Source: a virus (taxonomy: Duplodnaviria > Caudoviricetes). Taken from it: a stretch of 64,000 nucleotides of DNA. Both the position numbers and the translations under genes were made by a program. Each line of letters opens with the position of its first letter. Positions within the stretch are counted from its first letter, which is position 1. The DNA lies in IMG/VR virus record IMGVR_UViG_2627853916_000003, positions 27,868 to 91,867 of that record. One strand, 5' to 3'. The notes beneath the pieces were generated by a model, which saw only the letters and a program-made list of their open reading frames with translations, ran no database searches and was not told the origin of the DNA. Below are positions 1 through 64,000 of the stretch, one piece after another.

Positions 1-673
1 CATCGATGAGTAGGCCGCCAGTCAATGTACCGCCTGACAGTTTTAGGTAGCGGCCATCGGCTTGTGCTTGTGTCATCTTCGACGCTGCAAGGTCATACGC
101 TTTCTTAACTGCACCTGCCGCCGCAAACTTCACGTCACTGGCATCGTTAACCGCCGCTGTGAATGCGTAGTTAGGTACGTTGGATAAGCCAACTTGAGCT
201 TTTGTAACCTTGTGTGGGTTTGATGTGTCGGATTTGTGTTGAGCGATATTGGTTGTAATAGCTGCTACCGCATCACCTTGATCCATTAACGCATCACCTA
301 GCTCTTTGATTGTGTCGAGCGCTTCTGCTGGCGCACCACCAATCAAAGTGCTGATACGGTCGTCGGTGTGCTTGTTCGCGTTTGTCTCTGCTTGCTCTGC
401 ACGGTCATAAGCAGCGTTACCGCGATTTAAACCCTCAACGCCTTTGTCGTATGCCTGTTTAACAGCACCAGCGGTCGCAAGTTTGCTGTTGGATGTATCC
501 GATACCGAGCTGGTGGCCGGATAGTTTGGTACGTTACCTAAGCCTACTTGCGCCTTTGTGACTCCGTGCGGGTTTGTTTTCTTGCTAGCATGCTCATCAA
601 CTTTCGTAGCGATTTCTTCACGAATTTTGCGAGCCGGACTACCACCAACCTGAGTCAATTTATTTAATGCCAT
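1..673 (-). CDS. Tail fibre protein (partial, runs off window start)
   Basis: Manual translation from ATG at 673: MALNKLTQVGG... with two NPHxVTKAQVGLxNVPNY repeats and YLKLSGGTLTG, typical fibre motifs. Confidence 0.85.
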   Translation of the reverse strand, partial: MALNKLTQVGGSPARKIREEIATKVDEHASKKTNPHGVTKAQVGLGNVPNYPATSSVSDTSNSKLATAGAVKQAYDKGVEGLNRGNAAYDRAEQAETNANKHTDDRISTLIGGAPAEALDTIKELGDALMDQGDAVAAITTNIAQHKSDTSNPHKVTKAQVGLSNVPNYAFTAAVNDASDVKFAAAGAVKKAYDLAASKMTQAQADGRYLKLSGGTLTGGLLID

Positions 674-769
674 TCAGAAATATGCCTTTCTCAATTCATT
701 GACTAGCAACTCCGACAAAGCGCCGGAGCCACGTTGTTAGTGGGGAAGTAGGAAAGGAAAGGGCATGGC

Positions 770-1888
770 TTATTTGAAGCCGATAACAGTCACAATGTCG
801 CCAGCTTGTAGCTGCTCACCGAACGTAATTGTGTTGCCAGATAGATTCCATACACCTGCGTTTTGCATTACACCGCATACGCTTAGAACAAGAACGGCAG
901 TGATAGTACCTGCTGGCAGAGTGACGGTAGTTGATGCCGCTTCGACGGTAATATCGACAGTGCGGATCGCGTCTTTGATTGAGGTTGCTACGCTTGCTTT
1001 GGTCGCGTATTTGCCGTCAGATTCCGCTTTGGTGTATGACGAGCCACTTGCAGCAAGGCCGCTACGCGCTTCTGAAATGATTTGCGCTTTTGTCGCGTTC
1101 TCAAGTTTCGCTGCGTTAGCGGCAGTTTCGCCAGCACCTAGCGCGCCCACGTCTTCTGCTGTTAGCGCGATGTTTTGGCTTAGCGCGTGACCGTTGATAG
1201 TGCGAGTCTTTGGTACTGCATTCACAACACGAGAGTCGTTACCCTCCATCACTGTGCCAGCGGCATTACCAAAGTTTTTGTTGAACGCTGTGTTTTTGCT
1301 AAACGCTGGCTCTGCGCCTACGTCTGTAGCTTCAAGCACTACGTTACCGCGCTGGCCGTTAACAGATGAAACCGCATCGGTAGGTGTTAACAGCTCTTGC
1401 CAGTTCGCCAGTGTGCTTGCTGGTTGGCGCATAAGAACGAATGATTTACGCAGATCCGAACGGATTGCCATATCACCCTCTTGTGCCACCAGCGCAAGCA
1501 TTTCCGCTTCTGACTTAACAGGGAACGTTTCTTTGATAGCGATAGCTGGCAATTGACCTTGTGGGATCTTACCTGTGCTATCTAGCGTAGCCACACCCTC
1601 TGCAACGCCTTTCTTGTTGTTCGGGATGTAGTCGTGAGTGTGGCTTACTGGCGCTGCGCCAACGTCAGTATGAGTCAGAGTCACATCACCTGTTAGTGGC
1701 TTGTTGTTGATAGTGCGAGAGGTAGGAACAAGGTTCGCGCGCGCTTCACTAACAACTTGAGCCTTAGTTTTGCCCTCAAGTTTTGATGCGTCTGCCGCGC
1801 GAGCGCCTACTGGCAATGCGCCAACGTCTTGTGCTGTTAAGTCAGAAACGAGGCGGTTAATGCGAGTTAATTTGTTTTGTGTAGCCAT
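770..1888 (-). CDS. Tail fibre/extender protein
   Basis: Repeats of RTINxxxL..D/NxxLTxxDVGA, a GVATLDSTGKIP motif and a C-terminal GVMQ...GDIV beta domain. Confidence 0.85.
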   Translation of the reverse strand: MATQNKLTRINRLVSDLTAQDVGALPVGARAADASKLEGKTKAQVVSEARANLVPTSRTINNKPLTGDVTLTHTDVGAAPVSHTHDYIPNNKKGVAEGVATLDSTGKIPQGQLPAIAIKETFPVKSEAEMLALVAQEGDMAIRSDLRKSFVLMRQPASTLANWQELLTPTDAVSSVNGQRGNVVLEATDVGAEPAFSKNTAFNKNFGNAAGTVMEGNDSRVVNAVPKTRTINGHALSQNIALTAEDVGALGAGETAANAAKLENATKAQIISEARSGLAASGSSYTKAESDGKYATKASVATSIKDAIRTVDITVEAASTTVTLPAGTITAVLVLSVCGVMQNAGVWNLSGNTITFGEQLQAGDIVTVIGFK

Positions 1889-1960
1889 AAAAGATCCAAT
1901 TTATTTATTAGTTAAAAAGGGCATTTATGGGGAATAGGTTTTGGGGAATGTAGAAACTGA

Positions 1961-3220
1961 TTAGCCGACCAAGGTGATCTCCGTTCCTGCTGCAATTTCG
2001 TCAACAAACCGGATAACACCAGTGTCAGGCACGATGGTGTAAGCAAAGTCTTTCGATTGTTGCACGCCTTGTAGGAACACAAGCTTAATCGCACGCTCTG
2101 CAAAAGCTGGCGGGATAGCGAATGTGTTCGAGGTGTTAGGGAAGTGGCTATGGAAAACTTCCATAGGCGAGCCAGTAGCACCGCTATTGATGATGGATTC
2201 AAGCTTATCGATGTATTCTTGAAGCTCGGCAATGATCGTGCTTGATGTTGCCGATGGCGAACCAAGCGTAATCACCACTTCATCACCCTCCTCAAGTGGC
2301 TCGGCCACTTCGACTTCGTTCGTGCCTTTGAGGAACTGCCAAGCGCTACCTTTGGTCTGCACAATGCCTTGAATGGACATTGAATCCACTTCCGGCACTT
2401 CATAAGGCAATGCGATTTTTGTCTCGCCGCCAACCGCAATATATGGCCAATGCTCAACCGCTTTGTTGTAGGCCGCGACCGCTTTATCGTGGACTAACTT
2501 GATCGCTTTTGCCGTGGCATACAGCTGATCGCTATCTACGTTAATCTCACTGGTTGCCGCCCAGTTGTTTACCAAGCCAAGGCCAACTTGAGCTTTGGTT
2601 ACGTGGTGCGGGTTTTCACGGTCTGCGTAGTGCGCTTTAGCCTCGGCGCGCATCGCATATTGCTTGTGTGGGTCTGGATGTGAAACGTGACCTTGTAGGT
2701 CATAACCGCCTTGCTCACGGTCATCAAAGTTGAGGTGTTCTTGTTCCAGTTGGGTAGCGGTATCTGGCACGGTGACACGGCACAAAATCAAATGATGATC
2801 TTCAACCGATTCCAGTGGCAGCACCTTAACTTCTGACGCTTCAATCTCTGACGCTAAATCGACTTGTTTTGTCTTTACGCCGTACTTATAGAACGCTTCA
2901 AGCACTACGTATGATGTCGCACCCGCCGGAATTTCCACATCAATATCGTGTTGCTGGCGAACAGTTAGGATGTAGTCGTCACGCTCAACCAGCGCCACGC
3001 CAAATTGTTCACCACTGCTCACACGCAGTTTCATTCCACCAGCCGGAGCACATTCAAAGCCACGGAAAATACCAGCGCGAACGATGCCGTAGAATTTACG
3101 GTTTAGGCTGTTACTGGCCAGTGGCTCTAGGTACTGCGTATCGGTGATAAGCGGTAGCGCTTGCCAGTCCGTTAGCAGTGGTGGAATGATGATTGTTTCT
3201 TCGAAGTTTGGGCGACTCAT
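1961..3220 (-). CDS. Tail fibre anchor protein (P1 S-like N-terminus)
   Basis: Next to the R-like gene; HPDPHKQY and NPHHVTKAQVGL motifs; two C-terminal beta domains. Confidence 0.8.
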   Translation of the reverse strand: MSRPNFEETIIIPPLLTDWQALPLITDTQYLEPLASNSLNRKFYGIVRAGIFRGFECAPAGGMKLRVSSGEQFGVALVERDDYILTVRQQHDIDVEIPAGATSYVVLEAFYKYGVKTKQVDLASEIEASEVKVLPLESVEDHHLILCRVTVPDTATQLEQEHLNFDDREQGGYDLQGHVSHPDPHKQYAMRAEAKAHYADRENPHHVTKAQVGLGLVNNWAATSEINVDSDQLYATAKAIKLVHDKAVAAYNKAVEHWPYIAVGGETKIALPYEVPEVDSMSIQGIVQTKGSAWQFLKGTNEVEVAEPLEEGDEVVITLGSPSATSSTIIAELQEYIDKLESIINSGATGSPMEVFHSHFPNTSNTFAIPPAFAERAIKLVFLQGVQQSKDFAYTIVPDTGVIRFVDEIAAGTEITLVG

Positions 3221-3681
3221 TACGCACCAACCTGCGCCACTCTAGCGCTATCCGTGCGAGCCGTGTTGATCACGATTTCAATCGATAGGCCACGGTCTGA
3301 ATAAATCCAAATAGGTTGCGTAACAGCCACCAGAATTAGGCCGCCGCTTGCATCTTTCACGCCCACGCAAGAGAACTGGTGTTGTTCATCTTCTGCTAGC
3401 GTACCCGCTGGTAAGTTTGCCGTGATCACGATGTTGCCATTCACATAGGCATAGTTGGCCTTAGAACGGTAAAACACGTTTTCAATGGTTTTCTTGTCCA
3501 GTGGAATAGGCATGCAGCTAGGCTTGCCCTCAATTTCTTGGATAAGGTCAAAACCCCATTCAAGATCGCCAAATTGGAAATAAGGCGGAGTACCATTGGT
3601 AGGCAACGACGACAAGGCGCGTTCGTCGTAATAACGGTTAAGCAGTTCACACTGCGATAGGACTACTTTTTGTGTAAGCAC
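3220..3681 (-). CDS. Tail fibre assembly/collar protein (P1 R-like)
   Basis: Synteny between gp16-like and S-like genes; 153 aa. Confidence 0.6.
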   Translation of the reverse strand: MLTQKVVLSQCELLNRYYDERALSSLPTNGTPPYFQFGDLEWGFDLIQEIEGKPSCMPIPLDKKTIENVFYRSKANYAYVNGNIVITANLPAGTLAEDEQHQFSCVGVKDASGGLILVAVTQPIWIYSDRGLSIEIVINTARTDSARVAQVGA

Positions 3682-3738
3682 CTTTACGACCTCGTATAAG
3701 TCGTGGCGCTTTAATGGGACGGGGAATAGGAGTAGGGA

Positions 3739-4578
3739 TTAATAGTACCGTCTATCAATGGAGATCGCATCCAAGGGGATAGCATCCATTCGAGGTGTAC
3801 CATACATCGGGCTAACTGGACGTTCTTCCTGTGTCGTCGTTCCAGTCCGAACAAAGTCCTGTTTATAGCTTGGTGTTGATTCTATATCGGCAGTGACCTG
3901 TTTTCCAACCGTAACATGGTCGGAATAGTGGGGAATTTCCACCATGTCCATGACTTCGAACTCGATTGAGTACAATTGGCCATCTAAAACGATGCGTAGC
4001 GGGATAAGTGGATGTACCACTCGTCTGATTTTCGCCTCAAACGCTCGAATGGCTTCCTCGGTGATACCGTCCTCTCCTGCAATGTCATTCAAAGGGATTC
4101 GAATCGCGCCTCGACTGGTCAGGAAAAAGTCACTCGGGTTTAGTCCGTTTTGCAGCTCTAACTCTGACTCGGGAACTAAGAACGTGCCGTATGGGAATCG
4201 CTCTTGGTCTACTGGTGCATAGATTCGCTCCCACTTCACACGTAGCCCTTTAAACTCACGCGCGAGCGTAGAGATAAGCGGGTAGATGGTCTTTTTAAAG
4301 TGGATTTCGTCCTTACGCTGCATTACAACGTGTGGCAAGTCTTCGTCGGCCACTTCACCTAGTGGGAAGATTTTTCGCAGCTCTTTAATATCTTCTAGCA
4401 GCGATTCTTTATCCATTTCGTACAGGGACGAACGCGCCTTAAGCTTTTCAATGTATGACTCTACGTGCGTCTCGATAGAATCAGCGATGGCGCTTGCCAA
4501 ATCCACCCAAGCCGTTTCTTTTTGACGCGCCTTGGTTAGCTGGCCAGATAGCCATTTTCTAAAGTCTCCAAATGCCAT
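3739..4578 (-). CDS. Baseplate protein (P1 gp16-like)
   Basis: Synteny; 279 aa. Confidence 0.6.
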   Translation of the reverse strand: MAFGDFRKWLSGQLTKARQKETAWVDLASAIADSIETHVESYIEKLKARSSLYEMDKESLLEDIKELRKIFPLGEVADEDLPHVVMQRKDEIHFKKTIYPLISTLAREFKGLRVKWERIYAPVDQERFPYGTFLVPESELELQNGLNPSDFFLTSRGAIRIPLNDIAGEDGITEEAIRAFEAKIRRVVHPLIPLRIVLDGQLYSIEFEVMDMVEIPHYSDHVTVGKQVTADIESTPSYKQDFVRTGTTTQEERPVSPMYGTPRMDAIPLDAISIDRRYY

Positions 4579-4601
4579 GTTTTTCGCCTTGTTGGTCTGA
4601 A

Positions 4602-4752
4602 AGTTTTCGCATGCGAAAACTATACAGGATAGTGTTTCCTAAAGTTCTCGCATGCGAAAACTTTAGGGGATGCCATGTTTTAAAGTTCTCGCATGCGAAA
4701 ACATCCGTGTTTTCCATGCTCCGTGCGAAAAAGTTCTCGCATGCGAAAACTT
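4602..4752. repeat. Array of four palindromes AGTT(T/C)TCGCATGCGAAAAC(T), parS/sopC-like
   Basis: CATG centres at 4610, 4651, 4692 and 4740 (41/41/48 bp period); intergenic. Confidence 0.85.
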
Positions 4753-6150
4753 CTATGAGTAGTCGTAATTCAGTTGAATTGTTGACGTGCCCACATTCAA
4801 GTAGTGGTAAGTATCAATAGGGATACGGTCAAGAATGCCGACTACCTCAACCTCAAATTCCTTAATGCCTAGTGTCGCGTTGAGGTCTTGGATCACGTCC
4901 CAAATTTGGTTTTTGGTAATGCGCTCATTGCGGCTTGCTTGTTTACCAAATTTCGCATCCAACGCATCGGTCAGTACCTTTGTCGCCCATTCTGGATTTG
5001 AACTTGGATAAAGCTTGCCTTTGACCGTTACGGTAAATGGCACGTCCTTGCGTTCCACCAGCTTATAGCGTTCGTTATAGCCCTCACGGCCAGCGAATAG
5101 ATCTTGGATTTCCTTATTCAAAATCTCGTCGGTCTTATCGGCAGAGTAAGCGCTAATAAAGATCGTGTTGATGTTGCGAACGTCCGGCGTTCCTGTGAGT
5201 TTTTCCTGTTCCGCTTCGCCCCAAATGGACAACCAAGTAACACCCGAAATATTGCGCTTAACAAAGGTCATGTAATCCGAGTCCCACGCAATCTGCTCGT
5301 CATAGATTGGCGAGTAAAGGGCGTTGTTTCGGATAGATTCAATATCCTCCGGCTCTGCACCACCGATAATGCTGGTGGCGGTTTTGATCGCAAGCTGGTC
5401 TTTGTAGGCGCTTTGAATACCCATATCGATGAGCTCTAAAGGCTGCGCATCGAGTAGGGTAGTTACACCATTAGTCAGCCATAGCTCAAACTCAATTACA
5501 TCGCCCGTAGCTGGCGCACGACCGTTATTGTTGTTACCAAAACGAACGCCTAGCTGGTCGGTTGGCTTGTAATATTCCATGTAGGCTTTGGATTTGCCGT
5601 CCGTATTACGAAACTTAAAGACGTGCTCCCACACCTCACCGTTCACGCGCACAATGATGTTATGAATGCGCTTAGTCAGCGCTTGCGGAAATGCAACGGC
5701 TAACCAGTTATGCCCCTCATCGACCGTGTAGGTCATCTTGGACACTTCGAACTGTTGAACCTCTACGGACGCGCTTTCCTGTGGCATAAGATCTATGGCT
5801 TCCATTAGCGTGTAGCGTAATTGGTTGCCAGCAACGCATTGGCTGTATTTCGGCAAGGTAACGCGCTTAGTTCCGGTATTGGTCACTAGCGCACGGCCTT
5901 TCGATGGCGCTGCTTTTCGACCTACATAGCCCTCAGTTTCAGCGCCCGCCAAAATGGAAGTGCGCTTAGTCGCTAACGTCAAATAGGACTCTTGCAAAGC
6001 ACGGCTACTGATCGCTGCCACACGCTCAACAATCTTGGCCACAAACAAGCAAAGGTAGTCAACGAACTGCGAACCAATATGACGCGACCACCAGCTTGAG
6101 CCAGCAATCGCCTCGTTAAAGGTCTTTTTGATTTCTTCTAACTTACTCAA
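4753..6150 (-). CDS. bplA: Baseplate wedge protein (P1 BplA-like, gpJ-type)
   Basis: ESYLTLATKRTSIL and GGAEPEDIESIR motifs typical of baseplate J/gp6-like proteins; synteny. Confidence 0.75.
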   Translation of the reverse strand: MSKLEEIKKTFNEAIAGSSWWSRHIGSQFVDYLCLFVAKIVERVAAISSRALQESYLTLATKRTSILAGAETEGYVGRKAAPSKGRALVTNTGTKRVTLPKYSQCVAGNQLRYTLMEAIDLMPQESASVEVQQFEVSKMTYTVDEGHNWLAVAFPQALTKRIHNIIVRVNGEVWEHVFKFRNTDGKSKAYMEYYKPTDQLGVRFGNNNNGRAPATGDVIEFELWLTNGVTTLLDAQPLELIDMGIQSAYKDQLAIKTATSIIGGAEPEDIESIRNNALYSPIYDEQIAWDSDYMTFVKRNISGVTWLSIWGEAEQEKLTGTPDVRNINTIFISAYSADKTDEILNKEIQDLFAGREGYNERYKLVERKDVPFTVTVKGKLYPSSNPEWATKVLTDALDAKFGKQASRNERITKNQIWDVIQDLNATLGIKEFEVEVVGILDRIPIDTYHYLNVGTSTIQLNYDYS

Positions 6151-6494
6151 AACGTAATACCTCTTTCCAACGTTTGACCGTTCACAACGATCGTCAATTT
6201 GTAGGCATCGATACCGCTGACGTTTGGCTCTACGGCAATGCCGTGAACCACTGCGCCTTTCACGTCTATTGGGAGGGTTAATAGGATTGAGTTTTCGATA
6301 GCTGCTGCTGTGGTTTCGTTTACTGGTTCATGCTTGTATGCCCCTAATCTGTTGCCCCATTGCGGAGCGCCCCAAACTTGGCCTTGAGGTGTATCGAGCC
6401 ATTCAGAGACACGCGCAACGATCGCGTGTTTCTCATCGGCTACTTTTACACCGTCAATATCGACCCGTAGTAAGTAATCAATTTCTTGGCTCAT
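6147..6494 (-). CDS. Baseplate protein, gpW/T4 gp25-like (P1 PmgA-like)
   Basis: WLDTPQGQVWGAPQWG motif; synteny. Confidence 0.7.
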   Translation of the reverse strand: MSQEIDYLLRVDIDGVKVADEKHAIVARVSEWLDTPQGQVWGAPQWGNRLGAYKHEPVNETTAAAIENSILLTLPIDVKGAVVHGIAVEPNVSGIDAYKLTIVVNGQTLERGITF

Positions 6495-6498
6495 TTAT

Positions 6499-9168
6499 CT
6501 ACTCCATATCAGCGCTTTGACGCTGTAACGAACGGTCATCAAAGTTGAGAGGAATAGAGCCACTAGCCTTAGTGGATGACGCTGGCTTGTCTTTGCTTGA
6601 GCCACCGCTAGGCGCTGCAAAGATAGTGGTTGGTTTGGTTGCATCACTGCCGTTAACCGCGCGCCCAATGGCATCCAGTGAATGCTTGCTAAGTTCCACG
6701 GTTTGAGGCTTACCGCTCTCTTTGAGGTCTTTCATCGCTGCTTGTGCTTGCAGCTCGCTAACTCGCTCATTGCGTTGGATGGATGATTGAGTAGCGACCG
6801 TCTTATTCGAGGTGTTTTCGGTATCCACTTTCACCACGGATTGAGTGTCCGTTTTCTGCTTACTTAGCTCGGTATTGATGGATGATTCATGGCTGGCTGT
6901 GGTCACGCTGTTGGTTTGCGTGTTGTCTGCTGCCTTGGTTAGAGCGGCTACCGCCTCGGCCTCTTTGCGGCGTTTGATCTCCGCATCGACGGCGGCCACT
7001 TGCTCGGCTTTCTTTTCTGGCGAGTAGACTTGGCCAAGGTCGGGATGCTCGACCATACCGGACATATCCATGCCCGTTTCCTTGGCCACTTTCACACGTT
7101 TGTCCTGGCTATCTTGCTTTTCGCTTTTCACGGCAAGGTAAGCCTCTTTGTAGCTAATGCCTTGCTCGTTGGCCTTTTGCGCCACCTCCTGAGAGGTCAC
7201 TTGATTTGAGTTTTTCGCATCAAGTTCGCGCATGGCTTTCTCATCACCGGACGCTTTAGCCGTGTGGTAGGCTTCGGCACTCTTAAGGTGTTCCTCTTTC
7301 TCTGGCTTGGCCTTTTTGTCGCCCTCAATCTCGCCGCCAAACAGCTTGTAAATACCCTTGGCTAGATCGCCAGAATCAAAGGTCAACGCTTCCTTAGCGC
7401 CATCAAAACCGAACGCGCCAAGCGCCGAGCCAAGCAAACCAGCACCGCCACTGACTAGACCACCCAAATCAAGCACGTTCGCCAATGCCATTGAGCTTTT
7501 CTGGCCAGTTGTCGCCTCTTGGCCATCTTTGAGGTTGAACGTCTCTTTCTGCTTGTCTTTGTCAGTGAATCCGCTAAACGCATCGTAGGCCATTAAGGCC
7601 GGAGCAAGGAAAGGGATCGCCTTGCCAGCAACAGAGCCGATTTTAGACATACCTTTAAAGGCAGCACCCGCCATCGATACGCCCTTGCTGGCCACGTTTG
7701 AGGCTTTGCTACCAATGCCTGACATAACCGATTTGATTCGGCCACGTTTGCCACCCGCTTTACGGCCAGCACGTCCACCAGCACGGCCACGGCGACGTTC
7801 AAACATATCGCCAGCTAGGTCTAATAGACCGCCTTGGCCATCATTCGCCGCCGCTTTGGTTGCTGAAATCAGATCATCAAGCTTATCCAGTACATCATCG
7901 AACTGGCGTTCGCGGTCAGCGCTGGATTCATGCAATACCTCAAGCATGTTTGCTCGGTAGGTTTGCTCTTTGGTGTTTTTGATCTCGCTAGCTGTGCTTA
8001 TCCGGCTAGAATCGACCCCACCACGATTGACAGACACGTTACCCCTAGCACCATCACGGTTAGGTCGATCACTAGGCGTAATTTGCGTTGAATGGCTTGT
8101 CTCGAACGAATCTTTTGTCGCTGATAGTTGTTCATGGCTAATTGTCTCTATGGCTGTAACGGCCTGACTGTCTGCCTCGGGCGCTTTCTTGCCTCGGGTA
8201 AAGAGTCGGCCTAGTTTCGATTCTTTTAGCTTGTCTTTGGTTGAGGTGGCTTTTTCGGTCACATCATCCAGTGCGTCTTTAGCGTCTTGCCCTAAGTGGT
8301 AAAGCTCTTTAGCGGAGTAGAAGAACGAACCACCCGCCGCAGCGCCAGCCGCATCGGTCGCATCGTTTTCTTCCTGTAGGAACTCTTTCACGTTATTGAT
8401 GGCCAGTTGCTTAAGGCTGGTGGCCACCTTGGCAAAAACGTTCTGGCTTTCCTTTTCCGTGTCGGTTTGCTTTTCAATCTGGCGCTCTAATGCCGTTTGC
8501 TGCGCGTTCTTGTAAGCCGATTGCTCTTGCTTACTCGCATAGCGGCCATCGGAGCGTCGAAGTTTGCCGTTAGCGTCTTCCCAATAGCCCTCAAACTCTG
8601 CCAGTGCGTCAGAGACGGCCTTTTCTAGCTTCTCTGGCACATCATCAAGTATTGAGGTATCCAAACGCTCAGAATTGGATTCTGGCGCTTCTACATTCAC
8701 GACAACAGGCGCTTGTTTAACTGGTTCGCGCGCGACCTCGTTTTTCAGTGTGTCAGCAATAGGCGTAACGGCACTTACAGAGCTGTTTTGCTCGACCGCT
8801 TTAGCATCCGGTTTGGCCTGTGTCTCTGCTGGCTGACTAGGCGCAAATGACAGCTCAATTTCACCTGTTCGCTTGGTCTTGGTTGAGCTGGATTTAGGCG
8901 TTTCACTGGTTTGTGATTTTAATCCTTTTTGTGGATTGTTGCTCGGAATCGCAGAGACGTTAAAAGAGGCATTAGAAACACCCTTAGTCACCGCCTTTTC
9001 GATGCCTTTTGTATCTACAGCAAGGACAGCCTTTTTCTGGTTCGTTGGCAGCGTCTTACCATCGAGTTTACGACTAATCTCAGATAGCACGGCCAGCTCT
9101 CTGTCACTGGCTCGCTTCACTGCATCAACAACCAGCGATAGATCGACCTCTTGTTGATTTTTGTCCAT
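6499..9168 (-). CDS. Tape measure-like protein (P1 Sit position)
   Basis: 889 aa, Ala/Gly-rich and helical with a GKAIPFLAPAL segment; follows the chaperone gene. Confidence 0.7.
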   Translation of the reverse strand: MDKNQQEVDLSLVVDAVKRASDRELAVLSEISRKLDGKTLPTNQKKAVLAVDTKGIEKAVTKGVSNASFNVSAIPSNNPQKGLKSQTSETPKSSSTKTKRTGEIELSFAPSQPAETQAKPDAKAVEQNSSVSAVTPIADTLKNEVAREPVKQAPVVVNVEAPESNSERLDTSILDDVPEKLEKAVSDALAEFEGYWEDANGKLRRSDGRYASKQEQSAYKNAQQTALERQIEKQTDTEKESQNVFAKVATSLKQLAINNVKEFLQEENDATDAAGAAAGGSFFYSAKELYHLGQDAKDALDDVTEKATSTKDKLKESKLGRLFTRGKKAPEADSQAVTAIETISHEQLSATKDSFETSHSTQITPSDRPNRDGARGNVSVNRGGVDSSRISTASEIKNTKEQTYRANMLEVLHESSADRERQFDDVLDKLDDLISATKAAANDGQGGLLDLAGDMFERRRGRAGGRAGRKAGGKRGRIKSVMSGIGSKASNVASKGVSMAGAAFKGMSKIGSVAGKAIPFLAPALMAYDAFSGFTDKDKQKETFNLKDGQEATTGQKSSMALANVLDLGGLVSGGAGLLGSALGAFGFDGAKEALTFDSGDLAKGIYKLFGGEIEGDKKAKPEKEEHLKSAEAYHTAKASGDEKAMRELDAKNSNQVTSQEVAQKANEQGISYKEAYLAVKSEKQDSQDKRVKVAKETGMDMSGMVEHPDLGQVYSPEKKAEQVAAVDAEIKRRKEAEAVAALTKAADNTQTNSVTTASHESSINTELSKQKTDTQSVVKVDTENTSNKTVATQSSIQRNERVSELQAQAAMKDLKESGKPQTVELSKHSLDAIGRAVNGSDATKPTTIFAAPSGGSSKDKPASSTKASGSIPLNFDDRSLQRQSADME

Positions 9169-9298
9169 TTTTCACCTTGTCTTGGAGCGCTTTATCTAGG
9201 CTTATGGCCATCGTTTGAGGCGTTTTGAATACCGCATCGATAGGTTGGCCACCGTAGATCGTTAAGTTCTCAATCAGTACGTTCCAACCAACGTAATC
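9125..9298 (-). CDS. Probable +1 frameshift extension of tail chaperone (GT-like)
   Basis: Open +1 frame bridges the chaperone stop to the tape-measure start; TTT-TGA and CCC-TTT-C shift sites. Confidence 0.5.
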   Translation of the reverse strand, partial: DYVGWNVLIENLTIYGGQPIDAVFKTPQTMAISLDKALQDKVKNGQKSTRGRSIAGC

Positions 9299-10109
9299 AA
9301 AACGTTGTAATGAAGTCGTTATTCCGAAAGGGTAAGAGCAACGTTCGAGTTGCTTCACCTCCTTGCTCGATAACTTTCTGGCATTGCGCAATGGTAGCGA
9401 CTAGGTAATAGCGACCCTCATCGTACTTAGTGAGTAAGCCGTGACGCGCATTGCGTAGGCACTTTTCAACCTTGGCAAAGGCCACACGAAATTCCGTGTT
9501 GAGGTACATCGATTTCAATAGGTCGATTTTCCACACTAGAGCATCGTCTTGGTCTTTCGGTTGTTCTTCGAACGTTAGGCAGTAGGCCAGCTCAGTGAGC
9601 GCCATGCGGTTAGCTTGTTGCTTCCATTCAGCGCTGTCCGGTTCGTACTGGTCGCGCTCATTACGAATGTTCTCAAGTTGCTCCGCTTCGTAACCGGTTA
9701 GTGGTTTCACGTTCGCAAGGTATGGCTTGCCTTTCACGCTTAAGGTGATCTCTTGTTTTGGCAATCCATTGAGCGCTTTGGCCGATTCCATTAGCTCGCC
9801 CATATTGAGATCGAGATAGTGAGTTTCTTTGCAGTGCTCGCACTCATAACTAAATGGAATTGTGCCTAGCTCGCTGGTGGACATAAAAATCCACCACAAC
9901 GCTGCACGGCGATCTTCACCAGTCCATAGGCCGCTATCACTCATAGGGCGCTTGCTGGTGTCTTGCATGTGGTTCAGATAGCGAGTTGTGTTGGCTTCCT
10001 CTTGGTACTCGTTGAGGTCGCAGAACAATAGAGCGTCTTCCACGGTTGGGACTCGAAACTCAATCACTTCTGAAATGTTACTTGGTAGTGGAAATGATGG
10101 AATGTGCAT
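9297..10109 (-). CDS. Tail/baseplate assembly chaperone (P1 PmgB-like)
   Basis: CEHC zinc motif; lies between the tube-like gene and the tape measure. Confidence 0.65.
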   Translation of the reverse strand: MHIPSFPLPSNISEVIEFRVPTVEDALLFCDLNEYQEEANTTRYLNHMQDTSKRPMSDSGLWTGEDRRAALWWIFMSTSELGTIPFSYECEHCKETHYLDLNMGELMESAKALNGLPKQEITLSVKGKPYLANVKPLTGYEAEQLENIRNERDQYEPDSAEWKQQANRMALTELAYCLTFEEQPKDQDDALVWKIDLLKSMYLNTEFRVAFAKVEKCLRNARHGLLTKYDEGRYYLVATIAQCQKVIEQGGEATRTLLLPFRNNDFITTF

Positions 10110-10624
10110 TACAGTACCTTGTTACCTACAGACATAAATTTTTGGAGAATGAGCGGGAATGACTGGATCTGGTTGCCGTTTTCGCGTGAAAACATCACGT
10201 TGCCAATCTTGGTAGGAAAGACTTGATAGCTCTTATAGAGTGACTTTTTGCCGTCCTCGTTGAGCGTAAAAATGTTGACCTTAAACACGTACTCTTTAGG
10301 GATGTTGAGTGTGCCGTCTTGGTTTCTGACTTTCTTGATTCGGTTTTCAAACCACTTGGAGATAGTCAGGTTTTGGTCATCACGAACCGTTAGCGTGATT
10401 TCGCCAACGCTGCTGTATGTAGGCAGCGCAATAGAGCCCGAACCGACTTGGAATGAATCCGCATCGATAGAGCCAGCACCAAAATCAATATCCTTTACGT
10501 AAATATCAAAGTCCGTTGGCGCGTCCGGCGAGTCGATTTCTACCGCCCATTGCCAGCCTTGTAGCCACGGCTTATTCATAAAGTTATTGGTCGCGCGTTT
10601 GGCGAGCTGCATGTATGGATTCAT
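10109..10624 (-). CDS. Tail tube-fold protein (P1 Tub-like)
   Basis: gp19-like pattern (ITLTVRDD...SKWF...FPTKIG); synteny. Confidence 0.7.
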   Translation of the reverse strand: MNPYMQLAKRATNNFMNKPWLQGWQWAVEIDSPDAPTDFDIYVKDIDFGAGSIDADSFQVGSGSIALPTYSSVGEITLTVRDDQNLTISKWFENRIKKVRNQDGTLNIPKEYVFKVNIFTLNEDGKKSLYKSYQVFPTKIGNVMFSRENGNQIQSFPLILQKFMSVGNKVL

Positions 10625-10635
10625 GGCCGCCTCGC

Positions 10636-11196
10636 TTAGAGCAACGATACTGGTGGAACAATGGCACGGTTCGCGCGCATTGAGTTTTCAATCTCGGCTT
10701 TACGTGCGGCTAAGTCAGGTTCGGCAGCAATATCGGTCACATCCAACTTGCCAGCGATGGCAATACGGCGTTGACGCTCTGCGTTCGGGATAGTGATCAG
10801 CAATTCCAGATAATCGCCAAGCAAGCTAATGCACGGCGTTGGAAGCTGGAACGAATCAAACGGCTCATTGAGTACGTTTTGCATGTACATCAATGTCAGT
10901 GGGAATGTTTCTACGCCCGTTAATTTCAGTTCAAGAACGTTGCCCCAAACCTCGCTACGCACATAACGGCCACGGTCATCTTTGACCACCAGCCTTGCAG
11001 CAAAGTCGGACGGTAATTCAAACTGATTGTTATCGGCTAAGTCGCTTTGGTAGATGCGGGTTTTAGTGGTAAATCCGGCAATCTCTTGGTACTTGGCCAG
11101 CGCTTTACGCAATAGGCTTAACAGCGCCTTTTCGTCGTCGTGTAGCAAGATAGGGAATCTCGCTTTCACGTCTTCGAGTAGTTCAATCGGTGTCAT
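10636..11196 (-). CDS. Head-tail/morphogenesis protein (P1 PmgC-like)
   Basis: Synteny; 186 aa. Confidence 0.55.
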   Translation of the reverse strand: MTPIELLEDVKARFPILLHDDEKALLSLLRKALAKYQEIAGFTTKTRIYQSDLADNNQFELPSDFAARLVVKDDRGRYVRSEVWGNVLELKLTGVETFPLTLMYMQNVLNEPFDSFQLPTPCISLLGDYLELLITIPNAERQRRIAIAGKLDVTDIAAEPDLAARKAEIENSMRANRAIVPPVSLL

Positions 11197-11304
11197 GGCC
11201 GCTCCGGTAGTGGCGGCGCATTTTGAGATAGGGGATAGGCTTGTTGAATCTTAACTCAAAGCGATAGGGCGCGCGATAGGCGATATTGAGTTACCAGATA
11301 AGCA

Positions 11305-11328
11305 AAAACCGCCAGCTAGGGCGGTTTT
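11305..11328. terminator. Bidirectional intrinsic terminator
   Basis: AAAACCGCC-agctag-GGCGGTTTT. Confidence 0.65.
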
Positions 11329-11331
11329 GAA

Positions 11332-11667
11332 TCAAACTAACCCTTTAAAGTCTACGCGGTCTATTGCCCGTTTGGCGTAACCAAAAACGGCATTAGGCGA
11401 TGAAGTGCAATCAAGATATTCAGGGACGTTGATTGCACGGTAACAGGCTACATCAAGAAAGTCGTATTCTTCGATTAGTCCGTACTCAGTTAGACGATTA
11501 AGCAAGTTGATAGTAGAGATAAGGTTAAGCCCTGTTTTCTTGCAAATATCCTCTGCATTGAGCCCGAAATACTTACCGTCCCGCAATCTGCCGTGAACCA
11601 GTTCTTGCAATAGATTCACTGCCAAAACTTTAAACGCTTTTCTTTTAAAGAAGCCAAACATAACCAC
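11332..11667 (-). CDS. Winged-helix protein
   Basis: LNAEDICKKTGLNLISTINLLNRLTEYGLI wHTH pattern. Confidence 0.6.
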   Translation of the reverse strand: MVMFGFFKRKAFKVLAVNLLQELVHGRLRDGKYFGLNAEDICKKTGLNLISTINLLNRLTEYGLIEEYDFLDVACYRAINVPEYLDCTSSPNAVFGYAKRAIDRVDFKGLV

Positions 11668-11800
11668 TCCTTTCTTTGTTAAATCAAAACTTTATACACC
11701 CAATTTTCTACCCAATCCTCGATACAAACTTTGCTGTAGGTCACTGATTAAAATTTGAGAAAGGAGAAAATCTGCATCGTTTGGAGTCGTAGTTAAGGAA

Positions 11801-12112
11801 ATGACCAAAATGAGAAACACAAACCGCGAACCTGTAAGCGTTGGCAGTATATTGAAAACAGAATTTCTCGACCCGTTATCGATCAGCGAAAGCAAGCTCG
11901 CTGGTGCGATTGGCATCGATAAAAGCGCTGTAGATGGCCTAATTAACGGAGAAATTACCATCACGCCGCTCATTGCGGCCAAGCTGGCCATTGCGCTAGG
12001 GACTACGCCCGATTTTTGGCTAAACATCCAACACGCTGTTGATGTTTGGCAAAGCAAGCGCGCAATTGAAACTATTCAGCAAAGCATTACACCGCTTGTA
12101 ACTCCAAGATAG
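11801..12112 (+). CDS. higA: HigA-family antitoxin (no adjacent HigB)
   Basis: PVSVGSILKTEFLDPL...LGTTPDFWLNIQ signature. Confidence 0.85.
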   Translation: MTKMRNTNREPVSVGSILKTEFLDPLSISESKLAGAIGIDKSAVDGLINGEITITPLIAAKLAIALGTTPDFWLNIQHAVDVWQSKRAIETIQQSITPLVTPR

Positions 12113-12182
12113 ATAAGCGATTGACTCCTGCTATCCGTGTGCAATACTGGTTGCATTAAACATTTTCAAAAAGTTTCACGGC

Positions 12183-13514
12183 ATGAGCAAAAAGATAGCG
12201 GGAGTCAGCATCCCACCAGCAAAACCCACTGATTTCATTAAAGTAGTAGAGCTAATCGACAAGCTAGACCCAATTAAATACGGGTTTGATAGTAGCGGTA
12301 ACTACTTGCATTGGAATGACTTCCAGTACCGTTCAAAAGAGTTTAAAGGCGACCAAAAGGGCTACGCTTGGCATGCCCTAAAAATTAGACGTGGCCTTAA
12401 CGACATTTCGCTTGTCGATGAAAAGGGCAATCCGTTCCAACTTAGTGCCGCCAGTCTCGACGCAAAGCTATACCAGATAGATAAACAGCTTAAACTAGAA
12501 GATTTACCGCTATCTGCGCATGAAAAAAAGATCCACCTAGTGAAAAGCGTGATCATGGAAGAAGCCATTAGCAGCGCCCAATTGGAGGGAGCAGCTACAA
12601 CACGCAAAGTAGCCAAGGAAATGCTTGAAACGGAGCGTGAGCCTAAAGATGACTCCGAACGGATGATTATCAATAACTGGCGTTTGATCATGATGGCCGA
12701 TGAACTTAAGGATGTAGAGCTCACACCGGAATTGATTAGCGGATTTAATGAAATAGCCACCAATGGCGTGTTAGAGAATGAGCACGTTGCTGGCCAATAC
12801 AGAACGGATGCGGTCATGGTTAGAGACGTGGCCACTGGCGATATTGTTCACGAAGCGCCAGAACATGAGCACGTTTTGAAGCTCATCGAGCAACTATGTG
12901 ACTTCGCCAACACCGACCATACCACCAGCACCAATTTTATTAACCCAATCGTTAAGGCTTGTATTCTGCACTTCATGATTGGCTACGTTCACCCATTCAT
13001 GGACGGGAACGGGAGAACGGCTAGGGCGCTTTTCTACTGGTTCATCCTTAAGCATGGTTATGAGAACTTTAAGTACGTCTCGATCTCTGCACATCTTAAG
13101 AGCGCGCCAACCAAGTACGTTAGAAGCTACGTTTACACCGAAACGGACGACAACGACTTAACGCACTTTGTGGACTATCAGTTAACGGTGATCATCAATG
13201 CGATTGAGCGCTTTAACGAGTACATCAAATCTAAGATTGAAGATACGAGAGAGGTGCGCGAGCTACTTGATGACTCCAAGCTTAAGGGCGTTTTGAAGCC
13301 GCCGCATATTATGATTCTGACCAAGGGCATAGAAACAGCCGGACGTGTCTTTTCAGTTAAGGAAATTCAGTCTGACTTTGACGTGTCTCATACCTCTGCG
13401 CGCAAGTATCTTGAGAAGCTGGTGGAGCTGAAATTGCTGTTCAAATCAAAGGATGGCAACGAGAACACCTACATTGCACCAGCCGACTTGAAAGAGAGAC
13501 TGACCAAAGCTTAA
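12183..13514 (+). CDS. Fic-domain protein with C-terminal wHTH
   Basis: HPFMDGNGRTAR motif; SAQLEG inhibitory motif N-terminal to the Fic core. Confidence 0.92.
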   Translation: MSKKIAGVSIPPAKPTDFIKVVELIDKLDPIKYGFDSSGNYLHWNDFQYRSKEFKGDQKGYAWHALKIRRGLNDISLVDEKGNPFQLSAASLDAKLYQIDKQLKLEDLPLSAHEKKIHLVKSVIMEEAISSAQLEGAATTRKVAKEMLETEREPKDDSERMIINNWRLIMMADELKDVELTPELISGFNEIATNGVLENEHVAGQYRTDAVMVRDVATGDIVHEAPEHEHVLKLIEQLCDFANTDHTTSTNFINPIVKACILHFMIGYVHPFMDGNGRTARALFYWFILKHGYENFKYVSISAHLKSAPTKYVRSYVYTETDDNDLTHFVDYQLTVIINAIERFNEYIKSKIEDTREVRELLDDSKLKGVLKPPHIMILTKGIETAGRVFSVKEIQSDFDVSHTSARKYLEKLVELKLLFKSKDGNENTYIAPADLKERLTKA

Positions 13515-13521
13515 GAGCATC

Positions 13522-13550
13522 AAAAAAGCCGCCTAATTGGCGGCCTTTTT
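13522..13550. terminator. Intrinsic terminator
   Basis: AAAAAAGCCGCC-taatt-GGCGGCCTTTTT between convergent genes. Confidence 0.7.
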
Positions 13551-13579
13551 GTGGGGAATAGAATAGGTTGGTTTGGCGA

Positions 13580-14077
13580 TTAGAAGTCTACCCAGTTGTA
13601 TTGCAGCGTGATAGCTGGCTTAACCAGTGCCGCAGTATCTTCTGTTGATAGGTCGATCACGTCTGAACGCACCTTTACGTGCTCTAAGCGGAATCGATGT
13701 GACTTAGCACCCTTACCTTTAGTCGATTCAGGCGTAGACTCGATAACCACTGTGACCATTTTCTTGTCACGAACGATTTCACGCAGCATATCTAGCACTG
13801 TACCAGTGATAGTTTCTACGCACGTTACCGCGATTTCGCCTTTGTTCTCAAGCGCACCATTTTGGATGTAGCCCAAGCCCATTTGGCCAAAATCTTCTAC
13901 GTCTGCACGACCCATTGCTGGAAACTGAGTAGAACGAACCAAAACGCTGATATTTGGGTATTCTTCGATTTTCATTTCGAACTCTGTACCCATCATCTTT
14001 TCGCCAGCTTGGACGTTCTTTGTGAATTTCTGTTTCAAGAAATTCATATCGCCTTTTGCGTTAAATGCTCCGGCCAT
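13580..14077 (-). CDS. Tail tube/baseplate protein (P1 BplB-like)
   Basis: Synteny; 165 aa; tube-like C-terminus ITLQYNW. Confidence 0.65.
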   Translation of the reverse strand: MAGAFNAKGDMNFLKQKFTKNVQAGEKMMGTEFEMKIEEYPNISVLVRSTQFPAMGRADVEDFGQMGLGYIQNGALENKGEIAVTCVETITGTVLDMLREIVRDKKMVTVVIESTPESTKGKGAKSHRFRLEHVKVRSDVIDLSTEDTAALVKPAITLQYNWVDF

Positions 14078-14090
14078 AATTACACCTATT

Positions 14091-14699
14091 CTATTGGAAG
14101 TGGTTAGGAATCTGTGACTGATTAATCATTTGCTTAGGAGCGGCGGTAATAGTTACCGTGTTGTAAGCGAAGTTCCCGTCTCGCGTCTTAGGTGCGTTAA
14201 TGTCATAACTCACCTCGCTAATTCGCATAGGTAGATTGAGCGCTTTGCCAATCTTGAATCTCGCATCACTTGGAACACGGCCACCAAGGCCATCGGAACT
14301 GACTGGAACAGTATTTTGCAGCTCGGGACTTATCATCTGAGCCAGGTATTTAATGGGATCATTAACCTCGGATTTGGCATTGGTGAACGCGACAAATTTA
14401 AGCGTTACGGTTATCTCTGGCGGTTCGTTCCCTTGCCAAACTTGCTGACTGTTCCATAGTGTTTTACTCGTCTTATCCGACACGGTTTGCGCGATTGAGG
14501 ACGTTTTATCTAGGGCATTGATGTTACCCACGGAATCGCCCTCAAACGGCGCTTCCCATATCGCTCTAAAGGCAAGCTGACACTCATCAGTCATGTAACC
14601 AATGACCGTAACCTCTTGACCGCCTATGACTTGTGTAATGGCGCATTTATTGTGGATAGACACGCCATCATCATTAGGTACGCCGACAATTACAGCCAT
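14091..14699 (-). CDS. Tube initiator/baseplate protein (P1 PmgG-like)
   Basis: Synteny; 202 aa. Confidence 0.55.
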   Translation of the reverse strand: MAVIVGVPNDDGVSIHNKCAITQVIGGQEVTVIGYMTDECQLAFRAIWEAPFEGDSVGNINALDKTSSIAQTVSDKTSKTLWNSQQVWQGNEPPEITVTLKFVAFTNAKSEVNDPIKYLAQMISPELQNTVPVSSDGLGGRVPSDARFKIGKALNLPMRISEVSYDINAPKTRDGNFAYNTVTITAAPKQMINQSQIPNHFQ

Positions 14700-14708
14700 T
14701 GCTTACCC

Positions 14709-15377
14709 TTAATCGTCCATACCGCGAGAATCGCGCATGCGGTTAGACTTTTTGCGAGCTGCTTTAGCTGCTGAGCTGTGAGCTTTCGCGCGCGCTTTCT
14801 TAAGTGCTGCTTTTTGTGCTGCACTCATACGGCGCTTACGGCGATTCGTTTTGATGTAAGTCACCTTACCGTCACGGATCACTTTCTTAAGCGCTTCAAG
14901 CATCATGGATTCACGAACGGCGAACTCTGCGATCGCTTCGTCTGAGTCCACGTTGTCTAGGCCACGCTCTAGGGATTCAAAGATGCGATCTGCCGCTTCT
15001 GGATCTTCCAGTGCTTCTCGCATGTCGCCATCTTTAGGCTGGCCAACTTGAGCAATAAACTCACTAGCCGCTTCCTGTAGCGATTCGTATAGCGCTGCTT
15101 GGCCATCGGTTAGCTCGGTATCGTCATCGCCACCAGCCATGCCAAATAGCATTGCGTCTAGGTTGTCGATTGAGCTGTCACCACCGTTAACCCACTGAAC
15201 ACAAGCCGCTGCTGCGTCTTGGCGAGCCATGATGGTTGATGCACGGTTGATGGACTCAAGAAGTTGGTCTTCTGTTACAGACTCAAAAAATGCAGTTTCA
15301 GTTTGTTCCTGCTCGGCCACTTGTGGCATCACAAATGGGCGAGCAAGAACAGAACCCTCAGAAAACATTGATTTCAT
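14709..15377 (-). CDS. P1 gp21-like virion protein with basic C-terminus
   Basis: Acidic body plus an RMSAAQKAALKKARAKAH tail; synteny. Confidence 0.55.
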   Translation of the reverse strand: MKSMFSEGSVLARPFVMPQVAEQEQTETAFFESVTEDQLLESINRASTIMARQDAAAACVQWVNGGDSSIDNLDAMLFGMAGGDDDTELTDGQAALYESLQEAASEFIAQVGQPKDGDMREALEDPEAADRIFESLERGLDNVDSDEAIAEFAVRESMMLEALKKVIRDGKVTYIKTNRRKRRMSAAQKAALKKARAKAHSSAAKAARKKSNRMRDSRGMDD

Positions 15378-15398
15378 TCTATTCTTGCTCTTTGTTGA

Positions 15399-16973
15399 TT
15401 AACGGATTAGTACAGGTTCACCAAGGATTCGACGTGCAGAGCCAGTTGGACAGAACGACCAAGTGACTTTCCAGTAATCGATTTCCACTTGCTTAACTTC
15501 CAGCGTCCAAGCGTTCTCGCCGTCTTGAGCTGGATTACGAGGTGTCACTAGCGCACCAACGGCTTCATAGCCCTCTAGGATGCTGGCCATACCGTCAGTT
15601 AGACCCTCAAGCGTTGCACCGTCAGGTTGGTGTTTTAGGCGATTACCTAGTGCGTAGAAGTCGCGTGAGATAGCGTCAGCAATAGACACGACTTGCTCAA
15701 AACGTAGGTAGTTTTCAGCCGCAGATGACGTTAGGGAGTCATCAACGAACAGGTTGCCGTTTTCGTCTGTGCCTAGTTTGTTTAGACGTGCCTTGTACAT
15801 TTCTTGGTAGTTAGGCTCGCCAGCACCTTGGATTGGTTTTAGGCCAGTACGTTGGATAACAGCACGTTCAACACCCGCTGGTGTGTAGTGCCAACCGCCG
15901 ACCGGAGAGGTCTTAGCAACGCCAAGCGCTTTAGCTGCAAAGCCGATGCCGGAGCCGCCCCATACCGCCATGTTGCCGTAGAAACGACACTTCGCTTGGT
16001 AAGGGATATGCACGAATGAAGCGCGATGGTTGTTGAAGTTCAGACCTTTTTTGAACTCCAATGCCGCTTCGTGCGTTAGGCGAGGATCAACATCGAAGTA
16101 GCCAGAAATGCGTTTGTCTTTACAGATTTGCGCAAGATCAGTGATCACCGCTGTTTCGTAGCAGCCCAAACCACAAACGTAGTTAAAGCTGTAAACGGTA
16201 GTGCGTAGTGCTTTCACTGCTTTCTGGTAGTCGTCAGCCGTAATTTCGCTAATATTGCCGTTGGTCGCGCCAGTGAATTTGGTTTTAGCAATTGCAGTAA
16301 CTTCGCGTTTCGCTACTTCTGCATCGATGCGACAAGTTAGGTACTGCGAACGTTCTTCAAGAACAGTCTCGATAAACGCCGCGCTACCCATTTGGTCTAC
16401 TGCTGTAGGCTCTAGGGATACAATCCATTCTTCTAGCACTACAGAGCCACCAGCCGCTTGTTCTTCCTCTAGGGTAAGAGTGAACATACCAGCGCCGTAA
16501 GTCGCTTCGTCTGCTTTCGCAAGCGTGATAGAACGGTTGTCTGATTGAGCACCGTCTTTGATAGCGAACGCTAAAAATTCGCTTTCTTCTAGCGATAGGT
16601 CAGCCGAGTAGTTGATCGCTTCGTTAGTGATAACTACATCGTCTGCTGGTTTAGTTAGCTTGATAGCTGGGTAAGTTGCCGTTTTTGGTACGACACGAAC
16701 CACAAGGCCATTACCGCCGCGCAATGCTTCGTCAAGAACGCGCATGCCGTCAGCTAATTTGCCAAGGCTTGAGTGGTAAGGCTTACCTAGTTTGTCTAGG
16801 AAGTTAGCCGCCGTTACCGGAATAACTTCGAACGGCTTACCTTTTTGAGACACAATCACACCGCCAAACACTAGCTGGTTTGAGCCAGTGCCTTGCTTAG
16901 TTGTCGAGTCAGCGTTAATTGGCGCAACCGCAACTTGTGAGACGTTATCCATTGAAAATTCAATCTTACTCAT
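15399..16973 (-). CDS. Contractile tail sheath (P1 gp22-like)
   Basis: 524 aa; WHYTPAGVERA sheath-like motif; next to the capsid gene. Confidence 0.8.
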   Translation of the reverse strand: MSKIEFSMDNVSQVAVAPINADSTTKQGTGSNQLVFGGVIVSQKGKPFEVIPVTAANFLDKLGKPYHSSLGKLADGMRVLDEALRGGNGLVVRVVPKTATYPAIKLTKPADDVVITNEAINYSADLSLEESEFLAFAIKDGAQSDNRSITLAKADEATYGAGMFTLTLEEEQAAGGSVVLEEWIVSLEPTAVDQMGSAAFIETVLEERSQYLTCRIDAEVAKREVTAIAKTKFTGATNGNISEITADDYQKAVKALRTTVYSFNYVCGLGCYETAVITDLAQICKDKRISGYFDVDPRLTHEAALEFKKGLNFNNHRASFVHIPYQAKCRFYGNMAVWGGSGIGFAAKALGVAKTSPVGGWHYTPAGVERAVIQRTGLKPIQGAGEPNYQEMYKARLNKLGTDENGNLFVDDSLTSSAAENYLRFEQVVSIADAISRDFYALGNRLKHQPDGATLEGLTDGMASILEGYEAVGALVTPRNPAQDGENAWTLEVKQVEIDYWKVTWSFCPTGSARRILGEPVLIR

Positions 16974-17409
16974 GTTCAGTCTCTTTCAGCGTTAGATCCT
17001 GTGCTGCAAGCTGGCCGACAATTTCTTGCAAACCCGCTTGAGCAATACCTTTCACCGAAATCACGTTTTCTTGCGTCATCTCGGTTAGTTGCTCAACCGT
17101 TGTTACACCGTGGTTAGTCAGTGCTTTTTCAACGCTCGCGCTTAGCTCAAGTGCTGATAGCGCTGTGCCTTTGTCGCTGGTGGCTGTGTCTGGTTGTTTT
17201 TGAACTTCTGGTAAAACCGTTGGCTCAAGGCGAACCGAAACAAGGCCGTTTGGATAGGCCGCTTCCACTTCGTGTTTGAAGCGGTTCACGTTGAAAACTG
17301 AGAGAGGAAAATCTTTAGCCAGTGGTGGCATGACGCGACCCTGTACCGTGATTTCCTTTGGTGTGTGGTTGGTGATTAAAACGATCGTTTCTTTCATCGA
17401 ATCCCCCAA
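16966..17409 (-). CDS. Protein with C-terminal RNA polymerase alpha-CTD-like (HhH) domain
   Basis: LSALELSASVEKALTNHGVTTVEQL...VKGIAQAGLQEI matches the alpha-CTD pattern. Confidence 0.65.
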   Translation of the reverse strand: MGDSMKETIVLITNHTPKEITVQGRVMPPLAKDFPLSVFNVNRFKHEVEAAYPNGLVSVRLEPTVLPEVQKQPDTATSDKGTALSALELSASVEKALTNHGVTTVEQLTEMTQENVISVKGIAQAGLQEIVGQLAAQDLTLKETEHE

Positions 17410-17443
17410 GAGCGGCAGCCCGTAAGACTGCCGCTTACTTGCC

Positions 17444-19090
17444 TTATGCCGCTTCTGCTACAGGAGCTTCGTCGATAAGTTTCACACGGTAGAAGTAGTT
17501 CTCACCGTCGAATGGATGGATCTCGCCGTAGGCCAATTCGTATAGCGTGTTAGACGCTACTAGACCTTTGCCGATTGGATGTGTGTACATGGTTGCTGCG
17601 ATCGCATCACCCGCTACGTAACCGGCTTCTGAGTGAGAAGAACCGCGACCGTAACAAAGCATGTCGTTCGTACCGATAACGACTGGACACTCGAACACTT
17701 TCCACATACCGAACAATTTACCCGCGTAGTGGATAGCGTTTTTCTGTTGGTAGTTAGCCGGAGCAACGAAATATGGAGCACCTAGTGACTTAAGGATTGT
17801 TGACGCGCCAGTACCAGCAAAGATACCTGTCATGCCAGTTGTGCGAGTCGCTTGTAGGATCTTCGTAGAAACGTTTAGAAGAACTTCGTTTAGACGTTCA
17901 CGATGTAGACGCCAATCTTCACCAGCCGCTACATAGATATTGAATGTTTCTTCGCGTGTACATGCGAAGTCCATATCTACTAGGTGGCGAGTAGACTTCT
18001 CAGATGCCAATGTGTTGCGCATGTGGCTCATTTGAAGCGATTTCAGATCTTGGCCAAACTCACGTTGCATTGCGAACATCGCTTGGATTGTTGCGTCTGC
18101 TGCGATTGCGTTTTGACGTGGGCGAAGAATGCGAGAATCCATATCGTGATCGATAGTTGGGATCAGGTCTGGACGTTTCTCGATGTCTACTTCGAACTCG
18201 ATGTGTAGAACAGTTTCGGCTGGAAGTGCTGATGTTGGGTTAACAGTCACTTTGCCTTTCGCATGGTCAATCTGACAGTTGATAACTACACCGTTGTGAG
18301 TACCAGTCATGATTGCGCCGCCGTTGCTGTCTAGGTCGCGCGCCACACGTTTGTGGTTTACGAATAGAGAAACGGAAGTCTTAGTGAATGGGATTTCAAA
18401 CTTGGTGTGTTTTAGGTCAGTCTTAGAGTCAAAGACGTGAGTTGTCTTAGAACCGTCAGGCTGTTGTTCGTCTGCGAACTTGTAACGTTGACGCATTGAT
18501 GAGTATTGGCCAACCGTTGCTTGGTCGATCTCAGTACCCGCTGCGAAGTCACCGAAGTTTGAACCAGTGCGGCGGTACACTTTGAAGATCTCAACTTCGT
18601 TAGCACCCGCAGGGATCATCGTTACAGCGTCAAGTGTTGCTGTTTCAAGAAGAACAGGAAGCACTAGGCCAACCATCTTCGCACGGATTTCAACACCCTC
18701 AGATGTTGATAGAGATTGACCGATAGACTCAAGCATCATTGCGCCTGTTGAGCCGTCACGTTTAGCACCCTCTAGTGTCATCATGTTACGCATAGTTGCG
18801 TGAGCAGATGCCATTAGTTCGTCGCTAGGTAGGTGGCCGTAAGTCTTCTCGTACTCACGTACCGCAGATTGCATACCAGATACGATACCAACCGCTGTTT
18901 CTTGAGACACAGACTCGAACATAGGCTCATTCGCAATAGCTGACAAAATAGCCGCGCCACGAGAATTGTCGTCAGTTAGAAACATGCCTGTTTGCGCATC
19001 GAATTGGGATTCGATACACAGATTACGCATTGCTTGAGCGCCTAAATGGATCGCCTCAATGCGTTTGTTGAAGTTAGAACGCTTATCCAT
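17444..19090 (-). CDS. Major capsid protein (P1 gp23-like)
   Basis: 548 aa; high-expression codon usage; synteny. Confidence 0.8.
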   Translation of the reverse strand: MDKRSNFNKRIEAIHLGAQAMRNLCIESQFDAQTGMFLTDDNSRGAAILSAIANEPMFESVSQETAVGIVSGMQSAVREYEKTYGHLPSDELMASAHATMRNMMTLEGAKRDGSTGAMMLESIGQSLSTSEGVEIRAKMVGLVLPVLLETATLDAVTMIPAGANEVEIFKVYRRTGSNFGDFAAGTEIDQATVGQYSSMRQRYKFADEQQPDGSKTTHVFDSKTDLKHTKFEIPFTKTSVSLFVNHKRVARDLDSNGGAIMTGTHNGVVINCQIDHAKGKVTVNPTSALPAETVLHIEFEVDIEKRPDLIPTIDHDMDSRILRPRQNAIAADATIQAMFAMQREFGQDLKSLQMSHMRNTLASEKSTRHLVDMDFACTREETFNIYVAAGEDWRLHRERLNEVLLNVSTKILQATRTTGMTGIFAGTGASTILKSLGAPYFVAPANYQQKNAIHYAGKLFGMWKVFECPVVIGTNDMLCYGRGSSHSEAGYVAGDAIAATMYTHPIGKGLVASNTLYELAYGEIHPFDGENYFYRVKLIDEAPVAEAA

Positions 19091-19118
19091 GTAAATAAAC
19101 CTTAGTTATTTATTGAGT

Positions 19119-19129
19119 GTGTTCGGAAT
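19119..19129 (+). promoter_or_regulatory. Putative C1-type operator GTGTTCGGAAT
   Basis: Recurrent intergenic motif, here upstream of the capsid gene. Confidence 0.6.
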
Positions 19130-19373
19130 CATTAAGCCGCAGAAAAAGCGGTAAAAATTCGCTCAATTTCGGATAGTAATTAAGATTTATTGCGAAAAAA
19201 ACAGGGCAAAAATGGCGTTTAACTTATTGTTATCTAATGGTTTTGTGTCTTTTTGTGTGTCTTTGTGGGAATGGTAACGAAAGGGTATTTCTATATCTTT
19301 GATTGTGTGTTTTTGGAGAGGTAAAAGGGGATAGGAAAGGACAGCTAAAAAAATTTTAAAAAATTTTTAGCCG

Positions 19374-19721
19374 TTATAGCGTTCCAGCCAAAAAGCCGAA
19401 CACATTGCTTAGCAGCTCTTGTGTGTCAGTTTCCAAGCTAGGAAGCTGTACACCGTAGAAAACCGCTAAAAAGTCACGAACGATGAGCTGATAAACGACC
19501 ACCAGCGCAATGCTCCACATCATTGCTGAGCGTCCAGTGCGTACCAGCGTGTTAGAGCTGGCTGCCTCAAGTTCTGCCAGTTTGTAGGCAAACTCTTTGC
19601 GTTCTTCGTCGCTGGTAAACACGCGATCTCCAAACTCGGCCAGTTCGTGAATAATGCCGCCCACTTTATCGCTGGTGGCACTCTTAAATAGACCTTTAGT
19701 AAACACTTTTGCTAGTCCCAT
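19374..19721 (-). CDS. Holin-like membrane protein
   Basis: FTSDEER motif and hydrophobic helices; adjacent to the amidase. Confidence 0.7.
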
Positions 19722-19723
19722 AT

Positions 19724-20272
19724 TTAGCCCTCTTTGATGTGTTCTGCGAACGCTTCTGCCAGTACCACGGCGAGCTGTTCACGTAGTTCTAAGCCCTTTT
19801 GCAACGATTCATCGTTAGACAAAAAGAACGGCTCTAAAATCACGGCTGGCATCTTGGTTTTCATCAAGAAACGCCAACCGCGAGTATCAGTACCAGTGTT
19901 CGAGATAGGCTTAAGGCCACGGTCACGCTGTCCGATAAGTCCAGCCACCGCTTTTTGTAGGCACTGCGCGAGCGCTTGGCTCTTGGCGGATTTGTGCCAG
20001 TACAATGTCTCTGAGCCTTGAACGTCCTTATTGGCCACGCTGTTACAATGTAACTCGATGGCGTAGTTAGCGCCCGAACCGTTCACGTCATCGATCATGC
20101 GTGAGTAGGTATCTCGGTACATGATCACTGGAAGAATGTCGCGCTTATGCAGTTCGGCAGCCAATAAGCTGGCTAGGGGATGATTGTATGCGTACTCATT
20201 CATTCCGAATGTTTCATTGTGCGCGCCACCATCTTTAAAACTATGGCCAACGATAATACAGACTTTTTTCAT
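19724..20272 (-). CDS. Endolysin, N-acetylmuramoyl-L-alanine amidase (Amidase_3)
   Basis: GH..., E, ELHCNS and [12 protein letters not shown] zinc-amidase motifs. Confidence 0.92.
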
Positions 20273-20316
20273 TTTTCAGATTTCCAAACTAAATATAACT
20301 AATTAATAGTTAAGTG

Positions 20317-20345
20317 TTGACTGTGTTCGGAATAGGAAATATATT
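20317..20345 (+). promoter_or_regulatory. Sigma70 promoter with operator in spacer
   Basis: TTGACT-17 bp (contains GTGTTCGGAAT at 20323-20333)-TATATT. Confidence 0.75.
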
Positions 20346-20351
20346 ATTTGC

Positions 20352-20473
20352 GTCTACTCGTTCTCCCAAGCGAGTGATGCCAACTGACGTTGAGATACTT
20401 CAATTTACTTCGACTGACAGCCTGACATTAGCTTCCAGTTTCGCCGCGACTCACTTACCTCGCGGCTTTTTTT
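20352..20473 (+). ncRNA. Qrr-like small RNA (about 120 nt)
   Basis: Promoter upstream; 5' hairpin ACTCG/CGAGT; GCCAACTGACGTTG (20379-20392) matches the recalled Qrr conserved core; terminator GCCGCGA/TCGCGGC-T7. Confidence 0.7.
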
Positions 20474-20519
20474 GCCTGTCGCATAGAAAAAACCAGCGCG
20501 AACGCTGGCTTTACTTGGA

Positions 20520-20861
20520 TTATGGTCGGTTGTGAACGGGCTCTATCTTGTTTGATTTAAAGTAATCAATAACAGGATTCACTCGATACGGCTCTACATG
20601 GAAGCTGGCTACTACCTGATCTTTGCGCATCAAGTAAAACTGATTTCCGTTGTATCGTACCGCATCAAATATCACGTTCATCCGGCATCCATCGTACATG
20701 TACTCGCCATCGACGCTAAGGCTTTTGCGTATCACAAAGGATAGGCGCGCCTTGGTCGCTTTAAGCTCATTACGGACTTTAACTAAGTTAATCGCCAGTA
20801 CGATAAGGAGCGACAATAATCCGCATAGTTGGTATGCGTTAAGGTTAATTGAATAGCTCAT
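20520..20861 (-). CDS. Hypothetical membrane-anchored protein
   Basis: ORF from MSYSINL with an N-terminal TM helix. Confidence 0.55.
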   Translation of the reverse strand: MSYSINLNAYQLCGLLSLLIVLAINLVKVRNELKATKARLSFVIRKSLSVDGEYMYDGCRMNVIFDAVRYNGNQFYLMRKDQVVASFHVEPYRVNPVIDYFKSNKIEPVHNRP

Positions 20862-20911
20862 ATTGTTATTTTTTATGTACGAATAGGAAATTTGTAAAAT
20901 ACGGAAACATT

Positions 20912-21679
20912 CTACAGTGTAAACACCTCTGCTGTCGCGTCTTTGATGCTCGGTTTTTTCGTCTGGTTGCTGCAAATGGTAAACGAAATCGCCTTAGTGA
21001 AGTAGTCCAGCGCCAAGGTGCGTTCCTCTTTCGACGCAATGATCATTGCCTCAATCACCTTGCTTGAGCTGGCCACGCCACCAGCAAGCGGAGTCATTAC
21101 CTCGTTTAGTGCATCGGCCTTGTTGGCCAGTTCTGGCGGTAAGACTGGCGGCGGCAAGGTTGCACCTCCACCCGTACCACTTTCGCCCGTTGGTGGCGCT
21201 GGTGGCGTCAATGCGCTGTTGATTTGCGCCATTAGGGACACGGCCTCATCAACATGGCCAGAAATACCGTTGATCACTGCCTCAAGCGCTTTCAGTTCTT
21301 CCTTGCTGGTAATTGGCAAGATACTCGGAGCGGGTACGTTGTCCTCTGTACCATCTACCTTGCGCTTAATGTTCACACCAATAGACACTTGCTCTAGGTC
21401 GGTTGGGTCGGTGATCAACACTAGGTGCTCATTCCATTGCGTTAACGTGGCCACGGTTGCGCTCACTGAGACATTTAAGCCCTTAAGCGTTGCGACTAGC
21501 TTTGATGCGCCTTGGTAGTCCTCAATATCCTCGCTCACGCAGCCTGATAGCTTCTCTGACAAACTTTCACACTTCACCTTAAGGGATTTACCTCGGGTAA
21601 GGTTCTCCGCTTCCTTAAGGCCGCCTACGTCTAAAAACTGGCGAAACTGCTCGATTTGCTCTTGTGTGTCTAACATCAA
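20912..21679 (-). CDS. P1 UpfB-like protein
   Basis: Follows PAAR as in P1; 255 aa. Confidence 0.5.
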   Translation of the reverse strand: MMLDTQEQIEQFRQFLDVGGLKEAENLTRGKSLKVKCESLSEKLSGCVSEDIEDYQGASKLVATLKGLNVSVSATVATLTQWNEHLVLITDPTDLEQVSIGVNIKRKVDGTEDNVPAPSILPITSKEELKALEAVINGISGHVDEAVSLMAQINSALTPPAPPTGESGTGGGATLPPPVLPPELANKADALNEVMTPLAGGVASSSKVIEAMIIASKEERTLALDYFTKAISFTICSNQTKKPSIKDATAEVFTL

Positions 21680-21685
21680 ATTGCC

Positions 21686-21970
21686 TCAATCAATCGTCAT
21701 TAAGTCGTTACCGTTCACCAGCGTAGCGCCACACCCAAGGGCATCGCCTACTACTGCGACCGGAACGCCATTAACAGTAAGTTTTGAACTACCAGTAATA
21801 ACGCCAACGTGCGGCGGGTTATCTGGTTTTACGTGCATGACGGATATATCACCCGTCCCTAAAACGTTGACTCCATTCACGGTCAGTAGTGGTTGGCCAG
21901 TAACAAAAACACCTGGACTAAAGCCACCATGACCACTATCCACACTCCCTACAATTCCTACGGCTGGCAT
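21686..21970 (-). CDS. PAAR spike-tip protein
   Basis: GHGGFSP...VNGVPVAVVGDALGCG PAAR pattern. Confidence 0.9.
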   Translation of the reverse strand: MPAVGIVGSVDSGHGGFSPGVFVTGQPLLTVNGVNVLGTGDISVMHVKPDNPPHVGVITGSSKLTVNGVPVAVVGDALGCGATLVNGNDLMTID

Positions 21971-21976
21971 GGCGCA

Positions 21977-22747
21977 CTACCCTAATGTAAATGGAGCTGC
22001 GGCAGCCTTAACAGCGAACTGGCCACCAGCATCGATATTGACGTTACCACTCGCTTTAATGGTCACTTCATTGCCCTCTAGGTTGGCTTTACCGGAGGCT
22101 TTTACGGTTGCATTACCACCCGCTTCGATGTTCGCATCGCCTTTCACTTTGATAGTTAGTGCGCCTCCAACTTGCTCCAATGTGTTCCCTGTTGAGCTGC
22201 GAAACGCATTGCCCTCGACGTGGATAACACATTGGCCATCTGGCGTAATTTCAATGGCCGTGCCGCTTTGGGTATGCGTAACTGAGTAGCCGCCTTGATG
22301 CGTGATGAGCTCGCGCAAACCAAATCGCACAAAGAGCGCATCTTTGCGGTCATAGGCTGGTGGCTCGGGTTCACCCTCGGCTCGTTTAGGCTGATAGGCT
22401 TCGCCGTTCACCTCGCTTGGTAGGTACGATTCGTAGTTAGGCGCGTAGTAAAGCGATCCGGTAATACGGGGATAACGGGTATCGCCATTGCGAGGAAAAT
22501 CCACCCAAACCAGATCGCCTTTTTCCACTGGCACGACTTGGCCACAACTCGGTTTTGCACCTAATGGCAGTAGAAACTCGGCAAAGGGGAGATCTTTATC
22601 GGGGATAGCATCCCAATAGCCAAGCAAGCGAACCGATACCATGTACAAGCCTTTCGGATGGACAGGATTAACCACCTCGGCCTGATAGCTACCAAACAAG
22701 CGGTTAGTGACGTTGGTGCGTGTTCTGTTCTCTGACGAATCGCTCAT
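21977..22747 (-). CDS. Baseplate spike (gpV/gp5-like)
   Basis: OB-fold motif PVEKGDLVWVDF..GD.RYP plus C-terminal beta-helix repeats. Confidence 0.85.
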   Translation of the reverse strand: MSDSSENRTRTNVTNRLFGSYQAEVVNPVHPKGLYMVSVRLLGYWDAIPDKDLPFAEFLLPLGAKPSCGQVVPVEKGDLVWVDFPRNGDTRYPRITGSLYYAPNYESYLPSEVNGEAYQPKRAEGEPEPPAYDRKDALFVRFGLRELITHQGGYSVTHTQSGTAIEITPDGQCVIHVEGNAFRSSTGNTLEQVGGALTIKVKGDANIEAGGNATVKASGKANLEGNEVTIKASGNVNIDAGGQFAVKAAAAPFTLG

Positions 22748-23721
22748 AGGTTTCGCACTCCTAACTCGATACGACACTGATACCGGTTCCCACGTTGGCA
22801 ATGGGCGACACGGTTCATGATTTGTTTCTCTGGCATGGACTCATCCAGCTCGGTAGCGGGTAGCCGTTTATGGAATAGCACTGAGCACACCGAAAGAGGC
22901 GTAAAGGCGGTATTTCCGGTAAGTTCCACATCCAAAATAGGGATGATGGCCATGTGTTGATTATTCAGCGCCTTGGCTTGTGGAACGCTAACCATAACCA
23001 TAGCGCCCGAACGTTTACCGCCTTGGAAGCCCTCGACGGTATCCCAAGAGGCATAGTTACGGTTAAGAACGCGCTCAAACAGGGCTTCCTCTCCGATAAT
23101 GGAGTAGTTCGCAATGCTGTGCTCTGCTTCCTCTGGATTCGACTGTTCCAGCTTGAATTGCTCGCTCATATCCATGTTCTTGAGCGACTTAAAGTGCATA
23201 ACACCACGGCAGATAAACGCTGCTGAACCGTAATCTCTGGCCATTGTTCGAATTAAGCGAGACTTAGTGCCACCAGCGTTTAAATGGTACGTAGCGCCAC
23301 GCTCAAAGCTGTCACATTCGATTTTTAGGTCGGGTAATAGCTCGGCCAGAATGTCTCTAGGCTGCATTTCGACAAAGAATCGAGGCGTTGTGACTGGCTC
23401 TTTAAGTAGGTGCGCGTCCTTTTGGAACGCTTGAACCGTTAGCATGCCGTCAGCGCTGGTGGACTTGGCCACAATGAATTTTTCAATCCAAACCTGATCG
23501 CCTCGTTCGTTCACATCGGCCATCGTGACCTCGATCTCTGAACCGCGCTTAATCCCGTAGTCATCCCGATAAACGGCAGCCTGATCCATGATTTCCATTA
23601 CCAGCTTATTGCCGTCCATCGAAGCGCACTCAATGTAGGTAAACGAATGTACGTCCTCGATGGTGATGTCATTTCCGTTGGTGACAACTTTTTGGGCGAG
23701 AAAGTATTCTTTGTTACTCAA
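22744..23721 (-). CDS. Baseplate hub (P1 gp6-like)
   Basis: Upstream of the spike; synteny; start inferred at TTG. Confidence 0.65.
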   Translation of the reverse strand: MSNKEYFLAQKVVTNGNDITIEDVHSFTYIECASMDGNKLVMEIMDQAAVYRDDYGIKRGSEIEVTMADVNERGDQVWIEKFIVAKSTSADGMLTVQAFQKDAHLLKEPVTTPRFFVEMQPRDILAELLPDLKIECDSFERGATYHLNAGGTKSRLIRTMARDYGSAAFICRGVMHFKSLKNMDMSEQFKLEQSNPEEAEHSIANYSIIGEEALFERVLNRNYASWDTVEGFQGGKRSGAMVMVSVPQAKALNNQHMAIIPILDVELTGNTAFTPLSVCSVLFHKRLPATELDESMPEKQIMNRVAHCQRGNRYQCRIELGVRNL

Positions 23722-24475
23722 TGACTCGACCTCCCACGCCAATCGCGCCCTGACGGACAGTAATCGACTCGGCCTCATAAACCTCTGCAATCACTTCAAA
23801 AGAGATTGAGGAAGCAAACAGGCGAGTATTTTCATGGTCTACTTCGGCGGGTTCGGTCATCGCATCTTTACGGCCACGGATCTCGATGCTGATTTCCATT
23901 TCAGTACCCGCGAGCATGGTTTTCGCTCTGAATACGTGCTTACGCTTGCCCTTGGTATGACGTAACCAAACCATTAAACCTAGCGCTAGGCGGCTAAGGG
24001 TAGACTGGTTCCAAGCTAGGGCATTAATGCGGTAGGTAAGCGCGACAAAGGACTTATTAACCACGGCATAAGGCTGGCCTTGCTCATTGGCCAGTTCGCC
24101 ATAGTCAGCAATATCGACGTACTCCGCGCCATCAACAAACCCAATCACCGGATCGCGCGTGATATAGCAAACAGGCACAAGCTCATTGCGGTTCGCTTTC
24201 ACCTTGTCGCCTAACTTGGCCGTTAACTTAGATAGGAATGACACTGGATCGGTAAAGTTGCCGTAATAAATCTTTCTCGACTTATCACGGCCAACAAAGC
24301 GAGAAAACTCACTGTTCTCTCGCCGTTTAGTGTCAGTCACAACTAAGGAATCAAGCACGTTCTGGAAAAAGGCTGCCACCGCACGGTCAATATCGGTTAA
24401 CTCTGTGTGTTCCACCTTGCCATCGAATGTCACTACATCGCATGGGATTTCAAAGAACGCATCGTCCAGTTGCAT
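23714..24475 (-). CDS. Tail completion/stability protein (P1 gp24-like)
   Basis: Synteny; 253 aa. Confidence 0.55.
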   Translation of the reverse strand: MQLDDAFFEIPCDVVTFDGKVEHTELTDIDRAVAAFFQNVLDSLVVTDTKRRENSEFSRFVGRDKSRKIYYGNFTDPVSFLSKLTAKLGDKVKANRNELVPVCYITRDPVIGFVDGAEYVDIADYGELANEQGQPYAVVNKSFVALTYRINALAWNQSTLSRLALGLMVWLRHTKGKRKHVFRAKTMLAGTEMEISIEIRGRKDAMTEPAEVDHENTRLFASSISFEVIAEVYEAESITVRQGAIGVGGRVIE

Positions 24476-24477
24476 GA

Positions 24478-25023
24478 TTAGTCCTCCAAATCGTCCAGCT
24501 CGTAATACTTACGGCCTTTCACGATAGTGATGCACTTATCGCTTCGGTGTAAGGTCACATCGAACTTGTGGAAGTTGCTCGTTAGGATAGGGAGGTAAGC
24601 TGATACAGGCTCATTGCGCTGGTAGCCGTCTCGCGTTTTGCGGCCTTTACCGGATCGGTTGCCCTCATTGATTTGAATGACCGCGCAATCAAAATCAATC
24701 TTGGCCATGTCTGCGATCGCTGCGTCTAGGTCTTTGTGCATGTTAAGCACGTTCGCGCATAACATGACGCAAAAACGGCGTTTTGAGCTATCAATTTCGG
24801 CAATATTGTTTACTACGCCTTTCGCTTTCGAGTTCGGGTCATAGTGAGTGACCGTCATAATCTGCTTGTGGTAGTTAGTGAGGTATTCTTCTGTTAGGTC
24901 GGGAAACTTACCGCAACCAAAGTTAAGAATGTTTTTCGCGTATGACCAGTTAGGTGCAAGTCTGCTAAGGCACTTGGCACTGGCTGGCACTTGCTTTCGG
25001 CTAGTCTGTAATGTCATGCACAC
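24478..25023 (-). CDS. Class I SAM-dependent methyltransferase-like protein
   Basis: ILNFGCGK motif I; YDP and NVLN motifs. Confidence 0.7.
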   Translation of the reverse strand: MCMTLQTSRKQVPASAKCLSRLAPNWSYAKNILNFGCGKFPDLTEEYLTNYHKQIMTVTHYDPNSKAKGVVNNIAEIDSSKRRFCVMLCANVLNMHKDLDAAIADMAKIDFDCAVIQINEGNRSGKGRKTRDGYQRNEPVSAYLPILTSNFHKFDVTLHRSDKCITIVKGRKYYELDDLED

Positions 25024-25077
25024 TCCAAAATTGGAGTGGCGCTTTAAGGATGGGTTGGAATAGGGCTGATATTAGCG

Positions 25078-25698
25078 TTAAAGCTCGATCACTTCACCGT
25101 CTTGTAAGTTTTCTTCCGGTTCTGGTAAGAAATCCTCCACTGGCTCGGGTTCTGACTCAATTGAACTATCCGGCAATTCCGGTAAGTTCGCTGGTGGCTG
25201 ATTAAAATCACGCATTGGTATGCAGATATAGATCACGCCCACGTTCGCCGTGCCATAGCCAACGGCCTTATGTACGTACCACCACACGGTTCGTAATCCC
25301 TCGGCAGTTTCTTCATCCCATTCCAGCACACTACCGATAGGAACATGGTGCGAAGCAATACGCAGCATTAGCGGCTCTAAGGACTCGCCAAGGTTTTCGT
25401 CGCCATCGTCCATCATGAAAAAGTTCTCTTGCTCATCTGGACAATCCAACAAAGCCACCAGCTCCGGATCGCTATAAGTGAGCGTGTCTTGGTTGGTTTC
25501 GAGCTCTAACACTGACTCGTTTTGGTAATTATCATCCGTTGGTGCGGATTCTGGCTCTACAGGACGATACAGGGACGCTTCAAAGTGATCAGGTGATAGT
25601 TTGATAGCCTTAATCCAATCTTCCCTTAAAACGCGATTAAAGGGCTCATGGCCTTGGTATCGAACCTTTCTTGCTACAGGTTTAACTACGTCACTCAC
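25078..25698 (-). CDS. P1 gp7-like tail/head-closure protein
   Basis: Synteny. Confidence 0.5.
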   Translation of the reverse strand: MSDVVKPVARKVRYQGHEPFNRVLREDWIKAIKLSPDHFEASLYRPVEPESAPTDDNYQNESVLELETNQDTLTYSDPELVALLDCPDEQENFFMMDDGDENLGESLEPLMLRIASHHVPIGSVLEWDEETAEGLRTVWWYVHKAVGYGTANVGVIYICIPMRDFNQPPANLPELPDSSIESEPEPVEDFLPEPEENLQDGEVIEL

Positions 25699-26846
25699 TT
25701 GATGATTCTCTCTAATTTGCTTGGTGTTACGTTCATCAATTTTGCGAAGTCGGCCAGCGCTTCACCCTTAGTCTTTCCTTGCAGTTTGTAGCCGTCATGG
25801 AAGTTCTGGAAGCCGACCTTAATCATATCGATATAACCTTTCTTCTCGTTGGACTCCTTACGCAGTTTGCGCGCTTGGCGCTTGATGGTTTCGCTTTCCC
25901 GTTTCTGTTTGGCGATCTGTTTTTCCATTGCTTTCTGAGCGCGTAGATATTTCGCGTGTTCGCGCGTAGCGGCGGCCTTATCCACCACCGTTTTACGGTT
26001 GCGAGCGGCGGCTTTCTTCTCGCGTTCGTTGAGCAAGTACGTCTTGTTATCTGAGCCAAAACCAACACGGCGCGCTTGCTGCTTCATTTGGTTGGCCAAG
26101 ATGCGTTGCCATGCCAGCGATTGCAGCATGGTTGTTGCCTTAAGAACGTGTTTACATGCCACACCGGACAATTCAGGGTTTCGGATTTTCGGGAAAGCAA
26201 ACTCTTTAGGCGGCGCTATGCAGTAGTTACCCATAGTGGCCAAGTATCGATACCAATACTGGTGACGGCCACAGTCGCAATCAAAGGAAATACGGCCAGC
26301 ACACGCCAGTTGCACCGCTTGGTTGTAATCCCCGTTAGGCGGTTCGTGTAGTAGTTCATCCCACTGCTCAAAACGCACCTTTACTCGGTGTTCCTCATGT
26401 TTCGATACGCTTGAGGCTCGAACACGAATCAGCGCGATATTGTTCTTAATACCGAACATCGTGGCCTTGTGAATGCCTGTACCGTCATCGACACGGTTGT
26501 TTGCACGGTCTACGTCGATTTGACGCGAGTTCTTCACCAAAAAGGCGTAGGTGATACCCGCTGTCTTGCTGTCATAGACCTCTTTGTGTCGCTGGCGAGC
26601 CTTGTCGAACTTGATCAGGTCTTCTTTGGTAAATCGTTGCCCTTTAGCCTTTTCGCCTAGCGCCTTTAACGCCTTGTTGGTTGGTTTGGTCAGCGTTGAG
26701 GCGGTCAGCGTTCGCTTGGCATTGCGGCGGTTTTTCTTTTGCGCCTGTTCAATCTTGTTGAATAGCTGGTTGAACTGCTTTTCATTGAGGCCAAGGCTGG
26801 CAAATGAGCCGTTATCCCGTTTTTCCGCTTCAAACTTCTTCGGCAT
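25695..26846 (-). CDS. SWIM zinc-finger protein (P1 gp25-like)
   Basis: CDCGRHQYWYRY...ACKH motif. Confidence 0.65.
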   Translation of the reverse strand: MPKKFEAEKRDNGSFASLGLNEKQFNQLFNKIEQAQKKNRRNAKRTLTASTLTKPTNKALKALGEKAKGQRFTKEDLIKFDKARQRHKEVYDSKTAGITYAFLVKNSRQIDVDRANNRVDDGTGIHKATMFGIKNNIALIRVRASSVSKHEEHRVKVRFEQWDELLHEPPNGDYNQAVQLACAGRISFDCDCGRHQYWYRYLATMGNYCIAPPKEFAFPKIRNPELSGVACKHVLKATTMLQSLAWQRILANQMKQQARRVGFGSDNKTYLLNEREKKAAARNRKTVVDKAAATREHAKYLRAQKAMEKQIAKQKRESETIKRQARKLRKESNEKKGYIDMIKVGFQNFHDGYKLQGKTKGEALADFAKLMNVTPSKLERIIK

Positions 26847-26849
26847 AGG

Positions 26850-27179
26850 TTACAGCCCCATTTCGTCCATGAATTGACGCATAGAGCGGCGCACCCACGC
26901 TGCTGGTGGCAGTTTGATAGTTTGGCCAACGGGTAGCGGATTCATTGGGTCATCTACGTCACAAACCAGACTCACTAGCCAATCAAGCTCAACCGTGCCA
27001 TAGGCGCGATAAGAGGCCAGATCGGCACGGTAGGTTTCATCAAGTCGAATGGTGTACTCAAACAGCTCGGTATTGCCCGAACGGTTGACGTATTCCATGA
27101 CTTTCGCAAAGAAATGCGCCCGTAGAATATCGTCCTCGATGTTCTCTGCTGAGAGGCGGGATAACTTACTCATGATCAC
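26850..27179 (-). CDS. Baseplate LysM-like protein (P1 gp26/T4 gp53-like)
   Basis: RADLASYRAYG..LDWLV...LPVGQTIKLP motif. Confidence 0.75.
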   Translation of the reverse strand: MIMSKLSRLSAENIEDDILRAHFFAKVMEYVNRSGNTELFEYTIRLDETYRADLASYRAYGTVELDWLVSLVCDVDDPMNPLPVGQTIKLPPAAWVRRSMRQFMDEMGL

Positions 27180-27798
27180 CTCCCATACGATACTTACCGT
27201 CTGCGATTAGCCCCGTTTTGGCCTTAAACAGTCCAAACGCGCGCGAGGCCATTTCCGGCTCTTTCTTGGGCTTGCGTAACATGCCAAACAAGCTCTTAAG
27301 CGTTACCGTGTCGTTAAGGTTGTCTTGTGTGGCCGCATAGACCACAAACATGAGCGCGTAGGTATCAGGGCGCAGTTCTGACCAGTCGATGTTGTACATT
27401 GGCTTGCCATCTGTTCCCCGTACTTCTTCCACGATGGACGGCGACACTTCATAGCGGCCACCAGCATTAGGCGGGTAGGTGATAGCATTTAGGGATGAGA
27501 GATAGTTATAGGCTTCCATTGCCGACACAATGATCGGTCTGCCTTTTGCGTCCAGCTCGGATAAGCGAACGGCGCGCCCATACTTCGCAAAATAGGGCGT
27601 AACCTCGTCCACCAGCACAATAAAACCGCCTTTTTTGAGCTTTTCTAGCTTCTTAGGCAAGGTAAGTTTGAGGCTCATTAAAGAGCGCTCTAATTGCTGG
27701 CATTCGATGATATGGAGTTGGCCATCATCCACACCAGCAAGCATAAGCCGTGGCTGGCCGGATGATAGAGTGAGTACAGCTATGCGCTTTCGTGCCAT
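27166..27798 (-). CDS. Particle maturation protein (P1 Mat-like)
   Basis: Adjacent to ref as in P1; size. Confidence 0.45.
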   Translation of the reverse strand: MARKRIAVLTLSSGQPRLMLAGVDDGQLHIIECQQLERSLMSLKLTLPKKLEKLKKGGFIVLVDEVTPYFAKYGRAVRLSELDAKGRPIIVSAMEAYNYLSSLNAITYPPNAGGRYEVSPSIVEEVRGTDGKPMYNIDWSELRPDTYALMFVVYAATQDNLNDTVTLKSLFGMLRKPKKEPEMASRAFGLFKAKTGLIADGKYRMGGDHE

Positions 27799-27895
27799 GT
27801 TGTGACCTCTAAGCGCGCTTTTTAAGATGGGGAATCTTGGTCAGTTTAACACCATTAACCAAGCTTTTGAGCCTCGTTAATGGTGTTTATGTTAA

Positions 27896-28570
27896 TTAAT
27901 GTTCGGAATGCTTAGGATAAATATTTTCCAGTAGTTCAAGCGGCAATCCCGCCAGCTTATAGACCTTAAACAACAGCTCTATCTCTGTACCGTTGTAGAT
28001 CTTCCATTGCGCCTTACCGCCGTATTTCCCTTTCGCATGGAGCGGTATCATATCTGGATACTGAGCACGCTTATCCGCTTCCAGTAGCGTGTCGTGGTGA
28101 TAACAACACAAGGGTAATACATACGCATGCGCCCGTTCACCAACACGGCCAAACACATGATGTAAGGAAATCACCGGATTCTCTCGGCCATGCAGCCAAC
28201 ACGCAATACATGGTAAGCGGCCAATGGCATCCATGATGCGCCTTTCCTCTGCTGTTGGCGTTCGGCCTTTCAATCCCTTACTGGCGATCTTTTTGGTTGG
28301 TTTCTTCACTACAGGCTTTGCCTTTTGGCGCTCGATGCGCTGTTGCTGTTTGTCACGCTGCTTTTTCTGGTATTCGGGATCATTTAAGCGCTCGATTTGG
28401 CGCTGACGCTGACGTTCTTGCTGCTGTAATTGCTTTTTGAAGCGCTTCTCCCGTTCCTCGGGATCATTCATCTTGGCGATTTGCTTTGCGCGCGCCCGTT
28501 CCATTGATTGTTTTTGCTTCTCTCGTTGTCTTTGAAGTTTCTCTGCTATTGTCAAAGCCATTAAAAACAC
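27896..28570 (-). CDS. ref: Ref-family RecA-dependent HNH nuclease
   Basis: Charged N-terminus then GRTPTAEE...LPCIAC...SLHH...LPLCCYHH. Confidence 0.85.
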   Translation of the reverse strand: MFLMALTIAEKLQRQREKQKQSMERARAKQIAKMNDPEEREKRFKKQLQQQERQRQRQIERLNDPEYQKKQRDKQQQRIERQKAKPVVKKPTKKIASKGLKGRTPTAEERRIMDAIGRLPCIACWLHGRENPVISLHHVFGRVGERAHAYVLPLCCYHHDTLLEADKRAQYPDMIPLHAKGKYGGKAQWKIYNGTEIELLFKVYKLAGLPLELLENIYPKHSEH

Positions 28571-28670
28571 CTACTATTCGCTTTGCTCATGTTTCACATT
28601 TGCTGGTGGAACACGAAAAGGCTGGTAACTCGAATTTTTGCTGATTCGAACTGTTTGCTAAGGCCAGCCG

Positions 28671-28702
28671 CAAAAAAACCGCGTTTATTCGCGGTTTTTT
28701 TG
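28671..28702. terminator. Bidirectional terminator
   Basis: A-run CCGCG-tttatt-CGCGG T-run. Confidence 0.7.
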
Positions 28703-28708
28703 TACCTA

Positions 28709-28897
28709 TCAAAAGTAACTCTCAATCAAAACCCGATGGCATGGTTTGCCCTCATCGTTGCGAAGTCTCTGCCCTAAAGTGACGATCTTCATCAACTTGC
28801 CCTCATAGTCCCAAGGCTGGTTTCGAGTTAAGCACTCTTTGGCTCGTTTAAGTGCTGGCGAGCCAACTAAGAGATAAACGGCCTTTCTAGGTTTCAT
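28709..28897 (-). CDS. Hypothetical protein
   Basis: Start overlaps the stop of the aphA-like gene. Confidence 0.55.
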   Translation of the reverse strand: MKPRKAVYLLVGSPALKRAKECLTRNQPWDYEGKLMKIVTLGQRLRNDEGKPCHRVLIESYF

Positions 28898-29427
28898 GCA
28901 GCGTCCTCCGTAGCAATGCTTGAGGAAGTGATCATTGATAGCGAACGTTCGGCAAACTTAAGCTCTGCTTTACGCATATCAATGTCGCGCTCTACATGCA
29001 GTGTGAAGTTGTCACAGAACACGCCTTTCTCTTTCTGGTGCGCGTTCAGCTTCTCTTTAAGTTGAGTGATTTCTTGATTGAGTTTTTCAATGTACGACTT
29101 GAAGTAGGTCTCGCTGCCGATTTCCAGCATCACCGATGCAGGACAGCGAATGATAGACAGGTCGCGGCACGTAGATTCGTTGCGTAAAAGGTCAAGAACG
29201 CGCTCACCATCTTGAGTTAGTGTGTAATTCTTGCGGTCTGGTTTGCCGTCTTGAGCTTCCAGTTCGTGTGATACTAAGCCCTTTTCAGCCATGCGATTTA
29301 GTTCGCGGTACACTTGCTGGTGGCTGGCTTGCCATGCGCCAGATTCAGGCATGGATTTGTTTGTTAAGTCGTAACCAGTTTGTGTTTTTTGCTCAAGAAT
29401 TGATAGAAGTAGATTACCCAAAGTCAT
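28894..29427 (-). CDS. aphA: AphA-like PadR-family transcription factor
   Basis: TGYDL...WQASHQQVYRELNRM...QDGKPDRKNY closely matches the recalled Vibrio AphA DNA-binding domain. Confidence 0.85.
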   Translation of the reverse strand: MTLGNLLLSILEQKTQTGYDLTNKSMPESGAWQASHQQVYRELNRMAEKGLVSHELEAQDGKPDRKNYTLTQDGERVLDLLRNESTCRDLSIIRCPASVMLEIGSETYFKSYIEKLNQEITQLKEKLNAHQKEKGVFCDNFTLHVERDIDMRKAELKFAERSLSMITSSSIATEDAA

Positions 29428-29443
29428 AGTTAGTTACCTTTTG

Positions 29444-29902
29444 TTATTGTTGCCAAATTTCACCTGAGTCCTCGTCAATAAATCCATGACATAGGTACTC
29501 TCTACTTGTTGAGTAATGCGTAAGTCTTCCCTTTAACGCTTTTTTGTTGCGGTTATGCCAGTGCTCGTATCCGGCAGTAAACGCATATTGGTTATTGTTG
29601 TAATCTGCATAATGCAGATCTGAGCCATTGCGAGCCTCACTTACTCCCGCCGACCAGCTTGCTAGAAAATCGTCACGCTCATTGAGTTTGATGGCTTGTC
29701 GCTCATCATCATGCACCCCAAGTAGCGTGATAATTCCTAGCCCTTGCATGCGGTCAATGACGGTCGTATCGAAATAGCCGATGTAGATTTCATCGTGTGG
29801 GATAAATTCTACTTGTGGTGGCATTTCGTAGACCGTGCCATCTAGCGGTAGAGCTTCCATAAGCTCTATGAGTAGGCTCAACTGGTTTTTTGGAATTGCC
29901 AT
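29444..29902 (-). CDS. Hypothetical protein
   Basis: 152 aa ORF in operon. Confidence 0.6.
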   Translation of the reverse strand: MAIPKNQLSLLIELMEALPLDGTVYEMPPQVEFIPHDEIYIGYFDTTVIDRMQGLGIITLLGVHDDERQAIKLNERDDFLASWSAGVSEARNGSDLHYADYNNNQYAFTAGYEHWHNRNKKALKGRLTHYSTSREYLCHGFIDEDSGEIWQQ

Positions 29903-30149
29903 TGGCCAGCGCCTTGTCTAGTTGTTTAACCACATCAGCGCACATGGAAAAGCGAGGCATTTCATTTCGTATCGCTTTTTCGTCTGCGCCCTCAATAAAG
30001 GCTTTCGCCTCATCTGCACTCCCTAACACCCAACTCACACATACGTTCGCTACCGCGCCAGCGTTGCGGCTAATGGCCATCGATACTGTTGCTCCGTGGT
30101 TAGACAGGACAATAGTGCCTTTGCTGGTATTGAACTTTTTTATGGTCAT
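29790..30149 (-). CDS. Hypothetical protein
   Basis: ORF from MTIKKF, just downstream of the operator at 30170. Confidence 0.5.
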   Translation of the reverse strand: MTIKKFNTSKGTIVLSNHGATVSMAISRNAGAVANVCVSWVLGSADEAKAFIEGADEKAIRNEMPRFSMCADVVKQLDKALANGNSKKPVEPTHRAYGSSTARWHGLRNATTSRIYPTR

Positions 30150-30169
30150 TGGTCGATAATTTATGAACC

Positions 30170-30282
30170 GTGTTCGGAATGTTGGAAAAAAGACTACCAC
30201 AACAAATTTTGGATATGCAACCACTAATTTGCACCTTAACATCAAAATTTTATAGCTCGATAAAAATTTGCGTGTTCGGAAT
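30170..30282 (+). promoter_or_regulatory. Two operators in divergent promoter region
   Basis: GTGTTCGGAAT at 30170-30180 and 30272-30282. Confidence 0.7.
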
Positions 30283-30354
30283 AAAAAGGTGTTGCCATAA
30301 TCCAAAAATGGGATTAGATTACGCCCCAAGCAAACAGTCGGAGCAGTTTAAGAA

Positions 30355-30783
30355 ATGAATCTAATTCACGGATTTTGCAGCACTAACCCACTAATTAACC
30401 CTGATATGGTGCTAATGCAGAGAGGCACATACGCCCACCAGCTAAAGCGACTTTTCACTGACAGCAAACTACGTGTTGGCCATCTTTACGAAATGAGAAC
30501 GACAGCAAGTAGCAGCGAAAAATACTGGGAATCATTGGCCGCCTATTTTGATGAAATCACTTTTAAAGCCAAACAAAGTTATACAGAAAGTGATTCTCAG
30601 TATCACTTTTTAACTTACTTATCCGATGCGGTTTATTTGATAGAGAAAAAGGGCATTGATTGGGATGTGCTTATTCACTCTTTGATTTTGGATAGCGACC
30701 AAACGCAAGAAACCCAAGATCAACAGCTACGCAATATCAGCCACCTTTTGAAAATGACACAGCAATACGCAGAGCAGTTTTAA
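30355..30783 (+). CDS. Hypothetical protein
   Basis: ORF with GGAG RBS. Confidence 0.6.
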   Translation: MNLIHGFCSTNPLINPDMVLMQRGTYAHQLKRLFTDSKLRVGHLYEMRTTASSSEKYWESLAAYFDEITFKAKQSYTESDSQYHFLTYLSDAVYLIEKKGIDWDVLIHSLILDSDQTQETQDQQLRNISHLLKMTQQYAEQF

Positions 30784-30785
30784 CG

Positions 30786-30983
30786 ATGGTGACGATCTAC
30801 CCATTAGACGAATTTATTAAAGCGAATTTCCGAAGCAATTCGGAGTTTGCCAGGATTCACGGCGTTGTCTTAAACACGGTTTACAAGATGAACGCCAATG
30901 GCGTCCATGCCAGCGGTGACAGAAACAATTACACCCTTTGGTATGGCAAGAAACACGGCAGTGAACAACAGCAATTGTTCTAG
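30786..30983 (+). CDS. Small Cro/HTH-like protein
   Basis: NSEFARIHGVVLNTVYKM pattern. Confidence 0.5.
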   Translation: MVTIYPLDEFIKANFRSNSEFARIHGVVLNTVYKMNANGVHASGDRNNYTLWYGKKHGSEQQQLF

Positions 30984-31021
30984 TTCCACCAGCAATTAAG
31001 AAACATCAAGAGACAGAGAGC

Positions 31022-31471
31022 ATGTTGAATATGACTTTATTCGAACTGATCACCCCTAGCGACCCATACACGTTCTACGCGCCTAACTTAGAAGTGGCAG
31101 CGGTCGTCGCTTACTCACTATCAAGCCATTACGGCGCTGTTTCAGTCGATAATCCAGAAGAACGCTCACCGATCCTTTTAGGTTGGGGAGAATGGTTTGA
31201 AGAACGAAACATCGATGGCGAGTGGATGAAAGCAAACCATCTTGTTTTGGCCGATGCCTTTGATTCGTTAGTGATTGGCAAGCCGGAGAAACGCGCACAG
31301 TTCGACGCGACATTGGCCGCACTATCTGACAGCCAGAAAGAGGCATTCAAGCGCGAACACAACGACAAGAAGCGCTCAAGCTTGAACAATATTGCCAGCG
31401 TTGCTTACGAGTACGCAGCGAAGTGCCGAGAACTGCATAAACGAGAACAGGGTAAAGCTAATGCTATTTGA
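31022..31471 (+). CDS. Hypothetical phage protein
   Basis: 149 aa ORF. Confidence 0.65.
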   Translation: MLNMTLFELITPSDPYTFYAPNLEVAAVVAYSLSSHYGAVSVDNPEERSPILLGWGEWFEERNIDGEWMKANHLVLADAFDSLVIGKPEKRAQFDATLAALSDSQKEAFKREHNDKKRSSLNNIASVAYEYAAKCRELHKREQGKANAI

Positions 31472-31904
31472 GAAACTAAGTAAGGGCGATGTGGTTTTTG
31501 TTAGACGTACCGTTAATGTCAGCTCCGGTTGGTGTACTCGAACACTAGGCACATTCTTTATCCCTGCCGAGGTTACAGCGGTTACTAAGGCACGTTTTAA
31601 GGCAATGGTACTACGGGACGTTTTAAGCCCTATTGAAATGACGTTTAGACGCGATGATGGCGTAGAACATCGAAGCGGTAGCCAACGCCTAATCGCATTC
31701 AAGCTAGGCCAAAACACGCAAGATGGCGTTGTCACTGACCAGCTTAAAGAATGGCAAGAATGCTGCAAATTGGCTCGGGATATTCGTGACGTTCGCCACC
31801 TAGTGAACGTTAACGATATTGACCCTATGCAGATGACCCAAGCGCTATGTGATGAAGTGTTGGCGGTGATTGCCAAGCTACCACGAAAAGAAAACGGCTA
31901 TTAA
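31461..31904 (+). CDS. Hypothetical protein
   Basis: Start coupled to the upstream gene. Confidence 0.6.
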   Translation: MLFEKLSKGDVVFVRRTVNVSSGWCTRTLGTFFIPAEVTAVTKARFKAMVLRDVLSPIEMTFRRDDGVEHRSGSQRLIAFKLGQNTQDGVVTDQLKEWQECCKLARDIRDVRHLVNVNDIDPMQMTQALCDEVLAVIAKLPRKENGY

Positions 31905-32042
31905 CTTTCCATTGGCTGCCAGTTCGCTGGTGGCCATCCCTATCCTGATTTATGGCCACTTTAGATGAGCGCCAACGGATAGATGCAGTTATAAGCTGTG
32001 GTGTATTATGTACACCCTAACTACCCAAAAGATATACAGAAA

Positions 32043-32969
32043 ATGACTTTCTTCAAAACCAAACTTGCTTCGATTTTATTGTTAGCACCAGCTTTGGCTA
32101 TGGCTAAGACTGACGTTATCGATATACCCGCAGAACAGAACAGTCCGCGGCATTACAGTTGGAAGATAGATGAGGATACGACATTAACTCTACTTCGATA
32201 CTGTGACCCTAAATGGGACAAGAATGATTTTTTCGTTTTTTACAAGGAAAGCTACTGCAACAACCGCGTCTATGTTCATAGCACTATGGCAGATGCCGCA
32301 AAAACGCGCTTTGGTAATAGCTATGCCGTTACGATTAGCTATGGAGAAACGAGTGTCAGGTCTGAAATTTATTTGAGTACGCCTAGCCATAGTTCTATGG
32401 ATATGTTTGCTCGCTCGCTATCTCAGGAGTCCGACCCTGTTGTTAAGGTGAGTGGGTATGGTCAAATATCCGATGACAAGCTAATTAAACTGGATGGTCT
32501 TAAACGCGTTAAAGTTCCAAAAGGTCTGATTGATAGCGACCCAACATATTCAATTGTTAAGTCCGTTCGTTTGATTGGATACCGTGATGCCTACAACGCT
32601 ATTCATAATGGCGCTAAAGCCGAGTTCGATGCCAAGTATGATGAGCAGAACCTAAGCAATGCACTAATGCTGCTTATGAGTGTCATAGTGGCTCTTGGTG
32701 GAAGTTATGTGACTTGGAAGTACGTGTTAAAGCCAAGTGCGAATAAGCTAAGTGAAAAGAGCAAAGAAGTGGCTGATAAGCTTGAGAAAAGCAAGGTTAG
32801 GAGGATTGCCAAAGAAGAAGCGATTCGACAGACCGTTCGTACCACAATCGAAAACGACAATGCTGCGATTACTGCACTAAAGGCTCAGATTAAAGAAGCT
32901 CTTGATAACAATGACGCTAAGACAGCAAAAATTCTGATGGAAGCGTTAGATAGGATGGAAAACAGTTAA
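32043..32969 (+). CDS. Periplasmic/membrane protein (signal peptide, TM helix, coiled coil)
   Basis: MTFFKTKLASILLLAPALAMA signal; hydrophobic segment near residue 210. Confidence 0.65.
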   Translation: MTFFKTKLASILLLAPALAMAKTDVIDIPAEQNSPRHYSWKIDEDTTLTLLRYCDPKWDKNDFFVFYKESYCNNRVYVHSTMADAAKTRFGNSYAVTISYGETSVRSEIYLSTPSHSSMDMFARSLSQESDPVVKVSGYGQISDDKLIKLDGLKRVKVPKGLIDSDPTYSIVKSVRLIGYRDAYNAIHNGAKAEFDAKYDEQNLSNALMLLMSVIVALGGSYVTWKYVLKPSANKLSEKSKEVADKLEKSKVRRIAKEEAIRQTVRTTIENDNAAITALKAQIKEALDNNDAKTAKILMEALDRMENS

Positions 32970-33005
32970 CCATTAAACCACCAGCACCAGATAAGGAACA
33001 GAGCA

Positions 33006-33557
33006 ATGATCATTAACTACGCCTTAAGTACCGTGCCGTTTGATGATGATATGGAATCGTGTGTAAGCACTATGACGGCAAGTGTGTTTATCCTTGGCGA
33101 CCAAGGCGAAGAAACCGAAGTCGCAACGTGTGATTTCTACATAGTGGACTTGGCCAGAGCATCAAACATTACGAACTGTCACGACTTGCTGGATTTAGAC
33201 GGCAGCATTTATCACTTCACTAAAATTCTTGATGATGAGTACATGCTGGTGGATGAGATCGAAGAACTGAATGATGAGCAACAATTAGGACTCTATTCAG
33301 AACCAGATCGCCTTATTGTCATCCACGAACTTAAGGTTAAGAAAGAGCACCGAGGGAACAAGTATTCCAGAGCGCTAATTAAGGACTTTATTGAACGCTT
33401 TACCACTGATAATGACTTGGTTGGATTAAAAGCGTATCCATTGGAAAATTACACTGAGGAAACCGTAACATCGTTACGTGGTTACTACGAACAATGTGGT
33501 TTTGTAGATACAGGTATCGATGACCTCATGCTGTTTGACTCGCTTCAAAGAGACTAA
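33006..33557 (+). CDS. GNAT-like acetyltransferase
   Basis: LKVKKEHRGNKYSRALI and YYEQCGF motifs. Confidence 0.7.
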   Translation: MIINYALSTVPFDDDMESCVSTMTASVFILGDQGEETEVATCDFYIVDLARASNITNCHDLLDLDGSIYHFTKILDDEYMLVDEIEELNDEQQLGLYSEPDRLIVIHELKVKKEHRGNKYSRALIKDFIERFTTDNDLVGLKAYPLENYTEETVTSLRGYYEQCGFVDTGIDDLMLFDSLQRD

Positions 33558-33595
33558 TAAAAATAGAAACATCAAAATAATAGGTATCAATAGAA

Positions 33596-33862
33596 ATGCG
33601 TAAAATTGTTTGTTTATTACCGTTGTTACTGTCTGGTTGTGTCGCTGTTTGGGGACAGTCTTATAACATCGATGTTGCAAACGAGGACTATGTACAAGTT
33701 AACTACGATTCGGCAGTGATCAACTATAAGGCCATGCTTAGCGAGGTTGCCGCGCATTGTGCCAAGTACGATAAAGATTACGTCAATGACAGTACGATTT
33801 TGAACGGTTGGGGAATCACAATGGCCGTTTATCGCTGCGTAGAGAAGAAAGAGAACAGTTAA
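33596..33862 (+). CDS. Lipoprotein
   Basis: Lipobox LLSGC. Confidence 0.75.
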   Translation: MRKIVCLLPLLLSGCVAVWGQSYNIDVANEDYVQVNYDSAVINYKAMLSEVAAHCAKYDKDYVNDSTILNGWGITMAVYRCVEKKENS

Positions 33863-33941
33863 CCATTAAGCCACCAGCACGGTGGCTTTTTTTGCGTCTA
33901 AAGCTAAAATGCTACTAATTGCTTACAGAGAGGAATGACGA

Positions 33942-34190
33942 TTGAAAGAGTTTGATTTTGCGCTGGTGGCCAAGTTCCAAGGCGAATTGAATGCAGACAC
34001 GCTTTGCGAGCTGTCTAACGCGCTCTTTGAAGTTGGTGCCAATGATTGCACCGTATCCGCATCTGGCAGCGATATTCGTATCGAGTTCGACCGAGAAGCT
34101 GACTCATACGAGGACGCTGTTAAAAGCGCGATGCAGCAAGCTAATCAAGTTAGCGGCCTTACTGCGCTCAGTGTGGCCAACAGCCAATAA
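33942..34190 (+). CDS. HicB-like antitoxin N-terminal domain protein
   Basis: LFEVGANDCT...IEFDREADSYEDAVKSA pattern; no HTH. Confidence 0.5.
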   Translation: MKEFDFALVAKFQGELNADTLCELSNALFEVGANDCTVSASGSDIRIEFDREADSYEDAVKSAMQQANQVSGLTALSVANSQ

Positions 34191-34202
34191 CGAGGTTGCC
34201 CT

Positions 34203-34451
34203 ATGACGACTCAATTAAAAGAGTTTGACGCATCCGACTACTTAACCGACCAACAGACTATCCAAGCCTATATCGATGAAGCGGCAAGCACTGGCGAACC
34301 CGCGCTTATTGCAGAAGCCTTGGCCGCTATCGCCAAGGCAAAGGGCATGGATAACACCTTACAGCCACCCAATGACCCATCTCTGTCCTCACTAATCTCG
34401 CTGGCCAACGTGTTAGGCGTATCAATTCAGTTAGGCATTAACGGGAAGTAA
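34203..34451 (+). CDS. Addiction-module antidote-like protein with truncated HTH
   Basis: FDASDYL...AYI...ALAAIAKAKGM...PSLSSL; the usual recognition helix appears absent. Confidence 0.65.
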   Translation: MTTQLKEFDASDYLTDQQTIQAYIDEAASTGEPALIAEALAAIAKAKGMDNTLQPPNDPSLSSLISLANVLGVSIQLGINGK

Positions 34452-34515
34452 TTTATTCCAGTTGTTCGGTTTGGCCGAACTACTCATTCAATAATCCGTT
34501 CGGAATCTATCCAAT

Positions 34516-34547
34516 TTAGTTTCATTTCTCTACAGAACTGAAACTAA
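34516..34547. other. lox-like inverted repeat site, copy 1
   Basis: TTAGTTTCATTTC-TCTACA-GAACTGAAACTAA. Confidence 0.5.
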
Positions 34548-34641
34548 ACGCATGGCGCGCCTTAATGGTGCGCCTTTTTTTGATCTAAATCACGCCAGAA
34601 ATAAACATAAATCAATCAATTTATATCTATTTATAAAAAAT

Positions 34642-34652
34642 GTGTTCGGAAT
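34642..34652 (+). promoter_or_regulatory. Putative C1-type operator (second variant at 34497-34506)
   Basis: GTGTTCGGAAT upstream of the 34731 operon. Confidence 0.65.
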
Positions 34653-34730
34653 GAGAAAAAGAAGTGGTATATTCAACTCGTTCCTAATCCCCTTGAACTT
34701 TCAGGGGAAGTACAGAAAACGGAGACTACT

Positions 34731-35477
34731 ATGATTGTCTATAAAGTTGGACGTTACACATTCTCTGCTGACCTTTGCCGATACTCAAAAGAAGTCGGCC
34801 AAGAGGGCAACTACACACTAGGCTTTTGCACGGTCGAGTACCTACCTAAAGGCAATAGCCTATACCACCCTGAACCGAAGATTATCGACGCTAACAAACC
34901 ATACGACATTATTGAGTTTGACCCTAAAGCGAAGATCAACGGCAGCCTGGCAATTCAGTGCGAACCAGATAAGTACAACGCGACACAAGCGGAGGAAATG
35001 AGCTGGATTGCCATCAAGATTGACGCACCAAATGGCGACCTAGACGGACTTATCCGAAAAGTGGCCAAAGAACGCGGTATCGAGCTTACTGAGCGCGTTA
35101 TGGATCAAACCAGAGAAAGACTATTCACCAAGTACGCAACGCCTCAATACAGCGATCCGGCAACGGTTGGTGCGCTTGTTCGTAACACCTCAACCCTTAA
35201 GGCCGATTACTACTACAAATCGCGTATCAATGCGCTGGCTAAGCACTTCAATACGACCGTGCGACAAGCTGAATGGCTAGTATTTCTCGATCGCGGTTCG
35301 AAGATGGCCAAACGTGACGATGGCTGGCATCCAACACTACTCGACCTAGACGAACCAGCCACAGAGAAAGAGCTTAATGAGCTGGTGGACGCTGGCGCAA
35401 TCGCCTTTGATGCAGAGAGCAACACGTACACCAACACTGAAAAAACAACCCTAGCACTAAGAGAGAACTACCTGTAA
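34731..35477 (+). CDS. Hypothetical protein
   Basis: 248 aa ORF with GGAG RBS. Confidence 0.7.
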   Translation: MIVYKVGRYTFSADLCRYSKEVGQEGNYTLGFCTVEYLPKGNSLYHPEPKIIDANKPYDIIEFDPKAKINGSLAIQCEPDKYNATQAEEMSWIAIKIDAPNGDLDGLIRKVAKERGIELTERVMDQTRERLFTKYATPQYSDPATVGALVRNTSTLKADYYYKSRINALAKHFNTTVRQAEWLVFLDRGSKMAKRDDGWHPTLLDLDEPATEKELNELVDAGAIAFDAESNTYTNTEKTTLALRENYL

Positions 35478-35489
35478 GAGAGCACTACC

Positions 35490-36176
35490 GTGAATAAGCA
35501 AATAAAAATTTACGTACTGACTACCATGAACAAGGAAAGAGTTGAGTTCATGAAAAAGTTACTTAAGAACGTTAACTTTGAATTTGTGGAATCACTAGGC
35601 ACGGAAGCCTTAAAAGAGCTTGAGGCGAAGTACGCCCGTAAATCGCTGCGCTTTAGAAAGAAAGCCTTAATGCTTGGCGAACTTGGCGCATTCAAAACAC
35701 ACGCTATGGCTTGGGAACGCATCGCCAAATCAGGTGAAGCGGGGATTATCATCGAGGATAGCGCTGATTTCGTTCATGACGCATCGATCTTGCTAAGCGA
35801 CGAAGTACGCAACCAAATCAACAATTGCGGCCTCGTATCTTTTACTGATTACGAGTACAAGCTGCATCCAGATAGACCAACGCTATTTAGCGATATTCCA
35901 TTACGCAAGGCTTTCCCTATTCGTTGTTATGGCATGACCGCACATCGAGCCTACCTATTGCTATCAGCATTAGACAAATCCGGCATGGTAATGCCTGTAG
36001 ACCGTTGGCTGGCGACTCCGAAGCTATCCGGCCTGTTTGGCTTTGTCAGCAACATTGGCGTAGCGATTCGCCGTCACGGCATAACCAGTATAGCGAACGC
36101 GAGACGAGGCAAAGCGTCTTACAACCCGCTTAATCTGATATTCAGAACAATCAATAAGCACAAGTACCAATACTAA
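35490..36176 (+). CDS. Glycosyltransferase family 25 (LPS modifying)
   Basis: GELGAFKTHAMAWERI...IIIEDSA and MPVD motifs. Confidence 0.8.
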   Translation: MNKQIKIYVLTTMNKERVEFMKKLLKNVNFEFVESLGTEALKELEAKYARKSLRFRKKALMLGELGAFKTHAMAWERIAKSGEAGIIIEDSADFVHDASILLSDEVRNQINNCGLVSFTDYEYKLHPDRPTLFSDIPLRKAFPIRCYGMTAHRAYLLLSALDKSGMVMPVDRWLATPKLSGLFGFVSNIGVAIRRHGITSIANARRGKASYNPLNLIFRTINKHKYQY

Positions 36177-36212
36177 CTACCACCAGCAAATGTAAACAAG
36201 TAGGAGCAAATT

Positions 36213-36446
36213 ATGACGCTTGATGATTTGGTTTTTCTTGTCTGGAAAGACGCAACCATTGACGGCAACGAACTACACGGCGTAGTGACGTTAAACGAAA
36301 TTGAATTACTCGGCCTTGTTCGTGAGGCATTCGAGCGCAAAACTGGCCTTAAGGCTCAACACATCGAACTACGCGCCATCACCAGCGAACCAGACGAGAT
36401 TTACGCTGACTTACCACGCATCAAAGTAGGAGAGGATGATGAATAA
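36213..36446 (+). CDS. Hypothetical protein
   Basis: ORF with AGGAG RBS. Confidence 0.6.
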   Translation: MTLDDLVFLVWKDATIDGNELHGVVTLNEIELLGLVREAFERKTGLKAQHIELRAITSEPDEIYADLPRIKVGEDDE

Positions 36447-36594
36447 TTTCTCTGAATTAACGTGCTTTGATTGCGGTTGCGGCGTTGAAGTGTTCTATCA
36501 AGATAACGGCGCACCGTTCTATCAAGTTTTCTACTGTCCAGATTGCAAAGACAAAGCAGTAAGAGAACAGGCCGAAGAACAGGAGGACGAGTAA
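36436..36594 (+). CDS. Small zinc-ribbon protein (not in ORF track)
   Basis: Manual translation MMNNFSELTCFDCGC...YCPDCK; coupled to both neighbours. Confidence 0.6.
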   Translation: MMNNFSELTCFDCGCGVEVFYQDNGAPFYQVFYCPDCKDKAVREQAEEQEDE

Positions 36595-36839
36595 TGCCTA
36601 AAATCATCATCGAAATCACGCAGCCAAAAGACCACAGCGGCGTTATTGCCTTACCAGAAGCCGGAGCGGTTGCCACGACATTGCATGTGGACATTTCCGT
36701 TGAGGGCGACGACAGACAAAAGCTCGCTACACTGGTAGCCGATAAGCTGGCAGACGTGTACACAGCCACTATCCAAACTGGCATTAAGGCGGCGGTTGAT
36801 TCTGTTCTAAAGGAAAGCATTCAAGACAAAACATGTTAA
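36594..36839 (+). CDS. Hypothetical protein
   Basis: ORF from MPKIIIE with GGAGG RBS. Confidence 0.6.
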   Translation: MPKIIIEITQPKDHSGVIALPEAGAVATTLHVDISVEGDDRQKLATLVADKLADVYTATIQTGIKAAVDSVLKESIQDKTC

Positions 36840-37192
36840 TCAACGGCATTGAAGTTACACGCGCATTGATCATCCGTAAGCCTTGGATTCACCTTATCCT
36901 CGCTGGCTTAAAGGTTTGGGAAATGCGCTCAACCAAAACCAAAATCCGAGGCACTATTGCCCTAATAGAACAGGGCACTGGTTTAATTGTTGGCCTAGCG
37001 AACTTAACCGACTCATTAGAGCCTTTATCGCATGCAGAATTGATGGCCAACTTTGATAAACACAAGGTGGACTATGACGCTATGCCAGAGCTGGCCAAAT
37101 GGCGTTGCCCTTGGGTTTTGGAGAACGTACAGCGCATTGAACCAATCCCGTATGAACACAAGGTAGGCGCTGTAATTTGGGTAAATATCTAG
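36833..37192 (+). CDS. ASCH-domain protein
   Basis: ALIIRKPWIHLILAGLKVWEMRS motif. Confidence 0.85.
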   Translation: MLINGIEVTRALIIRKPWIHLILAGLKVWEMRSTKTKIRGTIALIEQGTGLIVGLANLTDSLEPLSHAELMANFDKHKVDYDAMPELAKWRCPWVLENVQRIEPIPYEHKVGAVIWVNI

Positions 37193-37298
37193 GAGTACAA
37201 ATAGCGAAGTGTCGATCGCTTTGCTTTAAAATCCAAACGCCACCAGCGACACAATGCTGGTGGCCATATCAATAACTAATCAGTGACAAGGTAAAACA

Positions 37299-37760
37299 AT
37301 GAATAAAACCAAATTACTCTTATCGTTGGCTATGTTAATCCCTACGTTGGCTAACGCTAGCACTTCATCTAATGAGTACGCTTGGAGCATCTACGGAAAT
37401 AGAAAAGTCGCGGTCACATCGAAAGATGGTCAATACATGGCAGTTTCCGACGAAGATACGCTGTCATTCGTCAAACTTGAGCCATGCAATTACATGGACG
37501 AGGTTGCCAGCGAAACCCCTTACACAGTGCGCGTAAACAATAAAGACGTGCTAATGAAAATGGAATGTGGGACTACCGAGAAAACATTCACACCAACCGA
37601 CAAAGAGGTTCAGAAACATATCTTAAGCTCGCTCTATGAAAATGAATCAATCAGCGCATTCTTTACTGAATTTACAACCAAAGGATTTGGAGCAAGATTG
37701 CTCGAACTGTACGACTTAAAGCAAGAATTGAAGAAACAGAGCGAAGAAGAAAAGCAATAA
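37299..37760 (+). CDS. Secreted/periplasmic protein
   Basis: Signal peptide ending ANA. Confidence 0.65.
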   Translation: MNKTKLLLSLAMLIPTLANASTSSNEYAWSIYGNRKVAVTSKDGQYMAVSDEDTLSFVKLEPCNYMDEVASETPYTVRVNNKDVLMKMECGTTEKTFTPTDKEVQKHILSSLYENESISAFFTEFTTKGFGARLLELYDLKQELKKQSEEEKQ

Positions 37761-37904
37761 GCCAAATAGCAAAACACCGCCCATCGAGGCGGTGTTTTTG
37801 CATCTACAATAATTACACTCTATAACCCTGATTCAACAACTACTTTTACCCGCCAATTGCTGTTAATGTGTAGCTCAAACAACGCCACCAGCAAGGGAAA
37901 CAAC

Positions 37905-38327
37905 GTGAACGACAAGATTGATTTGGACAAGGTACTCGACAAGCTAACCAATATGAGCCCTGACCGCTTAGAGAAAACCATGCAGAAGTTCAACCTAGCC
38001 CAAGAAAGACAAAGGGCAGCTCAAGAAGATAGAGAGGCCAAGGAGTCAGGCATCGAGCGTATTACTTTGTTCTTCGCTGGTGGCCATAAGGCACTATTGG
38101 TAAAGCCTAACCCACTAACGGGAGTTTGGTTGCTGAATCTATACGGAGCTGGCACAGTTACCGCGCCGCAGGATGTGAACGTAGAGTTTGAGGTAACAGA
38201 CCACTTCACTGAGTTATTCCGCTTCTCAATGACGTTTAACGGATTTACCTATTGGCATGACCTTGTTGATGAGCAGATGGCGCAAGAATTGGCCACGTTC
38301 CTTAACGTACCGCTACAGATTCAATAG
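37905..38327 (+). CDS. Hypothetical protein
   Basis: GTG start after AAGGG. Confidence 0.6.
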   Translation: MNDKIDLDKVLDKLTNMSPDRLEKTMQKFNLAQERQRAAQEDREAKESGIERITLFFAGGHKALLVKPNPLTGVWLLNLYGAGTVTAPQDVNVEFEVTDHFTELFRFSMTFNGFTYWHDLVDEQMAQELATFLNVPLQIQ

Positions 38328-38386
38328 CCAAGATGAAAACAGACCAAAAACACCAAGAAAACCGAGCTCTGCTTGCGCTGGTGGCG

Positions 38387-38508
38387 ATTTCTCATAATGA
38401 CGCGACCAACGGGCGCACTATGACCTCAAAAGCGCTTAAATCACGCCTGACAGCGCGAAAGAAAAGTTAACAAAACCACAAAACAAAAGAGTCGCACCAA
38501 GGCGACTC
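38387..38508 (+). repeat. 122-bp direct repeat, copy 1
   Basis: Near-identical to 39106-39227; the two copies flank the csp gene. Confidence 0.9.
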
Positions 38509-38640
38509 GCGTACAAACTCGTAAGGCAAATCTTGGTTTTCTTCCATTGACCTAAGCGGCTGTTCCGTTGGAACTCTCTCCACTTAGTTTGAACAAAAAA
38601 AGCCCCAGCTAATAGCTAGGGCTTTTTTTAGATTCGTTTT

Positions 38641-38859
38641 TTAAGCAAGGCAGACATTAGCCGCTTGCAGGCCTTTCTGGCCTCTCTCAACATTAAATGT
38701 AACCTGTTGACCTTCAATCAAAGTCTTAAATCCATCGGATACAATGGCATTAAAGTGAACAAACACATCGTCACCACCATCACTTTGAGAAAGAAAACCA
38801 AAACCTTTCGATTCGTTGAACCATTTAACTGTACCAGTTGCTTTATTTGAATTAGACAT
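38641..38859 (-). CDS. cspA: Cold-shock protein (CspA family)
   Basis: [14 protein letters not shown] and DVFVHF RNP motifs; long 5' leader; own terminator. Confidence 0.9.
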
Positions 38860-39105
38860 TGTTGTCCCTTATAAAATTAAATTAATTATATCGCAAAATG
38901 CGACGCGCTAAGACATTGAATTATTTAATGATTGGGAACAACTAAGGAGCATTCTAAGTATTGTAACGTAGAGAGGTACAACAAGGAGAGGTTTTACTTA
39001 ATATGAAACTTTGCATTTAATAACTCTGAACAGCAGAGCGGAGCTAGTATTACTCAAGTTGCTTACAATGTAAATGTTTTTTTGACGAATGTCACAAAAT
39101 TTTCT

Positions 39106-39227
39106 ATTTCTCATAGTGACGCGACCAATGGGCGCACTATGACCTCAAAAATGCTTAAATCGCGTCTGACAGCGCGAAAGAAAAATTAGCAACCCCACAA
39201 AACAAAAGAGTCGCACTAAGGCGACTC
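39106..39227 (+). repeat. 122-bp direct repeat, copy 2 (ends in terminator hairpin)
   Basis: Near-identical to 38387-38508. Confidence 0.9.
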
Positions 39228-39234
39228 TTTTTAG

Positions 39235-39642
39235 TTAAACGCAAACTCTTTGAGACACATTACCCGAGCCAGTAGCCACTCGGCCACGAACGCGACCGCA
39301 CACTACATCACCCGAACCTGTACGAACATCCCCGCTAACGTCTCCGCATTTCACGTTACCCGAGCCAGTGTTAATTGACTTAGCGCCATTGCAATTGACG
39401 TTACCCGAACCAGCGTCAATATCGCCCACATCGCCGTTGATATGGATATTGATATTAACGCTCTTAATATCCTCTTGTAGCTTGCCATCCACAAACACAC
39501 GGCCATCGCTATCTATCGAGATAGAATTGCCCTTATAGACCTTGCCGTTGATTCTGATTTCGCTACCAGCGCTAATACTTGAGATAGATGCAGCTACGTT
39601 TGAAAATCGCAGCTTGCCAAACAGTTGATTTAACCAAGACAT
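39235..39642 (-). CDS. Beta-solenoid repeat protein (DUF4097-like)
   Basis: Repeated TGSGNV/TGSGDV. Confidence 0.65.
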   Translation of the reverse strand: MSWLNQLFGKLRFSNVAASISSISAGSEIRINGKVYKGNSISIDSDGRVFVDGKLQEDIKSVNINIHINGDVGDIDAGSGNVNCNGAKSINTGSGNVKCGDVSGDVRTGSGDVVCGRVRGRVATGSGNVSQRVCV

Positions 39643-39956
39643 ATCAATCCCCCTTTAACGTTTCGATTGGCCTCAAGCCTCTCGATAAAATCTCTCTGAT
39701 ACTGTTTTAATTCGAATTGGCCACACGCCTCGACAAAGGCCGTTAGGCTTGGCGCTTCGCGTTTAAATCTGGCGTACTGGCGCATAACTTGGCGTGAATA
39801 GGTCTTACCGCTCCGGCCATCGGACAGGCCACCAGCAAAGGCGGCCTTTTTGTTTAATGCACTGGCTACACTGACAGCCAAAAACGACTTCCTATGAATG
39901 GCCAGCTCGCTATCGTAATCGTCACAAATCACGATGGTTGCTTGTCGTCCTCTCAT
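39630..39956 (-). CDS. Hypothetical protein with terminase-like motifs
   Basis: RGRQATIVICDD (Walker B-like) and LKQYQRDFI (Q-motif-like). Confidence 0.5.
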   Translation of the reverse strand: MRGRQATIVICDDYDSELAIHRKSFLAVSVASALNKKAAFAGGLSDGRSGKTYSRQVMRQYARFKREAPSLTAFVEACGQFELKQYQRDFIERLEANRNVKGGLICLG

Positions 39957-39958
39957 AA

Positions 39959-40300
39959 CTACATTGCTCGCATTTTCTCGAACTCAATCAATCTTCGAAT
40001 GGTGGCCATTTCCTCTAGGCATACCGCCTCGTTGTGCATGACCTTGTTAATATCGCGCTTCTCGTACTTGGCTTGTTCTATTTTCAGTTCGGACAGCTTC
40101 TTATCGGCTTGGCGTAGATAGTTGGAAAAGGCGCGCGTTCCAGCATCAAGCGTTGATAGCTTCACTTGGATTTCCTTTTGCAGTTCTAAGAACGCTAACA
40201 AAGGCATTTCTTGTTGCGCCTTATATCGTGCTGCTTTCTTCTCAAGTCGTTTGTATTCAGCCTCAAGCGCATCAATGACAAGTTGCGTTCTACTTCTCAT
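39959..40300 (-). CDS. Coiled-coil protein
   Basis: ORF from MRSRTQL; heptad pattern. Confidence 0.55.
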   Translation of the reverse strand: MRSRTQLVIDALEAEYKRLEKKAARYKAQQEMPLLAFLELQKEIQVKLSTLDAGTRAFSNYLRQADKKLSELKIEQAKYEKRDINKVMHNEAVCLEEMATIRRLIEFEKMRAM

Positions 40301-40526
40301 AGCTCTTTTGTGCCTCTTTCTGGCGCGCTGGCTTCCATATCCAGCGTTTTGCGCCCAAACCAGTACCAGACAATGACCCTTGGATATAAACGCCTCTACG
40401 GCCAATATTGAGCGTTAACCAGCGCCCACCGATTGAGACGCTAGTAAAGCCACTTTTGCCAAAGTTAACCCTTATCAGGCCAAGTATTCGGAATGATTTG
40501 CGGAAAGTAATGTTCGTTTTTCGCAT
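40290..40526 (-). CDS. DUF4236-like protein
   Basis: FRKSFRILG.IRVNFGKSG.TSVSIG...GTGL pattern. Confidence 0.75.
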   Translation of the reverse strand: MRKTNITFRKSFRILGLIRVNFGKSGFTSVSIGGRWLTLNIGRRGVYIQGSLSGTGLGAKRWIWKPARQKEAQKSYEK

Positions 40527-40975
40527 GGTATGTACTCAAAATGGTTTGCATTCTTGGTGCGAGCTGCCCCTGTAATAATCAGGGCGTTGTCATCATTGGT
40601 GATTGTGGCCATTAGCACCTTTTTGGCCGTATCGGTTAAGTAAGATTCGTTAACGATGATCTTAAAGTTATGTAGACACCAACCCGCCAGCGCTTCCTCT
40701 CGACCACTGCGGTAGTGCTGAAACATGATCGACGGTCGGCCAAATGTATCGGCGTTCTTAATGTAAACCTCGCCACTGTGTTTAACGATTTTCTCTACCA
40801 TTAGGCAATCTTCAATCAGGGATAGATATTCGTGCTTATCCTGGACTGAACAAACAAACAGAACTCGACGTTTTGGATTGTGCTTAATACAGGCCATAGC
40901 AAAGCGCATTGCGTCAATCTTTGAGTTACTTGCTACCGTGGCAAAGTAGTTCTCTGTATTGGTGATTAGGTTCAT
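40475..40975 (-). CDS. Degenerate terminase ATPase-domain paralogue
   Basis: RSGREEALAGWCLHNFKIIVNES versus PacB RIGNEEALAGEHAKHLFVIVDEA. Confidence 0.65.
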   Translation of the reverse strand: MNLITNTENYFATVASNSKIDAMRFAMACIKHNPKRRVLFVCSVQDKHEYLSLIEDCLMVEKIVKHSGEVYIKNADTFGRPSIMFQHYRSGREEALAGWCLHNFKIIVNESYLTDTAKKVLMATITNDDNALIITGAARTKNANHFEYIPCEKRTLLSANHSEYLA

Positions 40976-41130
40976 AAAGACGCCACCTTAAATATAAAAT
41001 CCGACATAAGGACGACCAGAACAAGGCCGATCACAATGCGCGGGAACTCGGGCAACTTGATCACATCAAACACGCATTCCAGCACAAAGAAAATCGCAAC
41101 GGCCAACCAGAACGCTGGCCAGTTAATCAT
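40972..41130 (-). CDS. Small two-TM membrane protein (not in ORF track)
   Basis: Manual translation MINWPAFWLAVAIFFVLECV...; 52 aa; overlaps both neighbours. Confidence 0.65.
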   Translation of the reverse strand: MINWPAFWLAVAIFFVLECVFDVIKLPEFPRIVIGLVLVVLMSDFIFKVASL

Positions 41131-41629
41131 CTTCATTACAGTCATCATCCGATAAAGGGATTAGTCGTTTTAAACCCGCGAACGCAGTAGAAAGCGCGAT
41201 CGCATCCAGTGAGCGTGGTTTGTGGATAGTCCATTGGCCTTTGCCGTTAATGGCCACCAGCTCGCGCTTAATATCATGGCCAGTGTCACTCGCCACCAGC
41301 CCCGCCAACTCAAATAAGAGCTTCACACGCGCACTAGCAAATCGGCTTGTTTCGCCTACAGGAATGAATACGTTTTGTGTCTTAACTTTGCAGCGTAGGA
41401 ACTCATAAATGAAGCAGCCGCAACCGTGACTGGACACAACCGCATGATCATCACCAATAAGCGCTAACAGATTCGCTTTCCAGTCGTCGTTAAAGATCTT
41501 GGAAGTGTCCAGAAAACGGAATCCATCCACTATAGGGCGCTCTTGTTCGTCCTTGTGGCACTTGATTTCACATAGGTAAGGCTGGTTCTTGTGAAAACCA
41601 ACCGATACAACTCGTATTAGCTTGCTCAT
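41123..41629 (-). CDS. Degenerate terminase nuclease-domain paralogue
   Basis: AINGKGQWTIHKP versus PacB AINESGQWVMMPKP; AVVSSHGCG versus IAVDSDGVG. Confidence 0.6.
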   Translation of the reverse strand: MSKLIRVVSVGFHKNQPYLCEIKCHKDEQERPIVDGFRFLDTSKIFNDDWKANLLALIGDDHAVVSSHGCGCFIYEFLRCKVKTQNVFIPVGETSRFASARVKLLFELAGLVASDTGHDIKRELVAINGKGQWTIHKPRSLDAIALSTAFAGLKRLIPLSDDDCNEDD

Positions 41630-42084
41630 TTGGTTAACTCTCGTAATGTCTCCATTGCCGTTTCGGCTTCTTCTTTGTTGGTTGCATTCATTAGGTCGTA
41701 AGCTGCCTTTTTGATGCGAACAAGTGTGGCCGTTGGAGTTAGGCCGTTCTCTTTCTGGACAACGATTGAGAATTGCTGATTAAGCTCGTTATCCACGTAA
41801 TCAAGGAATTGGTAGTTGTTTGCTTTTTTGTGTTTGAAGTAGCCCACGAACGCTGCCGCAAAGTTATGAAGCATTGAGCGTTTAATTTCATCATCAACGC
41901 TTTCATCCATCATTATTTGGCGGTATTTCGCAGCCGTACCAGTGTTTAGTTGATGCACTAGGGCATTAAGCTGTTTGATTTCGTTTTGTTGTCTTTTGAT
42001 GGTCGAGAATGGCCAAATACACATAATTACTGCTCTCTCTGGCTTGGCCAAGGCAACGCCCACGAACGCTGCCAAGTGCCGCAT
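41626..42084 (-). CDS. Hypothetical phage protein
   Basis: ORF; start uncertain. Confidence 0.55.
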   Translation of the reverse strand: MRHLAAFVGVALAKPERAVIMCIWPFSTIKRQQNEIKQLNALVHQLNTGTAAKYRQIMMDESVDDEIKRSMLHNFAAAFVGYFKHKKANNYQFLDYVDNELNQQFSIVVQKENGLTPTATLVRIKKAAYDLMNATNKEEAETAMETLRELTK

Positions 42085-42100
42085 GATTTGAATCGTTGGT

Positions 42101-42334
42101 TTATTTGTTTAGCTGGCGCTCTGTATTGCGGCGTAGTACCCAATATTGGGAATCTGAGGTGGTCATAGCCCAATTGTGATAATGCGCGTTAATGCGGTCT
42201 ACACGGCGGCGCTCTTTGATGTGGTATGCGCGCTCTCTTAAGGCGAGATAAAGCACGTAGGCACAAAAGATAAAAATGACTATCGAGGCGACATTGAACG
42301 CCCAAAAGATAACGGTATCTAGCTGTCTGCTCAT
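42101..42334 (-). CDS. Small membrane protein
   Basis: N-terminal TM helix. Confidence 0.6.
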   Translation of the reverse strand: MSRQLDTVIFWAFNVASIVIFIFCAYVLYLALRERAYHIKERRRVDRINAHYHNWAMTTSDSQYWVLRRNTERQLNK

Positions 42335-42400
42335 TTGTCTATATGGTTTGCTGGTGGTTTTGTATCGAGATACCGGCTTTTGCTGTAGCCGGTATGTGGT

Positions 42401-42658
42401 TTAGTGGTAGTGGCGAACTTCGAAGCGTTTAACCTTAGATTCTTCTAGGATTGCGGCTAGTCGGTCTAAGCGCCATTCCCTCGGCTTATCATCGCGCGTG
42501 TAGCGCACTGAGTAGGCTTTTAGGTCGTCGGTAGTGTTATCGATGGCCAGTAGGGAAAAACCGCCGCTCGCTTGCTGTTGAGCGACGATACTGAGCTGGT
42601 GGCCATGTTCCACCAGCCGTTTGAACTCACATAATTTAATCGGTGTAATCATTGCCAT
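42401..42658 (-). CDS. Small plasmid-type hypothetical protein
   Basis: PREWRLDRLAAILEESKVKRFEV C-terminal pattern. Confidence 0.55.
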   Translation of the reverse strand: MAMITPIKLCEFKRLVEHGHQLSIVAQQQASGGFSLLAIDNTTDDLKAYSVRYTRDDKPREWRLDRLAAILEESKVKRFEVRHYH

Positions 42659-42746
42659 GATGCAAATTCGTCATTTTTAAACGTCTAAAACGTCACGTTT
42701 ATCAATAGGAGCACATTATAACTGTGAGTAACGTATTTGCAAGGTC

Positions 42747-42756
42747 TGTTCGGAAT
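42747..42756 (+). promoter_or_regulatory. Putative C1-type operator
   Basis: TGTTCGGAAT upstream of the 42658-39235 operon. Confidence 0.6.
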
Positions 42757-42775
42757 GAGTATAGGCGAAAGCAAC

Positions 42776-43297
42776 CTATTTAAGCTTAACGCTGCTGACC
42801 TTTTCAATGTGCATCAAAACATCAATAACATCGCTGTGAGCATCGAGTAGCTTTCTCTTTGCAATTGTCCATGCCGCTAATTTTCCGTAAGCGTTCACAC
42901 TAACCTTAATGGAATGCTCATGCTTTTGGTTGCTCTCATCGTACTTGGTGTACCGTGCTACATAGTATTGCTTGCCATCGATGGTAGTTAGCCGTGGGTC
43001 TAGGCTTTTTGGCAAACGCGCCAGTAAGTTGAATTGCGTGCGAACGCGATCCCAAAAACGTCCCCATAACTCTTTGCCGATTTGGTTGCGAATTTTGGTG
43101 GCCTTGCGTAGCCCTTTCTTTTCCCCGATGCGAACAAACCCGACAGAACGATAAATATAACCGCCCTCCGGTTTAGGTACGCTAACGGCGTAACAGGTCT
43201 TTTTCTTGGTAATGAATCGGTAGCCCGTATTAGAAACAAAATACGCATAAGCTTTGCTGCATTCTGGCATTGTCTTACCTTTAAAAAAACAGATCAT
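42776..43297 (-). CDS. AP2-like DNA-binding protein
   Basis: SNTGYRFI... and SVNAYGKLAAWTIAKRK, AP2-like halves. Confidence 0.55.
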   Translation of the reverse strand: MICFFKGKTMPECSKAYAYFVSNTGYRFITKKKTCYAVSVPKPEGGYIYRSVGFVRIGEKKGLRKATKIRNQIGKELWGRFWDRVRTQFNLLARLPKSLDPRLTTIDGKQYYVARYTKYDESNQKHEHSIKVSVNAYGKLAAWTIAKRKLLDAHSDVIDVLMHIEKVSSVKLK

Positions 43298-43392
43298 GCG
43301 ATTCCTTTCGTTTGTGGTTTGATTGGCCGTTGCTGCCCTTTCTTGGCCAAATGGATAACGTTACACGGTAACGTAATTATTTATATTCTAAA

Positions 43393-43593
43393 TTAATGCG
43401 ACAGATTGATATTCTTCAAATCATCATAACTGCACCCAAGCACTAACTTGATGGCCTTTTTACTGAACCCATCTTTCAGCAATTCTCTTACCTTTGGCTT
43501 AAGTTCATTCGGAATGGGCTTTCTGGATAATTCCTGTTGGCGCAGCTTAAATTCGTTAACTCGTAAGTTCGCATTCATTAGAGCTTTACACAT
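43393..43593 (-). CDS. Small HTH protein
   Basis: VRELLKDGFSKKAIKLVLGCS. Confidence 0.55.
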   Translation of the reverse strand: MCKALMNANLRVNEFKLRQQELSRKPIPNELKPKVRELLKDGFSKKAIKLVLGCSYDDLKNINLSH

Positions 43594-43608
43594 AATTATC
43601 CCCTCCCG

Positions 43609-44238
43609 TTACAGTGCCTTTGGCGTTAGTGAAATGCCTGTTGTGTACTCTTTCGCTTCGTCGTGGAACGTTCTTAGGTAGTGGTCGGTCACAGCAATGC
43701 TCGAATGGCCAAGCGCATCTTTGATGACCTTAAGAGACGCGCCACTGTCCAACAGTAGCATGGCGTACATTTTGCGCATGGAATGTGTTGATAGTTGGTA
43801 TGGCAGTCTCAATTCCATCGCTATGCGCTTATATACACGGTTGATGTACTGGATGCTGATCGCGTTGCCTTTCTTGGCCAAGTGGTGATTGGATTGAAAC
43901 ATCACCTCATTATGGCCATTGTGCAAATAGATACGTCGAATCAGTTCTTCCAGCTCTGCATTAACGTGGATGGTAATGCGGGATGCTTCCTTAGCAGCCT
44001 TTTGGCTCTTACCTCGGGTAATTCGACCGTTATAGCCTTTTGACTGAACAATGGTAAATGACGACTTAATCACGCCATTTATCATCACATCGCTGAATTT
44101 TAGCTTCGAAATGTCGCAGTAACGCAAACCTGTACGCACTTCCATTTCAATCATCATAGAGATAAGCGGATTAATGTCATCCATTAAACGGATTATTTGT
44201 TGTAACTCGTTTAAGTCACGCGCAGGGAAAGCAGCCAT
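43609..44238 (-). CDS. Tyrosine recombinase (catalytic domain only)
   Basis: TGLRYCDI, HSMRK, LGHSS and TDHY: complete catalytic set. Confidence 0.92.
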   Translation of the reverse strand: MAAFPARDLNELQQIIRLMDDINPLISMMIEMEVRTGLRYCDISKLKFSDVMINGVIKSSFTIVQSKGYNGRITRGKSQKAAKEASRITIHVNAELEELIRRIYLHNGHNEVMFQSNHHLAKKGNAISIQYINRVYKRIAMELRLPYQLSTHSMRKMYAMLLLDSGASLKVIKDALGHSSIAVTDHYLRTFHDEAKEYTTGISLTPKAL

Positions 44239-44696
44239 TAGATTAACTCCACATCATTAGCACTAACTGTCTTAAACTCGCCACCAACGAACACTTGGAT
44301 TTGCAGAGTTCGAGATAGCAAGCCAAAGCCCAAGAACAAGCCTAGTTCGCCATCGATGCGCACGAAATCATGGTGAACGGGCAAGCGGCCAAAGTGATTA
44401 ATCATCTTGGTTTGTGCTTGAGCGCTTTGCGGCTCTTTGATGGTATTGATGGCAAAGCGAAGTTGAGAACGGATTTTCATTGCGTTGCTGCCTTTGCGTG
44501 CTTTGCTGATAGTGCCTTGCACACAAGGGTAGCCGTAGAAGTTACGAATGACAGCGGCGGCTTGCTCTTGGCCACCGCATTCATTAATTAGCTCATCCAG
44601 AGAAACAAGGATAAGGTCATGGTGTTGCTCTTGAATTGCGTTGCGTTTGCTCGCCCACGACTCAGAAAGCGACAATAGCTCATTTTTTTTAAACAT
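44238..44696 (-). CDS. Hypothetical protein, possible HTH, coupled to recombinase
   Basis: GGQEQAAAVI...VQGTISKAR; stop overlaps the recombinase start. Confidence 0.55.
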   Translation of the reverse strand: MFKKNELLSLSESWASKRNAIQEQHHDLILVSLDELINECGGQEQAAAVIRNFYGYPCVQGTISKARKGSNAMKIRSQLRFAINTIKEPQSAQAQTKMINHFGRLPVHHDFVRIDGELGLFLGFGLLSRTLQIQVFVGGEFKTVSANDVELI

Positions 44697-45030
44697 TTTT
44701 TGCTGATCCTTTTTGGCGGTACACCATTGTTTGCTTGCTAAGTAATATATTCCTTTGGAATATCATTTGCAAGCCTGTTCGGAATACTTCACTTGAAAGT
44801 ACAAAGAGTTTCAAAAGTCGCTATTTCGTCGCTTTTTGATACAAAACACAATAAAGAACAAAATACCACCAGCAACATGTGGTTTTTATCGAATATTCCT
44901 ATGGAATATATGGGATTCCGCACACGAAATGCCAGGATTGGACTGAACAAGCAGAATAAGCCTAAGTGACTGTTTTTATTATGTTTTACTGTTTTTGTGT
45001 GGTGCTGGTGGCTTTAAAAGACGTGATAAG

Positions 45031-45062
45031 TTAGTTTCAGTTCCATGCAGAACTGAAACTAA
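45031..45062. other. lox-like site, copy 2 (perfect 13-bp arms)
   Basis: TTAGTTTCAGTTC-CATGCA-GAACTGAAACTAA, at the P1 loxP-equivalent position between recombinase and coi/c1. Confidence 0.6.
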
Positions 45063-45215
45063 AAGGGTGTTTTTAAAAACATGCGACTCCAATTACCCAC
45101 TTGTGGCAATATAATGACAGAGTTACACCGTCACGCGACACGAACAAAACTGCATACCCACACTCATTATGCGGTATGGCTCACGTTATGAAACCTTTCC
45201 AGTGAGTAACGATAC

Positions 45216-45235
45216 AGTTGCATTATTTTGCATAT
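45216..45235. promoter_or_regulatory. Candidate AphA box
   Basis: AGTTGCA-TTATTT-TGCATAT, 12/14 to ATATGCA-N6-TGCATAT. Confidence 0.45.
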
Positions 45236-45369
45236 ATAGACAATCCGAGATCACAGTCTCATAATATTGCGCACAAAAGTGTCCGATTGGATAGTATCCC
45301 CTAAATGCTTTCCAAATCAGGGCGATAATTGTTTGGTTGGCCAGTTGGTTGGCTTAAGAGATATAGACT

Positions 45370-45576
45370 ATGCAGCGCACGTTGAATCAATTAATCCCAC
45401 TTGAAATCCTAGACAAATGTGACCTTTCTTTAGACGCATTTAGTGAGTCGTTCCTAGAAGATGCAACCGATATTTGCATGTTCCACCTTATCCAAACGCA
45501 TCCGAACGCACTATGCAATTCGTCTATCAATCGTGATGATGTTTTAAACTTCGTTCGAGATCACTTCTCCGCTTAA
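45370..45576 (+). CDS. Small acidic protein, positional equivalent of P1 Coi (C1 inactivator)
   Basis: 68 aa; acidic; directly upstream of c1. Confidence 0.45.
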   Translation: MQRTLNQLIPLEILDKCDLSLDAFSESFLEDATDICMFHLIQTHPNALCNSSINRDDVLNFVRDHFSA

Positions 45577-45617
45577 AAATCAATACTTCCCACGTTCTTC
45601 TGTTCGTTTTTTATTTA

Positions 45618-45628
45618 ATTCCGAACAC
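45618..45628 (-). promoter_or_regulatory. Operator upstream of c1 (autoregulation)
   Basis: ATTCCGAACAC. Confidence 0.65.
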
Positions 45629-45723
45629 AAAAACGGTATGCTTAGTATTAAGGGCAAGGGTAGGGTTTTTCGTTACTCGCATACGCTCAGGGATGGAGTG
45701 TAACCCCTGTCCTCCAATGTTAT

Positions 45724-46629
45724 TTGGAGCAACCGTTCACCATGATTAATAAATTAAAGACTAAAATTAAAGATCCCAAACCTATTGATATAGATACACT
45801 TAATCAACTTCTTGCAAATAAACAAACGGCTGATGCTCGCCTTAAACGTGCCTTGAAGCACCGCGCGACATTTTCCGAACAAATTGATGGTAAGGAAGAT
45901 AGTGGACTATTCAATGATCGTATCGTAGCTGTAGTAAAACGTGGCAATCCAACCACTCGTTTACTTGAGTATATTGATGCCGCTAAAGCTGCAAATCAGG
46001 AGCTTTTAGAACGCGCGCCTCAATACTTCAATAGCTCATCTAACTCGTTTAAAGAGACAACCGTAATTGATAACGTTCGTCGCGTTAATATCACAATCAA
46101 TAAAGCTGCAAGCAGCCAAAAAATGACTGGCGCTCGCCTAATTAAACGCCTTGAAGCGTACTTACGTGATATTGACCGACAACTCTCTTACGAATTGCCA
46201 GAAGATGAGTTAGAACAGCTTAATAAGAACAAAGCTGACGCTCTGCGCGAACTGGACTACTTCCAAAAACATGCAGACGTTGAATTTAGAAAACGTGGCC
46301 AAGAACACAACGATATTGTTGCCATCATCCATACCTTTAATGGAAATGACGACACTGTATCGCGTGTAGCGAAAAAGGTTCACGTTAACGCTGGTGGCCT
46401 TGTCGTTATTAGGCATCGTTCTTGTAAAGATCACGATGTGCTAATCACGAACAACACCACTGAGGGACGCTCGATATTTGATGAAGCTAATTCATTCAAA
46501 TCCGTGCTTTACCCAACGGCTACCATGTACATCGAAAGCGAACTAAACGCGATTAGAGAATCCAGAAAAGAGCTAAGAAGTAGAAACGAAAACAAAGCCC
46601 GTTCGCAGTTCGACGGCTATGTTAACTAG
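45724..46629 (+). CDS. c1: P1 C1-like primary repressor
   Basis: Convergent with pacB as in P1; NVRRV...MTGARLIKRL, FRKR and SIFD..YP segments resemble recalled P1 C1. Confidence 0.7.
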   Translation: MEQPFTMINKLKTKIKDPKPIDIDTLNQLLANKQTADARLKRALKHRATFSEQIDGKEDSGLFNDRIVAVVKRGNPTTRLLEYIDAAKAANQELLERAPQYFNSSSNSFKETTVIDNVRRVNITINKAASSQKMTGARLIKRLEAYLRDIDRQLSYELPEDELEQLNKNKADALRELDYFQKHADVEFRKRGQEHNDIVAIIHTFNGNDDTVSRVAKKVHVNAGGLVVIRHRSCKDHDVLITNNTTEGRSIFDEANSFKSVLYPTATMYIESELNAIRESRKELRSRNENKARSQFDGYVN

Positions 46630-46730
46630 CTTCTAGCCCAACAGATTGTTGTTCCGCTTAAATTGGTGATAAGGCGGCGATATGTGGTGTATCGTCGCCT
46701 TTTCTTATTTTTTGTTGTCACCAACGGAAA

Positions 46731-48230
46731 TTACACCGCATCGGAATCCAGCGCTTCCAGTACCCATTGTTCTACGGAGCTGCGTGACTCTAGCATGTTC
46801 TCGGTGATCTCCATTTCGTGCGGTATGTAGTCCACCAATTGAGAGAAACAGTATGTATCCCAACGGTCAGGCGAGGGTATGTTCAATTTCTCTTTCATCA
46901 TCGGCTTAGGCATCATTACCCATTGGCCTGACTCATTGATTGCACAAGGTATTTTACTGCCTTGCTCGGCGGTCTTAACGTTCTTATCTATCTGCATCCG
47001 GCCTTGGTTGATAGAATCCCGCGCCATAACGTTCGCATAGGCACGTTGGTTAAAGAAACGCTGCTTATCGCTGGTGGAGTGCATCTTTTTACCCCAACGA
47101 ATGCGCTGTACGCGCCGTCCGTAACGCTCTAAGCAAGTCGCCGTGTCATAACCTACACCGTCACTATCCACCGCTATCGTGATGTTTGGGTACAAGTCCT
47201 CACTACACTCTGCATGGATAATGTCAGCAAACCGAACCGGATCGACCGTGCTTGGCTGTTCAAGCAACTTCACGTTCTTAACGATGCGCTCCATGCGCTG
47301 ACCCCAAACCTTGCAGATATTGAGTATCGATCTATCTCGACCATTACCCACGTCCACCAGCGCAGCCCAACCCCAACCATCGGGCATATCGAGGTTGAGC
47401 CTTGAGCTTTTATCCAGTGCATCCCGGCTAAGCAGCATGCCAGCAATGGAACTCGGGAACTCCCCACGTACTTTAATCAGGTATTCCGGCGCCTCTCTAC
47501 CGCCATACTCCAATCGCTTATCGAGGATAAACTCCACGGTTACGAACGGCGATTCCTCGGAGTTCAGCCTGATGGCTCGCCATCGACCGCTAGGCTCGGC
47601 TAATCGGTGATGAGTATCGTAGAAATAGCCGCTAGGGCGCGTTGGCTGGCTCAACAACAGCATTCGGTTATCTTTCTCGGTCAATGCACCCGCTAACACA
47701 CCAAAAGCCTTGTCAGAGACGCCTGACGCCTCATCGACAATAACAAACAAGTGTTTAGCGTGTTCACCCGCCAGCGCTTCCTCGTTACCAATACGGCACG
47801 ATTTGGCACTGGTTTGCCAGATGCCTTTTGCTGAGTTTTCAAAAAAGGCCGTCTCGGTAATGGTGAAGTATTGCTGTAACCAACCGTGCTTTTGTAAGAG
47901 CGTGTTCCAGTTGGATTTTAGGTACTTCCACACACCGATTTGTACCTGTCTCGCGTTGTTCGCCACCAGCACAACGCGCGCATTGGGGAAGCAGAGCATG
48001 AAAGCAATGATCATGATACTGGTCATATCTGACTTACCTGTACCGTGGCCAGAACTCACACTCGTTCGCGCACCAATACGCTGAGCACTATCAATGATTT
48101 TGCGTTGTTGCCAGCTCGGTTTCTTACCGACTAACTCAACCGCGAGGCGTTTCCAGTCATAGCGATACCGCTTAACTAGGGCAGGGTAACGGGGATCTTG
48201 TGTTACGCTCTTTATTCGTTTAGCCACCAA
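46731..48230 (-). CDS. pacB: Terminase large subunit PacB
   Basis: SGHGTGKS Walker A; VIVDEA Walker B; VDVG and SPDRWD nuclease motifs. Confidence 0.92.
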   Translation of the reverse strand: MVAKRIKSVTQDPRYPALVKRYRYDWKRLAVELVGKKPSWQQRKIIDSAQRIGARTSVSSGHGTGKSDMTSIMIIAFMLCFPNARVVLVANNARQVQIGVWKYLKSNWNTLLQKHGWLQQYFTITETAFFENSAKGIWQTSAKSCRIGNEEALAGEHAKHLFVIVDEASGVSDKAFGVLAGALTEKDNRMLLLSQPTRPSGYFYDTHHRLAEPSGRWRAIRLNSEESPFVTVEFILDKRLEYGGREAPEYLIKVRGEFPSSIAGMLLSRDALDKSSRLNLDMPDGWGWAALVDVGNGRDRSILNICKVWGQRMERIVKNVKLLEQPSTVDPVRFADIIHAECSEDLYPNITIAVDSDGVGYDTATCLERYGRRVQRIRWGKKMHSTSDKQRFFNQRAYANVMARDSINQGRMQIDKNVKTAEQGSKIPCAINESGQWVMMPKPMMKEKLNIPSPDRWDTYCFSQLVDYIPHEMEITENMLESRSSVEQWVLEALDSDAV

Positions 48231-49614
48231 GTACCTCGAAGCTATCTAGGTCGTCAAACCCCGATACTTCCTCGTCATCGAGGGCATCATAGGCTTGCTC
48301 TTTAGCGGCTTCGTTTTGTATTTGGGATGGGGATAGGATTGGTTCTACGCCGTTCTCTAGGTCTTCGGCTTCTTTGATTCGTTGGTTAATTTCTTCTTTA
48401 CGTGCTGGTAGCCAGCTATCTTCCTGTTCAAGCTGTTCTAACGTGTAGTCATCAAATAGTTCATCCAGCTCTTGCTCACTGATACCAGTGTCGTCTACTT
48501 CTGGCTCTAGGTTCGCTAGTTCTACCTTAGCTTCATGCAATAGCGTTGCTGGTGGACGTGCGCCTAACTTCTCGATTTGTTGGCACGTCTCTAAAGCCGT
48601 CCAGTTGTTCTTAGCGCGCAGAGAAAGCATTTCTATTACTAGGTTGGTTTCTTCCGCTGGTAGTAGGTGCGGCATCATCAATTCAGCGTATTCCTGTTTA
48701 CGCAAATCGATATAGCGTTTGGCCTCTTGCTTGGCCATCGTGGAAATACTTAATTCCAGTTCACGCAATCTAGTGCCATAGCCAAAGATGAGACGGTCAC
48801 GCATGGCGTTAATGTCTACAGGTTCGTTCTCATCATCGAGCGGGATGTTTCCGGTTTCCTCCATTTCATCGATCTCTTTAAGACGCTTGGCCAACGTCTC
48901 ATTCATTCGGTAATACTGCGAACGGGCAATAATGAGCTCGTTGCAAACCGACAGTGGATCGGTGTCCATGAGAATATCCATGATTTCGCCAGTAATACCC
49001 GCACTACGGGCGTAACCACCGTGGATGATTGGGCGACCAACTTGCGCACTGGAATACTGCGAAATTCCCTCAATTGATCGTGGTTTGCGCAGTGATCCAA
49101 TACCCCCTGTTTTCGCGCGATCGCCTTGCGCACTTTGCGCTTGCGCAGTCGCCCCCGCTTCTTGGGACTTTGATTTATCAGCTCTTTTCTTCTTCTTGTC
49201 GTTTTTCGCTTCTTGGAATTTCGCTACTTGCTCATCGTAAAGATCAAATAATCGATCGAACTCGGGCAGCGATCGCATGGAATTGAACTGACGGCGCAAT
49301 GTCGCACCGTTCACCCCTTTATCTTTCGCAAAAGCGGCCATTGTGAGCGTTGGATTTTGAGCGCCACGCACCAGAAATTCTTTCAATAGGGAATGCCAGT
49401 CATTGCCCTGACTGGTCTTTTTCGCTTTGATTTTTGGCATGATGGACGGTTGGAACTTACCGCCCTTTCTGGCTGGCCGTTTTATATATCGTTTAGCAGT
49501 GCCGTACTTTAGTCCGTTGGCTTCGCAATACTCGGCCAGCGTCAAAGTCGGCTGCTTCTCTAACTGCTCCCAAAACTGCTGTTGGTGAGCCTGATAGTCA
49601 ATCTTGCCGGACAC
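48220..49614 (-). CDS. pacA: Terminase small subunit PacA
   Basis: HTH N-terminus; HGGYA motif; overlaps the pacB start. Confidence 0.8.
   Translation of the reverse strand: MSGKIDYQAHQQQFWEQLEKQPTLTLAEYCEANGLKYGTAKRYIKRPARKGGKFQPSIMPKIKAKKTSQGNDWHSLLKEFLVRGAQNPTLTMAAFAKDKGVNGATLRRQFNSMRSLPEFDRLFDLYDEQVAKFQEAKNDKKKKRADKSKSQEAGATAQAQSAQGDRAKTGGIGSLRKPRSIEGISQYSSAQVGRPIIHGGYARSAGITGEIMDILMDTDPLSVCNELIIARSQYYRMNETLAKRLKEIDEMEETGNIPLDDENEPVDINAMRDRLIFGYGTRLRELELSISTMAKQEAKRYIDLRKQEYAELMMPHLLPAEETNLVIEMLSLRAKNNWTALETCQQIEKLGARPPATLLHEAKVELANLEPEVDDTGISEQELDELFDDYTLEQLEQEDSWLPARKEEINQRIKEAEDLENGVEPILSPSQIQNEAAKEQAYDALDDEEVSGFDDLDSFEVLGG
49043..49275. other. Candidate pac site within pacA
   Basis: GATC at 49076, 49094, 49119 and 49242, 49254, 49271 around a GATC-free core; TTGCGCA repeats. 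Confidence 0.5.
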
Positions 49615-49923
49615 GGTTAAACCCCACTTATTTCGTTACGTTCGGAATAATACAGAGTTTAGAGAGGCGATCACAATACGAACGAAGCCAGATGAAACAA
49701 TCATTTAATTGTCAATAGGGTTTTAAAACACAAAAACAGCTAACACGACACTAAGCAGTATTTACAGTAACGGTTTTTTGCATATAATCATGACCAGCTA
49801 GTGAGTAACGCTATTTTTGTTCAATTGATTCTGCGGCACGATATAGTAATTGGCTGCGTTATCTCACTAGCCACCTTTCCCCCATACCCAAGACAACGCG
49901 CTACGTGACGAAAGGAACACCCC

Positions 49924-50319
49924 TTGAAAGCACCCGAGCACATCAAATTCAGACACAAAGCCAAAACCAAAGCACGACAAGCCATGTTCAGAACTCGCCA
50001 ACGGGAAAAGGGTTTAGCACTGCTCCAAGCGCGCATTTCACGCCTTGCTCACGCCAAAGCGTGCGAACAATGCGAACAGAACGGCATTACCCTGACCGAC
50101 CTATATCAATTGGCCATCAACCACACTGACCCGAACCAGCTACCAGAGAAACACCCCGAGGTGACAGAGGGCGACCTTGTAGGCACACGCCAAATCAGCC
50201 CTTGGATTGATCCCGAAGTGGCAAAGACGTTCGAGAAATTGGCCACCAACTACCGTAATCGCACCATTGCGATGAGCGCCATCGTCTATGCGTATTGTGT
50301 TCACTGCGACGAAGAATGA
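49924..50319 (+). CDS. Hypothetical DNA-binding (RHH-like) protein
   Basis: Basic N-terminus; two RHH-like segments. Confidence 0.5.
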   Translation: MKAPEHIKFRHKAKTKARQAMFRTRQREKGLALLQARISRLAHAKACEQCEQNGITLTDLYQLAINHTDPNQLPEKHPEVTEGDLVGTRQISPWIDPEVAKTFEKLATNYRNRTIAMSAIVYAYCVHCDEE

Positions 50320-50831
50320 ACCGAACCGGACACGCTTGGGGAGCACTGTGCTTTGCTCCCGTTCCTCTCGCCTTAATGGCAGACGCTACACCACTGCATT
50401 CAATCCTGGCATTTCTTGGTTGCTTAAGCGGTTCGAGCGCACCGGACTGGCTTGAGTTTGAGAGAATCCCACACCGAACTTACACCCACATCCTTTCGCT
50501 ATGGCTCGCTGTAACGGCCTATGGCTATCATTTGGCATTAGGGGATACATTCGTACCCATTGAGGCGTTAAAGGCCACCAGCACGATTCTAGGTGCGATT
50601 CTGTGTGGATTTGGATGCGGTTGTATCTCGCATTGGCTTGGGGATGTGCTAAACCGCCAACCAGTGCCGATTTTTACCCCGTTTGATAGGTACTGTTTGA
50701 ATCTGTTCGCCTCGGGAAGCCACCAGCGAATCACATGCGCGTTCATCTTCTCGGTAGCATGTATTTTAGCGGCCTTTTTACGGCCTTTGTCATTCCGAAT
50801 AGACTTGTTAAAAGTGACGTTTTTGACATAA
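50316..50831 (+). CDS. Metal-dependent membrane hydrolase (YdjM-like)
   Basis: GH...PDW...HRTYTH...SHWLGD motifs. Confidence 0.8.
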   Translation: MNRTGHAWGALCFAPVPLALMADATPLHSILAFLGCLSGSSAPDWLEFERIPHRTYTHILSLWLAVTAYGYHLALGDTFVPIEALKATSTILGAILCGFGCGCISHWLGDVLNRQPVPIFTPFDRYCLNLFASGSHQRITCAFIFSVACILAAFLRPLSFRIDLLKVTFLT

Positions 50832-50859
50832 AAAAAGGCCACGTTTACCGTGGCCTTTT
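50831..50859 (+). terminator. Intrinsic terminator
   Basis: AAAAGGCCACG-tttac-CGTGGCCTTTT. Confidence 0.75.
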
Positions 50860-51412
50860 GATTTTGAGGAGTTGTCAATAACAGGTAATTTCAATAACCA
50901 ATGGCTTCGCCATCTATATCTGGAGTTATCCACGTCCATTTCTTGCGAGCAAGGTAAATATAGGACACCGAAAACGGCTTTTCAATAGGTTGAAACGCGA
51001 CACATACTGCAAACAAAAAAAGAGCCAGTATCTCTACCAGCTCTTTGACTCTCTTTTGCAAACCTACTTTGAATCACTTGCCGAAGTTTTACACTCCAAC
51101 ACGAAACAGGGCAATTATATTGATACTTACCTTGAAAAATCAACAAAAAAAGCGCCGATGGCATAACCAAGGGCGCTTAAGATCAGCTGTCTAAGATTTT
51201 AAAGGAAAACACGGTCGTCACAATGGCAACTAATGTAACTCGCGTATGAATAAATTTAGCCGTTCGGAATAAACAGTTCAAGTATTTTTTCACTACCTCA
51301 CTCTCTCTTGTTCGATTTGAAATGCTCGTCACTATCTTGATTGATACTTATTGCTGGTCAATGGCTCTAGGTGCATCATTGTGCATAGCGGTTAAGGTTT
51401 TGGAGTACAACA

Positions 51413-52324
51413 ATGGCTCAAAAGGTAAGGTTCGTTAAGCTTGGTACTAAAGGCTCTTGGGAAGTTGACTGCATTAAGAATGGTACGATTCAAATTGGAT
51501 TTGAGAGTCCTATGCACCAGCAATGCTTAAATGGTGATTGGGATGCAGTTCAGAACTATTGGCTTGAGCAAAAAGACTCTAAACAGGTTGCTTCCAACTT
51601 TGTGAATCAGCTTAAGAGCTTCTATGAATCCAGTGAAGATGACATTTGGATCACGTTCCACCAGCGTAGGCTCTATTGGTGTAAAGCCTATAGGCAGGTA
51701 GAAGAACTGGATGATGGCAACCATATACGCAGAGTCATAGGCGCTTGGAGCTGTACAGACGCGAACGGCAAGGAACTGACCATAGATAACCTAGATGGCC
51801 GCATCACTAAGGTGCAGGGATTTCGAGGCACTATCTGTAATGTAGAAATGCCTGAATACTTAGTTCGAAAGATCAACGGGGAAGCAGATGAATCCGTGGT
51901 ATTGGCTCAATCTAGGCTAGATGCGCTTACCGAAAGCGTGATTGATTTGATTAAAGGGCTCTGGTGGTATGACTTTGAATTGCTGGTGGATTTGGTGTTC
52001 TCTAAGTCTGGTTGGCATCGATATTCAGTGCTTGGCAAAACAGAGAAAGATATAGACCTTGATTTGTTCTCCCCAACAACCGGACGTAGGGCGTTTGCTC
52101 AAGTGAAGTCACACACGACTCAAGCAGAGTTAGACTCGTATTTTGATAAGTATGCGACCTATGAAGATTATCAGGAGTTTTTCTTTATCTACCACACGGC
52201 TAGTAGTGAGTTGAGCCTATCTGGTGTAAAGAATCCAAATGCTCACGTTCTTGGTGGGGAGTCATTGGCTAAGCTGGTTATATCAACGGGATTGGTGTAT
52301 TGGCTGATTGAGAAGCGCAGATAG
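51413..52324 (+). CDS. Mrr-like PD-(D/E)xK restriction endonuclease with N-terminal recognition domain
   Basis: DFELLVDLVF...DIDL...AQVKS. Confidence 0.8.
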   Translation: MAQKVRFVKLGTKGSWEVDCIKNGTIQIGFESPMHQQCLNGDWDAVQNYWLEQKDSKQVASNFVNQLKSFYESSEDDIWITFHQRRLYWCKAYRQVEELDDGNHIRRVIGAWSCTDANGKELTIDNLDGRITKVQGFRGTICNVEMPEYLVRKINGEADESVVLAQSRLDALTESVIDLIKGLWWYDFELLVDLVFSKSGWHRYSVLGKTEKDIDLDLFSPTTGRRAFAQVKSHTTQAELDSYFDKYATYEDYQEFFFIYHTASSELSLSGVKNPNAHVLGGESLAKLVISTGLVYWLIEKRR

Positions 52325-52408
52325 AGCAAAGGGCTACCTATCTTTAAAAAACAACCCTCTGCCCTCTTTGGTAGCGCTTGCACAAGCTGACTAAGCAAGC
52401 GCGCCCTA

Positions 52409-52759
52409 TTAATCAAATAGGGAGTCAGCGCCGATTAGTGGTACAAGACGAAGTAAAACATCCTCCATAACTCCACTTTCAGCGGTGGCAATCTTTTTGG
52501 CTTTGCGATCTTTCCAAGATAGGGTTTGGACTAAGCTAGAAGCGACCACGCAGGGTTTATCTAGGTTGTTTACAGGAACTTCCGTTGCTTGGCCGCGAAT
52601 ACTGGTGCTAATAGGGCAGCAAATGAGTAGTCCTGTTTGTTGGTTGTATTCTTTGCTGGAAAGCACTAGCGCAGGACGGTACTTGCCAATTTCCTTTCCC
52701 TTTGTTGGCTCAAAGTCGAGCCAGATAATATCGTTTCGTTTAGGAATAAACTGCGCCAT
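52409..52759 (-). CDS. mazF: MazF/PemK toxin
   Basis: DIIWLDFEPTKGKEIGKYRPALVLS. Confidence 0.92.
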   Translation of the reverse strand: MAQFIPKRNDIIWLDFEPTKGKEIGKYRPALVLSSKEYNQQTGLLICCPISTSIRGQATEVPVNNLDKPCVVASSLVQTLSWKDRKAKKIATAESGVMEDVLLRLVPLIGADSLFD

Positions 52760-53013
52760 TATTCACCTAACTCTTTGCTTGAAACTATTGCCAGCTCATC
52801 GGCGTGTGCCGTATGTGCATCTAAACCTTTCAATAGTTCTTTTTCGCTAAATGGAAAGCGTTTTTTTGGGCGTTTGATTGGCTCAATGATTATCTTGTCG
52901 CCATCGGCTTTAACCTCAATATCCGCCCCCTCCGATAGCCCTAATTGCTTGATAAAGGCAGCAGGGATGATGTTACCGAGGCTATTCCCTATTTTTCGCA
53001 CTTGAGTACGCAT
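52759..53013 (-). CDS. mazE: MazE/AbrB antitoxin
   Basis: RKIGNSLGNIIP; GTTATAAC palindromes upstream at 53039 and 53085. Confidence 0.9.
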   Translation of the reverse strand: MRTQVRKIGNSLGNIIPAAFIKQLGLSEGADIEVKADGDKIIIEPIKRPKKRFPFSEKELLKGLDAHTAHADELAIVSSKELGE

Positions 53014-53095
53014 GACTCACCTCTTATGTTGACACGATGTTATAACAATAATATTGTATGCTTTTTGCCCAAAGTGTCAACTTTGTTATAACTAC

Positions 53096-53260
53096 CTAGC
53101 CAACACTACTTTCAGCTTGCTTAAGGTGATTGTTTATCTCGTGAATCATCTTGCGCAGGGCGTTATCCAGCTCTTTGGTGTACAGCTTATCCTTGGCCAG
53201 TTCTCGCTTAAGGATGCGATCGTGTTTGCGATGCCAGAATAGTTCGTGAACTTTTCTCAT
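53096..53260 (-). CDS. Small basic protein (not in ORF track)
   Basis: Manual translation MRKVHELFWHRKHDRILKRE...; 54 aa. Confidence 0.55.
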   Translation of the reverse strand: MRKVHELFWHRKHDRILKRELAKDKLYTKELDNALRKMIHEINNHLKQAESSVG

Positions 53261-53299
53261 AGTGCCTACTCATATAGGCGTTCTTTGGTAGGGGATAGA

Positions 53300-53440
53300 T
53301 AGAACAAAGGGCTGACCCTCTTTCGAAGATCAACCCTTTGCCCTCTTTGGGAGCCTGTAGGTTTTACCCTACAACGCTTGCACAACCTTATTAAACAAGC
53401 GCACCGTATAGGAAGTCGTATCCGTCACCGTCCTATGGAG
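53300..53440 (-). ncRNA. Candidate structured RNA/leader
   Basis: Promoter TTGTGC-17 bp (operator)-TAATAT at 53473-53445; four successive hairpins; degenerate copy at 52321-52409. Confidence 0.45.
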
Positions 53441-53504
53441 CGGTATATTAATCTCATTCCGAACACAGCACAATATTAGTTTATAAATTCACTTTTGATA
53501 TTGC

Positions 53505-53771
53505 TCAAGCTTTTGATTTGTTTTGTCGCTTTTTGCTGGTGGCTTTCTTGAGTGTTTCGTAGTAGCCAATCTTAATCAGAAAGAAGTACCAAAGCGCATT
53601 AAGCGGTGTGATTTGCTTGAATGTGAGCTCGGCAAACCAGAATCGCTTTTTAAGCTGTTTGATGGCCATGTAAGCCAGCCATTGATGCTTAAATCTAAGT
53701 ACCGTCACTAGGCGCGCTTTCTTCACCTTAAGCGTGAACACATAGGCTCTTGTTTTTCCTGTCTCACTCAT
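53505..53771 (-). CDS. Hypothetical protein
   Basis: ORF coupled to the upstream gene. Confidence 0.5.
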   Translation of the reverse strand: MSETGKTRAYVFTLKVKKARLVTVLRFKHQWLAYMAIKQLKKRFWFAELTFKQITPLNALWYFFLIKIGYYETLKKATSKKRQNKSKA

Positions 53772-54249
53772 TGCTTACCTTTCCCTCCAACTGGTATCGA
53801 AGCGGAGCAGTAAGCCATCCCCAACGCTTATGTCGCCAAATATCGCTAATCGTGGACTGGTGTACGCCGTATTCCTCGGCTAACGTGTGTTGGCATACCT
53901 GTTTAGTGAATAAGAGCTCGTAGATGCGTAGAACTTCACTAGGGGATAGTTTGGAAGCGCAGTTCTTTCCTCGGCGGTCTACGTTGTCCTTTACGGCCTT
54001 TTCAGCGGGTACACCAGCCTTAAGGCGTCTTAGCACTCGGCGGTAGCTGGTATCGGTAGCGGCGCATAGCTGTCTTACGGTCATTACCTTGCCTTGGTAG
54101 GTCACAAGGTGCTTGGTAGCCTCGGCCAGCAGTTCCTCTCCGGTTCGGAGTCCTTTGTGATACGCGCGATAAAGGGAAGTCATCGGATAGCCAGTTAACT
54201 GAGCGAGACGGTACACGCTCATGGCTTGACCCTGATATTGAATACTCAT
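53764..54249 (-). CDS. HTH DNA-binding protein (HNH-associated type domains)
   Basis: Two YQG...T/SV repeats; KLSPSEV...LAEEYGVHQSTISDI. Confidence 0.65.
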   Translation of the reverse strand: MSIQYQGQAMSVYRLAQLTGYPMTSLYRAYHKGLRTGEELLAEATKHLVTYQGKVMTVRQLCAATDTSYRRVLRRLKAGVPAEKAVKDNVDRRGKNCASKLSPSEVLRIYELLFTKQVCQHTLAEEYGVHQSTISDIWRHKRWGWLTAPLRYQLEGKVSNE

Positions 54250-54263
54250 GGCGGCTCACTCCC

Positions 54264-54902
54264 TTAAGCCGCTTTAGCGATTTGCTCATAGATACCAGTA
54301 AGGTGCGTTCTGCCTACCTTACGGTTAAAGCGCATGGATGGTGTTTGCAGACCTTTCTCGGTAAAGAGCACTAAGGCACTGCCGAAGTTCACGCCTTGCT
54401 TTTTGGTGTGTCCATCCGTCTCATAGAACGGGTAGCGGCCATCCGGCTTGTAAATCATCGTGGCGTAGCCCTCAACCAAGTCCAGCCACCACGTAGTAAG
54501 TTCTTCGTGTGGTAACAGCATCATGCCGTCACGGCCTTTTCTGGCTTGTTCTCGCGCCTTTTCCAGAAACTCAAACTTAAGGTCAAACGGAGGGTTGCAC
54601 CACCAGCCATCTTCCCATTCGCCTTGTAGGCCATCGAACCCAACACAAACAGGGTTTAGGAGCTGAGCGGCCTTGTGTTTTGGTTTAAGGCTAGGGAATC
54701 CACTCGGCTGTTCGTTAATCCAATCAGGAGCCACGTAGAAGCGGTTCACCTTGGCGGTTTGTGGCTCGGCGGCCACGTCTAAAACAAACTCTTTTCCGGT
54801 ATCACGTCGAAAGAGGAATTGAGCATCAAAGAAACAGTCCCAACGAGTCGCCCATTTGTTCTTTGCGCCCTCGACGGTCTTACTTTTGACTAGATGCGCC
54901 AT
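54264..54902 (-). CDS. Phage DNA N6-adenine methyltransferase (Dam-like family)
   Basis: FVLDVAA and WCNPPF motifs. Confidence 0.85.
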   Translation of the reverse strand: MAHLVKSKTVEGAKNKWATRWDCFFDAQFLFRRDTGKEFVLDVAAEPQTAKVNRFYVAPDWINEQPSGFPSLKPKHKAAQLLNPVCVGFDGLQGEWEDGWWCNPPFDLKFEFLEKAREQARKGRDGMMLLPHEELTTWWLDLVEGYATMIYKPDGRYPFYETDGHTKKQGVNFGSALVLFTEKGLQTPSMRFNRKVGRTHLTGIYEQIAKAA

Positions 54903-55122
54903 TCTCTGACTTCTCCCCACTCTTGGCCGCTACCGTAATGCGCTCGATACGTTCTGCGTCCAAATCAATCTTAACTCGCTCTATCTTTGGATAGACCACC
55001 AATCCATAAAAGCTGTATGTACCAATACCGACAACAGCCACCAGCGCTAACACAATGGTTATGGCCAGTAACCGAACGGAGCCGATAAAGACACGTAGCC
55101 CTATCGCCTTGCTATCACTCAT
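54880..55122 (-). CDS. Small membrane protein
   Basis: TM helix. Confidence 0.55.
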   Translation of the reverse strand: MSDSKAIGLRVFIGSVRLLAITIVLALVAVVGIGTYSFYGLVVYPKIERVKIDLDAERIERITVAAKSGEKSENGASSQK

Positions 55123-55411
55123 GGATTCGAACCATATCTTTGTAAGCAGAGAACACTACGCTGTGCTCGGTTTTTACGCCTAAGCGCTCTTTAGTGGCGG
55201 GATTGATGGTTGTGCGTTCGCGTTCAACGTGACGTAGGCGACCAAAACCACGGACTTGCACCTCTCGGCCTTTCGCCAGCTCCACCAGCATGTGATTGAA
55301 CATTGCGTCCAGACAATCGCCAATCAGCTCTGCATCATCACCAGTGAGTTTTAAACCAAGGCGTTTTGAAATGTTTCTCTCGATGTCAGTTCGGTTTAGG
55401 CGTGTGGTCAT
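55115..55411 (-). CDS. HU/IHF-family DNA-binding protein
   Basis: GREVQVRGFG...INPAT. Confidence 0.85.
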   Translation of the reverse strand: MTTRLNRTDIERNISKRLGLKLTGDDAELIGDCLDAMFNHMLVELAKGREVQVRGFGRLRHVERERTTINPATKERLGVKTEHSVVFSAYKDMVRIHE

Positions 55412-55734
55412 TAGTTCGCTCCCTTAATCTCGTTTACCATGTTTGCTAGTGCTTCACGGAATACATCCGATGCACTAAAGGTCAGCTTGACGCGCGCTGG
55501 TACAATGGCTGGTGCTCCCGTTTTTGGATTACGGCCAGCTCGGGCTTTCTTATGGCGAGCAGAGAATGTGCCGAAGCCACTTAGCAATACTGTGTTGCCC
55601 TCGATCATTGTTTGAGTTGAGATTTCTTCGATAAAGGCATTGAAGACCAGCTCGCATTCTTCACGCAATGCGCCCGTTTCCTTCTTCATTGCTGAGATGA
55701 TTTCGTACTTTCCGACGGCTTGTTGTTTAGACAC
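55411..55734 (-). CDS. HU/IHF-family DNA-binding protein
   Basis: LSGFGTFSARHKKARAGRNPKTG. Confidence 0.92.
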   Translation of the reverse strand: MSKQQAVGKYEIISAMKKETGALREECELVFNAFIEEISTQTMIEGNTVLLSGFGTFSARHKKARAGRNPKTGAPAIVPARVKLTFSASDVFREALANMVNEIKGAN

Positions 55735-55982
55735 GCTAAGTCCTCTTGTATATCTTTCAGAAAAATTCCGTGCTGTTGGCCTAGAAGATTGATGGCGTAT
55801 AGAACCAATTCCTCTCGACTACTACAGCCAAGTTCGATTTGGAGTCGCCTTATTTGCTCTCGCTGTGTCGCGCTGGCGCGGTAGTATTGGCGTTTAATGT
55901 CGAACTTAGCCATTTTGGCCAGATGACGATTCCAGCGCTGTTGAGGCGTTAAGGCGTCTTTTTTGGGTTTACGTCCTGCCAT
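55686..55982 (-). CDS. Small DNA-binding protein, probably leaderless mRNA
   Basis: MAGRKPKK...; TATAAT 6 nt before ATG. Confidence 0.55.
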   Translation of the reverse strand: MAGRKPKKDALTPQQRWNRHLAKMAKFDIKRQYYRASATQREQIRRLQIELGCSSREELVLYAINLLGQQHGIFLKDIQEDLACLNNKPSESTKSSQQ

Positions 55983-55997
55983 ACGGCAATTATAACC

Positions 55998-56028
55998 ATT
56001 CCGAACACGCCGTAAACATTCCGAACAC
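55998..56028 (-). promoter_or_regulatory. Tandem operators overlapping promoter
   Basis: ATTCCGAACAC at 55998 and 56018; TTTACG-16-TATAAT on the minus strand. Confidence 0.75.
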
Positions 56029-56101
56029 ACTTTCTGTTTTTAATACAAAAAAATACCGCCCTTAGAGGCGGCATTTATGGAAAGATGATCAAGGATTGGT
56101 G

Positions 56102-56800
56102 CTATACACGCTTGAATGGCGAGAAGTGACTGCGAACCCCCTCTCGAACTTTAAGAGGTGTTTTGCGCAGCTTAGCGCGTGTCGCTGTGTCGTATAAGTA
56201 TTGCTCCCACTCCCAATACGTTAGGTCACGTAAACGGCCTACAGGTTCGCCAGCACTATTCATGAAAATGTAAGTGTTCTTAGCTTGGCCATTTGGGATA
56301 GGTTTACCGTTGCCGTCCTGAATCTCAAACACGCCTCGCGCTGCAATAAATTCCACGGTCAGTCCGTATTGAGCGGCAGTCGCATCGATCATTGCGCCAG
56401 TCACGCTTATGGTTTCATTGAAGATTTTGGTGCGGAGGATTTCGCGTCGATATTTCTTAATGTCTCGAATCCATTCGAAGATGACGCAACGGGTATGCGG
56501 TGTACGGATGTTTGTTTTTACTTTGATTAGACCAGCATCGAACAGCATTCTAATGACTCGATAGTTGATCTTCTCTCTTGGTGCAATGGTGTTCCCTGTA
56601 CCATCGTAATCACAAATGTGTCCACCAGTAAGCCAACGATACGCTTGAGCGCTACCAAATTCCCCAGCGGGTGCATAGCTTAGCAATAGCTTGTCGTAGT
56701 AAAGGTAATCACATAGAAAGTTACGAACTACCTTTGTTGCATCCAACACATCTAAGTTAACTGGCTTTTGGCCAATGTTGTGGTATTCACTCGCTAACAT
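56102..56800 (-). CDS. Hypothetical phage protein
   Basis: 232 aa ORF. Confidence 0.65.
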   Translation of the reverse strand: MLASEYHNIGQKPVNLDVLDATKVVRNFLCDYLYYDKLLLSYAPAGEFGSAQAYRWLTGGHICDYDGTGNTIAPREKINYRVIRMLFDAGLIKVKTNIRTPHTRCVIFEWIRDIKKYRREILRTKIFNETISVTGAMIDATAAQYGLTVEFIAARGVFEIQDGNGKPIPNGQAKNTYIFMNSAGEPVGRLRDLTYWEWEQYLYDTATRAKLRKTPLKVREGVRSHFSPFKRV

Positions 56801-56826
56801 GAGAAATTTAAGCCCTTTTAATGTAC

Positions 56827-57555
56827 TTATGCGGCTAGTCTAGTTTTGTTATCAAATGTTGGCAATTGAAGATAGCTATTAATTTGATAAATGCACTCAT
56901 CAAATCCCTTGGCAACAACCACGTAATACCCTAATTCTTGGAACATTTTTATCTTTTCCTGTTGCTCCTTGCTTGGACGGCCTTTTTCCGTTTTTACCTC
57001 CAAAAAGAAGCCGTGATATACCCCTCTCGGGATAGGAAAGAATATGTCCGGTACACCTTTCTTTTGTCCCTCATAGCTCATCATCGAGGCCGCTTTAGGT
57101 GTTCGGTAGCCGCCGTTCGGGATTGAGAAAACCAGCGGGTAAATGTCCTTGTACTGCGTCTCTAACGTGTAGAACAAACGAACCTGTAACCAGTGTTCGG
57201 CCAGCTTTGTGTCGTTAAACTCTTTCGGGCGCTTAATCCCTTGTGCAAGGCGCGTTTTGTGTGGTGAATCCAGTTCAACTTTCTTCTGTGTCGCAGCGCG
57301 CGCAACGTCATTGTCTTTCTCAAGAATACGAATGAGCCAGGCTGGTAGCTCCGACTTGTCCACCAGCGCAGTATTAGGGACGTTTATCGATACCGGATTG
57401 ATGATGTGATTAACAGAACGGTTAATCTCGTTAAGCGCTGCATCGATATTGAAGTCGCCGCCGTGGCCAGCTTTCACGCCTTTGCTTTTCCACTTCTTGC
57501 GCTTAGCGACTTGGTTTGCGAGAAAAGAGTGATCGAATCGTGGTGCTCTGGCCAT
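56827..57555 (-). CDS. VRR-NUC nuclease
   Basis: EHWLQ...IPNGG...GVPDI...FLEVKTEKGRPSKEQ. Confidence 0.9.
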   Translation of the reverse strand: MARAPRFDHSFLANQVAKRKKWKSKGVKAGHGGDFNIDAALNEINRSVNHIINPVSINVPNTALVDKSELPAWLIRILEKDNDVARAATQKKVELDSPHKTRLAQGIKRPKEFNDTKLAEHWLQVRLFYTLETQYKDIYPLVFSIPNGGYRTPKAASMMSYEGQKKGVPDIFFPIPRGVYHGFFLEVKTEKGRPSKEQQEKIKMFQELGYYVVVAKGFDECIYQINSYLQLPTFDNKTRLAA

Positions 57556-57557
57556 AA

Positions 57558-58061
57558 CTAGATAAGCCCTTGTACAACTAAAATCTCTTGCTCCTTACGG
57601 CGGTTAAAGTACGCAAACACCTCGTCCTTGGTGAATTGCTTGGATACCACTTTGCGGCGGCCACCTTGCGAGAAAACACGCTTAGCAATGTCCTCAGATA
57701 GCGTCCAACAAAGTGCGGTTTCGATTTCGGATTCGTCATTGATAGCGCGGTAGGCAGTGATCACCTTGGGTAGCTTGGCGAACGCCTTGCGCTCTGACGA
57801 CTTCATCACCTTGTGCTTGTTGCGTCTCGGGCACGTAAACAGGGACGACCAAACATATTGATGTTGGTGCGAGCCTTGCGCTTTCCATAGCGTTCCAAGT
57901 ACGTCCCAATAGGTTGAGTCGTCTTGGATAGCTGGCGCACTGCGAACAAAGAAATCGAGCTGATAACACTCAGGAATAGATAACAAACGGGAAATGATAT
58001 TGGAGTCGTTAACGTTAGCCACTTTGTACCTCTTTTTGTGCCGCCTCACACTGCTTGGCAA
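57558..58061 (-). CDS. Hypothetical phage protein
   Basis: LPKVITAYRA...CWTLS...RKEQEI (ADP-ribosyltransferase-like R-S-E spacing, weak). Confidence 0.55.
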   Translation of the reverse strand: MPSSVRRHKKRYKVANVNDSNIISRLLSIPECYQLDFFVRSAPAIQDDSTYWDVLGTLWKAQGSHQHQYVWSSLFTCPRRNKHKVMKSSERKAFAKLPKVITAYRAINDESEIETALCWTLSEDIAKRVFSQGGRRKVVSKQFTKDEVFAYFNRRKEQEILVVQGLI

Positions 58062-58087
58062 GGCGGCCTAACGTTATGATGTTTCAG

Positions 58088-58588
58088 TTAATGTATTGGA
58101 GAGACTAAAGGCTCATCGACTTTGCGTGCTTTTGAGCTCATTGACTCAAGAACGATCGCTATCAGCTCCATTGGCGATTGCTTTCCGGTTAGCTCCGGCT
58201 TACAAGCTCGGATAATCTCACTTTCAGCTCTGAACATTTCGGCCATTTTCTTATTGGCCAGCGTTGCCAAGGTGCTAGCGATGTACATCATGCGGCTATG
58301 CGCTTCCTCTCGGCTCTCACACGAACTCCATAGTGCTTTTGAGCATTCATTGGAAAATGTCAGTAGGCGCATATCTGACATGATCGTGTCCAGCATGCGA
58401 TTAAAACCAGACACAACCACTTCGGAGCATTCCCCCATACGTTCGCCAAGCGCAGTTCGAACCGCCTCACGTACACATCGAAAATGGTCGTAATAGAAGC
58501 TCTGACCCAAACAAACTCGTTGGTTTGCGCTATCGAATTTGAATGCCAGTCCTTTAACTAATCGCGTTCCGCAATGAAATTCAGTCAT
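58088..58588 (-). CDS. Hypothetical protein (paralogue of 59051-59632)
   Basis: FYYDHFRCVREAV motif. Confidence 0.6.
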   Translation of the reverse strand: MTEFHCGTRLVKGLAFKFDSANQRVCLGQSFYYDHFRCVREAVRTALGERMGECSEVVVSGFNRMLDTIMSDMRLLTFSNECSKALWSSCESREEAHSRMMYIASTLATLANKKMAEMFRAESEIIRACKPELTGKQSPMELIAIVLESMSSKARKVDEPLVSPIH

Positions 58589-59051
58589 TTTTCTGCTCGC
58601 TCTTAAAAAATACGTGACGATATTCCGGTTTGATTGGTTGCAAGCCCTCTACAGACTCCACTCGATCGCACTCTCGGAAGAACGACAAGATTGGACAGTA
58701 CGTTGGATTGATACCGCTCGTTACCTTGCACACTTCTTGGAACACTAGGGCGTTCTCATACTGCTCTGTTGAGCAAGCCGTGAAGAACATCGGATTGACC
58801 ACCAGCGAACCGCTAGAATCGGTTTTAGCAGCAGCGTTATTGGCAACAATCATTGGTACAGCCATCATCAATGCAGCGTTGGTCGCCGTGCTCGTTGTGC
58901 TGGTGGATATTCTTGTTGGCGTTACCGTGCGCACTGGCGTAGGTGCAATGCGTACTGGCGTTGGCGCTACGCGAACAGGTGTTACAACTGGTGCTGAATG
59001 CGCTTGAAAAGCGGCCAGCAAGGCCGCCGCTAGTGTGACTTTCTTAAGCAT
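58581..59051 (-). CDS. Secreted Pro/Thr-rich protein
   Basis: Signal peptide; PTPVR repeats; Cys-containing C-terminus. Confidence 0.6.
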   Translation of the reverse strand: MLKKVTLAAALLAAFQAHSAPVVTPVRVAPTPVRIAPTPVRTVTPTRISTSTTSTATNAALMMAVPMIVANNAAAKTDSSGSLVVNPMFFTACSTEQYENALVFQEVCKVTSGINPTYCPILSFFRECDRVESVEGLQPIKPEYRHVFFKSEQKND

Positions 59052-59632
59052 TAGTGAATTGTCTCCCCGCTAGTTGCAACTCGCTTCACGTCCTCAATTT
59101 TGAATGATTCATTTGAGCGCGTTTCCACTCTCAATGCGGTTAGCACGTCCATCACAATTGAAAGCAACTGCTTGGTATCTTCTGACGCACCACCAAGGCG
59201 TTCGTCTACTTTTTCGATGTTCTCTTTAAGGTTGTTAACTAAGAAGTCGCAAGCCTGTTGAGAAAGGTTAGATAGCACTTCTGGCAAGTGTTTTTGCGGA
59301 TCGAAATCTTCCTCGCCCTTATAGATGTATTCCAGTTCGTTAGCGGCTGCCATAGACGTTTGGAACAGCTTGTCGTCCATCAATAGGGTTTCAGCAATCT
59401 TGGTAGCAACTCCAATAACCACTTTAGGCGACACTGCATCTTTGTCGTTCTCGTCGTACTCGTAGGCGTTATTTACGTGCATTGGGATGGCTTGAAGAAC
59501 AATGTCTCGCACTGCACGGTAATGGTCGAAGTAGTATGGAGCCATCAAGATAACGCCGCCCGTTTCTGGATTAAAACCAACCATCATGTTGTTCAGCTTG
59601 CATTCGGTTTCAATTCTGTTTGGAGTATTCAT
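59051..59632 (-). CDS. Hypothetical protein
   Basis: YYFDHYRAVRDIV motif. Confidence 0.65.
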   Translation of the reverse strand: MNTPNRIETECKLNNMMVGFNPETGGVILMAPYYFDHYRAVRDIVLQAIPMHVNNAYEYDENDKDAVSPKVVIGVATKIAETLLMDDKLFQTSMAAANELEYIYKGEEDFDPQKHLPEVLSNLSQQACDFLVNNLKENIEKVDERLGGASEDTKQLLSIVMDVLTALRVETRSNESFKIEDVKRVATSGETIH

Positions 59633-59722
59633 GCCTATGCCTCTCGGTTTCTGGCTTAAACAAATCTATTAGGGGAAGTAGGAAGCAAGGGAGCGTTTGT
59701 CCCTTGCGGGTTTAAATTCTTG

Positions 59723-59920
59723 TCAGTATTTGTGGCTTTGATGTGCCAAGTGTGGGTATTCCTTTTCCAGCATGTACCCTTTGCTGCATTTCTCGCATCG
59801 ATGCGCAAACTCATTACCAATGCGCACCTTGCCTAGTCGAACTACATTGCCTTTGCACTGTTCGTCGTCGCATTGGTAGGTCACTAGCACGGCTGAAAAT
59901 GGCTTACACTTCTCGCTCAT
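59723..59920 (-). CDS. Small zinc-ribbon protein
   Basis: CDDEQC...HRCEKC. Confidence 0.6.
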   Translation of the reverse strand: MSEKCKPFSAVLVTYQCDDEQCKGNVVRLGKVRIGNEFAHRCEKCSKGYMLEKEYPHLAHQSHKY

Positions 59921-61320
59921 TTGCGCTTACCTCGCTTTTGGTTGCGTTTTGGCTTGCTTGGCTTCGCTGGCGCATCTGGAATACGGCCACCAGCGGAATG
60001 CAGTGCGTACTCAGTGTTGAATCGTTTGTTGATGCGCTTAATTAGGCTTACGTTGCGCGGTGCTAGCTCTTTCGCACGTTCAATGTGTGTTAGCGCTCGG
60101 TTTAGTTCGTATTGAGGCACGTAGTCGCTTAGGCGCTGCGCAATCTCTACTAGGTTCACTTGGGTACACCAATCCAAATCTAGGACTTTGGCCACACTGA
60201 CCACTTTCTTAGTGCGCTTAACCGCTTGTTCGATGGCTGTCTCGATTTTAGCGACTGGCACTTGCTTAGCGGCCTCGGTAAATTCTTCCCAATACTCTTG
60301 TGGAAGTAGGCAAGATTCGTGTACCAGCTTAGAAATGCACAATGAGCCATCTTCGCCGATGTAAGCCGTATGGCCAGCGCCAGTGACGGTGTTCATTAGG
60401 TAAATCAGACCAAAACGGTGATCGGGTTTGCCTAGACCGCCTTGAGGTTGAATCGCGGTAGACTTGCAAAGCATGTACGCTTGCCAATCGCCACCTTTCC
60501 ACACGGATTTAAGATCGTGGTATTGAACCGCTTCACCTAGATATAGGTTGTCATTGCGTAGTTCTTCGTTTTCATGGGTAACGATCGCTGCGTAGGCCAA
60601 CACCTCATCGATGTTGTGCATCACGTAGTGATAGTTCTCGTCAGCGTTTCGCAATCCCTCGGTCATGCTGTTGATTTGCTCGGTTTGGTTGGCCACCAGC
60701 TCACTTAGCATTTTGATGTGTTCTTTGCTCTGTGTTAGCTCAGTTTCAGCGGCCTTGTTAGCCTCATCCAGTGTCGCGTTCTTAGCGGCGGTTGCTTTGC
60801 GCTTGTCCTCGGCAATGCGTAGTTGCTCTTGAACACTCGCAAGTTGCTGGTTTAGCGCTTCCAGTTCGCCAGATGATGCCACTTGGTTAGCCAATGCAGC
60901 GGCTACCTTGTTCTCCACCAGCTTAGGAATGCCGTCCAGTTCTTGATTAGCGTGACGCAATTCAGTGTTAAGGCGTTTGATCTCTGCCTCTAGGCGTTGG
61001 TTGTCTTTGCCTAGACGTTCGTTTTCTTCGCGTAGCTCGGTTGCAATCTGCTCGGCCTCGTTACGCTTTTTACGCATAACCTCAGTGCCAGCCATTGCGC
61101 GGTCACGCGCTGCAAGGATTTCGGTACGTTCATCAAGCATTGCCTGATATTTTTGCTTTAGCGCCTCGTCGGCCTTGGCCGTGCGTTGGGATAGTTTGAA
61201 TTGCAAGTCATCAATGATGTGTTGCATCAAACCAACAAGCGGGATCTCAAATTCTTTGATTTCAATTGGCGAATTTTCAGGAAGTCCCCACGGAAGCTCT
61301 ACAGTAAAAACATCGCTCAT
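59917..61320 (-). CDS. Long coiled-coil protein
   Basis: Extended heptads over residues ~30-260. Confidence 0.7.
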   Translation of the reverse strand: MSDVFTVELPWGLPENSPIEIKEFEIPLVGLMQHIIDDLQFKLSQRTAKADEALKQKYQAMLDERTEILAARDRAMAGTEVMRKKRNEAEQIATELREENERLGKDNQRLEAEIKRLNTELRHANQELDGIPKLVENKVAAALANQVASSGELEALNQQLASVQEQLRIAEDKRKATAAKNATLDEANKAAETELTQSKEHIKMLSELVANQTEQINSMTEGLRNADENYHYVMHNIDEVLAYAAIVTHENEELRNDNLYLGEAVQYHDLKSVWKGGDWQAYMLCKSTAIQPQGGLGKPDHRFGLIYLMNTVTGAGHTAYIGEDGSLCISKLVHESCLLPQEYWEEFTEAAKQVPVAKIETAIEQAVKRTKKVVSVAKVLDLDWCTQVNLVEIAQRLSDYVPQYELNRALTHIERAKELAPRNVSLIKRINKRFNTEYALHSAGGRIPDAPAKPSKPKRNQKRGKRK

Positions 61321-61376
61321 AGGAAAATTTCTCTACTACTCAAAAATTGGGATAAGGGAATAGGGTTAAAGTTTTC

Positions 61377-61676
61377 TTATTCTTGGTTAGCAAAGCGCTC
61401 TAGGCGTTCTTCTAAGTCATCCAACCAAACCAGTATTTCGCTACCTTTGTGAACGTAGTCGAGATCGCTGTCTTGGATTAGATTGGCCACCTCACGCGAA
61501 CACCCGTTTACCTCTGCCGCTATTGCGCGGTTACTGAAATAGAAAGCATTCGGTGTGTCAGTAAAGTCCGTTTCGCCTGTCGCTTCGCGCATTTCCATAA
61601 GCGCTTTAGTGGTCATTCGACGTAGTACAATCAGTAAGTCGTCTTGGTTTGCTAACGCTACGTTTTGTTTGCTCAT
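61377..61676 (-). CDS. Hypothetical protein
   Basis: 99 aa ORF after ssb. Confidence 0.6.
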   Translation of the reverse strand: MSKQNVALANQDDLLIVLRRMTTKALMEMREATGETDFTDTPNAFYFSNRAIAAEVNGCSREVANLIQDSDLDYVHKGSEILVWLDDLEERLERFANQE

Positions 61677-61680
61677 CGTC

Positions 61681-62223
61681 TTAAGCCGCCACGTAACTCA
61701 ACATCTTGTAATGACGAAACTCGTTTTGGAACGGTATGTCATCGTCAAAGTCCATTGGTGGCTCGTTATACTGCTGTTGAGGCTGTCCCCAACCACCCTG
61801 CTGTTGCTGTGGCTGTTGTGGTTGCTGTGGTTGACCCCAACCGCCTTGCTGCTGTTGGCCACCAGCACGGTTACTGCCGCCTAGCATTTGCATCACACCA
61901 TTGAAGCCTTGAACCACTACCTCAGTGCTGTAACGATCTTGGCCTTGCTGGTCTTTCCATTTGCGAGTCTGTAATTGACCCTCGATGTAAACTTGTGAGC
62001 CTTTGTGTAGGAACTCTCCCGCCACTTCGGCCAACTTGCCGAACAACACAACGCGATGCCACTCGGTTTTTTCTCGGTTCTCGCCTGACGCTTTATCGCG
62101 CCAAGTTTCGGATGTAGCGACCGTGATATTCGCTACTGCGCCGCCATTTGGTAGGTATCGAATTTCGGGATCTGAACCCAAGTTACCAACCAGAATGACC
62201 TTGTTAATACCTCTTGAAGCCAT
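61681..62223 (-). CDS. ssb: Single-stranded DNA-binding protein with C-terminal extension
   Basis: [16 protein letters not shown]...DFDDDIPF followed by 15 extra residues. Confidence 0.97.
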
Positions 62224-62226
62224 TCG

Positions 62227-62529
62227 TTAATCTCCGGTATCTCTCTTTACCGCTTCGTCTCTGTTAGAAATCGCATCACCAAAGAACAAATAACCCACGT
62301 CTGTACTTGTGTAGACCGCTATCAGTTCTAGGTTTTGCACCCTTGGGTTCACTTCGCCATTCTCGATTTTTCGATAAGTGTCTGGTGATAGCCCAATTAA
62401 CCGACTCATTTCGAGTATGGTTAAATCTGCATGCCGTCTCGCTCGCTTGATTCTTGCTGCGCGTTGCTGTCGATACTCTAGCGACTGGATTCGAGCGGCC
62501 TGTTTAGTCTTTTCGTCTCGCATTTTCAT
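62227..62529 (-). CDS. XRE-family HTH regulator
   Basis: IKRARRHADLT...YRKIENGEVNP. Confidence 0.85.
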   Translation of the reverse strand: MKMRDEKTKQAARIQSLEYRQQRAARIKRARRHADLTILEMSRLIGLSPDTYRKIENGEVNPRVQNLELIAVYTSTDVGYLFFGDAISNRDEAVKRDTGD

Positions 62530-62935
62530 AGAAACTCTCTACTTCACTAGCTAGTCGTTCTTCCTCGGTTGTGGTCGCCTTAATCAATGCAACGCGATAT
62601 TCCCATAACCGATTCTTTGACCAATCGAGGCAGAGCTTTTGCCACTTGATAACGGCAACCGGATCGGAAAGGTCGTAACCAGTTCCAAAACAGCTACAGC
62701 ACTCCCACTTGCTAAATAACGACTTGGTGTAACCAGTGCCATTGCAAGTCGGGCAGCGATCCGGCTTGTCGTCCAATGTCACATCGGCGTCTTGTAACCG
62801 GTTCGCCAGAGCTTCGCGTTCGTCCGTAAGCTCAATGCCCTCGAATGTGTCCAGGATTGATGGCGATCTTTCATCCCGCTCTCTTTGTCGCTGTTCCAGT
62901 TGAGATCGCTTAATGTCTGAAATTTCGTTATCCAT
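62504..62935 (-). CDS. DnaJ-type zinc-finger protein
   Basis: CPTCNGTG and CCSCFGTG. Confidence 0.7.
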   Translation of the reverse strand: MDNEISDIKRSQLEQRQRERDERSPSILDTFEGIELTDEREALANRLQDADVTLDDKPDRCPTCNGTGYTKSLFSKWECCSCFGTGYDLSDPVAVIKWQKLCLDWSKNRLWEYRVALIKATTTEEERLASEVESFYENARRKD

Positions 62936-62940
62936 TTTCC

Positions 62941-62951
62941 ATTCCGAACAC
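62941..62951 (-). promoter_or_regulatory. Putative C1-type operator
   Basis: ATTCCGAACAC 5 nt upstream of the start of the early operon. Confidence 0.65.
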
Positions 62952-63075
62952 ATCAATTTAAGCGGAGTATATACCCACAATAAAAACATTGCAAAAAGTA
63001 TTGATACAAAAACCGAAACGATGTATTTTTGTTTTCAGCAAACAGGCAAACAGACTCATATGAGGAAATCAGCAA

Positions 63076-63309
63076 ATGTCAGAGAACAACAGCAAAAAAG
63101 TTCACGACCAAATCCAAGCAGACGTTAAAGAGTACATGACCAACACCTCGAACAGCGTCTTAGACTTCGCTTTGGCCAATGCAATTAAGAGCGGTCAGAA
63201 CAACCTAAATGACTTGTGCAAAAAGTGGCGAATCCCTGTAGATAAGCTACTTAGCAAGATAAACACTTCTCTTTTCAAAGTGGATGATGATAAAATCCAC
63301 CTCGCATAG
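63076..63309 (+). CDS. Hypothetical protein
   Basis: ORF with GAGG RBS. Confidence 0.55.
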   Translation: MSENNSKKVHDQIQADVKEYMTNTSNSVLDFALANAIKSGQNNLNDLCKKWRIPVDKLLSKINTSLFKVDDDKIHLA

Positions 63310-64000
63310 ACGGATACGTTTAGCTATCGGGATAAGAGTAATAGAAAGCTTCGGGGAAACTCGAAGCCTTTTTTTCGCCTCAATACTTAATCCGAATGTT
63401 CAAAAGTTTAAGGCACAAAAAAAAGCGCCTACTCATAGAGCAAGCACTTTACATTCGGAATTTCAAACAACACCCACCAGCAACAAAAACACATAAGAAA
63501 AATAAGAAATATAAATATCATCTGTCGCTTTTCAAAAACAAAATAAACGAGGTGTAAGCTAAATCACCTATACATTTTCAGCGAACCTGTACACTTTTAA
63601 TAAGGGCAGAGATCGTCGTAGCAACTTTAGGATTTGCAACTATTCAATAGTTAGTACCAATCGAGCAGTTGCCTACATTGCGGTTTGTAGTTCATTTTGA
63701 ACAGAGAGAACAGGTTTGAGAATAAGCCTCGTCCGTTGGGAGCGGTTTCCTAGATGCTAATAGTTGCACCTGATATAGTTGCTTCAACAAACTGACTCCT
63801 GACTGTTTCGCTGCGCATCGACTCCAAATAGTTGAGTTTAATGCTGCTAACGGATAACTTGATGGAAGCCCATTTTGATGAATTGGTTAAAAAAAGCGTT
63901 TTTCACCTCATGTGTCGTGAGAGTTTCCGGTTAAATTTAAGATGTTATATAATCGGCCTAGTTTGAATATGATGGAGCTACATACACAACGTCGAATGTT

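Follow-up and report, generated by a model that had tools for sequence, protein, structure and literature searches.

Why would a tailed phage-plasmid carry, beside its lysis genes, a putative small RNA gene that shares part of its sequence with the quorum-sensing RNAs of Vibrio? In the 64,000-nucleotide stretch of DNA analyzed here (the window), such a unit sits between an endolysin-holin cassette (endolysin phrog_435, E 7e-43; holin phrog_3427, E 3e-19, both in PHROG) and a small ORF. The sequence-only reading described a unit of about 120 nt at 20317-20473 on the plus strand, consisting of a 5' hairpin, a 14-mer and a GC hairpin followed by seven U, and all of these parts are present there. 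It also took the unit for a mimic of the Vibrio Qrr RNAs. We consider it to be a phage-borne, rewired and partial Qrr mimic, not a complete one, with a probability of about 0.5. The features of the locus are the following.

19374..20272, minus strand: lysis cassette adjoining the unit (endolysin 19724-20272, holin 19374-19721)
20292..20320, minus strand: candidate divergent endolysin-holin promoter, TCAACA-17-TATATT, 9/12 consensus matches
20317..20322, plus strand: -35 hexamer TTGACT of the sRNA promoter (10/12 consensus matches for the whole promoter)
20323..20333, plus strand: operator-like dispersed phage motif GTGTTCGGAAT inside the sRNA promoter spacer, this site also being written TGTTCGGAAT
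20340..20345, plus strand: -10 hexamer TATATT, with a 17-nt spacer to the -35 hexamer
20352..20473, plus strand: predicted sRNA transcript, ~122 nt (start placed from the -10 box; fold and family alignment)
20352..20378, plus strand: stem-loop 1, the 5' hairpin (fold; compensatory pairs)
20379..20392, plus strand: seed 14-mer, identical to the Qrr core (sequence match)
20381-20392, plus strand: stem-loop-2-like mini-hairpin CAAC-UGAC-GUUG, within the seed 14-mer
20412..20440, plus strand: weak third stem-loop, at the position of Qrr stem-loop 3 (MFE fold)
20443..20473, plus strand: rho-independent terminator with a 7-bp GC stem, a 10-nt loop and seven U (stem 20443-20466)
20487..20508, minus strand: convergent terminator serving ORF 20520-20975 of the minus strand (20493-20508 as stem, T-run on the minus strand)

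Is this unit a gene in its own right? Its sequence has the features generally expected of an sRNA gene, namely its own promoter, an intrinsic terminator, no conserved ORF and conservation that preserves structure. Since the terminators on the two strands are convergent, minus-strand transcription is expected to stop before the unit, which is thus a separate gene. The earlier claim that it contains no RBS-led ORF holds up, since the frame of its sole AUG passes through the terminator without a stop and the AUG is absent in the alginolyticus-type relatives. A U-tailed terminator, a usual Hfq-binding feature, is visible as well. Contigs over the locus exist in two RNA libraries of one organism and in one seawater library, where strand, ends and DNA carry-over are indistinguishable; one RNA-library contig reaches into the unit from the endolysin gene, with strand and DNA carry-over again indistinguishable.

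The predicted transcript (20352-20473) has an MFE of -30.3 kcal/mol (z -2.59), and only 1 of 200 shuffles folds as well. The relatives fall into types, and the window type, the alginolyticus type and the THAF type each fold better than their shuffles (z-scores of -2.59, -3.35 and -4.18) into four stem-loops, which follow the same order in all three MFE folds: stem-loop 1, the seed-bearing stem-loop 2, stem-loop 3 and the terminator as stem-loop 4. Counted over the helices, 96.2% of the cells are paired versus 91.2% in shuffles, a value that 0 of 500 shuffles reach, and pairing falls to 21-43% when the partners are slid. The G-U pairs of the helices and the U-run are compatible with the plus strand only. 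The window and alginolyticus types have the stem-loop 1 loop UCCCAA in common, and two pairs of this stem differ between them on both sides (UA to CG, UG to GU). Stem-loop 2 is invariant, and so gives no support for or against structure. The third stem-loop is poorly conserved, with indels relative to the relatives, whereas the terminator stem shows no change between the window and alginolyticus types.

Across the 401-nt region, ten Vibrio plasmids are 79-80% identical to the window and keep the promoter, motif, hairpins and terminator. In all, the unit is conserved in 17 family loci, in keeping with the proposal that the phage-plasmid carries a conserved sRNA-like gene that stands by itself. 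Further searches gave no match in phage GenBank records, 4 loci in viral contigs (all already in the family set), 2 family members among 55 pattern matches in metagenome contigs, and 1 among 285 species representatives of the genus. The seed varies among them: the exact 14-mer, whose loss in relatives the earlier reading had named as grounds for its own refutation, occurs in 3 of the 17 loci (the window, L010 and L035), 13 others have 12 of its 14 bases and one has 11, which partly goes against the earlier reading and speaks against a simple mimic. The copy of the unit in the Vibrio diabolicus genome used here as host proxy (G001) is among the 14 loci with a changed seed. A diverged case is the syntenic locus L035, on a 95.6-kb plasmid of Vibrio sp. 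THAF strains, in which the flanks are unrelated, yet a 17-nt exact Qrr core is found. The promoter of this locus, sigma-70-like and with the motif, is its own, as is the terminator, a different hairpin with a U-run at the same position.

Could the promoter, the hairpins and the Qrr-like 14-mer simply have arisen by chance in a non-functional intergenic spacer? A 14-mer will occur by chance in large collections, and there are at least 119 occurrences of this one in viral contigs. However, among these at least 119 listed matches, only two (L010 and L035) fall outside long open frames and have a T-run downstream, and both are syntenic relatives of the window unit; no sRNA-like context was found for the rest. 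By our own arithmetic, moreover, the 128 kb of both strands should hold an exact 14-mer about 0.0005 times. Because all parts are conserved across the 17 loci, a chance origin of the unit is excluded, and a non-functional spacer must be considered highly improbable.

How much of a Qrr is it, then? The five Qrr genes of V. diabolicus G001 share 32 identical bases, and the 14-mer GCCAACTGACGTTG, of which 20379-20392 is the sole exact copy in the window, is contained in this stretch, as the claim of a Qrr core requires. Of this invariant core, the window unit has 14 contiguous bases, the THAF type has 17 and the alginolyticus type has 12 of those 14; the THAF-type relative resembles Qrr over about 30 nt. 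The Rfam Qrr model (RF00378), on the other hand, which the sequence-only reading had proposed as a check, does not recognize the window unit, which scores 13.4 bits (E 9.6 on 401 nt) against a gathering cut-off of 50, and the best relative, of the THAF type, reaches 20.7 bits against the same cut-off. The same model finds five Qrrs at 81.5-112.8 bits in G001, the positive control in a search that otherwise used 14 control genomes without Vibrio, and does not report the phage copy in that genome. Neither the 64-kb window nor the full 91.9-kb record contains a Qrr at the gathering level, and the gathering-level scan of the whole window with Rfam gave a cspA thermoregulator as its only match. The phage unit is also without Qrr stem-loop 1. 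Judged by its sequence, the window unit is not a member of the Qrr family. The seed itself most likely goes back to the capture of a qrr gene. What stands of the original proposal of a Qrr mimic is the Qrr core, the sigma-70-type promoter and the motif in its spacer; a match to the Rfam model, a full low-cell-density state and the naming of C1 as the controlling protein are unsupported or overstated.

The promoter differs from those of the host genes. The TTGACT-17-TATATT promoter that had been proposed is present, its spacer holding a phage motif, and it is the sole top scorer (10/12 consensus) among five promoter-like sites in 19500-21500. In a ten-row alignment (A1), the -35 hexamer reads TTGACT in 8 rows, TTGATT in one and ATGACT in one, and the -10 hexamer TATATT is identical throughout; L010 has TATGTT at -10, and the THAF-type L035 has TTGATC and TATACT. 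All five qrr genes of G001 are preceded by a sigma-54 box (TGGCA-N-TGC) at -26 or -27; none of the three phage types is, and they have -35/-10 boxes instead, consistent with the sigma-70-type promoter that was first suggested. Allowing up to one mismatch, 15 copies of the motif GTGTTCGGAAT are found in the window where 1.07 would be expected, a number reached by 0 of 100 shuffles, and several of these sites sit in the spacers of sigma-70-like promoters. Its core, TTCGGA, is at the same place in all relatives. What binds it? The label "C1" or "repressor", as in a P1-type C1 regulon, is without support: among 60 ORFs scanned with PHROG and Pfam there was neither a repressor nor a late activator, the only HTH protein in the Pfam scan is a 100-aa HTH_3 protein, and a 301-aa ORF beside a three-site cluster of the motif belongs to no Pfam family and matches nothing in phage records. 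The motif itself, dispersed and asymmetric, is real, and an activator acting on the overlapping lysis promoter could use it just as well as a repressor.

This overlap offers another way to read the locus. The -35 hexamers of the sRNA promoter and of the candidate lysis promoter, the latter being only partly conserved in relatives, overlap at 20315-20322, and a similar shared -35 with the motif is seen again at 42737-42756 and 44767-44785. If firing of the strong rightward promoter kept the lysis cassette off by promoter competition, the RNA with its Qrr-like core could be a mere relic of a device that works in cis, as might also be thought from the fact that the promoter and motif are the best-conserved parts of the unit. 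We regard this as improbable, since a relic would not retain its 5' hairpin through compensatory changes, nor a dedicated terminator, nor 14-17 nt of seed identity where the flanks have diverged beyond alignment.

If the unit is instead a partial Qrr mimic acting in trans, what would it pair with? Stem-loop 2 is described as the core pairing region for luxR and most Qrr targets (Shao 2013, PMC3730234). Pairing was computed with 26-nt windows and opening energies, in preference to unrestricted duplex folding, whose duplexes of about 100 nt were meaningless. NF040929 confirms the opaR homologue (429 bits, cut-off 350); its leader is that of V. diabolicus, which may not be the host of this phage record. 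In the ribosome-binding region of this leader, the predicted pairing spans -27..-9 for a native Qrr (hybrid -16.1, total -10.9 kcal/mol), -28..-13, the native Qrr site, for the window sRNA (hybrid -14.5, total -9.2 kcal/mol), and -31..-10 for the THAF-type sRNA (hybrid -19.1, total -12.9 kcal/mol). The predicted energy of the window sRNA is in itself unremarkable: it is matched by 10 of 100 dinucleotide shuffles, and the flanks of the seed add no complementarity to opaR beyond chance, 964 of 2000 flank shuffles being as good. The THAF-type flanks do extend the complementarity, to a degree reached by only 39 of 2000 flank shuffles. With the alginolyticus-type seed, pairing is weaker, at -8.9 for the canonical site and -5.1 for the core alone. 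(A second opaR-complementary stretch in the alginolyticus type, at nt 45-63 with a hybrid of -12.8, was set aside, as 18 of 100 shuffles reach it.) The opaR site CAACTCAAATGGCAAGGA is exact in 4 of 27 parsed luxR leaders (30 loci from 81 sampled Vibrio genomes), and close variants of it are found in other parsed leaders.

For aphA, the predictions are different. Native long Qrrs are predicted to pair at -142..-118 through stem-loop 1 with a hybrid of -26.7, in line with the report that native Qrrs pair with aphA through this stem-loop (Shao 2013, PMC3730234); the phage sRNAs reach predicted totals of only -4.1 to -4.7, at unrelated places. In the same work (PMC3730234), deletion of stem-loop 1 from Qrr4 is reported to leave luxR repression in place and to abolish aphA activation, and a Qrr4 without stem-loops 1 and 3, placed on a foreign sRNA body, behaves like that deletion. 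Because the window unit has only 14 of the 32 core bases and no Qrr stem-loop 1, aphA activation is not expected, and neither is the full low-cell-density state that had been suggested as a consequence of induction. On luxO, phage RNA pairing was no better than background with a method that also missed the native Qrrs (totals of -0.5 to -3.6).

Is luxR or opaR the target for which the seed was selected? A real Qrr-seed sRNA might have been kept for some other Qrr-responsive mRNA, of host or phage, that is tied to the choice between lysis and lysogeny. The Qrrs of V. parahaemolyticus are reported to drive phage VP882 into lysogeny by a route that does not depend on OpaR (Santoriello and Bassler 2024, PMC11315295); opaR pairing is weaker with the alginolyticus-type seed, yet the rest of that gene is intact, and the modest energy of the window sRNA on opaR also fits. 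However, no better candidate has emerged. When the phage's own genes were scanned (380 candidate starts), many translation-start regions equaled or bettered the raw duplex energy of the seed with opaR (top hits of -19 to -21 versus -15.2), and the scan did not discriminate; it was rejected because these energies use bases buried in stem-loop 1, and the top matches look like noise. The THAF-type flanks, moreover, specifically extend complementarity to the opaR leader. Another selected target is an unlikely alternative.

A further possibility is that the RNA regulates no mRNA at all, being a decoy whose Qrr core titrates a QrrX-type sponge or competes for Hfq, and thereby shifts the activity of the native Qrrs. 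QrrX of V. cholerae is reported to pair with the conserved target-pairing sequence of the Qrrs (Huber 2022, PMC9732341), and the phage RNA carries 14-17 nt of the sequence so paired. QrrX and the phage RNA would thus meet on the same conserved Qrr sequence, but from opposite sides: QrrX is complementary to Qrr and inactivates it (PMC9732341), whereas the phage RNA is of the same sense as Qrr, so that it cannot pair with Qrr and could at most compete for QrrX. A decoy would have no need of the Qrr-like layout of four stems, and we hold this explanation to be improbable.

As a partial Qrr mimic, the unit would be an independently transcribed sRNA gene of about 120 nt in a tailed Vibrio phage-plasmid, acting in trans and placed back-to-back with a lysis promoter. 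It would follow the Qrr plan, with a protective 5' hairpin, a short stem-loop displaying the Qrr core, a third stem and a U-tailed terminator, and would differ from Qrr in everything outside the core, being driven by a sigma-70-type promoter with a phage site and not by a sigma-54/LuxO-dependent one. Together with Hfq, the seed would pair with the 5' UTR of host luxR/opaR at -28 to -13, where the host Qrrs pair as well, and the master regulator of the high-cell-density state would be switched off without an autoinducer signal; aphA would not be activated by the phage RNA. How might such a gene have evolved? More tentatively, phage-plasmids may have captured a qrr gene, reduced it to the stem-loop-2 seed and brought it under the control of a phage switch whose -35 region also serves the lysis promoter. 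LuxR/OpaR would then be timed by the phage and not by the autoinducers, expression of the sRNA and of the lysis genes would be mutually exclusive, and seed variants such as that of the alginolyticus type would have been retuned to shifted targets.

Set beside Vibrio Qrr1-5 (RF00378), the phage RNAs have an identical core (14 nt in the window, 17 nt in the THAF type), a CAAC-N4-GUUG mini-hairpin directly after the 5' hairpin, four stems with a U-tailed terminator, and a predicted pairing site at the same place in the luxR/opaR leader. They differ in scoring 13-21 bits versus 81-113, in having only 14-17 of the 32 core bases, in stem-loops 1 and 3 that are unrelated in sequence, in a sigma-70-type promoter with the motif in place of the sigma-54/LuxO box, in lying beside lysis genes on a phage-plasmid and not on the chromosome, and in having no predicted aphA pairing.

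Enterobacterial prophages encode base-pairing sRNAs and anti-sRNAs, including DicF, AgvB/AsxR and the Pas sRNAs, that plug into the Hfq network of the host. To our knowledge, none of these copies the seed of a host quorum-sensing sRNA. We likewise found no description of a phage-encoded Qrr-seed RNA among the papers listed from the literature searched, which largely excluded subscription journals. Phages are reported to listen in on Vibrio quorum sensing by means of receptor proteins, and the host Qrrs to bias phage VP882 toward lysogeny through an unknown host or phage transcript (PMC11315295). VqmA-phi of VP882 (PMC11315295) resembles the present case in being a copied host quorum-sensing component, tied to the life cycle of a plasmid-like Vibrio phage; it is, however, a protein that listens to an autoinducer, whereas the phage RNA would impose the output downstream of all receptors. 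If our reading is correct, this would be a different strategy, in which an RNA acting below all receptors and LuxO overrides the cell-density signal: a post-transcriptional hijack of the quorum-sensing output, and a natural case of a bacterial virus mimicking the seed of a host regulatory RNA. The unit may also serve as a handle on the question of which Qrr targets matter to phages.

A close counterpart of the phage unit is a set of laboratory constructs, the Qrr4 chimeras of Shao 2013 (PMC3730234), in which the stem-loop-2 seed on a non-Qrr scaffold is reported to repress luxR and not to activate aphA. In contrast to these, the phage unit is a natural, conserved gene with a putative activity and a promoter logic of its own, and it gives a handle on what a minimal natural Qrr might be: a seed plus any stable scaffold.

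The window is part of a 91.9-kb IMG/VR virus record, rated 93% complete, of which it forms the right-hand 64 kb. Its genes code for both terminase subunits, a tail sheath and a tail injection transglycosylase, for a holin and an endolysin, and for an SSB, an integrase-family protein and an HU-like protein. The closest relatives, found in V. alginolyticus, V. diabolicus and Vibrio sp., are circular plasmids of 93–142 kb classed as "non-mobilizable". Judging from this gene content and the circular plasmid relatives, the source of the window is a tailed phage-plasmid. The predicted sRNA gene (the unit, 20317–20473, plus strand) is flanked on one side by the start of the endolysin gene at 20272 and on the other by a small ORF, both on the minus strand; the elements in and around it are:

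20317 onward, plus strand: sigma-70-like promoter TTGACT-17-TATATT, matching 10 of 12 consensus positions
20323: motif GTGTTCGGAAT, at the start of the sRNA promoter spacer
20379–20392: the seed, a 14-mer identical to part of the Vibrio Qrr core, occurring once in the window
20493–20508, T-run on the minus strand: terminator of the small minus-strand ORF, facing the sRNA terminator
−35 overlapping the sRNA −35: candidate leftward promoter of the lysis cassette

Each element that the sequence-only reading had described at 20317–20473 was matched when the sequence was read. No other site within 19500–21500 exceeds the sRNA promoter in score. The predicted fold of the plus strand from about 20352 gives, in order, a 5' hairpin of 27 nt, the mini-hairpin CAAC-UGAC-GUUG, a third stem that is weak, and a GC stem of 7 bp followed by seven U (MFE −30.3 kcal/mol, z −2.59). 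Several of these helices contain G-U pairs, where the other strand would give C-A, and the convergent terminator pair marks the unit as a separate plus-strand gene. The sole long reading frame across the unit begins upstream of the promoter and reads through the terminator, and the single AUG within the unit is absent from the aligned relatives. RNA-library contigs of 'organism A' cover 20264–20497 in one run and 20062–20408 in another; strand and ends are unreadable from such contigs, and DNA carry-over is possible.

How well is the unit conserved? In PLSDB, ten plasmids share 79–80% identity with the 401-nt region, and nine were used for alignment (H3, an apparent twin of H2, was omitted). 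Hardly any change is seen in the −35, the −10 and the motif between them, or in the sRNA terminator stem and the minus-strand terminator; the 5' hairpin persists, built from other bases, and the third stem has indels. In the nine-sequence transcript alignment, 96.2% of cells are paired versus 91.2% in shuffles, none of 500 reaching the observed value, and 21–43% with slid partners. Two pairs have changed on both sides (UA to CG and UG to GU); with so few events among closely related sequences, this compensatory evidence is supportive, not strong. Vibrio sp. THAF strains have a much more distant version (locus L035) on a plasmid of 95.6 kb. It cannot be aligned with the window in its flanks, yet the order endolysin, unit, small ORF is the same, the promoter takes the form TTGATC / motif / TATACT, the fold shows four clean stem-loops (z −4.18), and 17 contiguous nt match the Qrr core exactly. 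Across 17 distinct loci, the exact 14-mer is present in three (the window, L035 and the viral-contig locus L010), while 13 have a variant with 12 of the 14 bases (two transitions) and one has 11 of 14. Since the two most divergent lineages both have the Qrr-identical form, this is most simply taken as ancestral. The unit is rare, being found in 1 of 285 Vibrio species representatives, four viral contigs and two metagenome contigs. A seawater RNA-library contig (run X6) matches both flanks and has 110 other letters in place of 20367–20466, which suggests a fourth natural allele beside the window type, the alginolyticus type of most relatives (L001–L009) and the THAF type (L035). The loop of the 5' hairpin (20369–20374, and the same place in L001–L009) reads UCCCAA in the window and alginolyticus types despite their differing stems and is missing from the THAF type; a protein or a second pairing partner may bind there.

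Is the unit a Qrr? The tests that define the family come out against this, and membership was rejected. Under the Rfam Qrr model (RF00378, cut-off 50 bits), the window unit scores 13.4 bits (E 9.6 on 401 nt); for the THAF type, Qrr is the top family at 20.7 bits, with an E of only 0.12. In a V. diabolicus genome (G001, reached through locus L130), which itself bears an alginolyticus-type copy, the same model finds five Qrrs at 81.5–112.8 bits, with 32 identical bases in common, the 14-mer included; the phage copy is not among the reported matches. A TGGCA-N-TGC box stands at about −26 before all five host qrr genes and before none of the three phage types examined, in line with the earlier assignment of a sigma-70 rather than a sigma54-type promoter. 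The interpretation given by the sequence-only reading is partly supported: the unit is a genuine, conserved phage-plasmid gene for a predicted sRNA that has a Qrr stem-loop-2 seed, under sigma-70 and phage control. The unit shares with the Qrrs this seed and a general four-stem plan, and in the THAF type the similarity also takes in the first four bases and the bases bordering the core. This extra likeness is easier to explain by descent from a captured qrr gene than by convergence, and we infer such a descent.

What would such an RNA do? According to published mutagenesis (PMC3730234), pairing with luxR and most targets centres on stem-loop 2, and stem-loop 1 is required for aphA and for protection from RNase E, the latter through structure rather than sequence. 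Qrr4 with stem-loop 1 deleted keeps luxR repression and loses aphA activation, and Qrr4 without stem-loops 1 and 3, fused to a foreign sRNA body, resembles this deletion (PMC3730234). In its layout the phage RNA is a natural version of that fusion design: its 5' hairpin is unrelated but stable, and it presents the stem-loop-2 seed on a foreign body that ends in a terminator. Full-text searches, which covered few subscription journals, turned up no paper on a Qrr-like RNA encoded by a phage or plasmid. The unit is best read as a partial Qrr mimic that would be directed at luxR/opaR-type mRNAs via its seed. The three host genes located in G001 and the predicted pairings with the opaR leader (26-nt windows with opening energies) are:

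opaR/luxR: between hpt and lpd (NF040929, 429 bits)
luxO: NF041946, 844 bits
aphA: Pfam PF10400 only
Native Qrr on opaR, −27 to −9: hybrid −16.1, total −10.9 kcal/mol
Window RNA on opaR, −28 to −13, in the native Qrr register: hybrid −14.5, total −9.2 kcal/mol
THAF type on opaR, −31 to −10: hybrid −19.1, total −12.9 kcal/mol

The window RNA lacks the three pairs that native Qrr forms over the Shine-Dalgarno, and has one A-U pair more. Just after GUUG, all three phage types have A where Qrr has U, and this A adds a pair to the opaR helix. In the THAF type, the flank contributes several further pairs, matched by 39 of 2000 flank shuffles; the flanks of the window RNA show no opaR pairing beyond chance (964 of 2000). 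Shuffles equal the opaR energy in 10 of 100 cases for the window RNA, 18 for the alginolyticus type, and one each for native Qrr and the THAF type. By raw duplex energy, the seed pairs with many phage start regions at least as well as with opaR, and the most common variant of the seed pairs only weakly with the canonical opaR site of its own host (−8.9; core alone −5.1). The luxR/opaR case is therefore made by the identity to a seed of known function, the pairing register and the THAF-type extension, not by energetics. Native long Qrrs are predicted to pair with aphA via stem-loop 1 (hybrid −26.7); for the phage RNAs, the same prediction on G001 aphA gave nothing comparable.

Control of the promoter presumably involves the motif, which occurs at 15 sites in the window (at most one mismatch) versus 1.07 expected, a number reached in none of 100 shuffles. 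It lies in the promoter spacer of the unit in all relatives. An operator for a repressor fits, with several further copies in spacers of sigma-70-like promoters and copies preceding early-type genes (the HTH-SSB operon and the HU-like gene). It is equally possible that the motif is the site of an activator of leftward genes that simultaneously blocks the rightward promoter, because at 20323, 42746 and 44775 it stands 2–4 nt upstream of the −35 of a leftward promoter, and that −35 is shared with or overlaps the rightward −35 hexamer. Profile scans of the phage ORFs and comparison with phage records found no motif-binding protein; the motif is real, and the "C1" of the sequence-only reading is a label only.

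The module of the sRNA promoter recurs at 42737–42756 and 44767–44785, where a palindromic TTGCAA is usable as a −35 both ways, leftward in TTGCAA-16-TATAAT or TTGCAA-17-TATATT and rightward with the TGTTCGGAAT motif in the spacer. This TTGCAA/TGTTCGGAAT module is possibly a bidirectional switch that the phage-plasmid uses repeatedly, and it may point to additional antisense or non-coding transcripts. Three motif copies cluster at 44775–45628, a gene-poor stretch of about 1 kb between a leftward operon with the integrase-family gene (43609–44238) and a rightward 301-aa ORF (45724–46629) that has neither a Pfam family nor a counterpart in phage records, making this a candidate immunity region. 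Tandem copies 20 nt apart (55998–56028, minus strand) stand directly before a TATAAT box, upstream of the HU-like DNA-binding protein gene (55411–55734).

A full-length match to the cspA thermoregulator 5' UTR (38596–39042, minus strand; RF01766, 96.8 bits, cut-off 78) precedes a 72-aa ORF starting at 38859, and the phage-plasmid therefore has a cold-shock protein gene plus an RNA thermosensor. The 147-aa protein encoded at 16966–17409 (minus strand), immediately upstream of the gene for the tail sheath, contains an RNA polymerase alpha C-terminal domain (PF03118, 30.3 bits) and could have a role in phage late transcription. A 116-aa ORF (52409–52759, minus strand) matches a MazF-like growth inhibitor family (phrog_1936, E 1e-23).

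Follow-up and report, generated by a model that had tools for sequence, protein, structure and literature searches.

[quoted passage not shown] Its recognition site, the AphA box, is 20 bp long (ATATGCA-N6-TGCATAT). In V. parahaemolyticus, V. alginolyticus and their relatives AphA governs genes for biofilm, motility and virulence; we know of no ligand for it. The Qrr genes of the same hosts have a sigma-54/LuxO promoter. On the phage side, VP882 is a vibriophage that reportedly listens to host quorum signals with a VqmA of its own. This VqmA is said to act as a ligand receptor and to set off lysis by way of an antirepressor, and qtip reportedly adjoins its gene.

In structural terms AphA is a PadR subfamily-1 protein. 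According to the accessible part of PMC5728393, members of this subfamily have two domains, a mass of about 19-22 kDa and long C-terminal helices, and dimerize via the C-terminal domain. Phage homologues of AphA have also been described. PMC13670528 (Environ Microbiome 2026, and its preprint) reports in silico an AphA homologue of prophage.8 and of Vibrio phage MAR10 (phrog_13512), with a 34-sequence tree and AlphaFold3 models; in its accessible sections the function of the family is a matter of speculation. The phage AphA homologue itself is, on the strength of these sections, already in the literature.

The locus described here lies on a P1-like Vibrio phage-plasmid of about 92 kb. Its features are collected in Table 1. 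Counts for the window refer to the whole stretch of DNA that was analysed (64 kb), while genome counts refer to the entire 91.9-kb element. The aphA-like gene is of the same family as the homologues of prophage.8 and MAR10, and prophage.8 is probably the same phage lineage: as far as the accessible sections go, its gene likewise has a Ref-like endonuclease and a tail protein as neighbours, its product is ~35% identical to host AphA and its closest homologue is in V. alginolyticus. What we present below on the dispersal of the operator, the unit of four genes, the sRNA with the Qrr seed, the range of phage lineages and the comparison of contact residues is not mentioned in those sections.

Table 1. 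Features of the aphA-like locus and of the sRNA unit, in window positions
Feature	Position	Strand	Remarks
Ref-like RecA-dependent nuclease	27896..28570	-	downstream neighbour; marker of the P1-like backbone
Intrinsic terminator	28671..28702	-	immediately follows the 62-aa ORF; A-run, G+C stem and U-run in a two-way design
62-aa ORF	28709..28897	-	no known family; ATG overlaps the aphA-like stop codon (ATGA)
aphA-like gene	28894..29427	-	PadR subfamily-1 regulator (phrog_13512); wHTH residues ~1-85; three-helix C-terminal domain 96-176
phrog_8101	29444..29902	-	152 aa, function unknown; just upstream of the aphA-like gene
orfA	29790..30149	-	119 aa; probably the unit's first gene; 113-nt overlap with phrog_8101
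Operator copy 1 (GTGTTCGGAAT)	30170..30180	+	within the leftward unit's leader; 20 nt separate it from the start codon of orfA
Operator copy 2 (GTGTTCGGAAT)	30272..30282	+	between divergent promoters
sRNA unit	20317..20470	+	promoter TTGACT-N17-TATATT; ~119-nt transcript; ends in a terminator

The aphA-like ORF encodes 177 aa, and its coordinates are exact with the stop codon included. The protein has the PF03551 (Pfam PadR) match by which PadR subfamily 1 is recognized, over residues 7-78 (E 4.2e-15; 55.9 bits against a cut-off of 27). The phrog_13512 profile matches it over its full length (E 2.8e-70, residues 4-173 on profile positions 8-177 of 178). Since bona fide AphA (E 8.6e-32) and 64/64 cellular relatives match this profile too, it cannot separate the phage family from AphA and the cellular proteins. 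The best sequence match in the PDB is V. cholerae AphA (1yg2, E 2e-20, residues 1-133), with B. subtilis PadR second and eleven orders of magnitude behind (E 5.9e-9). The AF2 model (pLDDT 94.5) has C-terminal helices at residues 96-103, 106-134 and 140-176. A Foldseek search with it gave TM 0.73-0.77 to 5x11 and 1yg2 over 174-180 columns, with TM 0.74-0.77 to AphA (1yg2) itself, and put B. subtilis PadR level with AphA in rank; model and search both fit the two-domain description with its long C-terminal helices. The gene product is thus a PadR subfamily-1 transcription factor of the AphA-like branch, predicted to be dimeric. With a dN/dS of 0.13-0.19 against four relatives the gene is under purifying selection, a value that rules out its reading as a pseudogene or relic.

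How close is this protein to AphA? The original prediction had called it an AphA homologue, and this holds: AphA is the nearest solved structure by sequence, and the nearest cellular relatives, in sequence and in tree position, are the Vibrionaceae AphA proteins (33-37% identity overall). The next-best cellular matches of a genome scan were also Vibrionaceae AphA, with 32-37% identity over residues 1-160 to 1-168 and ~50% over residues 1-78. The phage protein and AphA (V. cholerae 1yg2; V. parahaemolyticus VP2762) share the PadR subfamily-1 two-domain architecture and nearly the same length (177 against 179 aa), and it is a full-length, two-domain homologue of AphA. However, it is not an AphA orthologue. 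In a careful tree it falls in a clade of 25 rows that are all of the phage family (support 99/95), opposite the AphA rows; the family attaches at an unresolved grade of Vibrionaceae AphA and is excluded from a 28-row clade of other cellular PadR subfamily-1 proteins (81/85). A FastTree of 185 rows gave the same split between the phage family and AphA (support 95). A phylogeny against AphA and PadR proteins had been proposed as a check, and it places the protein outside the generic PadR proteins as well as outside the AphA clade, in a deep clade of its own. Grouping with generic PadR proteins was part of what would have refuted the original prediction, which survives on this point.

Membership of the AphA orthologous group is ruled out by this separate clade and by the identity of 33-37%, set against the at least 84% that AphA orthologues of nine vibrios share with each other according to the accessible part of PMC3440409. 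AphA is a single-copy chromosomal gene, whereas the phage copy lies away from the chromosomal aphA locus, on plasmids of 93-217 kb in 10 records. In one V. diabolicus genome (G001) a chromosomal AphA, 87% identical to P0022, exists next to a separate phage-plasmid copy (38%). A recent capture of host aphA is also ruled out, by the low identity, the separate clade and the unchanged position of the gene in distant P1-like relatives.

The resemblance to AphA is strongest in the DNA-binding domain, where 42/85 positions (49%) are identical in a global alignment to one host AphA. The accessible part of PMC5728393 lists Y20, W34, K37, H38, S39, Q40, Y42, K64, L65, K67 and K68 as the DNA contacts of B. 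subtilis PadR. These align to Y, W, S, H, Q, Q, Y, K, P, R and K in the phage protein and in host AphA alike, so that 11/11 contact positions, as defined by PadR, are identical between the two. The two motifs from which AphA had been recognized are in the N-terminal wHTH as predicted, ASHQQVYRELN at residues 34-44 and GKPDRK at residues 61-66. They do not mark AphA, though, being consensus in the phage family and in a wide group of cellular PadR subfamily-1 proteins. The contact residues, like both motifs, are the consensus of the whole AphA-like PadR subfamily-1 group, cyanobacterial and actinobacterial proteins included; since non-AphA relatives share them, identity with AphA at these positions is not AphA-specific. 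B. subtilis PadR (5x11) and VanR have the same fold (TM 0.73-0.76) and the same mode of DNA binding, which relies on the wing and on Tyr and His in helices 2 and 3. They differ in being only 19-22% (PadR) and 21-22% (VanR) identical to the phage protein, and in the base-contacting Ser39 of PadR, which is Gln in the phage protein and AphA. No detoxification gene adjoins the phage gene.

The C-terminal half had been described as divergent, and it is: only 22/73 positions are identical in the same global alignment, and PF10400 (Vir_act_alpha_C) was not detected in the protein at E 0.01. About 16 residues between the two long helices of the domain are missing relative to host AphA. Homology of the C-domain becomes visible only when profiles are compared, hhalign aligning the phage and AphA families over their full length (165 columns, probability 100, E 9e-50). 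On this sequence comparison the C-terminal half is diverged yet homologous to that of AphA. The shorter domain that PF10400 does not recognize is a feature of the family, with PF10400 found in 7/80 phage members against 56/64 on the AphA and cellular side. Because most of the phage family lacks it, the dimer geometry, and so the spacing of half-sites, may differ from AphA. We suggest that with such a domain the phage protein would form its own homodimers. A dominant-negative partner, which would form mixed dimers with host AphA through the C-domain and so inactivate or retarget it, is in our estimation highly improbable. The two proteins do have C-domains that are homologous at the profile level, and both have the subfamily-1 two-domain fold in which this domain dimerizes (our AF2 model, and PMC5728393 in its accessible part). 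However, the few shared positions, the missing residues between the long helices and the undetected PF10400 all tell against mixed dimers, and such divergence suits insulation from host AphA better than pairing with it. For a close relative, the accessible sections of PMC13670528 also report that the C-domain is modelled with confidence as a homodimer (ipTM 0.81).

The gene is part of a leftward unit of four genes (orfA, phrog_8101, the aphA-like gene and the 62-aa ORF) that an intrinsic terminator closes. The 142-nt gap with this terminator has an MFE of -42.7 kcal/mol (z -4.0), and 0/200 shuffles fold as well. As the terminator lies between the unit and the Ref-like nuclease, the nuclease is outside the unit. 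Conservation of the four genes is uneven. The best-conserved one is phrog_8101, with 70% identity in two distant relatives (L003 and L004). The 62-aa ORF (dN/dS 0.10-0.12) is kept in close relatives, absent from L003 and L004, and broken in one plasmid (L097). A search of a protein atlas gave no usable match for either of these two genes. The first gene, orfA, is unannotated in related plasmid records and has a 33%-identical counterpart at the same position in L003. In L097 the aphA-like gene is intact, while orfA, phrog_8101, the 62-aa ORF and Ref are in pieces.

The unit had been predicted to be headed by two operators. Both copies are real, CGTGTTCGGAAT being exact at 30169 and 30271, but both lie on the + strand, the same way round as the rightward operon; just downstream of copy 2 lies a rightward extended -10-like element (TGcCATAAT, 30293-30301, found by eye). 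The 11-nt core GTGTTCGGAAT has 10 exact copies in the window and 12 in the whole genome. With at most one mismatch there are 15 copies in the window against 1.07 expected, and 0/100 shuffles reach 15. The operator is asymmetric, and its 10 exact copies have no second half-site at a fixed distance. In L003 and L004 no copy was found in the 11.5-12.5 kb around the aphA-like gene. The C1 operators of P1 are similarly dispersed and asymmetric, and by this analogy the sequence would be the site of a phage master repressor. We identified no C1-like protein; an ORF of 301 aa (45724-46629) gave a weak match to phrog_1678 and no tblastn match in phages. It lies beside the terminase genes, presumably where c1 lies in P1.

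Could the aphA-like protein itself be the repressor on the dispersed operators, controlling about a dozen phage promoters? It is the only recognizable DNA-binding regulator near the two operator copies, and the search for a C1-like protein left that role unfilled. The site, however, is an 11-nt asymmetric one without a half-site at a fixed distance, whereas PadR dimers bind dyads of ~16-20 bp (PMC5728393 and PMC3440409, each in its accessible part), and L003 and L004 keep the gene without an operator around it. We regard this as improbable.

The control region of the aphA-like unit has no AphA or OpaR box, so the known feedback wiring of AphA and LuxR is not seen at the phage gene. The OpaR box has no match in the window when up to three mismatches are allowed, and none in 29903-30354 when up to seven are. 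AphA boxes with up to five mismatches occur in three places, which make 6 matches when each strand of the dyad is counted, where shuffles give 2.7; with up to three mismatches the phage genome has 2 against 3.4 expected, which is no enrichment. These two sites (45216 and 51369) are intergenic and similar to each other, and the one at 45216 is kept in two close relatives; they are a weak lead. A motif derived from the two had no further exact copies.

The operator also links the unit to a small RNA, since the spacer of the sRNA promoter carries GTGTTCGGAAT at 20323-20333. This RNA contains GCCAACTGACGTTG, 14 consecutive nucleotides that each of the five host Qrr RNAs has, letter for letter, in its invariant seed. 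The original prediction of a Qrr-like RNA has partial support in these shared nucleotides and in the shared operator. Against Rfam RF00378 the sRNA scores 13.4 bits (E 0.5-9.6), where the gathering threshold is 50 and the five host Qrr RNAs score 81-113 bits; by this model it is not a member of the Qrr family. Five related plasmids keep 11-12/14 of the seed. Unlike the Qrr genes, the sRNA has a sigma-70-like promoter with a phage operator and not a sigma-54/LuxO promoter. RNAduplex pairing with the host aphA leader and with phage leaders was uninformative, as host Qrr with the host aphA leader did no better than shuffles.

Matches to the phage family were found in 93 of 50,697 phage records, and 91 of the 93 are Vibrio phages. 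Apart from the phage-plasmids, they comprise at least four classes of genome size, near 50, 57, 76 and 83 kb. Nineteen phage-side clusters were looked up and 8 were named, all 8 being from Vibrio or Photobacterium. Searched by megablast with the locus, the phage collection gave no match, and the relatives came from the plasmid collection; PLSDB has 10 complete plasmids of this kind. The family is old, large and found almost only in phages and phage-plasmids of the Vibrionaceae. It is also deep and fast-evolving: between two P1-like relatives the aphA-like protein is 38% identical, against 46-70% in the flanking genes.

Does the protein act on the host or on the phage? Action on host AphA-box promoters is plausible, and we hold it tentatively, at somewhat under an even chance. 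In the plasmid state the unit would be expressed little or not at all, and induction or infection would release it. With 11/11 contact residues as in host AphA, the protein would read AphA-type half-sites, and could act at the promoters of host aphA, opaR/luxR, qrr and the low-cell-density regulon that carry AphA boxes. A low-density programme would be imposed or distorted independently of host cell density, and the Qrr-seed sRNA, sharing the operator, may join in this effect. Several observations favour action on the host: the homology to AphA in sequence, family profile and structure model; the attachment of the family at the AphA grade of the tree; the shared contact residues; a family in unrelated Vibrio phages that is restricted to one host family; purifying selection, and a gene that outlasts its decayed partners in L097; the lack of a recurrent dyad in the window, which gives no sign of a phage-internal regulon; and one operator type at the sRNA promoter and the aphA-like unit, which points to shared control. 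On the other side, the contact residues and motifs are group-wide and the structure search ranks PadR equal to AphA, the fast evolution is not obviously what a strict mimic of a conserved host protein would show, and the rarity of PF10400 in the family means that half-site spacing may differ.

It is also possible, and in our view only somewhat less likely, that the protein is an ordinary repressor or activator of the PadR type that acts on phage promoters, the AphA resemblance reflecting shared ancestry only. It could then control the unit of four genes to which it belongs, the rightward operon that diverges from this unit, or a step in the switch between plasmid maintenance and lytic growth, and, by analogy with PadR and VanR, may respond to a small ligand between its two domains. 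Most structure-solved subfamily-1 proteins are local, ligand-responsive repressors (5x11, 5z7b, 6lg2; PMC5728393 in its accessible part). The family is old and separate from AphA, and its position beside Ref and the tail genes is kept in distant P1-like relatives, like that of a backbone gene. The divergent control region also offers a candidate site, an AT-rich 11-nt inverted repeat (30243-30253 and 30260-30270, 91% complementary). This repeat, however, has no counterpart upstream of the L003 copy, and the window has no dyad of 6-mers that is present at least three times. The at least five unrelated Vibrio phage lineages share a host family and not promoters, and the persistence of the aphA-like gene where its operon partners have decayed also argues against a purely internal role.

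In its widest form, action on the host would be one half of a two-part mimic of low cell density, in which an AphA-like homodimer on host AphA boxes and the Qrr-seed sRNA on opaR/luxR-type mRNAs are both placed under the phage master operator and not LuxO. We consider this full scheme unlikely. Under it, induction or infection would put the host into 'low density' regardless of how dense its population is, which might for instance keep receptors up and quorum-induced defences down, and with at least five unrelated lineages this would be a general anti-quorum strategy of Vibrio phages.

VP882 offers a parallel. In both cases a plasmid-like Vibrio phage carries a diverged copy of a host quorum-sensing transcription factor, and in both a small ORF adjoins the regulator (the 62-aa ORF here, qtip in VP882). 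The 62-aa ORF differs in being predicted to be co-transcribed with its regulator and in being missing from distant relatives. A phage that supplies low-density output regulators would be overwriting the host decision, and not reading a signal as VP882 does. Should the aphA-like protein regulate phage genes only, it would be an ordinary phage PadR regulator with an interesting ancestry. Phage-plasmids of this kind are common in Vibrio strains whose biofilm, motility and virulence genes AphA controls, as the PLSDB records illustrate, and a working mimic would alter the genome-based reading of how such strains behave.

The original prediction called the protein of the aphA-like gene an AphA homologue. 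Taken together, the sequence searches and trees indicate that Vibrionaceae AphA is indeed its nearest cellular kin, yet that it is not an AphA orthologue and belongs to a separate phage clade. Its closest homologues are 84-95% identical, and the named ones all come from V. parahaemolyticus, V. alginolyticus or V. diabolicus; one V. diabolicus genome (G001) is the natural host of a 92%-identical copy. Next after these, among 185,579 species genomes, come the chromosomal AphA proteins of Vibrio, Enterovibrio, Grimontia and Photobacterium, which share 32-37% identity with the window protein over residues 1-160 to 1-168 and approximately 50% over residues 1-78. When 1.84 billion representatives were searched exhaustively with HMMER, 1061 matched with an E of 0.001 or lower and 87 with an E of 1e-10 or lower. 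The top ranks are proteins of 165-190 aa that align over their full length; AphA-type proteins rank below, aligning mainly in the N-domain.

The 185 rows of the first tree (FastTree) combine the 140-240 aa representatives with three close homologues, four viral loci and a hand-picked 36 of the 80 genome loci, the last of these at least 130 aa long. This tree separates, with a support of 95, an 85-row side that includes the window protein from a 100-row side that includes the 12 Vibrionaceae AphA rows and cellular PadR subfamily-1 (PadR-s1) proteins of many phyla. For the second tree (IQ-TREE, 80 hand-picked rows), the long-branch rows of the first were left out, and phage MAR10 and V. diabolicus AphA were added. 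Here the window protein falls in a 25-row clade consisting entirely of the phage family (support 99/95), together with MAR10 and two viral contigs (L003 and L006). Between the phage side and a 28-row clade (81/85) of other cellular PadR-s1 proteins lie the AphA rows, as an unresolved grade. Two chromosomal proteins, one from Gallibacterium, attach to the base of the phage side without resolution. This phylogeny, suggested with the original prediction, therefore sets the window protein outside the clade of other cellular PadR-s1 proteins, with AphA nearest; as the tree is unrooted, it does not give the direction of descent between the phage family and AphA.

Both motifs quoted in the prediction are present in the N-terminal wHTH, ASHQQVYRELN at residues 34-44 and GKPDRK at residues 61-66. 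However, they are the consensus of the phage-side and other-side alignments alike, and hence mark the wider PadR-s1 group rather than AphA itself. The profile phrog_13512 is equally uninformative, since it matches every sequence of both sides (80/80 and 64/64) and has no power to separate them. The AphA-type C-terminal domain PF10400 is found in 7 of the 80 phage-side sequences versus 56 of 64 on the other side. When the two family alignments are compared with hhalign they match with a probability of 100 (E 9e-50, 165 columns), with a gap of approximately 16 residues in the phage C-domain.

For the window protein itself, Pfam gives a PadR match at residues 7-78 (E 4.2e-15) and NCBIfam gives sub-threshold PadR models only. 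Among solved structures searched by sequence, V. cholerae AphA (1yg2) comes first (E 2e-20, residues 1-133) and B. subtilis PadR second (E 5.9e-9). An AlphaFold2 model, built from the 80-sequence family alignment (pLDDT 94.5), has a wHTH followed by helices at residues 96-103, 106-134 and 140-176. In a Foldseek search, 5x11, the PadR-DNA complex of B. subtilis (TM up to 0.76, 19-22% identity), and AphA 1yg2 (TM 0.74/0.77, 28% identity) rank about level, so the fold is that of PadR subfamily 1 and it is the sequence alone that points to AphA. The divergent C-terminal half that had been predicted is confirmed: a Pfam search finds no PF10400 match there, and against the AphA of G001 22 of 73 aligned positions are identical, compared with 42 of 85 in the N-domain. 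That the regulator acts as a poison heterodimer partner is, in our judgement, very improbable.

According to the available text of PMC5728393, the base contacts of B. subtilis PadR are Y20, H38, S39, Q40 and Y42, its backbone contacts are W34 and K37, and its wing residues at the operator are K64, L65, K67 and K68. The aligned positions in the phage protein (Y19, H36, Q37, Q38, Y40, W32, S35, K62, P63, R65 and K66) are identical to host AphA in 11 of 11 cases. The same residues are also the consensus of non-AphA relatives, so it is reasonable, but not exclusive, to suppose that the phage protein would read AphA-type half-sites; the half-site spacing of any predicted binding would depend on the dimer geometry. 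The AphA box, given in the accessible part of PMC3440409 as ATATGCA-N6-TGCATAT, shows no enrichment in the window (at up to 3 mismatches, 2 matches versus 3.4 expected). Neither an AphA box nor an OpaR box was found in the control region of the aphA-like unit, and no 6-mer dyad occurs as many as three times within the window. The two best AphA-box-like sites, 45216-45235 (+) and 51369-51388 (+), have 2 and 3 mismatches; both are intergenic, they are alike at 15 of 20 bases, and the former is conserved in two close relatives. A host-directed, AphA-type action is our leading reading of this regulator, at less than even odds; a phage-internal regulator is only slightly less probable.

The aphA-like gene is the third of four genes in a leftward unit, which ends in a terminator (see the table below). 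The 142-nt gap hosting this hairpin folds at -42.7 kcal/mol (z -4.0), with 0 of 200 shuffles as stable, although a simple terminator scan missed it. The terminator leaves the gene for the Ref-like nuclease outside the unit. The first gene, orfA, has a 33%-identical counterpart at the same place in L003, a distant P1-like viral contig. It overlaps phrog_8101 by 113 nt in a different frame, both in the window (29790-29902) and in L003 (5426-5538), and just 3' of where phrog_8101 starts there is an A-run. The arrangement may reflect a genuine overlap, a real start further along or a site of frameshifting.

Features of the aphA-like unit, the sRNA unit and the dispersed operator (window coordinates)
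Feature	Position	Strand	Remarks
orfA	30149..29790	-	Probable first gene of unit; not annotated in plasmid records
phrog_8101	29902..29444	-	Second gene of unit
aphA-like gene	28894..29427	-	177-aa product
62-aa ORF	Directly after aphA-like gene	-	ATG overlaps regulator stop codon
Terminator hairpin	28671-28702		After 62-aa ORF; A-run before, U-run after
sRNA unit	20317-20470	+	Within a 250-nt gap between minus-strand genes; site of 13.4-bit Qrr match
Operator, exact copies	19119, 20323, 30170, 30272, 34642, 45618, 53456, 55998, 56018, 62941

The regulator is under purifying selection, with a dN/dS of 0.13-0.19 against four relatives (our own Nei-Gojobori script). In one relative (L007) its stop codon comes four codons early. 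In another, plasmid L097, the regulator is intact at 85% identity whereas orfA, phrog_8101, the 62-aa ORF and Ref are fragmented. The same plasmid (NZ_CP046774.1, 137 kb) carries diguanylate cyclase and phosphodiesterase genes beside tail genes (1-1950 and 4800-7000).

The two operators proposed to head the operon are indeed exact 12-nt repeats at its control region, but both lie on the + strand while the unit runs leftward. The orfA start codon lies 20 nt from copy 1, and copy 2 adjoins an extended -10-like element that points rightward; for the leftward unit, promoters could be assigned only weakly, from inspection by eye. Both copies are members of a dispersed family of an 11-nt site, GTGTTCGGAAT, with 10 exact copies in the window and 12 in the whole genome. 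Allowing for one mismatch raises the window count to 15 versus 1.07 expected, a number reached by 0 of 100 shuffles. Copies usually lie in or beside promoter spacers, oriented with transcription, and several are directly 3' of a -35-like hexamer inside a sigma-70-like spacer, e.g. TTGACT-(operator)aggaaa-TATATT at 20317. A tandem pair (55998/56018) precedes TATAAT. The site lacks symmetry, and no second half-site recurs at a constant distance from it. P1 C1 operators are dispersed in like manner, and because of this analogy we read GTGTTCGGAAT as the putative site of the phage's main repressor. That the aphA-like product is itself the operator-binding repressor is, in our view, very unlikely. 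A palindrome, ATATTCC-N3-GGAATAT, occurs twice (44747-44764 and 44893-44910) beside one-mismatch operator-like sites, in a 1-kb gap before a 301-aa ORF (45724-46629) that may be the immunity region. A match to a MazF-like growth-inhibitor family (phrog_1936, E 1.3e-23) at 52409-52759 (-) lies downstream of the operator-bearing promoter at 53456.

The original prediction paired the regulator with a Qrr-like RNA. Rfam detects no Qrr in the window, whether the cut-off is the gathering score or an E of 10, and a whole-genome search yields one 13.4-bit match against a 50-bit cut-off, with equally weak matches in control genomes; the five Qrr genes of G001 score 81-113 bits. The locus is nevertheless a predicted sRNA unit, with a near-consensus promoter bearing the phage operator in its spacer and a transcript of approximately 119 nt that comprises a 5' hairpin, a 14-base Qrr-seed stretch and a terminator. 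These 14 consecutive bases are common to all five Qrrs of G001, inside their invariant stretch (by rough arithmetic, the chance of such a match anywhere in 92 kb is about 0.01), but 11-12 of the 14 are kept in the five plasmids aligned. Given the low score and the reduced seed in relatives, the sRNA is by sequence not a member of the Qrr family, though it may mimic the Qrr seed. It is found in the same 10 plasmids as the regulator, at 70-73% identity; as these carriers are one phage lineage, the proposed co-occurrence check adds no support.

These 10 complete Vibrio plasmids (93-217 kb) carry the regulator locus at 86-92% identity, and at the DNA level it is absent from the phage collection. 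Their hosts are V. alginolyticus, V. diabolicus and a Vibrio sp. Typing classes every one of the 10 as non-mobilizable and gives rep_cluster_803 for the six records fetched; in one of the 10, a circle of 93,384 bp, the gene order matches that of the window. The source record itself is 91,867 bp and rated 93% complete, and the window takes up its bases 27868-91867. Nearby genes encode a Ref-like RecA-dependent nuclease, baseplate and tail proteins, small and large terminase subunits and a tyrosine recombinase. We read the element as a P1-like phage-plasmid because of its plasmid carriers, these gene families and the P1 gene map, a comparison by map and family names rather than directly with P1. 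A palindrome of approximately 33 bp (45031-45063), matched on both strands of related phage records and in a distant relative, lies beside the tyrosine-recombinase ORF (43609-44238 (-), phrog_216), and the two look like a lox/Cre-type site-enzyme pair. The element also seems to carry a cold-shock-type gene with its RNA thermometer, as a full-length match to the cspA thermoregulator 5'UTR (RF01766) lies at 38596-39042 (-), with 96.8 bits versus a gathering score of 78.

Further afield, tblastn against 50,697 phage records gives 93 with a match, 91 Vibrio phages and 2 Listeria phages, all below 60% identity and 40 covering at least 80% of the protein. Genome sizes fall into several classes (approximately 76 kb, SSP002/MAR10-like; 50-52 kb; 57 kb; 82-85 kb). 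The 19 phage-side clusters looked up include eight with a name, in each case from Vibrio or Photobacterium and often on 60-96 kb contigs. The family is almost confined to Vibrionaceae phages, of several lineages. In the distant contigs L003 and L004 the order phrog_8101, regulator, Ref, phrog_1837, baseplate wedge and tail protein is kept, without the 62-aa ORF; the regulator is 38% identical, compared with 46-70% for its neighbours.

Both the gene and its relationship to AphA have been published before, and the window copy is one more family member. The accessible portions of PMC13670528 (Environ Microbiome 2026) and its preprint present an AphA homologue (phrog_13512) encoded by a Vibrio prophage, whose neighbours on either side are a Ref-like endonuclease and a tail protein and which shares 34.8% identity with host AphA. 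They include a tree of 34 sequences and homodimer models from AlphaFold3, and there the authors only speculate that an effect on the lysogenic switch or quorum sensing is possible. A phage-borne aphA is also listed among biofilm genes in the available text of PMC11295528. The full-text literature searched, with approximately 1.7 million PMC articles and most subscription journals outside it, holds no further mention of phrog_13512, no text on a Qrr-like RNA and, among the matches listed, no functional study of a phage-encoded AphA or Qrr. What this work adds is the four-gene transcription unit with its terminator, a genome-wide operator common to the aphA-like unit and the Qrr-seed sRNA, the near-restriction of the family to Vibrionaceae phages of several lineages, and a regulator that shares its DNA-contact residues with host AphA and is maintained by purifying selection.
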